Source: Haliotis rubra (lineage: Eukaryota). From it: a stretch of 64,000 nt of DNA. The notes beneath the pieces are model-generated. The model did no database searches and was not told where the DNA came from. It saw only the letters and a program-made list of their open reading frames with translations. The position numbers and the translations under genes are program-made. The stretch covers positions 620,001-684,000 of the forward strand of contig NW_025767086.1 in assembly GCF_003918875.1 (NCBI RefSeq), in the 5' to 3' direction. Each line of letters opens with the position of its first letter. Positions within the stretch are counted from its first letter, which is position 1. Positions 1 to 64,000 of the stretch are shown one piece after another.

Positions 1-1
1 C

Positions 2-569
2 ACACTTATCATACCATCGGGGTATCCTCTGTCAGGGGAGGTAACTCTGACTGACATCAAGGGACATTCGGGTACAGACCTAACAGACTTGCAGGTAATA
101 TAATTAAAATCTACAGAAATTCTCAATGTATCAGTATCATGTCATGTCAATAAATCAGTCCATCAGTTTCTATAGTTTAGATAGTGGAGCCGGGTCCTTC
201 AGCTTTAAACATAAGTGCTGTTGTAACAACTCTTTGAATCCGTATGTTACAGCAGGGTATTGTCTTCGCTAATATACATTAATGATCTCACTGGCGGGCA
301 TTACGGCAGAACCATGCTAGAAGCCTCTTACACCTGTAGTCTCATGTTTACCTCTGTACCATAAGACTGCTGTAAAGAATGAGAGTTTCAGCTACCGTAT
401 TGTCAAGGCACCCAAGCTTTGTATGTCAGTTTTAATATTAACAGTATGGATGGTGTGGTGCCTGCCCTCGAGACTGACCAATATCCTGTTTCTTCCCCAG
501 CCAGCAGGGTGTGAGAGGGGCTTGACTGCCTGGGCCGAGATGCTGGAGGAGAAGTTCGGGCGGCCATGA
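2..569 (+). CDS. 3' end (last two coding exons) of an unidentified gene entering from the left edge
   Basis: Exon <2-94 reads TLIIPSGYPLSGEVTLTDIKGHSGTDLTDLQ and ends at a CAG|gtaata donor (phase 0). The acceptor ttcttccccag| precedes exon 501-569, PAGCERGLTAWAEMLEEKFGRP*. AATAAA follows at ~633. Product not recognised. Confidence 0.5.
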
Positions 570-1670
570 TCACGTCACATCACAGCTGTACAGACATTAC
601 ATTGTAAATATCATCACTTTTGTAGATATGGCAATAAATGACAACTCAACCATGAAAGTACTGTTTTATTTAGGTGTTTGAAATAACAGGGAATCCTACA
701 GTGTGTGGAATCTTGGAACCCCCTAAATCTTGACTTTGGTTTCATTTTGTAAACTGTTTGTTCCAGTTTACAGTTGTTTACAGACAGTGTGGTCATGTAG
801 GGGCAGTAAACTTGCTACACTGCTCCATTCACATGAACAGGGCATTACTGGGTGGTCAGTACTAGGTCTGGTGCTGATACATTACACAAGCGAAGGGATG
901 AAAAGCAGGATAGATATTCAAGTCATTCAATTCATGTGAATTGTAGATTTTAACCGATATTTTTAACTGAAGTTCTGATTTTCTTCTGCCTTCCATCTAT
1001 GAATGACATACAGCTCCCAAACGTGCGATGATATAGCATCAATAAATTGAAGAAAAATGTGACACAGATTGTTCACCTGGAACCCTTCACAAATTGGACA
1101 GGTTTATCACTTAATGTCATAATAAAATAAAGAAGTTGTTATTCATAAAGTATTATAGTTTTTTCACTTGAGTTAAGTAAACCTACATTCAATACCTCAT
1201 TGTAGATACAGTTTTCAAAGTAAGAGCATGAAGGCCGTGTTGGAAACTACATACATGTAATCTATTGGTCAGCTGATAGTGGTTAAAGTTATGTTTGTCT
1301 TGCAAAGGTCTAGGTTCCATTCCTCGCATGGGAACACCATTTGAAGCCCACTTTTGGTGTCAATTGCCATTAAATTACTGGAATATTACTTAAAATGCAG
1401 TAAAAGCAAACTAAGTCATTGTCAGGTTAACATTTTCATTCATAGCTGGGCAACTCATGGAAACAGGAACTTTGTGAGGGCACCCAGTGAGATGCAGTTT
1501 TCCACTAGAAGCCAAGACTTTTCTATTTGTTATCAGTTTGTGAAGGGTTCAATACTGGCTGCCCAATAGTTCAAGGAACATCATGTGAGAGTCCACACGT
1601 GACAGAAGATTATGGCGCATCAGGAAATAGATAAGAAAACAATATTTCCAATGTTGTGTCTGCTGTACTT

Positions 1671-4600
1671 TCACTCCTCCTCGTCTTCCTTGTCCTTCAG
1701 CAAGTAGAGCTTACAGTCAAACACACGTTCCTTGGCCCCGACCTTCTGGCGGAACAGCTGGGCCTGCCTCCAGGCCGTGGTGCCAGAACCCCCGCTGACT
1801 GTGGCTTCCAGGACTATGACCTGGCTTCTCTTCATGTTGATGGAGCGGGTTTTGTACAAATATTCACCTGGGGCAGAGCAGTAGATTATTTAGAACAGTA
1901 GACAATAATCAAATTGTCAAGCTTTTCTTCATCTCAACATAAAACTGAAATTGTTACTGTGAAATGAGGTTAATTTGGGACCTGGCTCACCACAAACACT
2001 CCCTGTGTGTCAATCACTGATTTGCCACATGATTTTACTTTGAATCTGCTTTGGTTTGATTATGTTATATTCTCCATATCTCCTACCTTGGTGTGTGACA
2101 GATTTGTCATCAGCATAGATTTTCCAAACAACTTGACCATCTCCATATTTCTTGCATTTAGCCATCAAAGCCATCTTCTGTACACACATCCCCGAGTCTG
2201 TAAAATAAAAAATTGATATTAGGGTTGTAACGTTTTATAAATGAATCAGCTAGATTTTATTTGGTTCAAGGTAATGCAGTTTGCATCAATACAGTCTCAG
2301 CCGCACAATCAGCTTGTTTGAGGCTCTCAAAAACACGTAAACATCCCAAAATGTGCCCCATGCATGAGATTGAGTATGGTTTTACACTGCTTTAGCAATG
2401 TTCCAGCAATATCATGGAGGCGGACTCTCCCTGCATGAACACCCACAACTTGTGAATCAGTTTTAAAGTCAAGGAGAAAAATGTATTGGAAATGCATTGT
2501 TTTTTGAACTTAATAAGAAGCACATGTTTTTATTCGTCTGTGTTAGAAAGGCAAAATGTGCTTCAGAAACAGCTTTGTATCGACTCCCAAGATCGCTTTT
2601 TGTTTTACATACAAAACCAAGTGGTAATATATAATAGATCGATGGATGACATAAGATCACATAACTAAATGCTAGGCAACAATAATAGTTATGATTTGAT
2701 GAAAACGGACACATGATTTATTGGGGATGCATCCGTTTGTTTTGTTTTGATGAACCCACAACAGCCTGCAGCTCAAACTGAATATTAGGTTTATATGTCG
2801 GAGCCAAGTCATGCTTCACATTCCTCAAATTCCGTATGTCCAGTCCCGGGATCAAGAAGACAAGAAGGACACCAGTATCCCATTTTTGTCCACTATGAAT
2901 GAAGTACCCAAACGACGTGGAAAGTAACTCTACCACTGATTTGTCCAATCGAGAGTCTAATATATTCAGGGCGTCATCGTGGGTCTGAAATGTTTCACTT
3001 ACCTGTTAGATCAATCTTCCACCTATAGACCGCCTCATTTCGACCTTCCTCTCGGGCCCAGTACACCATCCCCTCATCCACCTCCCGCTGTGCTCCCTCG
3101 CTCTGGTACAGTCCACTCAGCAGACCCTTTATGTCCGTACCAGACGATTTCCGGTGATAGGTGTCTTGGTCACAAAAGTAGCGGAGCTGGAAGAGTTGCA
3201 TCTTTTTCTCGAGGGTAGTCAGACGGTACACCATTGTGTAGGCGGAGTTCTGGAAAACACGAAGTTGAATAAAGAATGTCATAGGGAGCTCTGGAAAACA
3301 CAGACCAGAATAAAGGATGTCGAAGAGAGTTCTGGAAAACACAGGACTGAATAAAGAATGCCATAAAGAGTTCTGGAAAGCACGCGATAGAATAAGAATG
3401 CCAAAGGGAGTTCTGGAAAACACGGGACAGACCAAAGGAAGTCAATCGGAGTTCTTGAAAATACAGACCAGAATAGAGAATGTTATAGGGAGTTCTGGAA
3501 AACATGGGACAGAATAAAGAATGTCATAGCAAGTTCTGGAAAACACAGGATAGACCAGGGAGTGTCATAGGGAGTTCTGGAAAACATGGAGCAGTATGAA
3601 AAGTATCACAGTTAGGTCTGGAAAATGCAAGATTCATACAGTTGAATGTGATCATCTATACTGACGTACAGGACTGACTCAACACCAAGAGGGCCGCCCT
3701 TCCCGCCTTCACGACACGTCTGGTATCGTCAGACGATGACATCCAAGATCGCGTGCAGCTCTGAGTAGTGAAGGGGAAGGTCATTGCTATGCATGGATGG
3801 TCCAGTGTCACCGATAATGTTTCAACAGCATCCTAGCCGCGAATAGGTGCAATATTGCAGAAACGACTTAAAGAAGAACTTCCACTCACTCACTCACTTA
3901 ATCTCAAACAGCATGCAGTTTACTGCACCCACCATATGCAGTTTGGCTTCAAAGGGGTATGTATCAGTATCAACAAATGACTGCTTGAACAGGTGCGCGT
4001 CCTTCCACGTGCCCCCGTGTATCTCGGCAATGATCGTGATACTGCTGTAGCCCTGGACGTCCACGGTGAACGTTGACAGCAAGTCGGCAGCTGGAAGAAA
4101 ATATGAAGGAGGTATCAACAACTTGGATTAACTCAACTATATAGACACATTTACAATGACCCTGAAACCAACGAGAAATCCCTTTTTACCGTCTAATGTC
4201 TGTGACTTGTCACCGCAGACGATCTTCCAGGTGACTTTGGCTTCTCCTGTGGCGTGACTCACAGCTCGAAGTTCAAGACTTTTGCCATGGACACCGGTTC
4301 CTGAAAACAATTAGATGCGCGAGACGTGGAATCAGATGACAAAAATAACATTCCCTAATATCAACTTTCAAAGTTAATTCACAGCGCACTTTTGCAAAGG
4401 GATGTCAACGAACCCTAGAGAAACCAAACTAAAGAAACCTCTTTTGAGGTTTCAGATGCTTACAGTTAGTGAATGTTGTTAAAACTGTAACTGATCGAAT
4501 CAAGACCAGACACACTCGCCCGTTAAAGCATGAGCGATGGTCTGTACAATCAGCACACAGTTATACACAAATAAATTGAACATCCGATGCCTAATTTTGT

Positions 4601-5019
4601 CGGACTACGACAAGCGACAAGAGATTCCAAGCAACTACTTTGATCCAAAATCCTAAAGGTGAAGTCCTGAGACGAATTGACGCTTAGAGTGTGCATGCAT
4701 TGGTGTAAAAAATCTGAACGCAATATGACGTTTGATTTCTATATTTTGAACCTTCCAGGTCGATCTTCCATGCAATGGAAGAGGTTTCCTGGTCCTCCTG
4801 ACGTGCAAGAAAGGCGCACATAGCATCTTGGTCCTCGTGACGGTACATCCGGGGCTCTCCATAAGTCAGGTTGCGCCATCCAGTGTTCCTCCTTGTTGTA
4901 GCAGACGACACCCGCTCATACATGTCCTTGGCGCAACTGTACCGGAAGTGGAACACGTGATCTTGGATGTCATCGTCTGACGGTACTAGACGTGTCGTGA
5001 AGGCGGGAAGGGCGGCCAT
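1671..5019 (-). CDS. Tandem double PAW-domain protein (PNGase C-terminal mannose-binding-like domain x2), ~363 aa, NGLY1-derived paralog with no PUB or catalytic domain
   Basis: Exons 5019-4752, 4300-4190, 4090-3933, 3249-3003, 2197-2087 and 1867-1671 total 1092 nt, open, all GT-AG. Repeat 1: ..VFHFRYSCAKDMYER..AFLARQED..WKIDLE|GTGVHG..VTWKIVC..|..GGTWKDAHLFKQ..PFEAKLHM. Repeat 2: ..LFQLRYFCDQDTY..MVYWAREEG..WKIDLT|DSGMCV..VVWKIY..|..GGSGTTAWRQAQLFRQ..VFDCKLYL. Both align with the NGLY1 PAW exons, with the same phase-1 introns and a 111-nt middle exon. An alternative model is two single-PAW genes (5019-3894 and 3234-1671). Confidence 0.8.
3241..3630. repeat. Minisatellite, ~10 copies of a ~41-bp unit (gggagttctggaaaacacgggacagaataaagaatgtcata-like)
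   Basis: The ctggaaaa core recurs at 3250, 3291, 3332, 3373, 3413, 3454 (variant), 3495, 3536, 3577 and 3618. Confidence 0.9.
3650..3755 (+). repeat. Inverted duplicate of the 5' end of the double-PAW gene (partner 4954-5062)
   Basis: gatcatctatactgacgtacaggac..caccaagAGGgccgcccttcccgcc..ccaagatcgcgtg is the reverse complement of 4954-5062, with about 4 substitutions and a 3-bp deletion. Confidence 0.9.
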
Positions 5020-5282
5020 CTTGGTGTTGAGTCAGTTGTCCTGTACGTCAGTATAGATGATCCAATTGATCTGAGTCAATGAACAACAATAGAGGAAATA
5101 TGAGGAATGTATATTGCACTACATTTCTGAATCGATAATTTGCTCATGAAAATATTTTTATGCAGTTTTGAAATGCTTTACCGTTCTCCGTTTACGACAC
5201 TCTTACAACGTGTAGTCCTACACTGAAAATGTAAATCAGTACAGTCTACCTATCGCACTTGGACTGTGGGAGACGCTAAAGT

Positions 5283-5490
5283 TTGTATGTTTGTTTGTTG
5301 TTGTTTGTTTAACGTCGCACCAAATGACATGGTCTCAAAATAACCCAGTTTCGACCAGATAAACCAGTGATTAACATAACGAGTATCGAGATAAGTAACA
5401 CGATGACAATCAAACAGGACAGCGCAGGTGTGCTCGGTCGCCCCTTACGACAAGCACGTGCTATTGAAGACTACTTCTACCCGAGGAAAC
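5283..5490 (-). mobile_element. Degenerate SINE, family A
   Basis: Diverged match (..gaccagataaaccagtgattaacataacgagtatcgag..gtcgccccttacgacaagcac..) to the copies at 14699 and 52343, with a (tttg)n tail. Confidence 0.55.
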
Positions 5491-5834
5491 GCGACAGTAA
5501 GAGGCTTAGAGAAAGTTACGTCAGAACACTCCGTTCGTTCATTCAGGAATGAAAGCTTTTTAACACCGCTGTAAGCAATATTACAGCGATACGCACCTAC
5601 AGAATACACTGGATGATACATACCAGTGGTTGAAAGCTTGGATACCAATCCACCCATGAGGTGTTTATTACGGGTGCCACAAGCAAGTAAGGATATGCTT
5701 ACTGGTATCATCACTATTGTGACTGTGATTCATGAACTCATGATGCAGTCGGAAATGTACTATGGACTATGCTTTTACCAGAGGTATCTTACGTCACTTT
5801 CATTTACAACCCGAACCCGTTTAGTCTGTTCTTA

Positions 5835-5983
5835 GAGTGAGTGAGTTTGTGAGTATGGTTTTACGCCTCTTTTAGCATTATTCCAACACGGCGGTGGACA
5901 CCACAATTGGGCTTCACACATTGTCCCCATTTGGGGTCTTCGGCGTGACGAGCGAACGCTTTAACCACTAGGCTACCCCACCG
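5835..5983 (-). mobile_element. tRNA-derived SINE, family B
   Basis: Reverse complement has the head ggtggggtagcctagtggttaaagcgttcgctcgtcacgccgaagacc and a (actc)n tail. Confidence 0.8.
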
Positions 5984-6297
5984 TGAGTATGAGATACTGG
6001 AGATCTATCCTAATACGAAAGCCCACACTGCTTAAATATAAGCGATAGTCTTTCTTATCTTATGGTAATGCACGAATATACTACACTACTATGGGACACA
6101 CATACCAATACTGAACATGAGATGTGAAACGTGACCGCCAGAAAATCTCAGTTGTCTGCCGAAAATACAAGGAACACTATATAATTTTCTTTATCTTTCA
6201 TTCAAAGATATTTGTTTTCATTAATCTTGATTCCCAGCTTCAATGAAATGATAATAATACTAACATAGTATTTTACAACTGAGCGCAGATAGACATA

Positions 6298-7776
6298 TAC
6301 TGAAAGCCATTTAAAACGCAATTGGTATTTGTTGTCCTGGAACTTACAAAAGTTCTATTGTATATTTTTTTCCTGCGATACAGAGGATGTAGGGATAAAA
6401 GGTTGTTATTCTGACCCATGTCAAGCTCGAGTCCCAGAGCATTCCTCTCATATGAACTTTGATGCTTAAAACCAGGGATAATCTACAGCACGTCTTCTAT
6501 TCTCCCTGTTAAAACTGAACCTTTGACATTTCTCGTAAACACAACCACATTCATGAAACACGTGTTGCACGTGCATTACCTGCACCCAGGCCCTTGAAAA
6601 GCACAAGTAATTGTGAAACTCAATCACTTTGAGAAAATGCCACGCTTGACACAAGACGAAAGGAATCAGGCTATTGGTATGGTCAGTCAAGGTGCTTCAG
6701 ATGTGATGATTGCCAGGCAGTTTAATGTGCATCCATCCACTGTTGGTCGAATCAGACAATGTTTTCGGGACACCGGAAGTGTTGCTGATCGTCCGCGACC
6801 TGGTGCACCACCTGCGACGACAGCTCGACAGGAACGAGTTTCACACTTGCGAAATCGGTTCCAAACAGCTGCTGATACGGCAAGGAGGACAATTGGGACA
6901 AGACAACGTCATGTCAGCGCCCAAACGGTGCGGAGACGCCTTGCTGTCTTCAACATCCGGTGTCGTCGCCCGTACCGTACCGTGGTCCAACCTTATTGCA
7001 TCGCCACTGACTTGCCACACAGCGATAGGCAGCTAATGGGACCAATCTTGCTAACAGGCCATAGCGAGATGTCATATTTTCCAGGTCATTAATCCAGGTT
7101 TAACGTATCCTTTGCAAACGGATTTACCGACGTCGAGGCGAAAGACTAGCTAAACTGTGTCCTTCAATGCCAACTTCCGATCCCAGATGGTAGTGGTTAA
7201 CGGCAATCTGAATGCTCAACGTTTTGAGGACAATATCATTCGTCCGGCTGTACTCACAATGATGGATCAACATGGCGGTCATAACCATTTTGTGTTTCAG
7301 CATGATAATGCAGCCAGGGTAACAATGGATTTGTTTTAAATAATGAGAATGTTCGTGTGATGGACTGGCCTTAATTGTGCCCAGACATGAATCGAGCATC
7401 TGTGGAATGAATTTGGACGGCGAGTTCGAAATCAACTTGTGCCACCAAGGACAGTTGCTGAATTGACACAGGCCCTTCAACATCACTGGCAGACCATCCC
7501 ACAGCTATTCCTGAGACATCTGTGTCTTTCAATGCCTCGAAGACTGCGAGCATGTCTTGCAGCGCACGGTGGACACACGATATTGATTGCAAGTGACCCC
7601 TTCTTTGTTTGATGTCGTTGTTGCGTCACTGATGTTGTTGTTGATTGGACATTTTCAGATGAAATTATTCACAGATGTTCAATTAAAACATATCTGCCAG
7701 TTACATTTATATATGTTGACATTTGTGTGGGTAAAGAAAGTATGAATGTCAAATTGCGTTTTAATGACTTTCAGTA
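6298..7776 (+). mobile_element. Tc1/mariner DNA transposon, full length but decayed
   Basis: TIRs tactgaaagccatttaaaacgcaatt / aattgcgttttaatgactttcagta, flanked by TA. Broken transposase: MPRLTQDERNQAIGM HTH region, FQHDNA, IEHLWNE and GGHTRY pieces lie in different frames. Confidence 0.9.
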
Positions 7777-8709
7777 TATATGCGAGAATACTAATGTTAG
7801 TGGTGAAGGACAAAAGTGTGTACACGAGATTCTGTCAAAGTAAACGGTTTTTTTTTGCGAACACTAAAAACATGTCAACCATTCCGATTAATTTAAAATG
7901 TATGCATTAATACCATGATGTTGAACCTTTGTATCACGTTACAATACATGCCACATTTCTGAAATCGGGCAAGCTGCTATGTGGCATTGCAGAATAGAAA
8001 TGTCACATACATTACAGATAAGACATTTATAATTCACATATTTTAGATGATTAGGGTACGGTGTATCTGCGTTTCGATCTGTTTCAGACTGTTCTTTATA
8101 ACGCGACAGGAATACAGCCAGCGATAATGGCCACATCGTTTGCATCAACTGTGATGCTTGGGACCAATATGCTTGTTTTAAGTTCATGTTACCCATAAGC
8201 TTAAGATATGTATGTATGATTTATCTGTTAGTTTAAATTTTGAAACGCAAATTAACGTTTTAGCCTGAGGCTTCTATATTTAGTGTACAGCAGTAATCTT
8301 TTTCTGTTATCCACATGTATCTCTGCGCCATGTTTCGAAAACATAAATCGACATTAGATAAGCAATTTAAACTTATTACAATGACTTATGTGAGTAGTTG
8401 TTCGGAGAAGAAAATGAAAGTACCTGGAGATTCTTGCAGTTATTGGATCGTCAGCATATCAGTAAGGAAGTTTGCTTTAGCTCCACTCAGGGGACGTTTG
8501 GCAGAGCGAGGCCTTCCTGTTCTTCCCTAACAATGACGGAGAACACGCGCTGTGGCGAAGTCTCGCCTATATTTGTATGCACCATGAGATCTACAGACGT
8601 GACATGCTGCTATGTGCTCTGCATTCGTCGGGTAAGAAATATTTTGCCAACAACTGTGTGCTGAATATAATTCTATGACCACAGATGGAGACAACTATAA
8701 AACTATATA

Positions 8710-10200
8710 TACTAGGCACATAAAGAAACTGTGCATACAAAAATTTAAAATCTAAATTTATCAAACCTGTGTAGACACATAAGGATTTAAACTCAGAGAT
8801 TAGTGACATGTATCCAACATGCATGCACGTGCCACGTTCCGTGACGTCAGTGGGTGCGTCCTTGAGACGTGCAATACGTTGTTGCCCATGCATTCCGGGA
8901 AAGAGAAACAGAGCAAATAAATGCCACACAATACTGTCACTTTGGAAAGCTCAACGCCTGCCCTTGCGATCGTTCAAAAAATTAAACGGCTATTGAAACG
9001 CATAGCATGCCATGGCTCACGTCTGCACAACGTCATGAGGCCATTGGCATGGCCCGTGGGGGAATGTCTCAACGACAAGTGGCTGCACATTTCCATTGCA
9101 AGCGGAACACCATTTCTGCACAGGTGAGACGCTACCAGAACACAAATGAGGTCATCGATCGGCCACGTTCTGGACGTCCACGTGTAACAACGCCAAGACA
9201 GGACATATGGATAAGGGTGACCCATCTTCGCCACAGGTTTCAGACTGCAGTGATGACTGCCCGAACCATCCCAGGACTTCGCCGTATCCACCCCAACACA
9301 GTTCGACAACGTTTAAGTCATCACGGGATCAGACCACGACATCCCGCCATACGGCCTATCCTGACACAACGTCATCGACAAGCTCGCCGAATGTGGTGCC
9401 GAAATCATGTCCGCAGACCCTTGTTTTGGTGGAGAAATGTTGTTTTTACAGATGAGTCCAGGTTTAACATTTCCCATAGTGATGGACGTCAACGTGCCTA
9501 TAGACGCGTGGGAGAACGTTATGCACAGGCCTGTGTCTTGGAGAGGAATCGCTTTGGTGGTGGTTCCGTGTTAATTTGGGGTGGAATAACAGCACGCCAA
9601 AGAACTCCTTTGGTGATTGTTCAGGGCAATTTAACTGGTGTGGGCTACAGGGATCAGATTCTTCGACCTGTGGCAATTCCTTTTTTGCAACGTCATGGCC
9701 CTGGGTCAACATTCCAACAGAACAATGCCCGCCCTCATACGGCAAGGGTTGCTATGGATTTCTTGCAAAACCACAACGTTGACTTACTGCCTTGGCCTGC
9801 AAATTCACCGGATCTCTCCCCGATAGAGCATGTTTGGGAAGAGATGGATCGACGTCTACGCCGTCTTCCTCATCCGCCAGATAACGTCCTTGACCTTGCA
9901 GCAGAACTTGAGAGAATCTGGCGTGAAATCCCACAAGCCTTCCTTGCACGTTTTATAGGCTTTATGCATCGTCGATGCACTGCTGTTCTCAATGCCGATG
10001 GCGGACATACCCGTTATTGAGCTTGTGACATGGTCGTTTGACCCCTGTCCCGCTTGTGGACTCGTGACGTCATTGTGATTGACTTTTCAATTGAAATTCT
10101 CCCGACTTGTTATGGTCTCATGATCCCTCCATTAAAGTTTATATGTACCTTTGACATTGTTATCGTACTTATCAACTGGGATAATATTTTGACAATGCAC
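8710..10200 (+). mobile_element. Tc1-family DNA transposon; right end lost in the assembly gap
   Basis: Probable left end ta|tactaggcacataaagaaactgtgca. Contains the full transposase ORF 9007-10020. Confidence 0.8.
9007..10020 (+). CDS. Tc1 transposase (DD34E class), 337 aa, second catalytic Asp changed to Asn
   Basis: Paired-like HTH N-terminus, VFTDESRF, GGGSVLIWGGI, FQQNNARPH (normally QDNA), WPANSPDLSPIEHVW and terminal GGHTRY. There are 34 residues between the N and the E. Confidence 0.92.
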   Translation: MPWLTSAQRHEAIGMARGGMSQRQVAAHFHCKRNTISAQVRRYQNTNEVIDRPRSGRPRVTTPRQDIWIRVTHLRHRFQTAVMTARTIPGLRRIHPNTVRQRLSHHGIRPRHPAIRPILTQRHRQARRMWCRNHVRRPLFWWRNVVFTDESRFNISHSDGRQRAYRRVGERYAQACVLERNRFGGGSVLIWGGITARQRTPLVIVQGNLTGVGYRDQILRPVAIPFLQRHGPGSTFQQNNARPHTARVAMDFLQNHNVDLLPWPANSPDLSPIEHVWEEMDRRLRRLPHPPDNVLDLAAELERIWREIPQAFLARFIGFMHRRCTAVLNADGGHTRY

Positions 10201-10357
10201 NNNNNNNNNNNNNNNNNNNNNNNNNNNNNNNNNNNNNNNNNNNNNNNNNNNNNNNNNNNNNNNNNNNNNNNNNNNNNNNNNNNNNNNNNNNNNNNNNNNN
10301 NNNNNNNNNNNNNNNNNNNNNNNNNNNNNNNNNNNNNNNNNNNNNNNNNNNNNNNNN
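10201..10357. other. Assembly gap (N run)
   Basis: 157 consecutive N. Confidence 1.
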
Positions 10358-11608
10358 CACCTTACACACACACACACCTAGAGGGAGAGAGACAGAGAAA
10401 GAGAGGCATAGTCTCAGAACTTCATTCAAATTAAAGGTGCGCCTAAATGTGTGAAACTGAACAAATCAAGACTTGTTTCATTTACTTTTTAGTGCAGCAT
10501 TTTCTGGCAGACGTGTACGTTAGCTTAACAAAAAGGACCAAGTCATCTACGGCGGTGGTAAATGTATATGAGGTGTTACATGTTCCTGTAGAATTAGAAT
10601 ACATTCTGCATGTCAGTCCAAGAACCCCACACATTTTCAACTGAACCAAACACAGATGCTGATGATTTCTGTCTCGGTTCCGGTTTTTTCATAATCAGGA
10701 TGCCAGTCTTATTACAATCAGATCTTAGTGTTCCGTACCGCTACACATACCGAGGACTACGATATGATTTAAAGATAGTTACGGTGTAAACTTGGCAAAG
10801 CTGGAGTTTGGGATCAATAAGGATATTGAGTTAGTGAGTGAAATGTGTTTTATGCCAACCGAACAACAGTACTGTTCAAAGATGGTGGATGGATTCACAC
10901 CACATTATCCACATCCAACTGGCACTGCTGGCAGTTCTGAACCTCATTTCAAAATGAAGCTAATTCCTCCCTCTCCTTGACTCTGAAGAGTACTTGAAGA
11001 GATCCCCTAAAGACCAGCTGTAACTAGCAGAATCAGTGTGAACAGACAACAGACACAATAACCTCCAACAAATATATAATAAGATTTATATACAACTTGA
11101 TAATACAAGGAGAATCTATTGGACTGTACAGACAAACGTCCTCATCTATTCAAATGTCTATTCAGTCTTGTTATCCTTGGTCACCTGGACACCAACAAAA
11201 GCACACACTGAAGGTCATTAAAATATATACCCAAAAGTATCAGAGGTACAGCAGCTCACCTTTATTAGGTTACTGAAAACTTAACACAGGTGTTCTTTAT
11301 CTGCAAATTTGTCTTGAAACAATCGCTATCCAACACTTGGATGTCTGTTGATAGTTGAGTCAGTGACTCTCTATATAGACAACTGTCAACAGGGTCAGTC
11401 AGCCAGTTTCTAAAACCTGACATTGAAGTGACAGGAGGCAGCCAACATACCACAGAGCATCATACTTAGAAGAAAAACAATCTGTTTTAAATTTTGTGGT
11501 CCTTTATCATTGATTTAAGACCGCTAAAAGTTTAATTTAAAACCAAACATTTAGCGGTCTCAAATCAACGATAACGGATCGCAAAATTGAAAACAGAGTA
11601 GCTTTATC

Positions 11609-12467
11609 TTCATTCTAGCACGGCTGATAAGCGTTTTAAAACCGAACTGTTTGGCGCGCAAGAACACAAGACATGAAGAGGCCTTTTTCCTGGAAATCGC
11701 TTGGAATTGTCCCGTTGAGGGACAGGTTGTGTAATGAACAAAATAAGACATTTTCAACAACATAATGCTTTATTTCAGGAACCAGTATGCTTGTATTTAT
11801 AACAAGTAGCATACATAAATGAAAAAAATACATTTTATACTGCGAGCAAGTACAATTATTTGATTTTTCTCAAGCGAATTATTGACCGCCCCTACTGTAT
11901 GACAATCGATTTGCCCCAATTTAAGCAGTGAACTCGCTAAGTTTAGTCGCCGCTAACTTTATTCACGGAAATAATTGTTGATAACCACCCGACTATTCCC
12001 ATTTTGCAAAAGACCTGAAATGCCACGTTTTATGTGGGATACATGGACAGTGGAAGCGGAAGGACTGGGCATGACGTCCGGGTAGGAAGCGGTCAGGTTA
12101 GGACGTGTGGGCCGAAGCGTGTTGTCGACGTCATGCCACCTAGATCTGTACCCGGTTTGAATATACTACTGCTTTTGCGCTACTGACGGATTTTCCAGCT
12201 TCGTAGTTTCTTCACTGGGATTAGGCTAAAGAAATTCGTCTTTAAACCATTCGCTTTTTACTTCAAAAGCACCAAAGATGCTGACGCGGCAGAAACTGCC
12301 AATGTCCGACATGTTTGTTTACAAACAATAGGGTCAACGAGTTCGTTGTATTCATACGCGGTGAATCGGTCACTTTAATTAACGGTCTTAACCTGCCATT
12401 TAAGTACGATTTTGATGTGCTCTCAGCCAATCAGAATCGAGTATCACACAATGTCGTGCTAGAATAA
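11609..12467. mobile_element. Putative non-autonomous DNA element with short terminal inverted repeats
   Basis: attctagcacg at ~11612 and cgtgctagaat at ~12455 bracket a CpG-richer segment ending agccaatcagaatcgagtat. No ORF. Family not assigned. Confidence 0.35.
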
Positions 12468-13789
12468 GCTTTTATGACTGTTTCCCAAACCTGTTACAAG
12501 ATAACTTTTCAGATGACACATGGGGTGACATACTTAGAAATTGATTAGTATCAGTGAATCAATGTGATGGAAACAATCCATATACAAGAAAGTATCTTTT
12601 AATCATCGTTCACATGAAAGTGTTACATACAAGTGACCAGTCTCACAAATATACACATGAAAGTTCTACATACAACTGTACACAGGAATATACATATTAC
12701 TCGCAAGTGACCAGTTCCACCACTATGCATGAAGCTGTGGTCGGTCGTAAAACATGTCCAAGGGGTGGCAATCTTTGACAAAAAGGCACGCAGGATTAAT
12801 TTCTACAACATTCCACTGACAACAATATCAACATTCCGTTCCACATATAGCGTGTAAAACATAATTCCACATATAGCGTGTAAAACATAAACAAGACAAA
12901 CAAATAAAGTTAATTCATGCAATTATTCAGCCATTCATAAAATTACCAGAAAAAGCAAAAATGTGACATTAAAAGCTCTAAGAACCCATCTGATTCATAA
13001 TCATGTATGTGTGTGTAGATGCAGGTATGCTAGAAGAATTTGCACAAAAATCTACACCTTGGTGTTAGTTATAAATATTTACATGTATACATTCATATTC
13101 CTTCAGATTCTTGAATACACAGACATTTCTAAATTCATAACTGGTCATAGTCATAGGAAATCAAACTGGTGTCAAAACCATTCTTTTGTTAATTACAGGG
13201 AAGGTATTCACTGAACAAGGTCCTGAGACATATCATCTGATATATATAGTAGCGAGCAGAAAGGAAGTGACAAACATGTTTCCTCAGATTCGATGCCACT
13301 CATGAAATAGCCCAAATAATGTGTTTTGATCTGTCTGTAGCTTATGCCGTTGTTACGAGATTATCTCCCTTGAGACAGCTTGGTCACCTGACCTCCTTGC
13401 TAGTAGCTTAAGCATGATGTTACAAAGCAACAGAAATCAACACACATTTTATGAATATGGTATAAAATCAGTAAACAGACTGTGAATTTGACAGATTTAC
13501 ATAGGGGTTCAATCTACCTGCAATATGAAGAAATTTGAAGCTGGACTGGGTCAGAGCGGAAGGGCTGGATCGGGACGATGGGATTCTCTCAGTGTGAATG
13601 ACAGGCGACGGATGTCTTGCAGCGGTACACGCAAACTGGTCTGCCAAACAACTTGCTGTGAAGGCTCTAAGGAACCCCTGAAGCAATCTGGGTATGTCAA
13701 GCGAGTCCCAAAGTAAATCCCATATATGACAGCAGTGCATATCAGTGGCGGATCCAGAGGGGTGGTTCAGGGGGTAAGATGGTCAAGCA

Positions 13790-14606
13790 GTGGGTAATCA
13801 TTGCTGTAAAATCGTTCCAAAGTAATCACCAAGCGTCATGATTTGGGGTGGCATTAGCAAACACCTCTTCTGACTAGTGAGTGAGTGAGTTTAGTTTTAC
13901 ACCACACTCAGCTATATGGCGGCGGTCTGTAAATAATCGCGTCTGGACCAGACAATCCAGTGATCAACAGCATGAGCATCGATCTGCGCAATTGGGAACC
14001 GATGACATGTGTCAAGCAAGCCAGGGAGCCTGACCACCCAATCCCGTTAGTCGCCTCTTACGACGAAGATCAATATTCCAACCCCAACCTTCACGGGTTC
14101 TTCTGACTATTACAGGATGGATGGATTCACTCAAGTACTGCCAACTTATACAAGAAGTTATAGTGGAATCACATCTAGGTCAGAGTGGCACACCTTTTAA
14201 ACTGTCACAGGACAATGCACCTGTAGATAAGTCAAGACACACCTGTATCTGGTTTGAGACAAATCACGTGACTTTACAGAAATTCCCAGAAACTTGAACC
14301 CCATTGAAAATGTGTGGCAGATAATGAAGAAAACTCGAAAAACTCGAAGCAAAGAGTGTCGTGGAATGGTCCCACTTCATCAATCAAATGTGGGTAGATC
14401 TACCCCAGGGATACATAGACAATTTAATAAACAGGGAACGCTGCATCCAACAGTGTATCAAGAGAAACGGCACACTAACAGACTATTGACTTGCATATTC
14501 TTAAACTTCCATATCCAAAGTATGTGTATGTAAAAGATCTTTGAATTTGACTGAAAAAAAAAATTTACTTCTGTAAAATGTTGCATATTTTCTGCTCTTT
14601 ACTGTA
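13790..14606 (+). mobile_element. Tc1 transposase remnant interrupted by a SINE
   Basis: Fragments VMIWGGIS, QDNAPV and LNPIENVWQIMK, with a probable right end ..ctctttactg|ta. Confidence 0.75.
13877..14097 (-). mobile_element. SINE family A (no tRNA head) with target-site duplication
   Basis: (gtga)n tail through to cttcacggg, TSD tcttctgacta on both sides, internal deletion in the head. Confidence 0.85.
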
Positions 14607-14698
14607 CAAATATAAGAAGATATGCCTGACATATTTACCATTAAACAGAGTAACATAACATATCTTGTCAAGTCTTAGCTTGGGAGACAGAAGGTCAA

Positions 14699-14943
14699 GT
14701 GAGTGATTGAGTGAGTTTAGTTATACGCCACACTCGGCAATATTCCAGCTATATGGCGGTGGTCTGTAAATAATCGAGCCTGGACCAGACAATCCAGTGA
14801 TGAACAGCATGAGCATCGATCTGAGTAATTGGGATACGATGACATGTGTCAACCAAGTCAGCAAGTCTGACCACCCGATACCGTTAGTCGCCTCTTACGA
14901 CAATCATGGGTTACTGAAGATCAATTCTAACTCAGATCTTCAC
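14699..14943 (-). mobile_element. SINE family A
   Basis: Near-complete copy matching those at 23193 and 52343. aggtcaag is repeated at the flanks. Confidence 0.85.
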
Positions 14944-15235
14944 ATTTTTGTGTTCAATAGGTCAAGATTTAATCATACAGGAAAAAGATGTGAAAATCCG
15001 AACATCTTGTCACTGGAATTAATAATTTTTTTGTATTTCTACAAATTAAGGAGTGTTTAGAAAGAGTCGATCACATCAACATTACTAAATATAGCACAAT
15101 ACATCATGGTCATGTATAATTAGTGGTTAGACAGAACAAGGCTGGGACAAGGAAGGAGTCTCCTTACACACTTACACACTTGAACCCTTTACAGTACTCT
15201 GACTAAATATGCTGCACCTAGCTATATGTACCACA

Positions 15236-15400
15236 TGGGCAGTGGGGTAGCCTAGTGGTTAAGACGTTCACTCGTCATGCCGAAGACCCGGGTTCAATTC
15301 CCCATATGGGCACAATGTGTGAAGCCCATTTCTGGTATTCCCTGCCATAATGTTGCTGGAATATTGTTAAAATCAGCGTAAAACTAAACTCACTCACTCA
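15236..15400 (+). mobile_element. tRNA-derived SINE, family B, full length
   Basis: A-box tagcctagtgg, B-box ggttcaattcc, tail gctggaatattg..cgtaaaactaaactcactcactca, TSD atatgtaccacatg. Confidence 0.9.
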
Positions 15401-16710
15401 CAATATGTACCACATGTCACAGACAACTACATATCCAGCTGTGGAAGCAGTGTGGTGGAGCATCACAGTAGACGCCATGCTTACCATTTACAACTTCACT
15501 CAAATACATCATCACATTGACACATTTTTGGTTACATCATATGGAGCAAGTGGATGTTTTACACCACACCTGACACCTGTAAGTAAATTAACATAATGAA
15601 TAGTCATCAACAAGCCCACAAACAGTTGCAAGCACACATGTTATCACAGAAGTGTAACTGTTAAAGCTACAAACACATTGCACACATTGCCTTAAAAACA
15701 GCAGATAGTAGAGAAATATTCCATTAGTAATGGTAATACTGTTGTTGATACACATGTTTATTACAAGTCCCTTCTTGTTTGACGTGTAACCTAAGTTCAT
15801 CCTCCAGTGGACATATGAATACAGTCATGGTATGTGGAATTACACTGAGGCAAGCAAGCATTGTATTTTCACATTAACTTGTTAGTAATTTATTCATACT
15901 GAGCACACCCAAACCATGTCCAGGATCTTTTTCAATGCAGTTAAAAAGAGTAATTCTTTACAAAATTCATTGTCTAGAAACTTTTTCATGAACTTACACA
16001 TGGAGGCCTTTTATAACTTTGCCTCCAGAGTCTTTCTCAGGTTTCCTGTTGGTATTTACACACACTTTTTGAACGAATGATGCTATGAATAATGGTTGTG
16101 CAAACACTGACAGGTCATTGAGTATGTACCACTTGTTGGTCACTCAGGGAATATGATTTGATTTTGTAGATACTTGTGTAATTCCTAATAAAACATGTTT
16201 CAGCTGGAATTGGAATTGTTTTGTAAATTCATAAACCAATTCATTGAAATAAAACAACATGGTCTCATAACCCATTACAATATTTAATAGCTTAAACCAT
16301 TTGGGCTCTTAAATATGACAAAATCAAAACCTAGCCCCACCTGTTATTATTTTCACATGAAACCTTATGGATTATTGCATAAGTTGAAACTGTGCCCATA
16401 AACTGTTCTACTTCACAGACGAATCTCATAACAAAGGCCTGGGTCCTAATGGCTACTTTTCGGCAACCATGATGCCCAGCATCTGAACATCTACAAAGAA
16501 ATGTATGACACAGATGCTGATAGTGACACCTATTGTACATAACATTCAAACAAATTTTCCATGATAGGAACTCCAATATGTTTCCCCATGACAGAATTAA
16601 TATCAACTTTCCGTTCCATCCTATGAAATATATTTACTGAAACTGAATATCAGCCATTCACATTTGTGGGACACGACAAACTATTCTGCAATTTCACCAC
16701 CTACAGGAAA

Positions 16711-19700
16711 TCACGCCAGACTTATCTTCACTTCAAAGGGAGGGTTATCAGCATTCATTTCCTGTCTGAATAGCTGTGTGTGTTGCCAGGCATTGTCTCC
16801 ATTACCACCGCTCAGGTCCGCAGTGATAGTCAATGTCAGACATCCCTTCACATCAACCTCCCTCAAGGTCACCAGTTCAGGACCTGCAAGATGCATCACA
16901 AGTCCATTTCAGTTAATGTACTTTAGGTGAACATACAATATGGAACTCCCGGAACCATCTTCCATTACCCAGTTGTTTTAAATCTCCATTATGCAATGAT
17001 AAATACCCTGGACATGCTGAAACTCATCAAATTCAATATGATCAGGGGCTAGCTCCAAATAGGTGAAGATTTTGAATAGCGATCCATGCCACACTCACAT
17101 GCAGAAGAAACATTCCGATTGGTTGCTGATTTCAAAATCATGAATCAGAACAATTACCGGTATGTTCTAGGTTAGTTAAAACAGAGAAAGTCCAGGTAGC
17201 TTCAGTTTGCTGAATGGGTCCTAGGTATCAAAATGCCATTAACTCAGTGGAATTATGATACACATGATGATTAAGGACACATGTCCAAGAAGACATATCA
17301 GCTACATAAAAACACATTTCATTTCCATATTGCAGAACTAGATCCTCCCAACTGCTTGTCTTCTCCACGTAGGGAAGGAGACTAAAGCTGCTCATGCATC
17401 CTATATATATCACCCTGTAAACAGAGTACATTATAAGTAGTACGCTTCTCTCAAGGGTAATACGGTCTGATGTACGCTTCTGTGTAGCAGTCTTAGCCGA
17501 GCTGGTAGGCGAGGGATAACACTGCTATAAAGAGGCGTATATCAGACCATATAACCTGAGGGAGAAGCATACAACGTATTTATCTTACCACCATGTTAAA
17601 TGTACAAAACATAATTTTATTTTATTTTGAAGATCGCTACCCACTATTTGACATGTAAACAAAATTACCATGTAATTTAGATGTTGGCAATGGCACAAAT
17701 TTAACTTAAACTTAAATAAGCTATAAGCACAGCCATTTTGAATATTCTTAAACATGTTAAATGAGAAGTCTGCTCAGGACGAAGGACATGTGAAGCTGGT
17801 ATTGATGGGTTCAATAGGTGGGGGTGAATAGAACATTGTACCTCTCATTCTGATACACTTGTCATCTCCACAGATTGTCCACATCACTTTACCACTCTCA
17901 AACACAGAACTGTCTGCCTTCAGTAGACACCGGTTGACTCGCAGACCACTTTCTAGAATAATATGAAAACAATTTTCAGTCACTCTCATGAAATGATTTA
18001 CGTTTAAGATATATATTTCAGTTGTATGTATGTGTTCAACTGACAAAAATGATTAACTCAAAGCAATCAACTAATGTAAATGAATAATTGTGTTACTATG
18101 GTTACAGACATTTAACACAATTCAGTAACCATAGTAATTATATTTTAATCCAGACATATAATCTGCTATCAGTATCATGGTTATGGCTCTTGATACTGTT
18201 TTGTATATACTAGTAACTCTAAAACAGTCATAACACAGCCATAACCACACAAAGAATCATATCCATGTACTAGTCAAACATGTTAAAGATTCTGCTGCCA
18301 TTACATATTCAAAGCATTTACTTAACCATGTGAAAAGTTAAGAGGGATGCCATGGGTCCAAGTCATAATGGATAGAGATACTACACTCAAACCATATGAT
18401 AACAATTTCAGGTTTAGATTCTACCTCCAATCATGTACTACAGCAAACATCATTCTTTCCAAACATTTCACAATTAGCAAATCATTGAATGACCTTAACC
18501 TTTAAAGTCAAATTTCCACGAGACTGATGCCCGAGCAGATCCTTCTGTCCGCGTTAGGTACACCATCTTCCAGTCTCTCTCCTCCTTCCTAAACACAGAT
18601 GATGCCTTGTGTACACAACTCAGCCAGCCTGCTGTCTCCGAGTTACTCGACGACAAGCGCACATACTTGTCTTCAGCACAGTTATACTGAAAGTGACACA
18701 CTTCTCGCTCTTTCTCTTCCTGTGTCAGAGTGAAAATGAATGAACCACTTGAATCGGTACCTTCAGCCCTCCCTATTTCTCCACGAGCCTGTCGCCAAGC
18801 TAGTGACCCCGTAGTACGCCCTGACAAGCCTTGACCATCTGCTGTTTTAGGAGTAAGGAATTCAACCAGCTCTATAATCAGGCGATTTAAAAGTTCATTT
18901 TTCCTGGACGTGGATAAAGCATTAACTTTCTTGTTCCACTGTCGTGTGAGGACACTACACAGCCAGTTTTCACGACATTCTTTTCTTCTCAATAGCACTT
19001 CAGGATGTTTGGATGAATACCGCCACGTAACATCCAGCACTTCATCTTTGGAGAAAGCAATGATATATGTCAGCTTCTTCCCCCAACCAGCCTCATAAAG
19101 CAAGGGTTTATCACAGACATTTTCACAGGGGTCACAGTGCAGCCATCGCCTCTGTGAATTCGAGTACACTTCAGTCCACACATGGTCAGTCCAGTCCAAG
19201 ACGTATCTAGCTTCAAAACCCACAGCTCGACAACACAGAGTGAAGCAGTTGGCCCACTCTCCACATCGGCCTCTCCGTGTCTCCAGGAGTTTCTGTGGAT
19301 GGTTGTAACGTGGGAAACGTGTGTGCTGCTGGCAAGAATTGCACCTGTAGTTTTCTACTCGAGATGCCCCCCAAATCCTTTCCTGAGGTAAAGGATCAAC
19401 TCCACCCATAAGTCGAGTCTCGGCCCCACATGCATTGCATGGAGGAGCATCCACCCACTGAAAAAAGGATTTTTTGAACCACCCAAGCAGCTCCAACAGA
19501 AGAGTGTCTTGTCTGTCCAGAGCCACCTCACCACGTCCAGCTGGGCACTCCTGGATCAGGTTCCGCCAGTTGGCGTCTGCTGCCTTCTGGAGCTGTTCCA
19601 GTGGAATTACCTCCCTTGCCTTCTGCTGCAGGGTACGGTCCTCGTACATCAATACATGGGACATTGAGCTCTGAATCTTGCTGAAGAAAACTGACTCCAT

Positions 19701-22398
19701 TTCCTACAATATACAAAGTTTAAATTCATAACATTATGAATAAATTCTAGCTCAGAGCATAGCTAATAATTGATCAATCTTTTCAGGTAACATGTGTTAC
19801 ACTGAAGATCCTTCCAAACTTTCAAATTCTTGCCACTAAAGCCACACCCATTTTTATTATAGTATATTTATATACTGCACACACCCAGGCAACTAGTGCA
19901 TGCTCAAGGCAGCTGGTGGACTGGGACACATAGTCACAGTACTTTGTCTAAGTTCACTGCACGTTGCTGTACCCGCAACTAGGTGTTTGCACGTATTCAT
20001 GTGGCCACCATCTGATATACCAATGGATATGTGGGATTTTTAAGTGCACAGGCTTGTGTACTGTACACTAAGGGTTGTGACAACACTGAAAGAGTCTGCA
20101 CATAAAGTTGACTCCAAAGTTTTTACACTCGGTCACATGTGGGCTCGATCCTGACACCTCAACCTCGCTGGATCACTAGCCTGGCACCTTAGCCAGCTCG
20201 CCAGCCATCCCCCATCACTGCAAATAGGATTTTGTCAAGGCAAAAGATATACTTGCTAAAACCTAGCAAGACAAACAAAATGTAATAAATTTCAAAATAC
20301 ATACATGTACTAAACCCAGTCTGCTACCTTAGTCTATAGTCATAATCTTCCAGATTTCATTAACTATGGTGCATCCTTGTTCAAACATGTTACCCTTGCT
20401 GGGAAGACACACATACATGAACATCCTGCGATGACATGGTCTGTTGAGCAGATGCTGTTGCAGCGCTGCGAGGAGCTTGCGGAGATAGAGAGGGTGTAGA
20501 CATAGCTGTTGATGCACTGCTGGGAGCTTGTGTTGAGATAGACGTTGTAGATATTGCAATGGATGTCGTTTGAGCTGGAGACTGTGATACCAGAGTGGGA
20601 TGTTGGGAGGTGACAGATTCAACATTGTCAAGTACAGGTGCACCCAGCTTGCTGCGTTGAGACTGCAGTTCAGCACAGATGAGACGGAGTGTGTTGAGTC
20701 CCGAGCCAACTGGCATTGTCAAGTACTCGCCATCCTGCAGCAAGAAGCAACTGACATGAAGACACATAAGACACACAGCAAAATTTTGTGTGGATAGTAG
20801 GGCTGTAACGATGCATTGAACTATCAATGGATAGCAATTGTTGAGTCTCCGATAACAATGAATCTATGGTAGAAACTAAAAACTATCAATGCATCAATAG
20901 TATGTGTGACTATCAATAGTTTAGTAATTGACTTCTGTTAATAAATAAATGCGCAGCACAAAATACAGGAAGTACCTGATTCGTTCACTTTGATTTAGAG
21001 TTATGGAGAAAACAACTATTGCAATGGTATTGCAATAGTTGGTCGCAATAGTATGTTGCAATAGACTCTTGCTATCGCAATAGTTGTTTCCCCTTCAATA
21101 GTCACCCCTACTGGATAAGCCATTAGAAATATCTCTGTTATGCTCAATATGACCCATGTATTTTTTATCATTATCGTAGTTATTTAAAGTTGAGTAGGTT
21201 CGTAGCTTTTACATATCATTATCTTGATAAAATGATGAACAGAATGTTCTGCTCTGTAATTGTTCATTGGACTTATAGGTATTAGATAATATAGTTCAAC
21301 AGTTTTGTTCAGAGCTTTTCCAGACAGCCATTGTAGCACAACATTTATTGAAGGTCTGCATAAAAGAAGGGAAAGTCATGGTGGCACGATTGCTCTGAAG
21401 GATGCTTCCCTGGTCACACTTTAAGGAAGTTACTCTGAGATGATTATATAGTCAGGTGATGTGAAGTAGCATACCGGGTATAACTTTGCGTTCAAGATTA
21501 CATTGCTTATATACTGAGGTGCATGCACATGTACATCTCCACACACTCAGCATAATGGCTCCGAGTCAACAAGTCTTTGTTCTGTTCCTTTAATGCCGAA
21601 CTCCAGGCTGGGTAACAACATGTAACATATTTTAAGTTCTTTTGGTATCATGTATCCAGAGATGAATCTGCTGATCTTCCTTTCTCTGGGCTGGATGTCG
21701 ATAATTTGCTTAACCACATGAGTGACTGCATGAGTTTCGTTTTACGCCCCGCTTTTAGCAATATTCCAGCATTATCACGGTGGGGGACACCAGAAATGGC
21801 TTTCACATATTGTACCCATGTGGGGAATCGAACCCGGGTCTTTGGCGTGACGAGCGAAAGCTTTAACCACTCGACTACCCCACCACCGCTTAACCACATG
21901 AAGGACTATTACAACACTGATTGAGGATTAGTTTTACACAAAAATTACAGTGACTTATGGCAAACGATTTGCCATCAGGCATGATTTATGAACACATAAC
22001 GTTAAATATTTAAAACACCTGGACTAAAGAATTTAACTGTGATCATACCCAGTAGTACCTTCAACAGTTACCATATTCCACACTATTATAATGTAGTTAA
22101 CTAAATACAGAATAAACCATTTTCACTTTTGCGGCAGTTATGAATAATGTAGATGGAAGAAATAAAGTGATCGTACCTCTAAGAATCCCATTTCAAACAG
22201 AACTTCCAAAGCGCCACTAATTGGGAGTAACTTCGACTGTACGATGGGGTTTCCCAAACGGATCTTTCTATACTTGGCCTCATTCGGTTTCTTTAGTATA
22301 TTGCTGGCAAATTTAAGCAACAACTCGGAAGTTTCGATAAAAATTTCCTTAGAATTCTCCGCCAAAAGTTGGGACACAGAATCCCACGTAGAGGCCAT
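16711..22398 (-). CDS. NGLY1: Peptide-N(4)-(N-acetyl-beta-glucosaminyl)asparagine amidase (PNGase / N-glycanase 1), 675 aa
   Basis: Exons 22398-22177, 20734-20417, 19703-18500, 17952-17842 and 16883-16711 total 2028 nt, all GT-AG and in frame. PUB domain (LLKFASNILKKPNEAKYRKIRLGN), Ser/Thr/Pro-rich linker, zinc CxxC pairs (PPCNAC, YRCNSC), catalytic GRCGEWANCF / DHVW / HCDPCE, and PAW domain (ERDWKMVYL, AWQHTQLFRQ). Confidence 0.96.
17440..17572. repeat. Imperfect palindrome in NGLY1 intron 4, probably a DNA-element remnant
   Basis: gcttctctcaagggtaatacggtctgatgtacgcttctgtgtagcagt pairs with actgctataaagaggcgtatatcagaccatataacctgagggagaagc. Confidence 0.65.
19860..20212 (-). mobile_element. 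tRNA-derived SINE, family C, in NGLY1 intron 2
   Basis: Reverse complement shows a tRNA-like head (ggcgagctggctaagg..ggatcgagccc) followed by gtcaactttatgtgcagactct..gtgcacttaaaaatccc, a body typical of conserved-domain invertebrate SINEs. Confidence 0.6.
20798..21110. mobile_element. hAT-like MITE in NGLY1 intron 1
   Basis: Ends tagggctgtaacgat / atagtcaccccta, imperfect 8-bp TSD gtggatag / ctggataa, internal tatcaata/gcaatag sub-repeats. Confidence 0.65.
21720..21889 (-). mobile_element. tRNA-derived SINE, family B, full length
   Basis: Complete head and tail. TSD gcttaaccacatga. Confidence 0.9.
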
Positions 22399-22407
22399 AG
22401 CTATGAT

Positions 22408-22436
22408 GAGTCACGTGATTGGATCACTTCCGGGTC
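22408..22436 (-). promoter_or_regulatory. NGLY1 proximal promoter or 5' leader motif cluster (E-box, CCAAT, ETS)
   Basis: gagTCACGTGATTGGatCACTTCCGGgt lies within 40 bp upstream of the ATG. Confidence 0.5.
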
Positions 22437-23192
22437 CATGATTCAACACTCGCGGCAGTGCTGTGCTCATGAGTTTGTGCGTTGTACGGTGTCGGATAAC
22501 AAAGTGTGGAACGCAGCTTATCGTAAACTGGTACCATGTCCTAGTTGCGCAACTTGGACACGGTGACTGTCTGGACTTTGTGCAGCAGTTGGTGGATTTA
22601 GCTCCCTTACACTACTGTGCTCACACTGTATTTGTCACTCAGTGACCCCAAGCTGCATGAAACCGCTAATGATATTGCTTTCGCATGGGCGAACGGTGCA
22701 TAACAGGTATTTCTGGGACGTCTATATACGTTTTATATAAACTCTCCTACCCAGAGTTGCGTTCTATGTCATCACTGCGCGGGAGTATGTTTTAGATGAA
22801 CATTCCTTGAATGTCTGAACAAAGAGATCCATAGATCGAAATGGCATAGCCCATGTCTGGTGTCCCAATCGTATTATTGTTGGAATATTGCTAAATCGAC
22901 GCAAGACCATATCTGCACTTTCCTGGCCGTCATTATAATACTGACTGTGACGGAAAGATGCATATTTGTATTCATTCATTTCATTAAGTGTTACTCGTAT
23001 CAGCTAAATTTATATTATTGCCAGTGATTTGATGCTGCGTTTTAAATTATTAATAGTCAACTGCCACTGAGCCTAGGAAGGCCGAAGGAAATAATCGTAC
23101 TCACTGCAGAGACATATGACGCAACACTCCTGGGGCTAAACAGGGATAATCTACATATATATAGTCTCCCTGGGCTAAATAAGAATAACTTT

Positions 23193-23521
23193 TGAGTGAG
23201 TGAGTGAATGAGTTTAGTTTACGCCGCACTCAGCAATATTCCAGCTATATGGCGGCGCACAGGCCCCCACTGCGGGTCAGAAAATCGGGCCTAGTTTATC
23301 GATTTTCTGACTGGCAGTGGGGGCCTGTGTGGCGGCGGTCTGTAAATAATCGAGCCTGGACCACACAATCAAGTCATCAACAGCATGAGCATCGATCTGT
23401 GTAATTGGGAACCGATGGCATGTGTCAACCAAGTCAGCAAGCCTGACCACCCGATACCGTTAGTCGCCTCTTACGACAAGCATGGGTTACTGAAGGCTCA
23501 TTCTAACCCGGACCTTCACGG
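23193..23521 (-). mobile_element. SINE family A carrying a nested micro-MITE
   Basis: Full copy from (gagt)n to gaccttcacggt, interrupted at 23258-23329. Confidence 0.88.
23258..23329. mobile_element. 72-bp palindromic micro-MITE (hAT- or P-like) with 8-bp TSD
   Basis: Perfect 16-bp TIR cacaggcccccactgc / gcagtgggggcctgtg, inner gtcagaaaatcg / cgattttctgac, perfect TSD tggcggcg at 23250-23257 and 23330-23337. Confidence 0.85.
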
Positions 23522-24519
23522 TAGAAAACGTGTATATTTCACTCATCCAGAAACAAGAAATGCACTTAAATCAGGTGACACATCACGAGCATGACTCTTT
23601 AAATAAAATGAAAATCCTGCAAAATATCTACATTCAATTAAATTCTTGTGAAATTTGAACACATCGCATCTCGTTCAATGAAATAAAGTTTCAATTATTT
23701 AAAGACAAATGATCTGGTCTGACTAAATATTTTCATACATTAAGTTTAGAATAACCCTAAAAACAGTTTACAAATACATTCAATTAGTGCTACTAGCAAA
23801 ATATGTTCTGCCTAGGAAATAATTAACTTTAATATGTATGTTTAGATTCTCAAAAACCTTTTCACGGTGTTTGCTTAATATCTTATTATTTAAAATATAT
23901 TTGTTCGGAATTGAAGTTAATGAACATTTACAGATCTGGCTCGTGTGGTGAAGTTAAATCGTACTTTAAATACCCCGATTCAGTGAGAATGCTATGGGGT
24001 TAATGATGGCTTTATCAAGTTAGCACAATGAGATACCACTCCGAAGTGTAAAAAATACCCCACGGAGACGCAATAAACAGACATGGAAGCGACCAAATTT
24101 TACAGACCACCTTTCCCGTCTTTTGGCAAGGCACTGCAGTCGGGTTTGGAACCACACACCTTCGGAGGCTCTATAGACTAGACTAGGAAGTAGCACGGAG
24201 GCTGAACTCATAGAGAAAATCAATCATTCTTTATATCTACAATGCTTAGACTAAGTGTACAGGTTTGTCGACATACCAATATGTGAGGATGTGAAAGCCA
24301 GCATGTACAATTTTGTGGAAGTGTTTTTGAAGTAAAAATGTTATTAAATAAGTTGACATCAAACTGCCAAGATTTAGAATATTCATCTTCAAGACATGAA
24401 CACCCGGGAACAGTTACGCAGTTCATGTTTACATTTTCTTATACCAGATATTCCAATGTTAAGCAGGTGCGTAGCTGGGGAAAAAAATAACTGTATTCAC
24501 ATAAATGCTGGAAAAGATC

Positions 24520-26130
24520 AATACGGTGAAGTTTAACTAAGCTGAATTATTTGAAATATTTGCACTTAACAGACAGTAATACTTTGAACTATATACAATA
24601 AAACACATTCTTAAAACCTTTCACCGAGAACAGAACAGAAATTAAAATTAGAAAAACCCATTACGACAATAGTAAAATTACAAAATTGGCAAACGAAACA
24701 AGCGGATTCTAAAAACGACATCTCAAAGAATGATGCCAGTTACATTTCCTAACAACTCTCAAGCCAGGGCAATAAATCTCGCGATGTTACTAAAAGAGTA
24801 GTGCAAATGTCCTGTTTTGCCCTTGTGAAAAGCTCTGAACAACGTGATCAAAGTCAACCTCGGTGGATAAGAAGATGTGCTTGTGCACTGAGCCGCTTAG
24901 TTACCATTGTTGACCTGAGATAGGGTTTCACATGTCTCATGGTGCTAAACTATTGCTCAGCAGTAGCAGAAGATACAGGCATCGTGATAAGAGTTTAGAC
25001 CGCAACATGAATATTTGGACAAAGATCCAGTGTTTCTAATCAGAGAAGGATGGCTTCGTATCTGCAGCGACGTCTGTCCAACTTCTGATTTAAACAGGTT
25101 GTTGCTCAGGTGTATTTTGCTGTAGTTCCACTAACGGTTGAATTACTCTGCTCCCTATTTAATCTGTTTGGTTATGCAATGAACATGGTGTCGTATATTA
25201 TGCTTCAACACGACCACTGGGACACATCAATCTCTGTTTAATGACTGGGACAGATAATCAAGCATGAGAATAATGCAGCGTTTATCTTGTGTGGATCCAG
25301 GGGCAGTATAACGCATTGTTTGTCGTTCAGCACCTTGGCATAGTTGGAGCTACATCACGTTTGCATCATAACAAATCTAAGACTTCTTTGAACAACTGTT
25401 CCTATATAATGTCATCATCACGGATTTGTGCCAAACTGCTAACTACAACCGACGCTTCACTAGAGGCTATAGACTATGGCTTAGTCTCTGAATATATATA
25501 ATTTTGATAGTAACAAACAAGCCCATTTAAATTGAAAAGGAGCCCTAGGGAGACCAGAGATTCAGAACCTGAGGAAATCTAGACTTGCTTTATTTAGGGC
25601 TATAGCACTGCAGAGAGTGCTTGGCATTAGGGAAAATAATGTGGTTCAGGGACTGTGAGACAGACTATAGAGGCTAGAATGAGATCCATGGTTGCAGACT
25701 GCAACATTACCGACGACGGAGTTGTGTACTGGGTGATGTGCTACCAAACTACAAGACCAATGATGTAATCGAACTACTGAATGGAACGTCGAGGGGACCT
25801 AGTTCACGATCCTGTTCAACGAAAGTAAGACTTCTGAATGATGTAGTAACTGCATCAAATGATACTTGTAAAGTGGATAAAGAATTTGCGCTACGTGCCA
25901 ATCGTGTTTCACACGGAGTAAATAATCCTCTGTCCACGTCCCATTGTCTGTTTGGCTTGTTTATTGGGTATACCAGGTCTTTGGATAAATGCCAAAAGGC
26001 GCTGTCCTGCACCTTAAAAGGCAAAAGCTATATTACATGATCATTTTACTAATTTGATAGAACGGCTGTGAACTAGGGGCAAATACAAGCAATGAGACGT
26101 ACAATAAACAAGGAAAACCTAATATTAACT
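24520..26130 (-). mobile_element. Possible ancient, heavily decayed LINE (CR1/L2-like) 3' region
   Basis: Only scattered resemblance to post-RT LINE coding sequence on the minus strand. No intact motif. Confidence 0.25.
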
Positions 26131-26139
26131 TGGAATGAT

Positions 26140-26866
26140 TAGCTTGAACACCATTCAGGTGACCGATCGTATTTGAGGCGCCATCGTGACCCTGATAGGC
26201 TCACCACGGCCACCTCTAAAACTACAGCAATTCCAGGATTGCGTATTATATCAGCACAGATAGCGAGGAACCATACACGTGTCGCAGGTATTCGCCCGAG
26301 ACGGCCAGTTCGATGCGTCATTTTAACTTATCAGCATCGTCGGCTGCGACGTCAATGGTGTGAAGAATACAGAGTATATGGTCAACGTCAACATCCAACG
26401 ATACACCCATTATCACGTGCCAAACTTTGTGTAGGCAGTATTTTAGGTTCGAAAGACAAAACTGCGACCTTCCAGGTCTCATCTGAACAGCTCTGGTTAT
26501 CATGCAAGGGTTTACAGTGGGAAGTTTAAGCGACTCTTTTGTTACTCAGACAGTTGATAACACTACAACATCGTTGGAGGTGTTGTTCCACCTTCTGTGT
26601 AGATACAGGGTCATAACGTCGCGTTGCAGCTGAAACATGTCCGGCCACATGGTGCACGTACTTCAGAGATGCATATATATAACATAGCTTCACTGACATG
26701 CTGTTTCTCCGTACCTCTTTCCAATAGAACATAACTTGGGATGAGATGGAGCGACATGACCACAATCTTTGGTCCACATTTGGAACAACCTCCCGGGCCG
26801 TATTCAGTCATCTTATGTCTTAGATGCACCGACGCTGTCTCTTTCAACACAGATGGTGGTCACAAC
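26140..26866 (+). mobile_element. Tc1 transposase remnant
   Basis: DRYLRRHR..TAIPGLRIISAQ..GIRPRRPVRCVILTYQHRRLRRQWC, later IEHNLG / IWNNLP and terminal gatggtggtcacaac (DGGHT). Similar to the 9007 transposase. Confidence 0.8.
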
Positions 26867-27221
26867 TATAGCCCGTTTGACTCAAAAGCGGACCAATGAA
26901 TTGCAATCTAACTCGAAAACTAATAAACATAAAATACTCAATGAAACACTGATCATAATCAAAACCTCAGACCAACTCTGTGAGGTTTTTGCAGAATTTA
27001 TGTCCTAAAAATAAAAAAGTTGTTTAACAAACTATCATTAAAATATCGACACAGTTCACTATTTGTTACGAGGGAGGAGTGCAGAGAAAGGGACAGCCAG
27101 GTGTGCGAGAAAGGATGGAGACGGAACAGCACAGGTTTATGAATCAATAACGTTGTCGGCACTCGCTTCTCTAACACCGGGCTGTCCCCTTTCTCTGCAC
27201 TCCTCCCTCGTAACAAATAGT

Positions 27222-27586
27222 GGGGTGAGGTGAGGTGAAATTGGGTTTAACGTCGTGCTTGAAAATATTTCGCTCATATGACGACGTGCATACGTGTGTA
27301 TGTGTATGTGCGGCTGCTTGTACTAGCCCAGACTGAAGCTGGTACATGTATATAGAGCTAGCCCACTGAGATACCATGCCGCAGTGAAGCATGAATACCC
27401 CACTCAGACACATAATACTTACTCAGAACCGACCAGTCCTTATTGTACCCATTAATGCCGAGCGCCAGGCAGGGACCAACAAATACCATATTTTAACGTC
27501 TTTTGGTATGACGCGGTCGGGGATCGAACCCGCGACCTTCCGCTCTCCGGGCGGACGCTCTAACCACTACACCACGGAGGCGGTTC
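27222..27586 (-). mobile_element. Full-length tRNA-derived SINE, family D (CORE-like)
   Basis: Reverse-complement head accgcctccgtggtgtagtggttagagcgtccgcccggagagcggaaggtcgcgggttcgatcccc, body ..cctgcctggcgctcggcattaatggg.., (cacct)n tail, TSD aacaaatagt. Confidence 0.88.
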
Positions 27587-27596
27587 AACAAATAGT

Positions 27597-27659
27597 GGGG
27601 GTGGTGGAATTGGGTTTAACGTCGTGCTTGAGAATATTTCGCTCATATGACGACGTTCC
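27597..27659 (-). mobile_element. 5'-truncated family D SINE (tail only)
   Basis: Near-identical to the tail at 27225-27287 (aattgggtttaacgtcgtgcttga.aatatttcgctcatatgacgacgt). Flanked by aacaaatagt. Confidence 0.8.
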
Positions 27660-27669
27660 AACAAATAGT

Positions 27670-27851
27670 TAGTGAGTGAGTGAGTGAGTTTAGTTTTACG
27701 CCACACTCAGCAATATTGCATCTATATGGCGGCGGCCTGTAAATAATAATCTGGAACAGACAATCCAGTGATGAACAGCATGAGCATCGATCTGCGCAAC
27801 TGGGAACCAATGACATGTGTCAACCAAGCCAGCGAGCCTGACCACCCGTGT
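27670..27851 (-). mobile_element. 5'-truncated family A SINE
   Basis: (gtga)n tail through cctgaccacccg, flanked by aacaaatagt. Confidence 0.85.
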
Positions 27852-28122
27852 AACAAATAGTGAACTTTTAATGATAAGTGTTAAACAACTTTTTTTATTT
27901 TAGAAGATAAATTCTGCAAACAAATCAGAGAGTTGGTCTGATGTTTTGATTATGATCAGCGTTTCATTGAGTATTTTAAGTTTATTAGTTTTCGAGTTAG
28001 ATTGCAATTCATCGGTCCGCTTTTGAGCCACACGGACTATAATACTGACATTTCGTTTTCTTCAACCAGCCCTCTTTTGGGGCATGTGTCTTCTGTTACC
28101 ACGCGATGTTGCCCTTTTAAAA

Positions 28123-28265
28123 GTGAGCGAGTGTGGTCTTACGTCACTATTAGCAATATTCCATCATTATCACGGCGGGGGACACGAGAAATGTGGTTCA
28201 AACATGATACCCATCTATGCATTGGTATCTATGTGTGGGTTTACGGTAGGTCTTTTCAACAGTGA
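28123..28265 (-). mobile_element. Degenerate family B SINE
   Basis: gtgagcgagtgtggtcttacgtcactattagcaatattcca..tatcacggcgggggacac matches the family B tail. Confidence 0.6.
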
Positions 28266-29178
28266 CGTTTAATTGTGTGCAATGATTTACAAACACATGG
28301 GTGATATGATGAATACATTCTACCCAACATGGTTTCCTGCATTAGGAAACCGGGCTCCAAACCTAGCTCGTTTGTACAGAGATGTTTTGGGGCTGTGACA
28401 TAACTAGCGTAATTATTCACTGCCAAATGAATAAATATATTTTCCCGATGTTTACAGGCATCCATTTGACTGAGACTGTAGTACCTTACACATGTAACTA
28501 GCTGTGGTCTGACGCACCATAATGTTCTTCCGTCATAGGTTTCAATTGCTGATTCCAACATTCTGGAAAAAAAAGAACTTCTTATCGTGTTAGAAAGATA
28601 TATTTAGACAAATTGCCTCTTCATAGAGTTATTACGCCTACAGTCCTTTAACCCTCAATCTTATGCAGCCAGACTCCGCCTGTCTGCCTGTAGCGTCTTG
28701 TGTGCAATGACACACGTGCTGGATGTAGTAGCACGTGTATGTTTGTACACGTGTTAGGTCATATGGACTTGCTTGCGGAATGCTACCACGTGCGCAGTTC
28801 TTGTAATAGTGTTACATGTCAGAAAATGTTATGCTGGTTCCATGTCAACCTAATTTCATTAGCTGTGTAACGTCAACATTGCTAAATAACATGTCATGCA
28901 TTTCAAAGACAATCCCCAGAACTTTCAATTATAAAATATGGATTTACACAGGAATAAAATTCAATGCATAGTTCACAAACATCAGTACTATATACATATG
29001 CTGTCAAAGGGAAAATACGTTTTAGGGTTAAAATAAACCTATTTAGAAATAGTTATGGGAGAGGTGGCATGGAGTTTAACGTATCTCGAGATTACTTTTT
29101 AATAGCGTGGAGGAGTATGCAAATGTGTGTGTCCCTTTATTGCTTCCACTGAGGCCTGATGAAAGAGTACGTTGAGCT

Positions 29179-29180
<2 letters not shown>

Positions 29181-29228
<48 letters not shown>
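29181..29228. repeat. (GT)n microsatellite
   Basis: About 24 GT units. Confidence 0.95.
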
Positions 29229-29229
<1 letters not shown>

Positions 29230-32200
29230 GTAATGACACGTGGGTATCCATTAGATGACAAGTTACTAGCGGGTACCAAAAATAAGTCACAAGTGTTAAG
29301 TGTTAATTAACGAGTGACCTATTTTGTTAGTTACTATTTGTCAGTCTGAGTACATTATTTGAAAATACAATTCTGAGCTTGTAATGCATATTTACATACA
29401 ATATACTGACTCCAGGCTATGCTTTATCCACTTAATGTCCAGCAACTGGTACAGTCACAGTACCATATGATGCAGCCTGGACTTGAACTACTGACGGTCA
29501 CCTCCCGACTGATGCTCCATCCACTGGACCACTGAGGCTGCCAGATAGCAGAGGACCAGTTCAATAAGTTTCTTTCACCATGTTGGAGGAAAGTCCATAG
29601 CAGGCAATCACTCTGGTGAAAACACCAGCACAATTATAATGCCTAAGAACCCATGATCATAATGGAATAAATCTGAGACTCTGCAGGGTCTCAGCAGAGG
29701 GACAAGGGGATGCAATATGAAAGTTGAAGCACTACAGGGAAACCCATAAATTTGTAAAAGACAAGAAAAAACATGGTGGTGTAGATATACAATGTTTATT
29801 TTACCTTTAACAGACAGGTACTACACTCCTTCCATTCACTGGGATCCAACTGCCCAGATATCTAGCACTGTGACACAGGTCAACTGTCCTCATGTGTCCA
29901 CTTACACACAATACCAGGGGGAGACACGAAGGTGTCTGTTTGAAACCAATTGAAAATGACATTGTATGTTTTGTCATAACCTTTAGTAATATTCATGACT
30001 CCCTGGCACACACTGTTATCTTTCCTCCAAACTGAATCAGGTTGATTATTTCCACAATATTTAAACCATTAAACGAATACTTTCAACACTATCTGTAAGA
30101 ACCAAGATATATTAATGACAAAGCTCAAATCTCTTCATCATTAACTGAAAGATATCAATAAATATTCAATTAAATATCCTGAGTAGTAATCACAATCCAT
30201 CAAAGTGACAACTTACCAACATGAAGATTCCTGTATCAGTGTAACTGCTGAAGCAAATATTAACAGCAGAATATATATCTTGCATATCAAACTGCTTGAA
30301 AAGATATCAAATTATATTCACAAGGTAAATAATTGTAGAAATAACTGCCTGTCATTTACAACCATGCAATAAATAAGTTAGTCTTGCTACTGAGTACAGA
30401 TTCCTTCTTTGGCAAGTTTTCATATACAATAACTTATGAATACAATGAGCAAGCTTTGTACCTACATTGTTAACACACTCTGCAAAAAAGTATACAAACA
30501 TCAGAAATGTGGCTTTGTAAGTTTTGTATTACACCTCCCTCTAAAATATATTTCACTGGGAGTTGAAAGGGTTATCTGGGTACTTCCTTATCAATCCTTG
30601 ATGTTATTAATCTGATAAGTGCATATCTGCTATACTGGACAATAAAGCCAATATCTTGGTTGCTCTAGAACTAACAGTCCAGTGCATACGTATCTTCCCA
30701 TGTCAACTAAAACATCAAACTTGTACAGTACTGTATACAACTCAAACTGAAATACACACAGTAATTACAATATCAACACTATTCAGATTATACAAGCAAA
30801 TGAAATGGGTGGAAACATCGGACTGGATTAAAACTAAAAGTGACAATGATCTGTATGGAGATTGTGACGGCATAAAACATGCATATGAAATTTCAACTAA
30901 GTTGAAAATCAGGAATGAATTTTTATGGACGTTAAAATAAGCAATGCGGATGAATTCACTTAAAACAAAGCAAACATTTACCCGTTCTAAAGATGTGTAA
31001 TAAACAGTTTTCGATAGTCAGCTGTGAAGAATCACAAATTCCAATATTTGAGATCCATTGAGATTTTTGTTATCAACAAGTGTTAATGTTTTCAACTATC
31101 TGTTGGGTCCAAATAAAATAAACACTGTCAAAGCATTTGATGTGTAAATCACATTGCCACAGGACCAGTCAGTTGTTTAACAAATGTCAGTAAACATGTA
31201 GGCAAGATCATCTTTCATAGACAAGGAGCATAGGCTTCGGGATATTCATGAAACAATTGTGTGATTACAGGTTGAGGGAGACTGTCCCAATGAAAGAAAT
31301 ATGAACATAAATTAAACAGTAGGTACTGAGGGGAGGAAAAGTAACAGAAATAGCAGTATACACAGAAAATAGTAGAGGACAAAACTGATGTCTAAAATAT
31401 ACTTGAAAATGACTATGAAGAACTAAAATGAAAATATCACTTCAGTTTCTGCTAAAATATACAGTATGAAAGCTGTGGCATCAGATACATATGTCCTATG
31501 ATGAATGCATATGTGTGAGTCTTGATGAATGCATGTCTTTCTGCTGGAGTGAAGATGTCTGCAGAAGATGGAAGCGACAGCCTGACAGTGGTGCCAGATG
31601 GTCGACATGGAGATCAGAAGGAATGTCATGACATGCAACAATAGTCATGTATATATGTGTCAGCTATAGCAGACACACAGCGCCATACTGTTGGTAACAA
31701 TATAATAGATAATTCAACATGTACAGAACAGCAGGTGTTATCAGTGCACAATTGCAAGTGCAAAATTGAAAATAAGTCTAATCAGCCTTAGGAAAAGGAG
31801 CAACACCAATAATTATCTTCAGAGTCAAAATCTCAATCACTCTTTATCATTCTAATGGAAGGACTGACAAACACAACAATCATGTTTAAATCAAATATTT
31901 TCCTTTTCTTGGATCAAATGGCTGTACTCGAATTATCAAATATATAGGATAAGGAATAAGGAAACAGATCTTTTTTCAACTATGGCCCTATGATTCATAT
32001 ATATCACCTACTACCCTGACTGACAAATTACAAACTTCTGTACTGAAACATATGGTCACTCACAAGTTATCTTGAAAAAAAGACACATCAAATTCTATGA
32101 CTTCATCCTTAGATTTAGTTCAGTGCAAGATATTTATTGTTGACATTTAACAAAACACCACTTCAATGTAACACTTCAATATATACATTTTAAGACAGAA

Positions 32201-33744
32201 AGACTTAATCATGGAAGTAGTCTCAACTTTGTGATAAACTCTAAATAAATTCTTTAACATTTTAAACAATATATTTATCTCAAGCTATTTTTCATCATAT
32301 TAACATTTCATGAACACCACATGCTTACCTTATGGTTTGAGTCTTCAAATACATTTTGCAGAAAATCATTCATACGTAAAGCAAATTAATTTTCATGAAC
32401 GATAACTGCATGAAGTTCAGGAGAAGGAAAACAAATGGGGGGGATGCTCCCAAAACAAAGGAGTTACCTCCCTTTGACCAAGTAAGTTATTCTATGCGTC
32501 TCCAGCATTTTCACTTGGATTTCGTTGGAATACTTTGAAAGACATGTAACAACAAATAAAGATGAAAAGTGAACCATCCTTTACACATGAATGAATGAAA
32601 TACTCCCAGCAGGAGAAATTATTTTTAATGAATGTCATTTTTTCACGGAACATTCATGTTTCATTAAAACAAATTCAGATCCAATGAATTTCAAAAGCAC
32701 CATTTCCTTGGTTCACAAAAAAAACCATCAGCCATTCCATTCCTGGTAAAAACTAGTTGAAAGTATGAAATATTGTACCAGGCTTGCAGTTTGCCAACTT
32801 TGATATATGTACAACAAATAATATGCAACAAACACCACAAATCATCACAAACATGGATCATCACACATAGGATATGAAAGCAAATATAGGATATAGGTTC
32901 TTATGTACACTTTACACTCATAACTTCACCATCAGTTCAACAGTATGTTTGCAGTCTGTCATCTCAACGCAGTTACTACCACCTAGGAAGTGAATGGAAG
33001 ATAATGCATAACTTCTATCAATCATATGTTATTTTCCAAACGCTGTGACATTAATAACAGTTATCAGAAGACTCAAAAATAACAATTAACATAAACAAGT
33101 GAAAAATGAACATTTTTGATTTGAAAATATATGAAATTCCAAAGTGTCTTCAACTGGTTGACGTTTCTGTTACACTAATGACTAAATAAAAGTAACTCTC
33201 AGGAGTCTGGATGCTGAATCAGTATAAAATAAATCTTCTCCTTTTTTAAGGTATCAAATCAATGAATTTGCACACCTATGTTATGTGAAACTCCATCTCA
33301 TTTGATTATTTTAGGCTCGGTACCATGAATGCAAAATCTAGTTTACTGATATCAGCTGATGAATATTTGCCTGCAAAGTGTTGTGATGGCAATACAGGAG
33401 ACCCTGGATGTTTGAGTCATGACCTACACCAGGATACAGTGCTGATGTGTGAAGGCACACTTTGTGGGATGAACACAGCACACGAGCTAGCACTATAGAG
33501 AGGTGGCTCCACATAGGGACAACTTCAGCCAAGTCATTGACTCATGATAGTCAGACACACATTAAGTACACATAAAGACTGGATGTGATCTTTCTGACAA
33601 GGATGTTACATCTTCATGTTATCTGAAACTGTTTAAGTTTTCAACCCTTTCTGATGGGTTAGCCTAACAGTAAGATCTCAGTGTAGTGACATTGTCCATG
33701 CTGGCCGTTCCTAAGAGGCTTCATGTCTTGGAGGGGGGAGACAA

Positions 33745-36700
33745 TTACGGTGATGCCCCAGGACTGGACCGGTCAGATATTCCATCACTGTTGATATCTA
33801 TTTTAGGCTGTGGTCGTTTCTTGAGCATTCCAGGTTCAAACTCAGGGTGGCGTCGAGCATGTTTGTTCAAATGATCACTACGCATAAAGCGTTTTTCACA
33901 GATTGGACATGAGAACTTCTTTTCACCTAAAAAATAATAAAAAAAGCACCATACAATCAGAAACAATTCTGACGTCTCCGGTAAACATGCAGCAAAACAA
34001 AGTGAAACATTCTAGGATTTATGCAAAACAACACATAGAAATTCACCAGTTTGATCAAACCCAAAACAAGAAGTCTCTAAACTGACATGCTGCAGATATC
34101 TAGGCTGTGGAGCAAAGAGAAAGGTAGGTGGCTTGGATTTGACTATTTATAGAACGGGATTCATATCCACAGCCCCACCCTGGTCGGTGATAGCAGCTGA
34201 GTTATCCCCATCTGTTTCCACAGTTATACCATAAGGCTTAAAGTCTTACATTCTAACAGATACAGCATAAATCCACTAGCAACAGCTGAACAGCTTAAAA
34301 GCATCAGTTTTCATATACAATTTTCCATTGACTTAACTTCAGTTTTACCTTACCCTAGTTTTCCCTTGGCATATTTTAGCCTGACTGTATTTGATTCACC
34401 ATGTTTGACCTATTACTAGCTGTTTAATACTCTTCTAAATGGACTTGTGGCTTCCAAAATATAAGGACATCAACAGATCTAAGCATCCATAAGATAATGA
34501 ACACAACACAGCTAAAGAATATTGAGTTAATTCAGATTTGTTTGAAATGTAAATCCAGTATTGAGAATACAGAAAGCTGGCTTACCTGTGTGAGTGCGTA
34601 TGTGTCGTGCAAGTTCATCAGATCGGGCAAAGCGTTTCTCACATCCATACCAAGTACATGGGAATGGTCGTTCACCTGTGGATAAACACACAGATTAATC
34701 ACCCTGATGCAATGGGTACATAAAGCTTTTTCCTGTTAGATTCTGTAAAATGTCACATAATTACAAGTTGATTATTTAACAAGCTGATGTTTTATCACAT
34801 GAGGTGAAGAGGTAAGTGGTTAAGTATTTCAAAGAGCCTGAAGAAACATCACACAATCTGATTCAGGCCAACAGTACGTGAATCATTAGACAAGTCCTCT
34901 CAAAAAGCCATGGATACAAATTGGCAATTGCACTCTACACCTTCACTGTGTGAAGACAAATATTTGAGTACAATGATGTCCCATGAACAGTTTCACATTT
35001 AACCCAACTCCTTAAGATGCTAATAAGAATTTGGACAACATTAATTTGTAGGAAGACATGACAGCATTGGTTCAACAGATTATGGTTACATCTCACCTTT
35101 AAATATGTGTACTGTCACTTTCGAAGTAACAGGACACATATGACAATAATGCAAATAAAACCATTCAGATGTAAAATCACCCAAAGTTTATAAAGGCAGC
35201 TGTTGACTTGTGACTTTTCAAAACATACCTATACATACACTGGACCTAATCAATGTACAGGACACTAGTACTAGCTGAACATCTATACAAAGTGATTGGC
35301 TATATTTGATGTGTTTATTAGCCCTGTGTGATGCATTTAGTACATGAAGACTTCATAAAAATGCATATAACATGTTACAAACCCCAAGGCCAGGCTATTC
35401 CTGCTAAACATATTACTATTTCTATCAGCAGATTTATTTATTGGAGCCAAAAGCCATGCACAATAAAAATCAATAATAATATTCCTCATCTGACCATATG
35501 TTCCACAGTTGATGTATTAAAGAATAATACTGTTAAATGTAGTGGAAAAAGTAGAATGGATCTTTGTAATAATAAGTACAAAGCACTGTTGGTGCCTGTA
35601 GACATACAATCTTGGTAACAGATGAAACAACGCCTTCTTGGACAGGTGAATACTTTCATCTATAGGTAAGGTAACCACTGAGTGTTTGACAAAGACGCAG
35701 TGTGCAGCCACGGTGTTCGGACAGACTGAACAGGCCTTAATTAAATATTATATTCAAAACGGAAACATATTCAATACATGTGTTAAGTATTATTTCAATC
35801 TTAGAGAAGTTTGGCCAGGTATTGTTTTGAATTAATTTGAAACTATAACTAAAATAAGATGTTGTTTAATTAGCATACATCCTTAAAAATATTCATTACA
35901 GAGGCAGACAAAAATCTCATGTCTGAAGAACTAACATGTTTCACTAAATTCAGATAAACATGAAAGCTATCTCCATAAAACAAAAGAAAATTAACATGTT
36001 AACAATTTGTAAATAATACGTTCCAGGATGCATGGATAGACATATATCTTTCAGAATAAAACAGCATGTAGTTCTCAAAAACAGTTGACAAACAACCAAT
36101 ATTGCCAAATGACTATTTGTAACAGATCTGCTACACAGACACTGAAACAAGTATATCCAATACCGCAAATACAAGTTTTATATATTCAACAACTTCAGAT
36201 TACAGCAGTTCCGAAATATGAACCAAGTCTCTAGGCTCCTTTTCATTATATTTAACTGAGATAATTTAACTTTTGTTTCTTGGTAAAATATGTTCATTTC
36301 AGAGATTAGAAATCAGTATAATTGTTAATCTGTCAAGACATCACACATAAGCTAGTGTGCATTCCTACACTTCCTTTGAGTGGTACACAAGCCCTGTACA
36401 ACTAGGGTAAGTTAGTCATTAGTGACACATTGCTCTCAGCTCAGTAGCAGCAGTTGGTGACCCAGGGTCAAGCAAGCGCCACAAGGAGGCAGCACAGTAA
36501 CTGCTTGTACACATATCAGCTGGGCCACACAGATCAGTGTGACAGACAGCTATCATGTACAGTGGAGGCTCCTAAGCACAGCTGACAGTGTGGAGGCGGG
36601 AGTATGGAAGGTGCCCTACAGGAAGGTGTGGGGATACCAGATAACTGCTGACATTCAGTGGATGTAGCTGCTCAAATCCTCAGTCAAACTTAATTGTGAT

Positions 36701-39700
36701 AACAGGAGAGTAATTCTGTGTGCATCGTGAAGCTAATAATCAATATGAATAACATTCTCAAACCTCTAAAAACTGGTTAATGTGACTGAATGTGTTAAAA
36801 CTCCATCTTTAAGTTAGGAATGGGAACAGGAACTGTAATTTCTGCACCCAGTGAACAATAGGCAAGATTGACATAAATACATCTCACAAACCGGGATAAA
36901 ATGCATGATATATATTTGTCTATAAAGCTTCCTTGTCTGAACTGCTATGTTGTGAGTGATGGATTGAATATTTCTCAATACTACATCAGCTAACTTGCAC
37001 CAATATTAGCGGCACCAGTACATATGATATGGAGATATGGGGTGGATATCTAATGCAGCAAAACACAGCATCAAAATTGCTCCTTTTTTATAAGAGAATA
37101 TGCCTTGTTAGTGAAAATAGATTACCTTTTCTTATTCACAGATGGTCCCTGTCGGTGCCTAAATCATGGGACTGTATAGTTGTGAAGCTATTTGAAAGTC
37201 TTAATTTATCTTTGACTTCTCAGTTTGACGTTTTAAAATGTAAACTTATAGATATCGATACAAATAATTGGCTTTTAAAACTCCGGGACGACAGGGGACA
37301 AGTTAATGGGAATAAGTTAAGGACGTACCGTCTCTATAAAACTGCTTTTTGTACTTCAGACTATGTGAAATCACATGACAGAGTCGCCTGTAGCTATTTA
37401 GCAAAATTTAGAAGTGGCACACTCCCCTTAGAAATCGAGACTGGTCGTTTCACAAAACCTAAAATCCCCCTTGAGAATCGCCTATGCAAGTTTTGTAATG
37501 CTAAGGTTATTGAAGACGTTCATTTTCTGACAACATGCAGTTTATATTCAGCCGTATGAAGCCCGCTTTTGAATCGCGCCTCGTCTTTAGATCAAAATTT
37601 CCCCCACCTGTCTGCGAAGGAACAACTCCTGTTTTTAATGAAACACCCAAACCTTAACCACTCCGTCGCCGCTTTAATTAAAAATATGTTTAGATTTAGA
37701 CTCACTCAAAATGTGTCCTAAAACGTGTTTTTTTTAATAAAAAAATTCTGTTTGTATTTTAATGCAAGCTCAATCACAATCGCTTACTTTTATTATTACC
37801 TTTTAGCACCATGTGGTGCTTTTATATGTACATTTTAAGACAATTAGTGTCAAATAGGCCCAAGTTGGCCGGGCCATGTTTTACATGGTATTTTATATTG
37901 TGTTTAATGCTTGCATCGCTTGACACTTAAATAAATTATTTTTCTTCTTCTTCTTCATATACATTCTTGGTTAAAACTTATGTTAAACAATAAATTTGAA
38001 AAGAAAAACAAAACATATGTACAGTGTCAAGAGACAAGTGTAGCCTTCAACAACAAATTCTTAAGAACAGAACCTTTCAAAATATATGTAACAAAACGTA
38101 ATTGATGTGAAACAGTTCCTTGTACAACACTGCTGTGTTCTATTGCCAAAATAATATGTAGGACACATATCTCGTGACCATTCCTATCATTTACAGGAAT
38201 AAATACATGGTTAGAAGACAATACACTCACAACATCCTGAAATGTTGCTTTAAATTATTCTGACAAGAAAGTGCAACTGTCTTTGTTTTAGTAGTAAAAT
38301 ACGGGTGTCTCGAAATATTTGTCTGGAAATAAGACCGTATTTCAAATTATTTGTTTACCTTTTCTGAACAAATTTATTATTCAAATCAACTGATTAATTT
38401 AACCACCCAAACAAAGTGTCACTGTACTGAAACCATATTCCTGCAGTGTGTAATTTGCAAAGTGGTTCTCTCTTGTATAAAGGGCTGAAAGTGAAACAGA
38501 CCTTGTAAGTCATATTCATAGATATTTAAATCAGAGATAATTAGGTCCTATTGTCAGCAGCCATGAGACAGTAATTAATCTGGTAAGCAAGCCCACCTGA
38601 AATCACAGGTTCCACTGGGGGATTTACATGCTTCAATGCCTACATGATTCAAACACAGATAAAAATCAGCTTGGGACTTGACAATTGAAGCTCATTAAGT
38701 CTAGCACAAACTTGTAATTAAGCATTCTTTGTAAGGATAAGTTTCACAGAAAGGTAAAGTATTCGGATTATTAAACAAGCACTGTCCTATTTCTTCTGTG
38801 CAAAAATATGCTACAATCAAACTAACTGATAGAAATTAAAATATGTGACATTTCAAAATCTGGGCAGTATGTTAATCACTGGTACGCTAGACATATTTTC
38901 TTTTTAAAATTCTGGGCGTTGCCATGCTACATACACAACAAAATCATGCTGGGATCACAGCTTTAAAATGTCCTCCACAACACTAATTATTTCATCACCA
39001 TTTAGCTAAGACTGTTTAGAAAGAAATAAAAGTAGGTCAGCATGAGTTAAACAAACCTAACCAGTTCAGCCTGCACAACTGTTTACCCATTTTTTAAAAA
39101 GAATATTTTTAAAAGTTTTCAAGTACTGAGCAAGTCGCTGATAAGGCAAAGTTCAGGATGTTAAAGACAGGTGATGTGGTTGGTAGCAGCCGCAAGTCCT
39201 TCGACCTGCCCTAAAGGTAAACGACACAGTTACTCCTACCGAGACAATTCAAACAAAGTTTTAGGGAAGACAAATGAAAGTGATCAGTGAGAGGACAGGG
39301 AGCAGGGGAGAGAAGTTGGCTTTGTTCGACAGGCCACGAGCCAAAACCATGGGCAACGTAGTGGCACATCTCCACACAAAGGACTGAAGGAGGCTTACCT
39401 ACACACCTCATTTGAATACAGGTGTAGAGGGGGACATCATAGCTAAGTTATTATATTGGTTGAGCGGGATGGCGGGCACGAGGCGGGACAGATGGCACGT
39501 GGCCTGCACACGACCCGACCTACACAAAACCCCACAAAGACGTCACACCTAAAAACACCTGCCGTTATCAGCCCAGACAAAAACTCAAACATTCTCAGTT
39601 GCAATGCTTCAGTGACCACAGGCAATGTTCAACAGCTTGAAGGAAATGGTTCAGAGACAGACATATCGGGGTGGTTCAACAGCTCATTTTAGCAAACGTT

Positions 39701-41708
39701 GAAATGAGATCAAGTGCAGTTTTGACTTTCAAAGCAGTTGAAGAAGGAAAAAAAGACAGGGAATTTGAATCGCATGAAAATGATTCAGTTCTGTTAGGGG
39801 CAGTAAATGTTAGCCATTGAAGAAAATAATCCAATCATAAAATACCTTACCAATGGATAAAGGTATAGACTTTTCCTAAGTTCAGAAAATATTCTCAAAA
39901 TATAAGAGAGCATGAATAATTGGTATCCATGGAGACTGACTGTTGACATGCTGGTTTCACACTAGCCATTGTTTGAACCACTCCTCACAATATACTGGTA
40001 AGATTCAGCATAGCCAAATACAGAATAGTAGCATGTAATCATAGTGGGGAGCATGGGCAAATAGGAGTATTTGGTATTACTTTTAAACATTAGAAGTGGC
40101 AATATTTGTCATGATACATTTCAAAGTAAAAGCCCCTTCCACTTCCAGATGTTTAATTGAAGTTCATATCAATTTAAAAAAACATGACAAACAAAAGTTG
40201 GTAGATCTTGATAAAAACAACAGGGTTACACTCAGACTGTAAACTTCAATTTGACATTGACATCACATATATGAGGGAAAGAGTTCCTTCCGTCCCCCCA
40301 ACCCTAAACCTAACTTAAATTTTGGACTTTTAGTCATTGAGTTCTCTGGTTATTGTTGTGTTAAGTTTTGTAAACAATTTTAGTATATTTATAAATGTTA
40401 TTTGGGAAGGGGAACGCGAGGAACTCTTACCAAAATTCTTGTCACACTGTAGATCTATACAATTGTTTCAAGTGTTCTCTTGGGCCAGCTATATTAGTTT
40501 CCTTCTTTCCATGAACCTACCCATAAACTGGGCATGATCAATTATGGAAAACAAGCTGACAATATCGGTAATGTTTTCGAGTTTAATATCACAAATTGAG
40601 TAACTCAGTGAATCTGAAAGTTAAATGGGTGTGACTGTTTAGTGGGGTTCTTGTTGAGATTGCAAGCACTTTGCTAAACCTGTGAGTTCGCATGGGAGTG
40701 AGCACATGGCCTCTGACCTATTTAGCACAGAATTATTGGGACAAAGGAATGGGTGCGACTGTGTTCCCACAACTTGACATACAATGCAAAACGTTTCCAA
40801 CACACAGAATACAATCATACGTCAACATGAATGATGAGCTGTCAGTATTTGAAATAAATAAGCTACTCGAATAGCCAATCGATCCGATTACATCTGTTCT
40901 ATTTTAAGCCCCAACAAACTAAAGATGAACTGACGTAATTTTCACTGGGCGGGAACGTTTATTTTCCATAAATAAAACAGAATAACACACATTAAACTCG
41001 TAATTATTAAATAAAATAGTTATCACAAATGATAAATGTTTGTCAGACCGACTGTTATCCTTACAACTACTAGGAAACTCGAGTTTTGAAAGAAGGCGTT
41101 GGCCTGTGTTTACCTCGCCATGCGGTCGACAACAAACAATGGCGCGCAACACACTGCGAGGATAACCGCTGTACATTCTTACCTGTATGGGTTCTAAGAT
41201 GGGCCTTGAGATGGGAACTTTTGCCATACACTTTCTCACATCCCAGATAGTGACATTTGTGAAGCTTCTTAACTGCTGCTGACATGTCTTTGCCAAGTTG
41301 GTCTCCTTTCTTCCCCTCCCAGTCACTTCCACTCAAAGTAGGCGTGGTCGAGTTAGCTCTTCGCCGTCGCACTCGTTTACGCTGCGCGGAAACATTCTGA
41401 CAAATGTCAAATGTGTTGTGATGATTACTGGAGTTAATTCTACAAAGTTCGTCACTATCGTAATCATTGTCAATTGGGTCTTGCTTGAATTTACTCAAAT
41501 CAGCCAGAATTCTGGCCAACATGAACAAAGACTCCGGTTGACTTCTCGAAGTGTCCGTTGTTGTGGCAACTCTCTCCTCACATTCAACTGACACAGCTGC
41601 TGTGTCGTCTGATCGAGGGTTAAAACATGAATTTGACATTGCGACAAGGCATTCTGCCGCCAGGTTTGTGTCATAATCGCGACAGTCTTTATGCTGCAAG
41701 AGTGTCAT
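33745..41708 (-). CDS. KLF9/13: Kruppel-like factor of the KLF9/13/14/16 (BTEB) group, 265 aa
   Basis: Exons 41708-41183, 34675-34586 and 33926-33745 total 798 nt. N-terminal Sin3-interaction motif AAECLVAMS, basic RKRVRRRR, and three C2H2 fingers: [81 protein letters not shown]. Confidence 0.94.
37025..37955 (+). mobile_element. 5'-truncated LINE (L2/Crack/CR1-group) 3' end in KLF intron 1
   Basis: ORF2 C-terminus [45 protein letters not shown] (CCHC-type motif), a 3' UTR, aataaa and a (ttc)n tail. Confidence 0.82.
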
Positions 41709-41959
41709 TTTGATGTCTTGAAAGGTCACATAAAATCAGCTGGTCTTGTAAGATCACACGCCCTCTTTGTTTGAACACAGCTTGTTCCCGACAATTTCAC
41801 CTTATGACGATCAGCTACGGCGAAGATGGTAACCTCACCTCGAATGTAATGTTCCCCTTATGAAATTACTCGTTCCGGAGATATGCTGACTTGTTTTGTC
41901 TCGTGTGACTTTCAGGTCTACACACTCACGTCTAACAAACGCCACTGCAATGTTTCATT

Positions 41960-42040
41960 CCACACCGCGTGCAGTGGGCGTGCCGTTCCTAAAGTCGGAA
42001 GTGACGTCAAACAAGTTATCCCGTGATTTCATTGGCTACT
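41960..42040 (-). promoter_or_regulatory. KLF promoter: GC/BTE box, overlapping ETS-CRE element, CCAAT
   Basis: gggcgtg at 41976-41982, CGGAAGTGACGTCA at 41996-42009 and attggct at ~42031, 270-330 bp upstream of the ATG. Confidence 0.6.
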
Positions 42041-43029
42041 GAATCACAAACCCGCGAAAGATAAGAATATTCGACCTGGATAATCAGCTGATGGCCGACA
42101 ACTATCCCGAACAAAAGCTGGTAAATCTAGCGCGTTAGATTTGTAGGTCACCCGCCGCCGAACCCATCATTACTGCACAACTAAAAAGTATTTGGTTTTA
42201 GAAATACGTTTTGGAAATATTTGCAGAACAGTTGTAAATGAACGAATTGTGAAGCCTTTTGACCTAGAAAATATATGACAATATATTTTAAAAGCACAGC
42301 CGCAGGTGCACGACAAGTCTAATTTAAAACAAGTATGTCAAAACCATTAAAAACGTATAACAATAGCAATGATACATTATTTGTTCTAGAACTACTGACG
42401 CATCTACCTAACGTGGTTTGTAAGTGCATATTCTTTCAGTACTGATATTAAACAACCAACTTATTCTGTTAGAAAAGAAATAGATCCAACTACAACACAG
42501 AGGGCCACTGAAGTCGTCCTCAAATATGGTCGTTTGGTGATGGGGACATGATTAAAGGCGGTGATTTCAATAATAAAAAGAAGTTTAAGGTACCAAACCA
42601 CCTGTATATTGCAGGACAGAATCTCTTATTTACATATTGCGTTTCATAATGAAATGGAGTATTTGAAAATAATAGGGTATATTGACAAAAGCTTTTTCCT
42701 TCTGAAAACAATACATTCCGGTTACGCACGCAATGACAACATTGCTCATCTTCTGTAAATTCATTCAGTTGGATATTTCGCGTCCTACCTGCAGCTCTGT
42801 GGTGTAGAGAAGACCATATTCGTAAAACAAATATTACATGGTACTCGAATCTACTACATCAAAGCCCCTTTCAACAGACAAATTACATTGATGTGGGGTG
42901 AGATTAGATCGGGTAGACTAAGTTGACGAAGCGATGTCAAGTAGGTAACGCTGTGACGACGTTGTGAGTTGTCAACTGTACCTATATATCGTGAAGTATT
43001 GTATCATACAATCGTTTTTTAAAGCATCG

Positions 43030-43150
43030 CTGGGGTGGCCTGGCGGTTCAATCGTCACTCCGATGACCTTCGTTCGAATCCGCACAGGGCTAGCTAGTAG
43101 TGTGAAGGTCATTTCTGGTATCCCCGACGTTATATTGTGGGAATATTACT
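43030..43150 (+). mobile_element. Degenerate family B SINE
   Basis: tggggtggcctggcggtt..gttcgaatcc..catttctggtatcccc..gggaatatt. Confidence 0.55.
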
Positions 43151-43774
43151 GACCATCAATTAACCAATCAGTGAAACTATAATTAATACTAATGAAGACC
43201 GGGACAAATCCAAAGAAATTGGCTAAAGCACATATACCTGACACAGACAGGTACTCTATACTAGAAATCCATATCAACTTAATGACGCTAATTGATATAG
43301 AGATGGAGAGGCAAGCCCTCGCCAGCGAGTTAATCTGGTATTGGCCCTCTTCACTCAGAGCCTGTTTGAGCACGTGTGGGGTTAAATCCAACGAAGAGTT
43401 CGTAAAATGCGCTTTCCTGAAGACGTTTGCTCCTCAATAAACACAACTTTATCATTTGAACCCATCGCGGGTGTAATTTCGCTCAGTCGATCAAACTTGC
43501 AGCTACATATACGTACATGTATATATAAAACAAAAGCTAAATTTGTTAATGGATCTTTGTTTTGTTTCTTTTTTAACGCCCTACCGAAAGATAATTCAGT
43601 TATATGACGGTGGAGTATTTTTGTGATATTTGTCAACAGGTAAAGCACAAGAAACACCTGGGGGCCCCTTCGGTGCTGTCACGTTGTCGGTGACACGCCT
43701 ATTGTGGTTAGGCAGCAGCTCCCATTACCAATGAAGAAGAAACGAGATATGGACTATAAAAATGCTTTATTGTA

Positions 43775-44960
43775 CAGTACAACCAGAAATTATTGAGAAT
43801 TTAAAGACTGTAAATTTTTATATTTTTTTCACTCATTACTCACGTATTAAATGTGAATATTAGCAGAACATAACTCCAGATTCAAAGACAGGTGAACAGT
43901 TAGTATTTTGTCAAGTCACCATGGGCAGCAATGCAGGCTTCAATGCGGCGGGGCATACTACTGATCAAAGAAGTTAGAAAGTCGTGGTCCATGCTGTCCC
44001 AATATCGGTCAAACTAATAATGTCATATTTGGGTCCAAACCAGGCCTGTGAATGCTTTGAACGATGTTTTGGGTCATTGTCCTGCTGGAAAATCCAACAA
44101 TTTCCATAGAACACGTGAGCAGATGGAAGTAAATGTCCCTCGGTATCTGTGTACCGCTCACTGTTCATATTCCCTTCAAATACACAGAGGGGCGTTGCCC
44201 CTAACACAGATATGTCACCCCACACGTTAAATTTCGGACTGTACTTTGGGCGCTGATACAAAGGTTTTTCAGTTTGTTTGGTGCAGAATTTCAGTGTATT
44301 AGGAAACAGCCACACAGAACTTTCATCTGAGAAAATAACATTGTCCCAGTTAAACTTTCTATGCTGTAAGCACCAGTTCAACCTTCGCTCCTTTTGTTCA
44401 GGTTTCATGATCGGTGATGGAATTCCTCGTTTTTTTCTGCCAACCCATTGCATGCAGCTCAGTTCTAATTGTCTCCTTACAGACAGCCACAGTTCCTCTA
44501 TCAATCATATCCAGCCTTAAGTTTTCTAAACTCCTTCGTTTGTTTTTAGAAACAAGAATACCAAGCCGTCTCCTGTCACCGACAGTCAATTGTCTGGGCC
44601 TACCTGCGCCTCCCTGGTGCTCAATGCCATATCCATTTGCAATATTTTTCAAAACACGATAAACAGTGGACAAAGGGATGCCTGTTCTACTTGAAATCAC
44701 TTTAGCTGATCTGATGTCCTTGTTATAATACTCTAAAATCAACTTCCTCTTCTCTAAATCATCCATACTGAGGATCACTGAAAATGTCGTCTGCTAGCAA
44801 GTAAACAAAGGGGATAACTCTTCACAAACTAATGAAAAAGTGATTAACAGAGTTGTCTCTCTGGAATGAAACCAAGCACTTGATAGCTGGTCAAGGTTGT
44901 TTATACTAGAAATCCAATTAAACATGTTCCTAAAATTCTCAATAATTTCTGGTCATACTT
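43775..44960 (-). mobile_element. Tc1/mariner transposon, both TIRs present, transposase defective
   Basis: TIRs cagtacaaccagaaattattgagaatttt / aaaattctcaataatttctggtcatactt with TA flanks. HTH ORF 44778-44398 is frameshifted relative to ORF 44504-43974 (IFSDES, FQQDNDPKH). The SPDLNPIE segment is missing. Confidence 0.9.
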
Positions 44961-45456
44961 TATGTACAAAAATAGTGGTTGGTTTATGTCGTAGACATAA
45001 CAAATGCGACAACCGTAGCTTCATAATGGATGGACTGAGTGCATTTTGATCAGGATATATTTAAGACTGCAACTACACCCATCTTAATACCTTCAACATC
45101 GCGTATTAACTGGTAAGTACTGGTTATATTTAAAAAAACCCAAACCAACAGCAGCCATTCTGTTGCATTTATAATGACATGAACTGTTGCGATGTCATTG
45201 CTGCCTACGCCTAACACAAGATTATCTGCATGTGTGGTGACCTATCATGACATCAGTCACATGGTGATCTGGGCGTTTTAATATTTGCTGCATGGGCGGG
45301 ACACAAACTGCATGCTAAGGTCTGACAGCCAAACATAGTTCAAACCCTAAGTAGCCATGCTTCCCGATACTTCAAACGCCGATATATGATGTTTTTGTGA
45401 AAGGTTTAGCACATTAATTCAAACTCTCTATATAGACCAGTGGATGATCAACTGAC

Positions 45457-45458
<2 letters not shown>

Positions 45459-45505
<47 letters not shown>
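45459..45505. repeat. (TG)n microsatellite
   Basis: About 23 TG units. Confidence 0.95.
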
Positions 45506-45507
<2 letters not shown>

Positions 45508-45747
45508 GTGTGTAGATTGAGTGAAAGACTCAGATGTTACTGTATTGTAGCATTTTTATGGGAGTGTGTATATGCTTCCAATTCATCTATATACCAGTAT
45601 ATGTATCTATTCCTATATCAGAATCTCAGGAAAACACATTCACAACATACAAAATTTAAAATATTGAGACTTAGGGATGAGAAGATTATTAGAAGCAAAT
45701 ATGACTGTGATGCGTAGTGCCTCAGTTTAATACTTTCATCTACTGAG

Positions 45748-45906
45748 AAGAGTGACTGAGTATGGTCTTGTACGCAGCCTTTAGCATTATTTCAGCAACA
45801 TCACTTACATCAGAAATGAGCTTCACACATAATACCCATGTGTGGAATCGAACCCGAGTCGTTAACGTGAAGAGCAAACTCTTTACCCTTTATGCTACCC
45901 CACCGT
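45748..45906 (-). mobile_element. Family B SINE, diverged
   Basis: gagtgactgagtatggtcttgtacgc..gaatcgaacccgagtc..gctaccccaccg. Confidence 0.75.
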
Positions 45907-47324
45907 CCCTCTACGTAAACAATACTTTCATCTTCGTATTATCGACTTTCTTAACCATATTTTCTTGACTATTCGAGGGTTATTCTGGGTCTGGTCTCCA
46001 CTTAAGAAAATAAAAGAGTCTTCTACATCAATGAAGGTATCACTTACATGGTGTGAGTATCTTCAACGTAGAAGAAAGTTTTGTCTATGTAGATGAAAAT
46101 ATTTTAAAAGACTGGCACCAATACGCTTCCATAGATGCGTGTAGTGCCATGTACGCAATGGAAAAGTAGTGCGGTTTACTGGCGACCACACTCAACGTAA
46201 ACGCAATTTCCTTCATGGAATAATTTAGATGAATACATACGTACAAATTTACTTTACACGCATACCATTATATGTAATTTACTTGTATAGTATTTGTTTT
46301 TCGTTTTATTTTCTCCTGTCATACAGAATCCTTATAGAGTCAAGTAGAATATTCTTTCACATCGTGACAAGGTAACATTGATTTCTAGAAAATTTATTTT
46401 ATTTCTTTATATAATATTACTGCAACTGGATTAAAAAAATGTTATCAGGACGTCGGTCAGAGCGCGTCTTAATGTATTTACATCATACTGGCCGATGCGA
46501 ATTGTTTTCTTGAACATATGGCTACAAATGTAAGTCGTCATTGATTAACTGATCGTTCATTGAACAATAAATGTAAAGGTGTGTCAAACAGTTACTAGGG
46601 TAGATGTATATTTTAGAATGTCGTCTGTTAGTCTAGCGTCGTTGAGTCCATAGTCTGGATGTGCATATATATTTCGCAATTCTTCATTTGGATGGGTCGT
46701 TGCAAGGATATTCTTAAAGGGGCCTGAAATCATGCAGCCATGTGTGGTTCATACGAACCCTCGTCCGACGGAAAAGCCGGTTCTCGAGTACACGACATTA
46801 AATAATTAACTAACATAAATAATGTCAAATTCACGATGAGTTATATCATGAGTGAATATCTGAATTGTAGCTTTTGGCGTGGTAACACGTTGAATAACGT
46901 CACTGAAGTGTCCGACATTAATATCCTTTTGAATGACGTTAAATGTTTTTAGGACGTGGTTTTGAATAGATCAAATGTGTGAGCGTGGTTCTATGACGTA
47001 ATAGTATCACAGGGAAGGGAACCACACGAGTATGACCTTGCATCGGTGTATAGCGTCACATAAATGCCTGTTATGGTATAATCACAATAGTGTCCGCCAC
47101 ACAGGCTTATCACAGAACTGCTTTGTTAATATAACCTGAAATTATACACCATCCGACACACCAAACAGGGTTTTTTTCTTCAAAAGACACATTCTTCCTG
47201 AACCCTTCGCTACAATGTCCACCTCCTTAAATGGCTGATTACTACCCATCACTGAAGTCTTCAAATGCACAGTACGTCATAGTAAATGTCACTCGTGCAG
47301 TGGTATTTGCCTTTTTCCATGGTG

Positions 47325-50300
47325 TCATTTTGAAAAGAGCATCTCCTTTGGTAGCGGCCTCGGCTTCGAAAATTTCTGTGACCTTGACCTTCCCTCGGCG
47401 GAAGACGTTGAGGAAGCAATGGATGGTAACTGACTGGAAGCCGAGTTTGGCCGCGGACTTTGATTCAGCTGGAAAAAATACACACGTTCAAATTGATATT
47501 AAATTTGATATACGTTCATTTGGAAATACGTTTATATCATTACTTTTAATACCAACCATTAAGAGTCGTACTGAGTATTATACTTGTTTTGACTGTGTAA
47601 TCCCTTTCCTGATTCATGGAAGTGCAGGTAGAAATCAAAATGGAATGTGTTAATCTCACTACATCGCCATCTTTGGTTACCAAGAACCTTTGTAACAATC
47701 CTTCAACTGATAGAAATTGATCCTGTTTCAATTATTCTACGTTTAGTCGATGTACATATGGCGGAAACGCTTTAAGTCAAAATGTCCATATCTGCGAAAA
47801 GTACAGAGTCAGGTATGTCATATTTTGAAGTTTGAATTCAGGAATCAAACTGAAACAAAGCTTGAAACTCTAATATTATTAACAAAAATGACTTATGGAT
47901 ATACACACGACCTAGGCTTAAAATTCAGAACATTCCAGCACAAAATGCACCCTAAAGTTTTAAACACATACAGACTCGGCTCTCATGTGGTCAGTGTTTG
48001 CTCTTAACCCAGTAAGGCTGAAGGTTCTAAGGACCCAGAACAACAAATGGTTGTGAGCCCTGATCAGAATGTGTAGGCCCTATATTTTACCTACAGTATA
48101 CGTCATTTCGAGCAACTAAAAAATGTCTAAATTGCTCCCTCGAAAATGATAGCCATTTCATTTTCAGACAACAGCTTTTGATCGAGATTAAAACTAGAAA
48201 TTACTGAATGATATTTTCTGAAAAATAATACTCTTAGTTATTGGGGATGAAAAAGCTGTCAGTCATAAGGACCTGCAGAAAAGCAAGGCTCTGGGTCCGA
48301 GCGGCTTTCAGTCGGCTGCGGGCCTAAGGATCGACGTTAATTTCGAACGCGGATAATGTGGTATTATAAAGCACTGAGTGATTAGTCAAGTTCTACACCT
48401 TCGGTACTTTCAATCCCTTGGGTTCGTTCGGTCTAATGGAGACATTTATCCCAATAACTTTAAAAACGTTAGGTTTTGGGTCACTTCTACGTTGTACTGT
48501 TCGTGGTCTGTGTGCAGTCTGTCGCATAAACTGACAACAGCAGAATACATGTCTAAACCCTGTATGGGAGACGAAAAGCCTATTACACATTATTCACTGC
48601 ATTAGAGTTCATGCATGCATGAAGCCTCCATTGGATCATTCAATATATAAATTAGTTAATGTCCTCAATTTGAACAATAGGCAAAATGGCACAGTGTTTT
48701 TAATATTGTGTTTTGGACTTTTTAATGCATATCGCTACGAAGGCAAGCAGCCAACACTTGGCGTCAATGGTTATTATGTTATGTATGTTGTGTACACGCA
48801 ACTTGTATATTATTAGATGTATACATAAAGTGGGATGATGGTGATAGAGCCGAGATAGTTTAAACTACTGATTCCCATTCTTTTAACCCTCGTACATGCC
48901 ACAGGAGACTGAAGAAACCATTTTGAAAGTAAGTTACAATATATAAGATGATAGTACTAATACTTCAGCAGCATGCATCTACAGACTCACGTGAACGACC
49001 AAGCACCTTGGGCTTACCTCCTCGTAGTACGTCTGTATGGTACTTGAGAAGTGGGGCTTGCTGGAGGGCACTGCGGTGCCTCTGTAGCCCCGACCCCCGG
49101 GTTTTGTGTACCCGTTTACCAACACCGGCTGGCCAAGACCATTTTGTATCACAGTCCCTGACTGACCATGGCCGAGGCTGCCTTGGCTTCGATTGAGAGA
49201 TTTGTTAGGTTGAGGTGACTGCACCGCCCCTGATTTAGCGCTCCGAGGGTCTACAATGACTGGCTGTTGCGTGGTGAACACACGGTTAAAGTTTGAGTCT
49301 CTATTGCTGAGCTCCAGGCGGTAACGCTGTATTTCCCGACGTAGTCGCTCCAGCTCTTCGTTGTGGTTCTATAAAACAATCACAAGGTACTGCAGTGAGT
49401 TGAGAAGGCATGGACCAATCAATCAGGGCGGACGTGCCCCTTCAACATAGCAGGTTTACCGCACAAAATTACCCATGACTAGGTACACAGTAGTGTCATA
49501 GAAATGATTTCAACGCGGTGGGGGCGCCAGTCCTTCAAGAACTAAGTACTATACTACGACACAGATTTATGATGATGTTTCTCTTCTGTTAAGACCTAAC
49601 TGCTTCTTTTGCAGTGGGTTGGTGAGTGAGTGGGTGAGTTAGTGAGTTTTACACAGGTTTTAGCAATATCACGGCGGGGGACATGCACCAGAAATGGGCT
49701 TCATACATTGTTCCCATGTGGTGAATCGAACATGGGTTTTCGGCGTGACGAGCGAACGCTTTGACCACTAGCCTACCCCATGGCCCCTGCTTTTTATGCA
49801 GTTGAGTATGGCTTAATGCCACTCTTAACAGAACATCAGATGTCTCCCATGTCTGCCTGGAAAATCGACCCAGAGGTATAGTGTTGATAACCATAACAAA
49901 AAATCTCGAATTCGAAACCAACCATTAGCGGATCTTGTTTCGACGCACATAGGCACCTTACATCACGATTGATTATGACATCTTTTGATATAATTTTGAG
50001 AAAGGGACTATACTGAAATATAATCCTTAAAACCTGGCTACAGTCGGCGTTACATATATCGGGAGGGGTTACTTACTGTGTATGACGGCGCACTGCGGGG
50101 CATCTTGTTCACTTGACTAGCCACAGTTTCTGTGACGCGTCTGTTGAAATCTCGCTTCAGATTTTTCAACTCAGTTTCCAATACCTTGACCTTGGTCAGC
50201 ACTTGATCCTTGGCCCTGTGACTCTCTTCCAACAGTTCATGCACGCGAGTCAACTCAGACTCCAGCTTCTCATTGCTCTTCTCGAAATCTCTCACAGCCG

Positions 50301-51221
50301 AGTTTGTCTCTTTTTCCGAATCCTTCATTCCCTTTTCAAGGCTTGTCACGTGTTTGCGCAACCGCTCGATCTCTTTGTCTCGTTTTGCTATCTCGTCTGA
50401 TTTCAGGTTAAGCTGTTCCGCGACTCCTTGGCGTAACTGCTCAATGTCCTTCTGGGCGGTGATGAGAAGGTCCCTGATGTTCTGGCACTCACTCCTCTCG
50501 TCGGCCAGGAGCTGCTCGGTGTCCGCCAGCCTCTTGGCGAGCTCCGCTTCCCGCTGCATGTACTCCTGTTCCATTATCTGTCGCATCTTCTCGCCCTCGT
50601 CCCCAGCCCGGAACTTCATGTCCTCCAAATCTCCCTGTAGGATTGACAACCTCTTCCTGGCGTCCTGAATGATATTCTGTATCTCCAGCTCGTATGCTTC
50701 CTTCACCGCGTCGATTTCAACCTGAATTAAGATAAACATAGAAAATTCAACTATAAGATATAATTATCATTTCGTAAAATGTTGTTTGGCAATAAGCGCT
50801 CTTGTTTTAACAAGCGTAATTGTATTCTGTTTTAAGCCCAGGTGGCCTATTTATTTAGTATAGTTTCACCTCGTTCATGGCAAGTTTCCATAAAACCACG
50901 GAGGGGACACCCGAACTTAACACATGAAATGGAACAAAAACTTAACCACGGATGCCTACAGCTGCACCTTGATGAACGTTTCAAGAACGTCTTGACGTAA
51001 AACATGACAGACAGACATGCAGCGATATTCTCCACCTTTCTCTAGAAACTATGGAGTAACAATCTAAGTCTACTTCTATACGTATCTATATCTTTACATT
51101 TTCATCTTGACAGTGTTACCTCCTTTTCGTGATTCCGCGTGAAGAGCATGTGCACGACCTGCGTCAGCTCCGCCACCTTCTTGGACATCCGGAACTCAAA
51201 GCTTCTCCTCTGCGTCTCCAT
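47325..51221 (-). CDS. FAM184: FAM184-family coiled-coil protein, compact form (~413 aa)
   Basis: Exons 51221-51120, 50721-50077, 49368-49018 (alternative in-frame donor at 48991) and 47468-47325, all phase 0 and GT-AG. The N-terminal FRMSKKVAELTQVVHMLFTRNHEKEVEIDAVKEAYELEIQNI resembles the FAM184 signature (MSKKIAQLTKVIYALNTKNDEHE). YRLELSNRDSNFNRVF resembles the FAM184 C-terminal YQLELVNRETNFNKVF. Heptad-rich middle. Confidence 0.85.
49623..49782 (-). mobile_element. Family B SINE in a FAM184 intron
   Basis: Tail (gtgag)n..tttagcaatatcacggcgggggac..cggcgtgacgagcgaacgctttgaccactagcctacccca. Confidence 0.8.
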
Positions 51222-51442
51222 GTTCTCCTCTTCGTCTGTCACAACACCGTCACACTGCCGTCAAATACCAACATGCCAACCTCCGCTACAGTTTGACAAC
51301 CGTCACTAAACTTGGTCGGTTATCTTCAGCCGAACTCCATTATTGAGGTAGCTGTAAATGAAGGGGTGTGTTAGATAGATCGGTAACCTTACCAGACGCT
51401 GTCATTTAAAACGCCATGACCACATGTCTGGATCTCGTCCTG

Positions 51443-51692
51443 ACTGGTCGTAATGGAATACAGTAGTGTACGTAACTATCCGAACTGGTCGTAATGGAAT
51501 ACAGTAGTGTACGTAACTGTCCGAACTGGTCGTAATGGAATACAGTAGTGTACGTAACTATCCGAACTGGTCGTAATGGAATACAGTAGTGTACGTAACT
51601 ATCCGAACTGGTCGTAATGGAATACAGTAGTGTACGTAACTATCCGAACTGGTCGTAATGGAATACAGTAGTGTACGTAACTATCCGAACTG
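51443..51692. repeat. Minisatellite, 6 near-identical copies of a 41-bp unit
   Basis: Unit actggtcgtaatggaatacagtagtgtacgtaactatccga, with one substitution (copy 2). Confidence 0.95.
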
Positions 51693-52342
51693 TTCATGTA
51701 CAGAGCTAAAGTATTCTTGAACCACAGAAGTGACGTTTTCGCTAATTTTTAAGACGATTAGTCTGACGTTTCGACTGTACATCCTAATCTTTTATTTTCT
51801 TGATCCAGCACTTTGTGAAATGTATTTCATTACATGGCCCAATTGGTTTCACCGTGGCTCCGTTTAATCCCTCTAGCTTGTAAGGGAGATTAGTTAATCC
51901 TCTTGACTCGGTCAATTGTTCACTGGAGGTTAATCGACAGTGATATCCCATAATGATCTTATATCGAGCCAAAGCAGGCTGAGGTCCAGGAAAGGATGTG
52001 CAAGACCATAATCAAAACCTGTAAAATACGTATGACAATGTAGCAAATCCCATAATCTGTACAACCACCACTGAAACCTCCATTTTGCTGAAACAATTTT
52101 ATTAACTATACCACTAAAAAGATTTAAGGATCAGCCTTTTCTTTGATATGACTAAGGTTAATCTGCCATGCCGTATATTGTGAAGGAATCGGGTGGTACG
52201 TAACTTCTTGTGAGTAGTATATGTGTCCAATGTTTACATGTCCTGTCGGGTCACTAGGCTCTGTGTTGGTGAGTGGGTTGGTTTAACGCCTGGTTATACA
52301 ATAAGGAGAAAGCAAAGTGCATGCAAGGTTCAGAGCTAAGGG

Positions 52343-52585
52343 TGAGTGAGTTTAGTTTTACGCCGCACTCAGCAATATTCCAGCTATATGGCGGCGGTCT
52401 GTAAATAATCGTGTCTGGACCAGACAATCCAGGGATCAACAGCATGAACATCGATCTACACAATTGGGATACGTTGACATGTTGTCAACCAAGTCAGGGA
52501 GCCTGACCACCCGATGCCGTTAGTCGCCTCTTACGACAAGCATGGGTTACTGAAGATCAATTCTGACCCGGATCTTCACGGGTCT
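52343..52585 (-). mobile_element. SINE family A, full length
   Basis: TSD agagctaaggg at 52332-52342 and 52586-52596. Element ends ggatcttcacggg. Confidence 0.9.
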
Positions 52586-55500
52586 AGAGCTAAGGGACCA
52601 ACTATCATAATCGGGATAAGTATCGGGTTCGAACCCAGCTACCGTATTGTTTCTCCAGGTTTCTCTGCTCTAGCTATCTGCCAATACAGAGCTACTGCGA
52701 TGACCACATGTTAGCAACTGTTACTCCTTGTATTAACAGGTGAAATGTCTGACGTGACGTCAAGAATTGTTTTCACAACAGCGAACCCAACTCAGAGAGG
52801 TTTCTAAAGAATGTCTCAATAGAAGCCCTCCGCGTACAGCCCTGTCCACAACGTGTTGTATGGTGGGGCCACTGACACGGAACACAAAGGGGCACCGGTT
52901 TAATATATTGATTATAATGCATAACTGTACGTACGTGGGGATCACGTTGTCAGTCACTGTAATGGGATATATACCTATCAAGATCATAGATCAAGAAACG
53001 TTTTCACGTTCGACTGATCGCCGATATATTGGTATTGTAACTGAGATCACAACAAAAACACCATAATTTAGGTTGGGTTGCCGTACATTCGCCAGTAGGT
53101 AAAGTTTAGAAAGTTTATTTTCAAACAAGCACACGATGCACCGTTTATGGTAACCTACTAACGTATAGAACATGCTATAAACACCACTCCAAGAATATCG
53201 ACAAGAGCTATAAATACTTGAGGTTTTAATAAGCACTATCCAAAGGTAGTATCGCCAACATATATACTCCATTAAATAGCATAAAAACATAAATGAAGTA
53301 TAAAGCGGCGTTATGAATTCACTACAGAGTGTTGTACAGATATTACCTTGAACTTTGCAGCTGACGTTCGGAATCAGCTCTCCTCACAAACATCGTCAAC
53401 ACCTACATCCAAACCCTGCCGTTGTCAATCAAGTTCGAGAGTGTACCGTTTACAGCCTGTAAGAAATTACTCCATAGCGTAGGGATAAGCGTATTACTGA
53501 AATTCTGTTCGCGAATTAATCTACTTAGGACTGACATTATTTTTGTTCAGTCGTGTATCCCCGATCGCCCTGCTTTACACCGGGGTATGCGGGGGGCTGG
53601 GGGATTATAGCGTCGTCGTCAACCTGCAGCTGGGTATGGGCAGGGGTTATCTCCAACAGAATACTTGATCAATATTGGTTTTCGAGCGAGTAATGTGTTT
53701 GACAACGTGTCCGTCACCCCACTTGTTACTGTCACAAGGGCAAGCCGCGTGGAGGGGGCGCGACAATGTACGTATAACTAGAGCGCCTCCAATGTGACAT
53801 TACAGGCATGCGCAGAGGAATGTCATAAAACCCATAGTTCTCGGCGTGTCTTAACGTCTTCAGGTTACATAAAACAACAACGAGGCTTATAATAATTTGA
53901 TAATGGACTATTCATCTCGATTTCATTCCGTCTGTCTTACATATCCCAAAGAATACACATATGAAAGAAATAAATCCCACTTCAGGCTATCATTATTTAG
54001 CAAGTCCTAACTGCCTCAGCTCTGAAATTAAGCATTGTTCTGGGTTCAGGTTGAATATATTTTTTATCTTGCTGACACATTTTCTAAATTAGCTAATCTT
54101 ATTCTGGGATAAGATGTTATTATAAGACACGCCAGCTGTATGACATTATATATATTTACTGGAAAGAATTTTATGTTTCATTTTAGTTCACTGCGTGCGA
54201 GGTTTCTACCGTATATAAGAGAGACTGCAGGTACAAAGACACCGGCATCACACCTTGAAAGGCTGTGGAATCAATCCTGTCGCCATCCCTAAGCCGGATG
54301 CTTAGAAAAGTATGCTTGGTATATACACATGCCGATATTTCAATCCTGAAATGTATGTTTCGTCTTTCTTTGAGCAAAGTGACAAACAAATAGAATATTT
54401 ATCCCTAAGCTTCTGAGCACGCATGCATTCTGTGTGAAATAACCAAGTACCGTTTCAGGACATTTAGCGGTTGGTGTACCGGATGACTACAGTATAGAGT
54501 GGGGACTTGGAACCCTTATGTATCTTCAGGAATAACCTCTAACTGATGGACATGACTGATTTTAGCATGCATAGCCTAACTGCATGACTTCTATGGCTGG
54601 TAAATAAGTGCAAGCCCCTAGCTTTTAAAAGATTTGAATTCTATTATTTGCACATAAAAACACATAACATCTATAAAAATAGAAGAGAGAACAGACCATG
54701 CTCCATCCACTCTAAAGGGTCTCTGACTTTGAAATGGCCATAACTCTCTTTCACACTGATAAGTGACAGATCCACTATATAACAAGTGTACCTTGTCGAG
54801 CCACACACCTGTCGCAGTAACGCGCTACCTGTTCCTCCAAGCACCTGTTGCCAGTGAAACCCGGGTCACTGCTTGACCTCTGGCCTCTGTGACTTTAGGC
54901 ATTGTCCTCACTGTCTCATCGGGAGTGAGGATCAAGATGAATGCAAGTGGACCCGTTTGAAAGGAACAGATGGTGTTTAAGAAATGTGTGCTTCCTGTGA
55001 AGTGATCTTGTTGGTGTACGTGTATTTACCGTGACCGCAGTTGAGGGGTCCACAACGGTTAGAGCCAAACGGTTAAATCTGCAATTACATGCGTGTATGT
55101 ATACATGGCAGCGCGATTTGTCACTTAACGAGCTCCGGCTAGATAAGATATAGGTTTCATTTCCGTTATTCACAAAGGCCTCACCATGAATGTGATATTC
55201 AAAGCTAACACAAAGACCCGACCGAAATAGGATCATCCTCCAGTCTGCAGTCGGAGAAGACCGAGCATATAATTATATACACTACCTGAAATGGCTCATG
55301 GGTGGTAAATAACACAGTGAACATTGGGTGAGGAAGTTATGCGTTAACAGGCAAAGTTCCTGGCGTGCTGTGAAGGATTCCCAGCGTGATTTTCAAAAGT
55401 GTATCCTGCATAAACACAATACCTGTGTATAGTCTAGGGTAAACATTCCAATGACTGTGCAAAGCGCTATTTCAAACTAGTTTTTAAGATGATAAAACAT

Positions 55501-56377
55501 AATCGAAAGAATTGAAATGTGTTTTAAAATGTGCTCGTCTCTCACCTCAATGTTTTACATCAATAATTATTGGTCGAATTACAGACTGTCCAGAATAACG
55601 CTCTAAATGACGATCAAGCTGTCGACCACGCCTAGTTCCTCCTTGAACGTTCAATTCAGATCAAGGTGCATTTACCGACGATATTCGTAGAGAGGGCGTT
55701 ACAAGAGCCACGTTCAGGTTGGTTTCTGAGAATGTTCCATATTGAACCTTCTGACTGGCCATAGCAGAACGTTATTATCTAAACGGTGTGTTCTATTCCA
55801 TTCAACCGGTGTGTGAGTATCTACGCTGATCATATATCAGCTGGTTTCGGAAGCAGTTCTGTCAGTAACCAGATAACAATAAGGCTGGAAAATCGAACCA
55901 GGGTCTTCAGGGTGAGGCGCGACATTCTATTCTTACTGGTCTACACTCATCGGCCCTGCCATTCATGTTGTAGAGAATATTGTTTAAGTTCAACTCCAGA
56001 CGGTCTAGTCACCTTGCACCTATCTTCATGCAGTTTGCAACTGTTGGTGAAAAACTCTACTGCTGACTTAATATTGGATATTCTACATCGTTGATTGTCA
56101 AATATTGTCTTAAACATGTGGTAACTGGTGCAGCTGCGGGCCCTGGCTACAACATGACATCTGTAGCCAACGGGTGACCACAACATTTAACTACAGTCTA
56201 CACACAGTTACAGTTAAGAGACAATAGAGTGAATTCTTATGACATGAATCACACTTCCTTCAGTTGCCAAGTGGTCCAAGTGTAGTCATTCTACAGCTCA
56301 CCGTCAACCCTAGACTTGCACAAGGAAATAATTAATAGTTTAAATCATATAGTCTAAATATTAAAGAATGTACATAT

Positions 56378-56935
56378 ATGTACATAAATGTTTTTATTAA
56401 ATCTGTAACACAAAGGTTAAAAGATATGTACTTGCCACTCTGGACTGCTTCGCTAACTCTATCACCCAAAACCTCATTATATAGCACTTTTAAATCAGAT
56501 CTTATAGCAGAGCGTTACCTCCTTGATGTTAACATTAAAAAGTTTAGGACAGCAACTGCACGACTAAGATGTACATCCCATGAATTAAATATAGAAAAGG
56601 GCAGATATCATAATGTTCCACGATAAAATAGACTGTGTATGTTATGTGATTTAGGGGTGATAGAAGATGAGTATCATTTTATATTAGTCTGTTCGCATTT
56701 TCACAATTTAAGAATGTTATATATACCCCCATTTTACCGCATCAATCACTGTGAATATAAATTAAGGTTATTGTTGAAAGCAACAAATCTACAAATTGTT
56801 AAAAATCTATCAATGTACATCTTTCATGGGTTCAAAAGTAGAAAATATGTTTTAAATACCATGTAACTGTACACACTTGTATTGTACTATAGGCCTGTGG
56901 CTTCATCAGTACCCTGAATAAAAGAAATTGAAATT
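56378..56935 (+). mobile_element. 5'-truncated LINE (L2/Crack/CR1-group) 3' end
   Basis: ARLRCTSHELNIEKGRY..R*NRLCMLCDLGVIEDEYHFILVC, aataaa plus (aaattg)n tail, TSD gaatgtacatat at 56366-56377 and 56936-56947. Confidence 0.85.
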
Positions 56936-57204
56936 GAATGTACATATTTCTCCAACCGACTGGCGTCCTTGGCCTTGTACTGTCCGCTTATCTAGACTTG
57001 CCTCTTTAAAGGATAGAATCACTATACATACATGGGCTTAGCCTTCAGTACAGCCTTGGAGCAAGGCTACGTCAACCCCTTCCTCCCTCTAAGGCCAACA
57101 GCAAACCACTCATTGAGAATGTGTGCATCACTCCAGATAACGAAGCGGGGCAGATTTATCAATATATATACAGGTTATTTATCAATTGATATTTGACATA
57201 AAAT

Positions 57205-57356
57205 GTATATAAGGTAGGTAGTATTGCTCAATGGTTTGAACATTTTTCGTCACTCCGAAGCGCCGTTCTCCACATGTGCAAGTCCGACTCTGGTGAGCCC
57301 CACTGTTCTGATGCTGAAAATTATGCAAAAAATGTGTAAAACCAAACTCACTCACT
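57205..57356 (+). mobile_element. Degenerate family B SINE
   Basis: ..cgtcactccgaag..tctggtgagcccc..gtaaaaccaaactcactcact. Confidence 0.5.
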
Positions 57357-57579
57357 ACACCTAATTAAGGGAGATGGTGATGTATTAGATACAAATGCCC
57401 CGTGAAACCACGCTGTCATTATAACATCGTATCCATGTGTTCTGTAAGTATGTATCATTTCCCAGACATATGGAGAAACACTATTTGCTCCGTTTCCTGT
57501 ACATGTATATAAATTTGTGAGTTTATATCGTGGTACTTAAGGTGTTCAGATAATGACTGGAAAATCTTGTATATATTGT

Positions 57580-57730
57580 GATTGAGTTATTTAGTCCGCA
57601 TTCAGCAACATCCAGAGCCATATGACAGGGGCAACGTCAGGAATAGACTGAAATACTGAACCTGCGTGGAGAATCGAAACTGACTCTTCGGCGTGACGAG
57701 CTAACACTTTATCCACAAGGCTACCCCACC
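57580..57730 (-). mobile_element. Degenerate family B SINE
   Basis: gaatcgaaactgactcttcggcgtgacgagc..ggctaccccacc. Confidence 0.65.
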
Positions 57731-59759
57731 TCACCACATGCAAAGCCTAGAGACTGTTGAGATCCGCATTCTTTGTATATGAATATGTTTTGTGCTGTCT
57801 TTGAAAACACCAGTATTTAAACAGTACATGGCTACGCTCAAGATACCAATACAAGATAGGTGTGGTATCGAGGCAAACTCTATATTCCCCGTCTTCAAAT
57901 ACAACACACGGGAATTAATCACACAGACTTCGATCATACTTAATAAACCACGTAAAATACCTTATAGCGTTGAGTTCTAAATCCTAGGGTCAGTGAAAAA
58001 CTCGACATATCCTAAAGTGGTAATAGTGCGATAAATCTTTAGAAACGGAGTGTCTATGTTCCAGTCCTACCACTGTATGCGGGTTATCTGATCTCCAAAT
58101 GAATCTTCAGACATGTCACGTTAATATCGAAACCAACTACACTGTTCGTGTCTAGCATTTGCAGGATTCATTATGTCACGACGGACAGAGCCAGTCAGGA
58201 CAATCTTACCGGGTGTACGGAAACCAGCGTGTCACAGCTCGGCGAAATGGAACTTGTCTCGTCTACTCTCCCCTGTGCCCCGGCACCAGGCGATCTATGT
58301 GTCGTCTGCCCAGATGGCAGACGATCAGTGTCGTCTGCTCCCACGGGCACGAAGGGACGGTCCAAGGCTGTGTAAGTTCTGTAGTCCAACACCTTCACTC
58401 TGTCTAGGAGTGATTTGACAAACAAAATAATCAATACATCTGGATCTGATTTTGTCGCTTGCCCTGTCCGTGTTCACTTGTTCTCAGCAACGGAAAGTGA
58501 CGTGATTCAACTAGCCACAAAGTGAAAGGCAGCTGTGCTATATCTGGTGAAGCCGGTAAAAGTATCCCATAGCTTGTGTCGCGGGTAAACATAACCTACT
58601 GAAAGAGTACAGCACCCCGAGAGTAGCCGGTAAACACAACTAAATACCCTTGCTAAACGACATGTACAAATCCCATTCTTGCGTCCACATAAAGCCCCGG
58701 CCTCCTGGCGTCTTGACGGTAGCTTAGCATGCTAGTGACTGGTAGCAAACATTACTATAACGTGTGCACCGACCGAGTATTTCATATCTAGCATGCCGTT
58801 ATTGTTTATAGGGAGTATACTAGGTCAGCTCTCATGTTCTGTCACTATATTTAACTATATCAAACTTAGTCGCGATCGATCAACCCAATAGAGTGTTATA
58901 ATATTGATCAAAACAAAGCAGTTCCGTCGTAGGGTTGTTTGGGCTTTCATTCAATAAAGCTTTCTTTGAAGCATTAATGTTACAAACAGCAGCAAGGGTA
59001 GGAGACAGATATTGTTTTGCTGACTGGCAAAGTGAATGGAAAATTGGCAATCAATAACACGATTGCTATCGAGACACTTTCAGGGAGTAAAGTGATTACG
59101 TTGAGTGACTTTGGAAGCTATAATCACGCCGGAGACGCTTTGCAGCTTAACTCCATGCACCGGGAGAGGTTGTCAAACATCACGATGATAAAGAACAGTG
59201 TCAGTACAGAGTGATAAATGTAAAGACAAACCTGTCAAACGTTGTCTTAATGATTCCGATGGTTCAGTACATGATATTTACACTAGAATATACGGGGTTG
59301 TTTGATTTATAATGCTTTTACTGAAATCACTGTTGACATAGAATTGAAATGATAATGTTCAAAAGAAGAAAAAGTTGTTCTTTTAATTTATTTCGTGTTC
59401 CTATTACCCATGAAAATGAGTGAAAAACTGGATGGATATATATTTGCCGGGAAACAGTGACCAAAAACATATGCCCCATTCCCCATACTGAATGCCAAAT
59501 TTCGATTCAAACTTTCACAGGACAATAATATGGTGATGGCACCACTTTGAATTTTTTTTTGAAAGAGGATCACTGACTATCAAGTGTCATCATTGCAATA
59601 AAAATACAAAGTGCCAGCTGATGGGCCCAGTCATTTAAGATAAGCGGGTAAAAAATGTGTATGGGAGTCGTGGTCCATCGTCTGTGTAATGATGACGTTT
59701 TACGTGCGCTTCTAATAACGGGACAGGTGCGATGGACGTATGCGCATCGTTTCTGCGCA

Positions 59760-59773
59760 TTTACCATAGCAAC
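59760..59773 (+). promoter_or_regulatory. RFX X-box upstream of SPAG8
   Basis: tttaccatagcaac matches the GTNNCC-AT-RGYAAC pattern, including a complete right half-site, ~115 bp upstream of the ATG. This fits a ciliary gene. Confidence 0.6.
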
Positions 59774-59887
59774 GTCAGCCATACTGCTTCCGTGTAAACA
59801 ATCCTGACTGCTTGTTGTATCGCCTTCACTTTTTTGAGACAGCGCGTGAATTTGACATACTTTCTCAATAATCGCACACCTTTTAAT

Positions 59888-62800
59888 ATGAGTTTGCTTA
59901 ATCAAGGTCGAAATGAGATACGGTTCAACAACTCTGAAGGAAAATGTTTGCTAGAGAACTGGGTCGAAGAGGTAAGTAGGCGGTTTGACCATTACGGCCT
60001 GTGTAACAAAATACAATTTTACACTGTGTAAGTTTCTTCGTCGGATATTTGGCTCACAACTTTCTCTCTAATATTTATAAACATTCATCAAGTATATCAT
60101 TAATGTCGAAAAAAATACCTAGGACAATTTTTTGCATAAATATTTATGAAGCTATTTTGGACATCCATAAATTAAAGAATGATATTGCAAACTATTGTAG
60201 ATCATGCGTAAAATATAGTTAGATATATCTATCCAGAAACAAGTTGAACTCCAAAAAATAAACGAAGAATAAATTGATCAAATTCAAATTCGTAACAAAA
60301 TACATCGGTAGAAAGAAGGAGAGATGACGAATCACGTTTCCACTTGCAAAATAGAAAATACAAATTTATGATTAAACTTATTCTTAACACCGTCATAAAT
60401 GACAATGGTGAGGAAGTAACATAGAGAAAAGCTGTTATCAAAGAACAAAAATAATTTTACGGAAACTTATGTAAATCCAGTGGTGACATAAATGAAGAAT
60501 CCAAAGCTATAAGTATCCGGTATACCAAAACACTGTTACTCTCCAACAGTAAATGTAGACCCAGTAGATAAATTAGATGGTAAAATTAATCTGGCATACA
60601 TTTCTCAGGCATTTAAGTCAATGAAAACAATACAAGTCCAAGATGGGGGAAAACATTCCCATTGTACACCCACCCATATACTGAGACTGATTTTCAAAAA
60701 GTTTATGAAACTCTTTCAAAACAATTTATTATAATGGTTCTATATAAATTTGGATTTGGGTCTAATATACAGAAATGTGATAGTACTTTGCTGACTAATG
60801 CATTATCTTGCATAATACAAAATAACCATATTTCAACCTTTTTAAAAACAAAAGTGGAAAAGGAATAGTCCATGTTAAAAATCATGTACTGATCACTGTT
60901 TCATTCCATTAGGGGAACTTTCAATTCAAAGGTACTTTACATGATTACAACTGTGTTCTCATTAACATTCCAAAAATCATAGAAAGATCTTATATGAAGC
61001 ACTACAAACTTAAATTTATCAAAATTAACAATGTGTCCTCCTCATGCTGTAACCTGCAACTTTTAAGAGTGGATAGATTGTTGAATTGTTCAATTTATCT
61101 GAATTTTTCTGTGACACTGACATCAATTTGTACAATCTTTTGTATTTCAGAGAGCGGTGAAGGAGATAGTACCAGACAATGCTAATAGTAATGTTGCCAG
61201 TGCTCAGGGGTTTAAAGATGGACATCAAGGAATCCTATCAACGGCATTCGATGCTAAACCTGAGAAGCTCACAACATTTACCGATTCATATAGGGAACCT
61301 GTTAGGCCTGATGTCAGACAGATAGGTAATGAAGCATGCATAATTCAGTAACATCATGTGTGTGGAAAGTCTGTTCTTGTGTGCATCTGGGGCGGTGGGG
61401 TAGCCAAGTGGTTAAAGCATTCACCTGTCACGCCAAAGACCCGGCTTCGATTGCCCACATGGGTAAACGTGTGAAGCCCATTTCTGGTGTCTGGTGTTGC
61501 TAAAAGCAGCTTAAAACCATACTCACTCACCCCTGTGTACATCTATTTGTGCAGTTTGGTTTTCTGAACAGGGAGAACACTGCAGCATATAACACCGAGG
61601 TGAACTGGTCACAATACGATAAATACTGCAATACACATATTCATGTAACATCATATGGAAACTTCCTATTTGTACAGGTTCCAAGGAAAAGCTAGATGGA
61701 GACACAATGTCATGTTGATTGTGTCTATTGTTCATATTAAACATGTTACCTGTATGCTGAAACCAATTCATTTCCAATATTTGACATAACAAACTATGGG
61801 TTGGGGAGTGTCAGTAAAAGAATCATAAGTGTATTGTCTTGTTTTGATTCAGTGACTAACAGATTGTGCTTCATATGGTTGAATACAAATTGAACTGATG
61901 TATCATTTCACTCCTAACATGTATAAAATATGAAGATGTTCATAATGAAACAACTTGTCTTTTCAGGGAAAAAAGCAGAATTAATGCAGCAGATGTTGTT
62001 TGAGAAAGTCAGGTAAGATCTCAAACAGTTTAGTCTTTAATGGGTATTAAGATGTTTTACAAAAATCGATAATAACAAGGAAAAATATGTCTAAACGATA
62101 TTCTGAATTAGTGCTAGCAGCTTATGTTTGTGTTGAAATTGTTTGACAGTCAAGAAGTGCATGATGAGTTCAACCAACCACCACCAGAGGCCGACTTCAG
62201 ATCTGTCACAATGGCTGACTTCAACAAGCCTGATTTTGTGTCCATCAAACCTAAACCCACAGCTGTGAGTATTCAACAATAAATCTGATTATATCTTACA
62301 GATTTCTTCACCTGTCCAAACAGAAAGTCTTTGTGTTAATACAAACTGGAAAACAAAATGAGAGAGATATTGTCCATTAACAGTGGCTAATGACACCGAC
62401 TCATGTTAGATTACACCTAACATTTACTGCAAAGGAACTCAAAACATGTTGAGTTTGTATTCGGAACCAAAAAGCAGAAAATTCCATTGTCAGATCTACA
62501 TACACTTTAAACTTGTTTAAATCAACACAGCTGTGTTTCAGTGTTTTGTTTATTCATTTCAGAATCATGATTACCGGACAGATCAGCCAGTCAGCTTCTG
62601 GTCAGAGCACAGAGACAGAGCAACAGTGAGTTATCTGTCCTTTGTTTGATCGGACTCATTAAGTTGTTACAATTTAATTCTGGGTAAACCTAATTATATA
62701 AGCTTTCCTATGTCAAATACTGTATCTGCCATCTTCCTTTTTGTGCTAAATATCATTCGTGACATGATGGCTAAACAAGACCTTTCTTCTTCATTTTGTT

Positions 62801-63000
62801 TTGGCACTGAACCATATTCAGCTTATACACACTGAAGTTTCTGTTGATGATGACAGTATTACTTCTTACATTAACAGGGTGTGACGCAGGTGAAGACCCG
62901 AGACACAGCGTTTCGCAAGAATGATGGCTTCAGTAAACCAATCAGTGAATACTGGGATGAACCACAGCCATATGAGCTGGAAAACTATCCCAAAATGTGA
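59888..63000 (+). CDS. SPAG8: Sperm-associated antigen 8-like (ciliary microtubule inner protein), 201 aa
   Basis: Exons 59888-59971, 61151-61325, 61967-62012, 62150-62264, 62563-62625 and 62878-63000 total 606 nt, in frame. Motifs GKCLLENWVEER, GHQGIL, TTFTDSY, HDYRTDQPVSFW and GVTQVKTRDTAFRKNDGFSKP..PYELENYP match the conserved SPAG8 C-terminal region. AATAAA at ~63333. Confidence 0.9.
60170..60660 (+). mobile_element. Decayed L1/Tx1-like LINE fragment in SPAG8 intron 1
   Basis: A-rich remnant reading INDNGEEVT..VIKEQK*FYGNL..AFKSMK..SP.DG, typical of the region just before the RT domain. Confidence 0.45.
61388..61530 (+). mobile_element. Family B SINE in SPAG8 intron 2
   Basis: ggggcggtggggtagccaagtggttaaagc..ttcgattgccc..aaaaccatactcactcac. 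Confidence 0.82.
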
Positions 63001-63414
63001 ACATTTTTAACTTTGTGATAAACATGTTTTGGACAGTACAGATTTTGAAAAGATACACTTCATAGCAGGAATATGGAGGGTTACATGTGCTTCTCAAGTA
63101 TAAGATTTATTGTAATAATACATTCTTGGCAATAGCAAACTCATCTACATCTATGTTTCATATTTCTTTCCGTCAATTCTGAATATATTTAGGTCAAAGC
63201 TCCTTTCTAAAATTGGTTTTATCGCTGGATGTGGTCATCTGGATCTATCCTAACTTTAACCATTTTGTTAAGATGTGGTGTGCAAGCCTGTCACTAGACT
63301 GATCTTGTCCATATATTGTACAGTCATTTATTAATAAATGCTATTGTAAATACAGAAAGTTGTCTCTTAGCTGCACAATTGCTACCCTGGAGGTGTCTTC
63401 AGTGTGCCTCTGTA

Positions 63415-63555
63415 TTATGTGCTCAACACATGGTGCAGTTTCTATAGTAGTATAGCAATTCACTGACTGACATCATGAACACTGCTCCACACAACTATGA
63501 AACAATGACCGGCATCAACCAAGAGAGAACATCATTGATCATAATATCAATCACT
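63415..63555 (-). mobile_element. Degenerate family A SINE fragment
   Basis: cactgactgacatcatgaacactgctccacacaactatgaaacaatgac..caaccaag is a diverged match to the family A body. Confidence 0.4.
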
Positions 63556-64000
63556 GGTCCTGGCATCATTATTTCCCACCTTTCAAATTGGAAACTGTCC
63601 ACAATTTCTTATTAATCTGTGAAAATCACATAAATTAGAGATAATAAATGAACGACATTAATGAGTTAGGCTGCTATCTTCACCTTGCATTCATATAAAA
63701 AAACAAGAGAAATTCATGGTTATCACTATTTATTATAATGGTAAAATGAACATAACACCATGACAGTACTAGACATAAACTAAATGAAATGATTACATAA
63801 AATGTGTACAGCCCTAGGTATCTGTAGCTCATCCTGATGAATGTTTGTATATGAGGAAGACTTTCCTTGACCTTCAGCAAACAAACATAGTATCTGACAA
63901 TAAATACAAGGACTGATGCATCATCTGTGTGATACAGTCTGTGAATGAACACATATGAGAAAAATGATTATGAACATGATGGCATCTCACAGAAGAGTTA

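Follow-up and report, generated by a model that had tools for sequence, protein, structure and literature searches.

The window, the whole stretch of 64,000 nucleotides of Haliotis rubra DNA analysed here, carries on its minus strand the gene for the medically important enzyme NGLY1 and, 11.7 kb downstream of it on the same strand, six GT-AG exons that together encode an intact open reading frame of 363 codons (1,092 nt). Every splice site is canonical, the exons measure 268, 111, 158, 247, 111 and 197 nt and the intron phases are 1, 1, 0, 1 and 1; exons, boundaries, phases and reading frame are all as described in the original prediction. The product, of about 41.6 kDa, consists of two PAW domains and a short linker. 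The features of the locus are as follows.

NGLY1, positions 16711 to 22398, minus strand; coding exons at about 22398-22177 (PUB), 20743-20417, 19703-18500, 17952-17842 and 16883-16711.
Exon 1, positions 4752 to 5019, minus strand; ATG at 5019, first part of PAW repeat 1, phase-1 donor GAAG/gt; an orthologous exon is found in three congeners.
Exon 2, positions 4190 to 4300, minus strand; middle exon of repeat 1, 111 nt, phase 1 to phase 1; 111 nt in all four species.
Exon 3, positions 3933 to 4090, minus strand; end of repeat 1 (...FEAKLHM), phase-0 donor CATATG/gtgggtg, kept in all four species.
Intron 3, between the repeats, positions 3250 to 3932, minus strand; 683 nt, with a read-through stop after 12 codons at 3894-3896.
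Inverted copy of 4954-5080 (the start of exon 1 and about 60 nt upstream), positions 3632 to 3755, plus strand; 84-95% identity, inside intron 3.
Minisatellite of 41-nt units, positions 3244 to 3636, minus strand; its last unit provides the exon 4 acceptor (gttttccag/AAC).
Exon 4, positions 3003 to 3249, minus strand; first part of PAW repeat 2, phase-1 donor ACAG/gtaagt.
Exon 5, positions 2087 to 2197, minus strand; middle exon of repeat 2, 111 nt, matching Pfam PAW profile positions 107-139.
Exon 6, positions 1671 to 1867, minus strand; end of repeat 2 and acidic tail KDKEDEEE, stop TGA at 1673-1671.

The Pfam PAW profile (PF04721) matches the exon translations in the correct order: exon 1 (E-value 2.7e-16, profile positions 28-104), exon 3 (7e-4, 151-196), exon 4 (8.4e-12, 24-103), exon 5 (6.5e-3) and exon 6 (3.4e-8, 151-194), with three of the exon pieces scoring above the gathering cut-off of 31.4 bits even when taken singly (60.5, 45.8 and 34.0 bits). 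The H. asinina ortholog (P0114; 363 aa, 95% identical) served as a proxy for the window product in Pfam searches and structure prediction, and shows the two PAW stretches that had been expected, with a score of 206.7 bits against the same cut-off and no other Pfam domain. The two repeats share 30% identity (E-value 2e-20). In the AF2 model of P0114 (pLDDT 88), repeat 2 superimposes on the PAW domain of mouse PNGase (2G9F; further structures 2G9G and 2I74) with a Z-score of 26.0 and an r.m.s.d. value of 1.4 Å calculated over 176 residues; repeat 1 of the same ortholog, modelled alone (pLDDT 92), gives a Z-score of 26.2 and an r.m.s.d. value of 1.4 Å over 172 residues. Each half is thus predicted to be a full PAW β-sandwich, as anticipated from the sequence.

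The absence of a signal peptide, a PUB domain and a transglutaminase core, all originally noted, is borne out by Pfam and by hydropathy. No PUB match was returned for P0114 or P0001, in both of which Pfam finds PAW alone and no transglutaminase core, and by Kyte-Doolittle hydropathy the N-terminus MAALPAFTTRLVPSDDD has no hydrophobic core, the highest 19-residue mean of the protein (1.1) lying within a β-strand. A secreted lectin was rejected on the hydropathy of the N-terminus. The RefSeq name ‘PNGase-like' given to the H. rufescens protein was rejected as well, as there is neither a PUB domain nor a Cys-His-Asp transglutaminase-like core.

Comparison with NGLY1 indicates where the repeats come from. 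The large NGLY1 exon (19703-18500), which is 97% identical to its H. asinina counterpart, encodes Transglut_core, Rad4 and PAW profile positions 1-104, and is followed by a 111-nt exon (17952-17842) and the last exon (16883-16711). Both repeats keep the two phase-1 introns and the 111-nt exon of NGLY1, and the two genes also adjoin in H. asinina, on the same strand and 10.5 kb apart. Descent from the 3′ part of NGLY1 is supported by these retained introns and by adjacency. The repeats had been described as copies of three PAW exons, which holds for the introns and the 111-nt exon but not for the first exon: NGLY1 has no exon devoted to the first PAW-coding part, which instead forms the 3′ end of a 1.2-kb exon shared with the catalytic core, and the first exons of the copies are accordingly truncated pieces of this exon. 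PAW profile positions 1 to about 23, which correspond to the N-terminal segment S-x-x-A-W-R-x-A-R-G-E of NGLY1, are missing from them. Since introns are retained, the duplication of the NGLY1 3′ part probably took place at the DNA level, and a retro-copied (processed) pseudogene was rejected on the phase-1 introns kept in both repeats and on their dN/dS values (0.09-0.28). We propose that a tandem duplication with a breakpoint inside the large exon would have produced a three-exon PAW unit, which would then have been duplicated internally, both copies diverging fast at first and coming later under purifying selection. The protein tree does not place the repeats, its backbone being without resolution and the stems to both repeats long; AU tests do not reject a clade of repeat 1 with repeat 2 (p = 0.72), nor the grouping of that clade with Haliotis NGLY1 (p = 0.69) or with all mollusc NGLY1 (p = 0.69). 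The case for descent from the neighbouring NGLY1 is consequently made by adjacency and shared intron structure.

RefSeq holds orthologs with the same six-exon structure from three congeners, namely H. asinina (P0114), H. cracherodii (XP_071098778.1) and H. rufescens (XP_046329617.2; 360 aa), under the labels ‘uncharacterized protein' or ‘PNGase-like'. By the Nei-Gojobori method, dN/dS among the orthologs is 0.12-0.24 when the gene is taken as a whole; repeat 1 gives 0.11-0.28 and repeat 2 gives 0.09-0.21, at dS values of up to 0.66. Between the window and H. asinina, NGLY1 itself gives 0.04 for its core and 0.19 for its PAW domain, and both halves of the two-PAW protein are thus as constrained as the PAW domain of the enzyme. 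A fifth genome, represented by genomic contigs about 96% identical to the window, differs from it in exon 6 by six synonymous and two non-synonymous substitutions. Strong divergence from NGLY1 (about 30% identity), the missing enzyme part and the loss of several conserved PAW residues could also be read as marks of duplicate fragments decaying without function. That the copies are pseudogenes is nonetheless very improbable, because dN/dS is low in both halves at appreciable dS; the reading frame and all splice sites are moreover whole in four species, the replaced residues are almost all identical across them, six of the eight exon 6 differences in the fifth genome are synonymous and the folds are predicted with high confidence. 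The original view of an intact gene under purifying selection, with dN/dS not near 1, therefore stands.

Whether the two repeats belong to one gene depends on the exon 3 to exon 4 junction. The length of intron 3 varies 17-fold, from 683 nt in the window to 990 nt in H. asinina, 1,807 nt in H. rufescens and 11,622 nt in H. cracherodii, while its donor (CATATG/gtgggtg) and its acceptor occupy the same positions in the four species. Codons 3-5 of exon 4, which precede the first methionine of repeat 2, differ by synonymous changes only (GCC TAC ACA versus GCA TAT ACC, in two clades), and the tails that would result from reading through into intron 3 are 9-28 codons long and show no conservation. 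The join is annotated by RefSeq in all three congeners, in models that may be partly ab initio and may not be mutually independent; at another position of the gene, one of the three uses a GC donor, which Gnomon usually admits only with transcript support. Alternatively, gene predictors might have merged two adjacent single-PAW genes, the first ending by read-through and the second starting from Met 185 under a promoter in intron 3. Such an arrangement would accommodate the in-frame methionine that each of the four species has six codons into exon 4, an intron as long as 11.6 kb in H. cracherodii and an exon 4 acceptor that is itself one minisatellite unit, and no junction-spanning transcript was found in run and fragment searches: run searches found none on record as RNA that holds the locus, the runs that do hold it being the genomic DNA contigs of a relative or haplotype mentioned above; a search of transcript-derived fragments gave no candidates spanning the exon 3/4 junction, and a search with the full ortholog returned RefSeq proteins only. 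Two separate genes appear improbable all the same, given splice sites that hold their positions despite the range of intron lengths, codons conserved in meaning just before Met 185, unconserved read-through tails and the three annotations, including the one with the accepted GC donor. Judged from the conserved splice sites and the synonymous-only changes upstream of the first methionine of repeat 2, the originally proposed join of 3933 to 3249 appears as the best gene model. In small, probably transcriptomic runs of two relatives, only 2-3 of the 37 words sampled are present, which hints at expression in those relatives.

What the two sandwiches may bind was approached through the residues conserved in the family (motifs Y..D.Y.R, E.DW.MVY.AR, WKFD and AWQH.QLFRQ). 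Across 87 NGLY1 PAW domains, 45 positions of the sandwich reach a conservation of at least 85%. Of these, 26 are retained in repeat 1 and 32 in repeat 2, leaving 13-19 replaced, and almost all replacements are the same in the four species. The tryptophan of E-x-D-W, invariant in 87 of 87 NGLY1 domains, has given way to Ala or Ser in repeat 1 and to Glu in repeat 2; where the family has W-Q-H-x-Q-L-F-R-Q, repeat 1 reads W-K-D-A-H-L-F-K-Q and repeat 2 reads W-R-Q-A-Q-L-F-R-Q. With so many conserved residues replaced, nearly all alike in every species, binding specificity has probably changed, and glycan binding can only be inferred; the lectin, decoy or sensor roles originally suggested are putative. 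The ligand would probably be a glycan or glycoprotein related to the high-mannose substrates of NGLY1, and the protein itself would be a bivalent cytosolic binder with no enzymatic activity. In another reading, the two-PAW protein is real but has ceased to bind an N-glycan, its sandwiches having been re-used for protein-protein or other contacts outside the NGLY1 pathway. This would fit the long stems to both repeats and the species-shared substitutions at the most conserved positions of the family, the E-x-D-W tryptophan among them; we hold this to be unlikely in view of a predicted fold nearly identical to that of the mannose-binding module (r.m.s.d. 1.4 Å). The locus is probably one conserved protein-coding gene of abalones, derived from the 3′ part of NGLY1 and encoding a soluble two-PAW protein that would serve as a non-enzymatic bivalent cytosolic binder.

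The abalone gene shares with NGLY1 two phase-1 intron positions, the 111-nt exon and an adjoining locus, but differs from it in having two PAW domains instead of one, together with the losses described above. Krill, acorn worms, echinoderms, a goby and nematodes also have enzyme-less proteins of this architecture type, with one or several PAW domains. The krill Meganyctiphanes combines two PAW domains with a zinc finger of autophagy-receptor type, and Saccoglossus combines two with ankyrin, whereas the abalone protein has no partner domain; the goby Mugilogobius has two PAW domains detached from the enzyme, like the abalone protein, and Patiria, Ptychodera and Amphiura have a single PAW domain with tails. 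The zinc finger of the krill protein is of a ubiquitin-binding type, a hint of a link to autophagy or ubiquitin. All of the krill, Saccoglossus, goby, Patiria, Ptychodera and Amphiura proteins are annotated as uncharacterised or hypothetical, and we know of no enzyme-less PAW protein that has been studied. The enzyme-less proteins of krill, acorn worms, echinoderms and goby appear to have arisen independently. In the tree, the two krill domains are sisters, as are the two Saccoglossus domains, while the goby domain has goby NGLY1 as its sister. Position and intron structure point to a separate origin of the abalone gene from its local NGLY1. A functional analogue of the proposed role is Fbs1/FBXO2 (1UMI, 2E32), a cytosolic β-sandwich for high-mannose N-glycans on ERAD substrates; it belongs to another family with no sequence relationship, carries an F-box and has a weak structural likeness to the abalone PAW model (Z-score about 8).

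The novelty originally claimed for the gene does not hold, as orthologs are already in RefSeq and several other animal phyla have two-PAW or PAW-only proteins, which goes part of the way towards the wide annotation that was said to remove it; the gene is listed in databases as an uncharacterised protein and represents no new type of system. For abalone genomics, the analysis supplies a gene model that has been checked and bears signs of selection, and it corrects the misleading ‘PNGase-like' name. The PAW domain is, to our knowledge, the only dedicated mannose-binding module of NGLY1, and a conserved PAW-only protein beside NGLY1 across the abalone genus suggests that this module can work alone; the parallel krill, hemichordate, echinoderm, fish and nematode cases point the same way. 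PAW-only proteins are natural candidates for a role as cytosolic lectins or in the regulation of deglycosylation. More tentatively, and with considerable doubt, the abalone protein may belong to a class, repeatedly arisen and unrecognised, of metazoan proteins that sense glycans in the cytosol by means of PAW domains freed from PNGase. Linked PAW domains would then bind N-glycans laid open to the cytosol, whether these sit on retrotranslocated ERAD substrates, on damaged endomembranes or on microbes that invade the cell, and could recruit or compete with NGLY1 and the ubiquitin or autophagy machinery, or shield the glycans from them.

Intron 3 also contains repeats of its own. The original prediction placed the read-through stop in a SINE tail; a segment of about 65 nt at 3836-3901 is 75% similar to 23192-23256 and 27671-27733, which points only faintly to such an element, and an Rfam scan of window positions 1-8000 gave no match. 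H. asinina, H. rufescens and H. cracherodii lack the inverted copy of the start of exon 1 in their intron 3, and it is therefore a recent, lineage-specific insertion; for the same reason, a functional role of this inverted repeat was rejected. In the other three Haliotis species, the 41-nt minisatellite occupies the same position, with about 4-14 units; it is shorter in the genomic contigs of the fifth genome than in the window.

The double-PAW gene consists of six exons on the minus strand, exons 1-3 encoding repeat 1 and exons 4-6 encoding repeat 2 of PAW, the sugar-binding C-terminal domain of NGLY1. The Pfam PAW profile (PF04721), run on the translated exons, is covered twice in colinear order, in agreement with the two matches expected from the original prediction.

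Exons of the double-PAW gene and their PAW profile matches (AG acceptors and GT donors throughout)
5019-4752, minus strand: exon 1, profile positions 28-104 (E 2.7e-16)
4300-4190, minus strand: exon 2
4090-3933, minus strand: exon 3, profile positions 151-196
3249-3003, minus strand: exon 4, profile positions 24-103 (E 8.4e-12)
2197-2087, minus strand: exon 5, profile positions 107-139
1867-1671, minus strand: exon 6, profile positions 151-194 (E 3.4e-8)

The exons, their splice sites and the 1092-nt open reading frame of 363 codons obtained by splicing them (intron phases 1, 1, 0, 1 and 1) are as had been proposed. The two repeats share 30% identity (E 2e-20); identity to the PAW part of NGLY1 in the window is about 30-35% for either repeat. 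Exons 1 and 4 both lack the conserved S-x-x-A-W-R-x-A-R-G-E segment that begins the Pfam profile. Pfam found only PAW, with no enzyme core or PUB domain, in the orthologs P0114 (Haliotis asinina) and P0001 (Haliotis cracherodii), and neither a hydrophobic N-terminus nor a membrane segment was found in the double-PAW protein. From these features and its NGLY1 parentage we infer that the protein is cytosolic.

An AlphaFold2 model of P0114, with an alignment of orthologs and PAW domains as input, shows the two anticipated beta-sandwiches, identical in strand order (mean pLDDT 88.1, pTM 0.61) and each close to the mouse PNGase fold. The best Foldseek matches are structures of mouse PNGase's C-terminal domain (2G9G and 2G9F; target-normalised TM 0.85-0.90, rmsd 1.5). 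VIA-align superposes 2G9F onto P0114 residues 180-357 (Z 26.0, rmsd 1.4), and repeat 1 modelled alone (pLDDT 92.3, pTM 0.88) gives a comparable fit (Z 26.2, rmsd 1.4, 172 residues), so that both repeats have the same predicted fold as the mouse domain at Z 26. In contrast, the Fbs1 sugar-binding domain is only distantly similar and stands among runner-up matches of far lower score (Z ~9), together with carbohydrate-binding modules and other jelly rolls. To judge from the moderate pTM of the full model, the two domains may not keep one fixed orientation to each other.

NGLY1 is the gene upstream on the same strand, with 11.7 kb between its stop codon and the double-PAW ATG at 5019; within this interval, 10201-10357 is a run of 157 N.

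Features of the window NGLY1 gene
22398-22177, minus strand: PUB exon
19703-18500, minus strand: 1.2-kb exon encoding Transglut_core, Rad4 and PAW profile positions 1-104
17952-17842, minus strand: 111-nt exon, phase-1/phase-1
16883-16711, minus strand: last exon

The original prediction described three PAW exons in NGLY1. This needs correction: PAW coding starts in the tail of the large exon, which encodes the catalytic core as well, and exons 1 and 4 of the double-PAW gene are therefore truncated copies of that exon. Adjacency, common strand and the shared 111-nt phase-1/phase-1 exon point to a tandem duplication of the 3' part of NGLY1; the equivalent human exon has been reported as 142 bp (PMC9102325). 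Retro-copying was considered as an origin and is excluded, since the introns are retained. That both repeats begin at the same domain point suggests that a truncated first PAW copy would have been made from NGLY1 and then duplicated internally to give the two repeats. In a protein tree, support is 100% for the repeat 1 clade and for the repeat 2 clade; their stems measure about 2 substitutions per site, and the backbone is unresolved. AU tests do not reject a clade of repeat 1 plus repeat 2 (p 0.72), nor its grouping with Haliotis NGLY1 (p 0.69) or with all mollusc NGLY1 (p 0.69).

A profile built from exons 1 and 4 and searched against 1.84 billion representative proteins gave one strong match, P0001 (360 aa, two stretches, E 8.5e-77), which is XP_071098778.1, an 'uncharacterized protein' of H. 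cracherodii. The H. rufescens ortholog, XP_046329617.2, is named 'PNGase-like'. A third ortholog, P0114 (363 aa, also 'uncharacterized protein'), differs from the window product at 18 of 363 residues, which places the window in an abalone near to H. asinina yet distinct from it. Double-PAW models with the same join between the repeats are already in RefSeq for three congeners (uncharacterised, one misnamed) and the architecture recurs in other phyla, so that the novelty first claimed for the gene does not hold as stated. Beyond Haliotis, protein searches returned no orthologs, the next best match being a krill protein (E 2e-18); few vetigastropod genomes are annotated. Exons rebuilt at the three congener loci (L001-L003) to translate exactly to the annotated proteins all have sizes of 259 or 268/111/158/247/111/197. 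In H. asinina, too, NGLY1 (P0120) adjoins the ortholog, 10.5 kb upstream on the same strand, which indicates that the arrangement is conserved.

The point on which the gene model turns is the junction of exons 3 and 4 (3933>3249), which in the window reads FEAKLHM/NSAYTMVY (the slash marking the exon boundary). It is very probable that a single gene joins repeats 1 and 2. Under the alternative of two separate single-PAW genes, repeat 1 would end by read-through into intron 3 and repeat 2 would start at its own Met, there being no in-frame ATG in exon 4 before residue 6. Against this alternative, the exon 3 donor (CATATG/gtgggtg; CTTATG in H. asinina) and the acceptor keep their positions in four species despite a 17-fold range in intron 3 length (from 683 nt in the window through 990 nt in H. 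asinina and 1807 nt in H. rufescens to 11622 nt in H. cracherodii). The read-through tails, of 9-28 codons, are unconserved. The first two codons of exon 4 vary freely (N/D/E/K and S/P), as in a linker; at codons 3-5 (Ala-Tyr-Thr), two Haliotis clades differ only at synonymous third positions (GCC TAC ACA versus GCA TAT ACC), a signature of translation upstream of the first Met of exon 4. Three RefSeq annotations agree on the join, and in the H. asinina model intron 4 is of the GC-AG type (donor TGACAG/gcaggtga at L003:12391; canonical GT in the window). Gnomon normally takes such introns only with transcript support. Two separate genes are accordingly improbable. Additional isoforms may exist.

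Among sequencing runs, only genomic ones contain the locus and none on record as RNA does; no transcript-derived fragment of the gene came up among the collected proteins. RNA-like small assemblies of two related organisms, from four studies, contain 2-3 of 37 sampled words from the exon 2-3 stretch, a weak hint of expression there. The proposal of a real gene for one NGLY1-derived, selected, enzyme-less double-PAW protein is well supported, the join by comparative evidence.

Pairwise Nei-Gojobori dN/dS among four Haliotis species is 0.12-0.24 for the whole coding sequence, 0.11-0.28 for repeat 1 and 0.09-0.21 for repeat 2 (dS up to 0.66). Exon 6 of a fifth genome, organism A (genomic contigs about 96% identical to the window), carries six synonymous and two non-synonymous differences. 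Between the window and H. asinina, dN/dS is 0.04 for the NGLY1 core, 0.19 for its PAW domain and 0.12 for the double-PAW gene; the NGLY1 PAW domain (91% identity; 16711-19703 versus L004) evolves much faster than the catalytic core. The low ratios and the exon 6 pattern place both repeats under purifying selection at least as strong as that on NGLY1 PAW. Selection rather than decay had been claimed, and a pseudogene is rejected on the ratios of both repeats.

In an alignment of 87 full-length NGLY1 PAW domains, 45 sandwich columns at least 85% conserved were scored. The consensus residue is retained at 32 of them in repeat 2 and at 26 in repeat 1; the window NGLY1, outside the tally, departs from it at one. 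Nearly all losses are common to four Haliotis species and hence old and fixed, with no ongoing decay. In place of the invariant Trp of E-x-D-W-K-M-V-Y, repeat 1 has Ala or Ser and repeat 2 has Glu, and W-Q-H-x-Q-L-F-R-Q has become W-K-D-A-H-L-F-K-Q and W-R-Q-A-Q-L-F-R-Q, respectively. This pattern fits a kept fold with a surface remodelled differently in each repeat, and a changed or split specificity. By analogy with NGLY1 the protein may bind high-mannose glycans; remodelling of conserved residues makes an identical ligand less certain. Roles as lectin, decoy or sensor are hypotheses.

Enzyme-less PAW proteins occur elsewhere and came up in the same profile search.

Other enzyme-less PAW proteins
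Krill Meganyctiphanes norvegica P0002 (CAL4065419.1): two PAW, beginning with an autophagy-receptor-type C2H2 zinc finger (PF18112, E 1.7e-6)
Saccoglossus: two PAW and ankyrin repeats
Goby Mugilogobius: two PAW, UniProt label 'PAW domain-containing protein'
Cockroach Blattella germanica, hypothetical protein of 872 aa: three PAW stretches, no catalytic core
Patiria, Ptychodera and Amphiura: single PAW and long tails
Globodera: three PAW stretches

In the tree, the two domains of the krill protein are sisters, as are those of the Saccoglossus protein, and goby NGLY1 is the sister of the goby domain, so PAW-only and tandem-PAW proteins arose several times. Judged by these sequences, the architecture is not very unusual and the abalone gene is one more case. 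The krill zinc finger suggests that detached PAW domains can couple to ubiquitin or autophagy adaptors. A wider reading, though a rather improbable one, is that cytosolic glycan sensors made of detached PAW domains form a recurrent family. No study of such proteins seems to exist: of 14 papers found to use the term 'PAW domain', all deal with NGLY1 except a C. elegans gene list and a paper on locomotion that is unrelated.

A 41-nt minisatellite (3244-3636) supplies the exon 4 acceptor from its last unit. All units bear gttttccag/AAC, each being a near-copy of the acceptor plus sequence like the first bases of exon 4; splicing to a unit further upstream would move the frame by 41 nt. The array lies at the same place in four Haliotis species (last 250-600 nt of intron 3 at L001-L003) with about 4-14 units and is shorter in organism A, and is therefore old and length-polymorphic. 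Intron 3 also holds, at 3632-3755, an inverted copy (84-95%) of 4954-5080, a segment made up of the exon 1 start and the preceding 60 nt or so. The window and organism A share this copy and the three congeners H. asinina, H. rufescens and H. cracherodii lack it, so it is recent and probably neutral; pairing with the 5' end of the pre-mRNA would be possible, with no conserved role indicated. Intron 3 of H. cracherodii (L001), which has expanded to 11.6 kb, contains long 30-36-nt satellites, CCT/GAG-rich and in both orientations, at about 4466-5590 of the intron. At 5740-6135, 2250-2450 and 1088-1281, contig depth in organism A exceeds single-copy depth by a factor of 100 to 100,000, marking high-copy repeats in the introns and flanks of the double-PAW gene; seven more partial copies of 5740-6135 occur elsewhere in the window, and its loose ends resemble a tRNA-like SINE head. 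Elsewhere in the window, two minus-strand ORF pieces with C2H2 fingers (33748-33966 and 34530-34691; Pfam zf-C2H2, E ~1e-6) and a KLF/Sp-like linker, TGE(R/K)PF, probably represent exons of a gene for a zinc-finger transcription factor.
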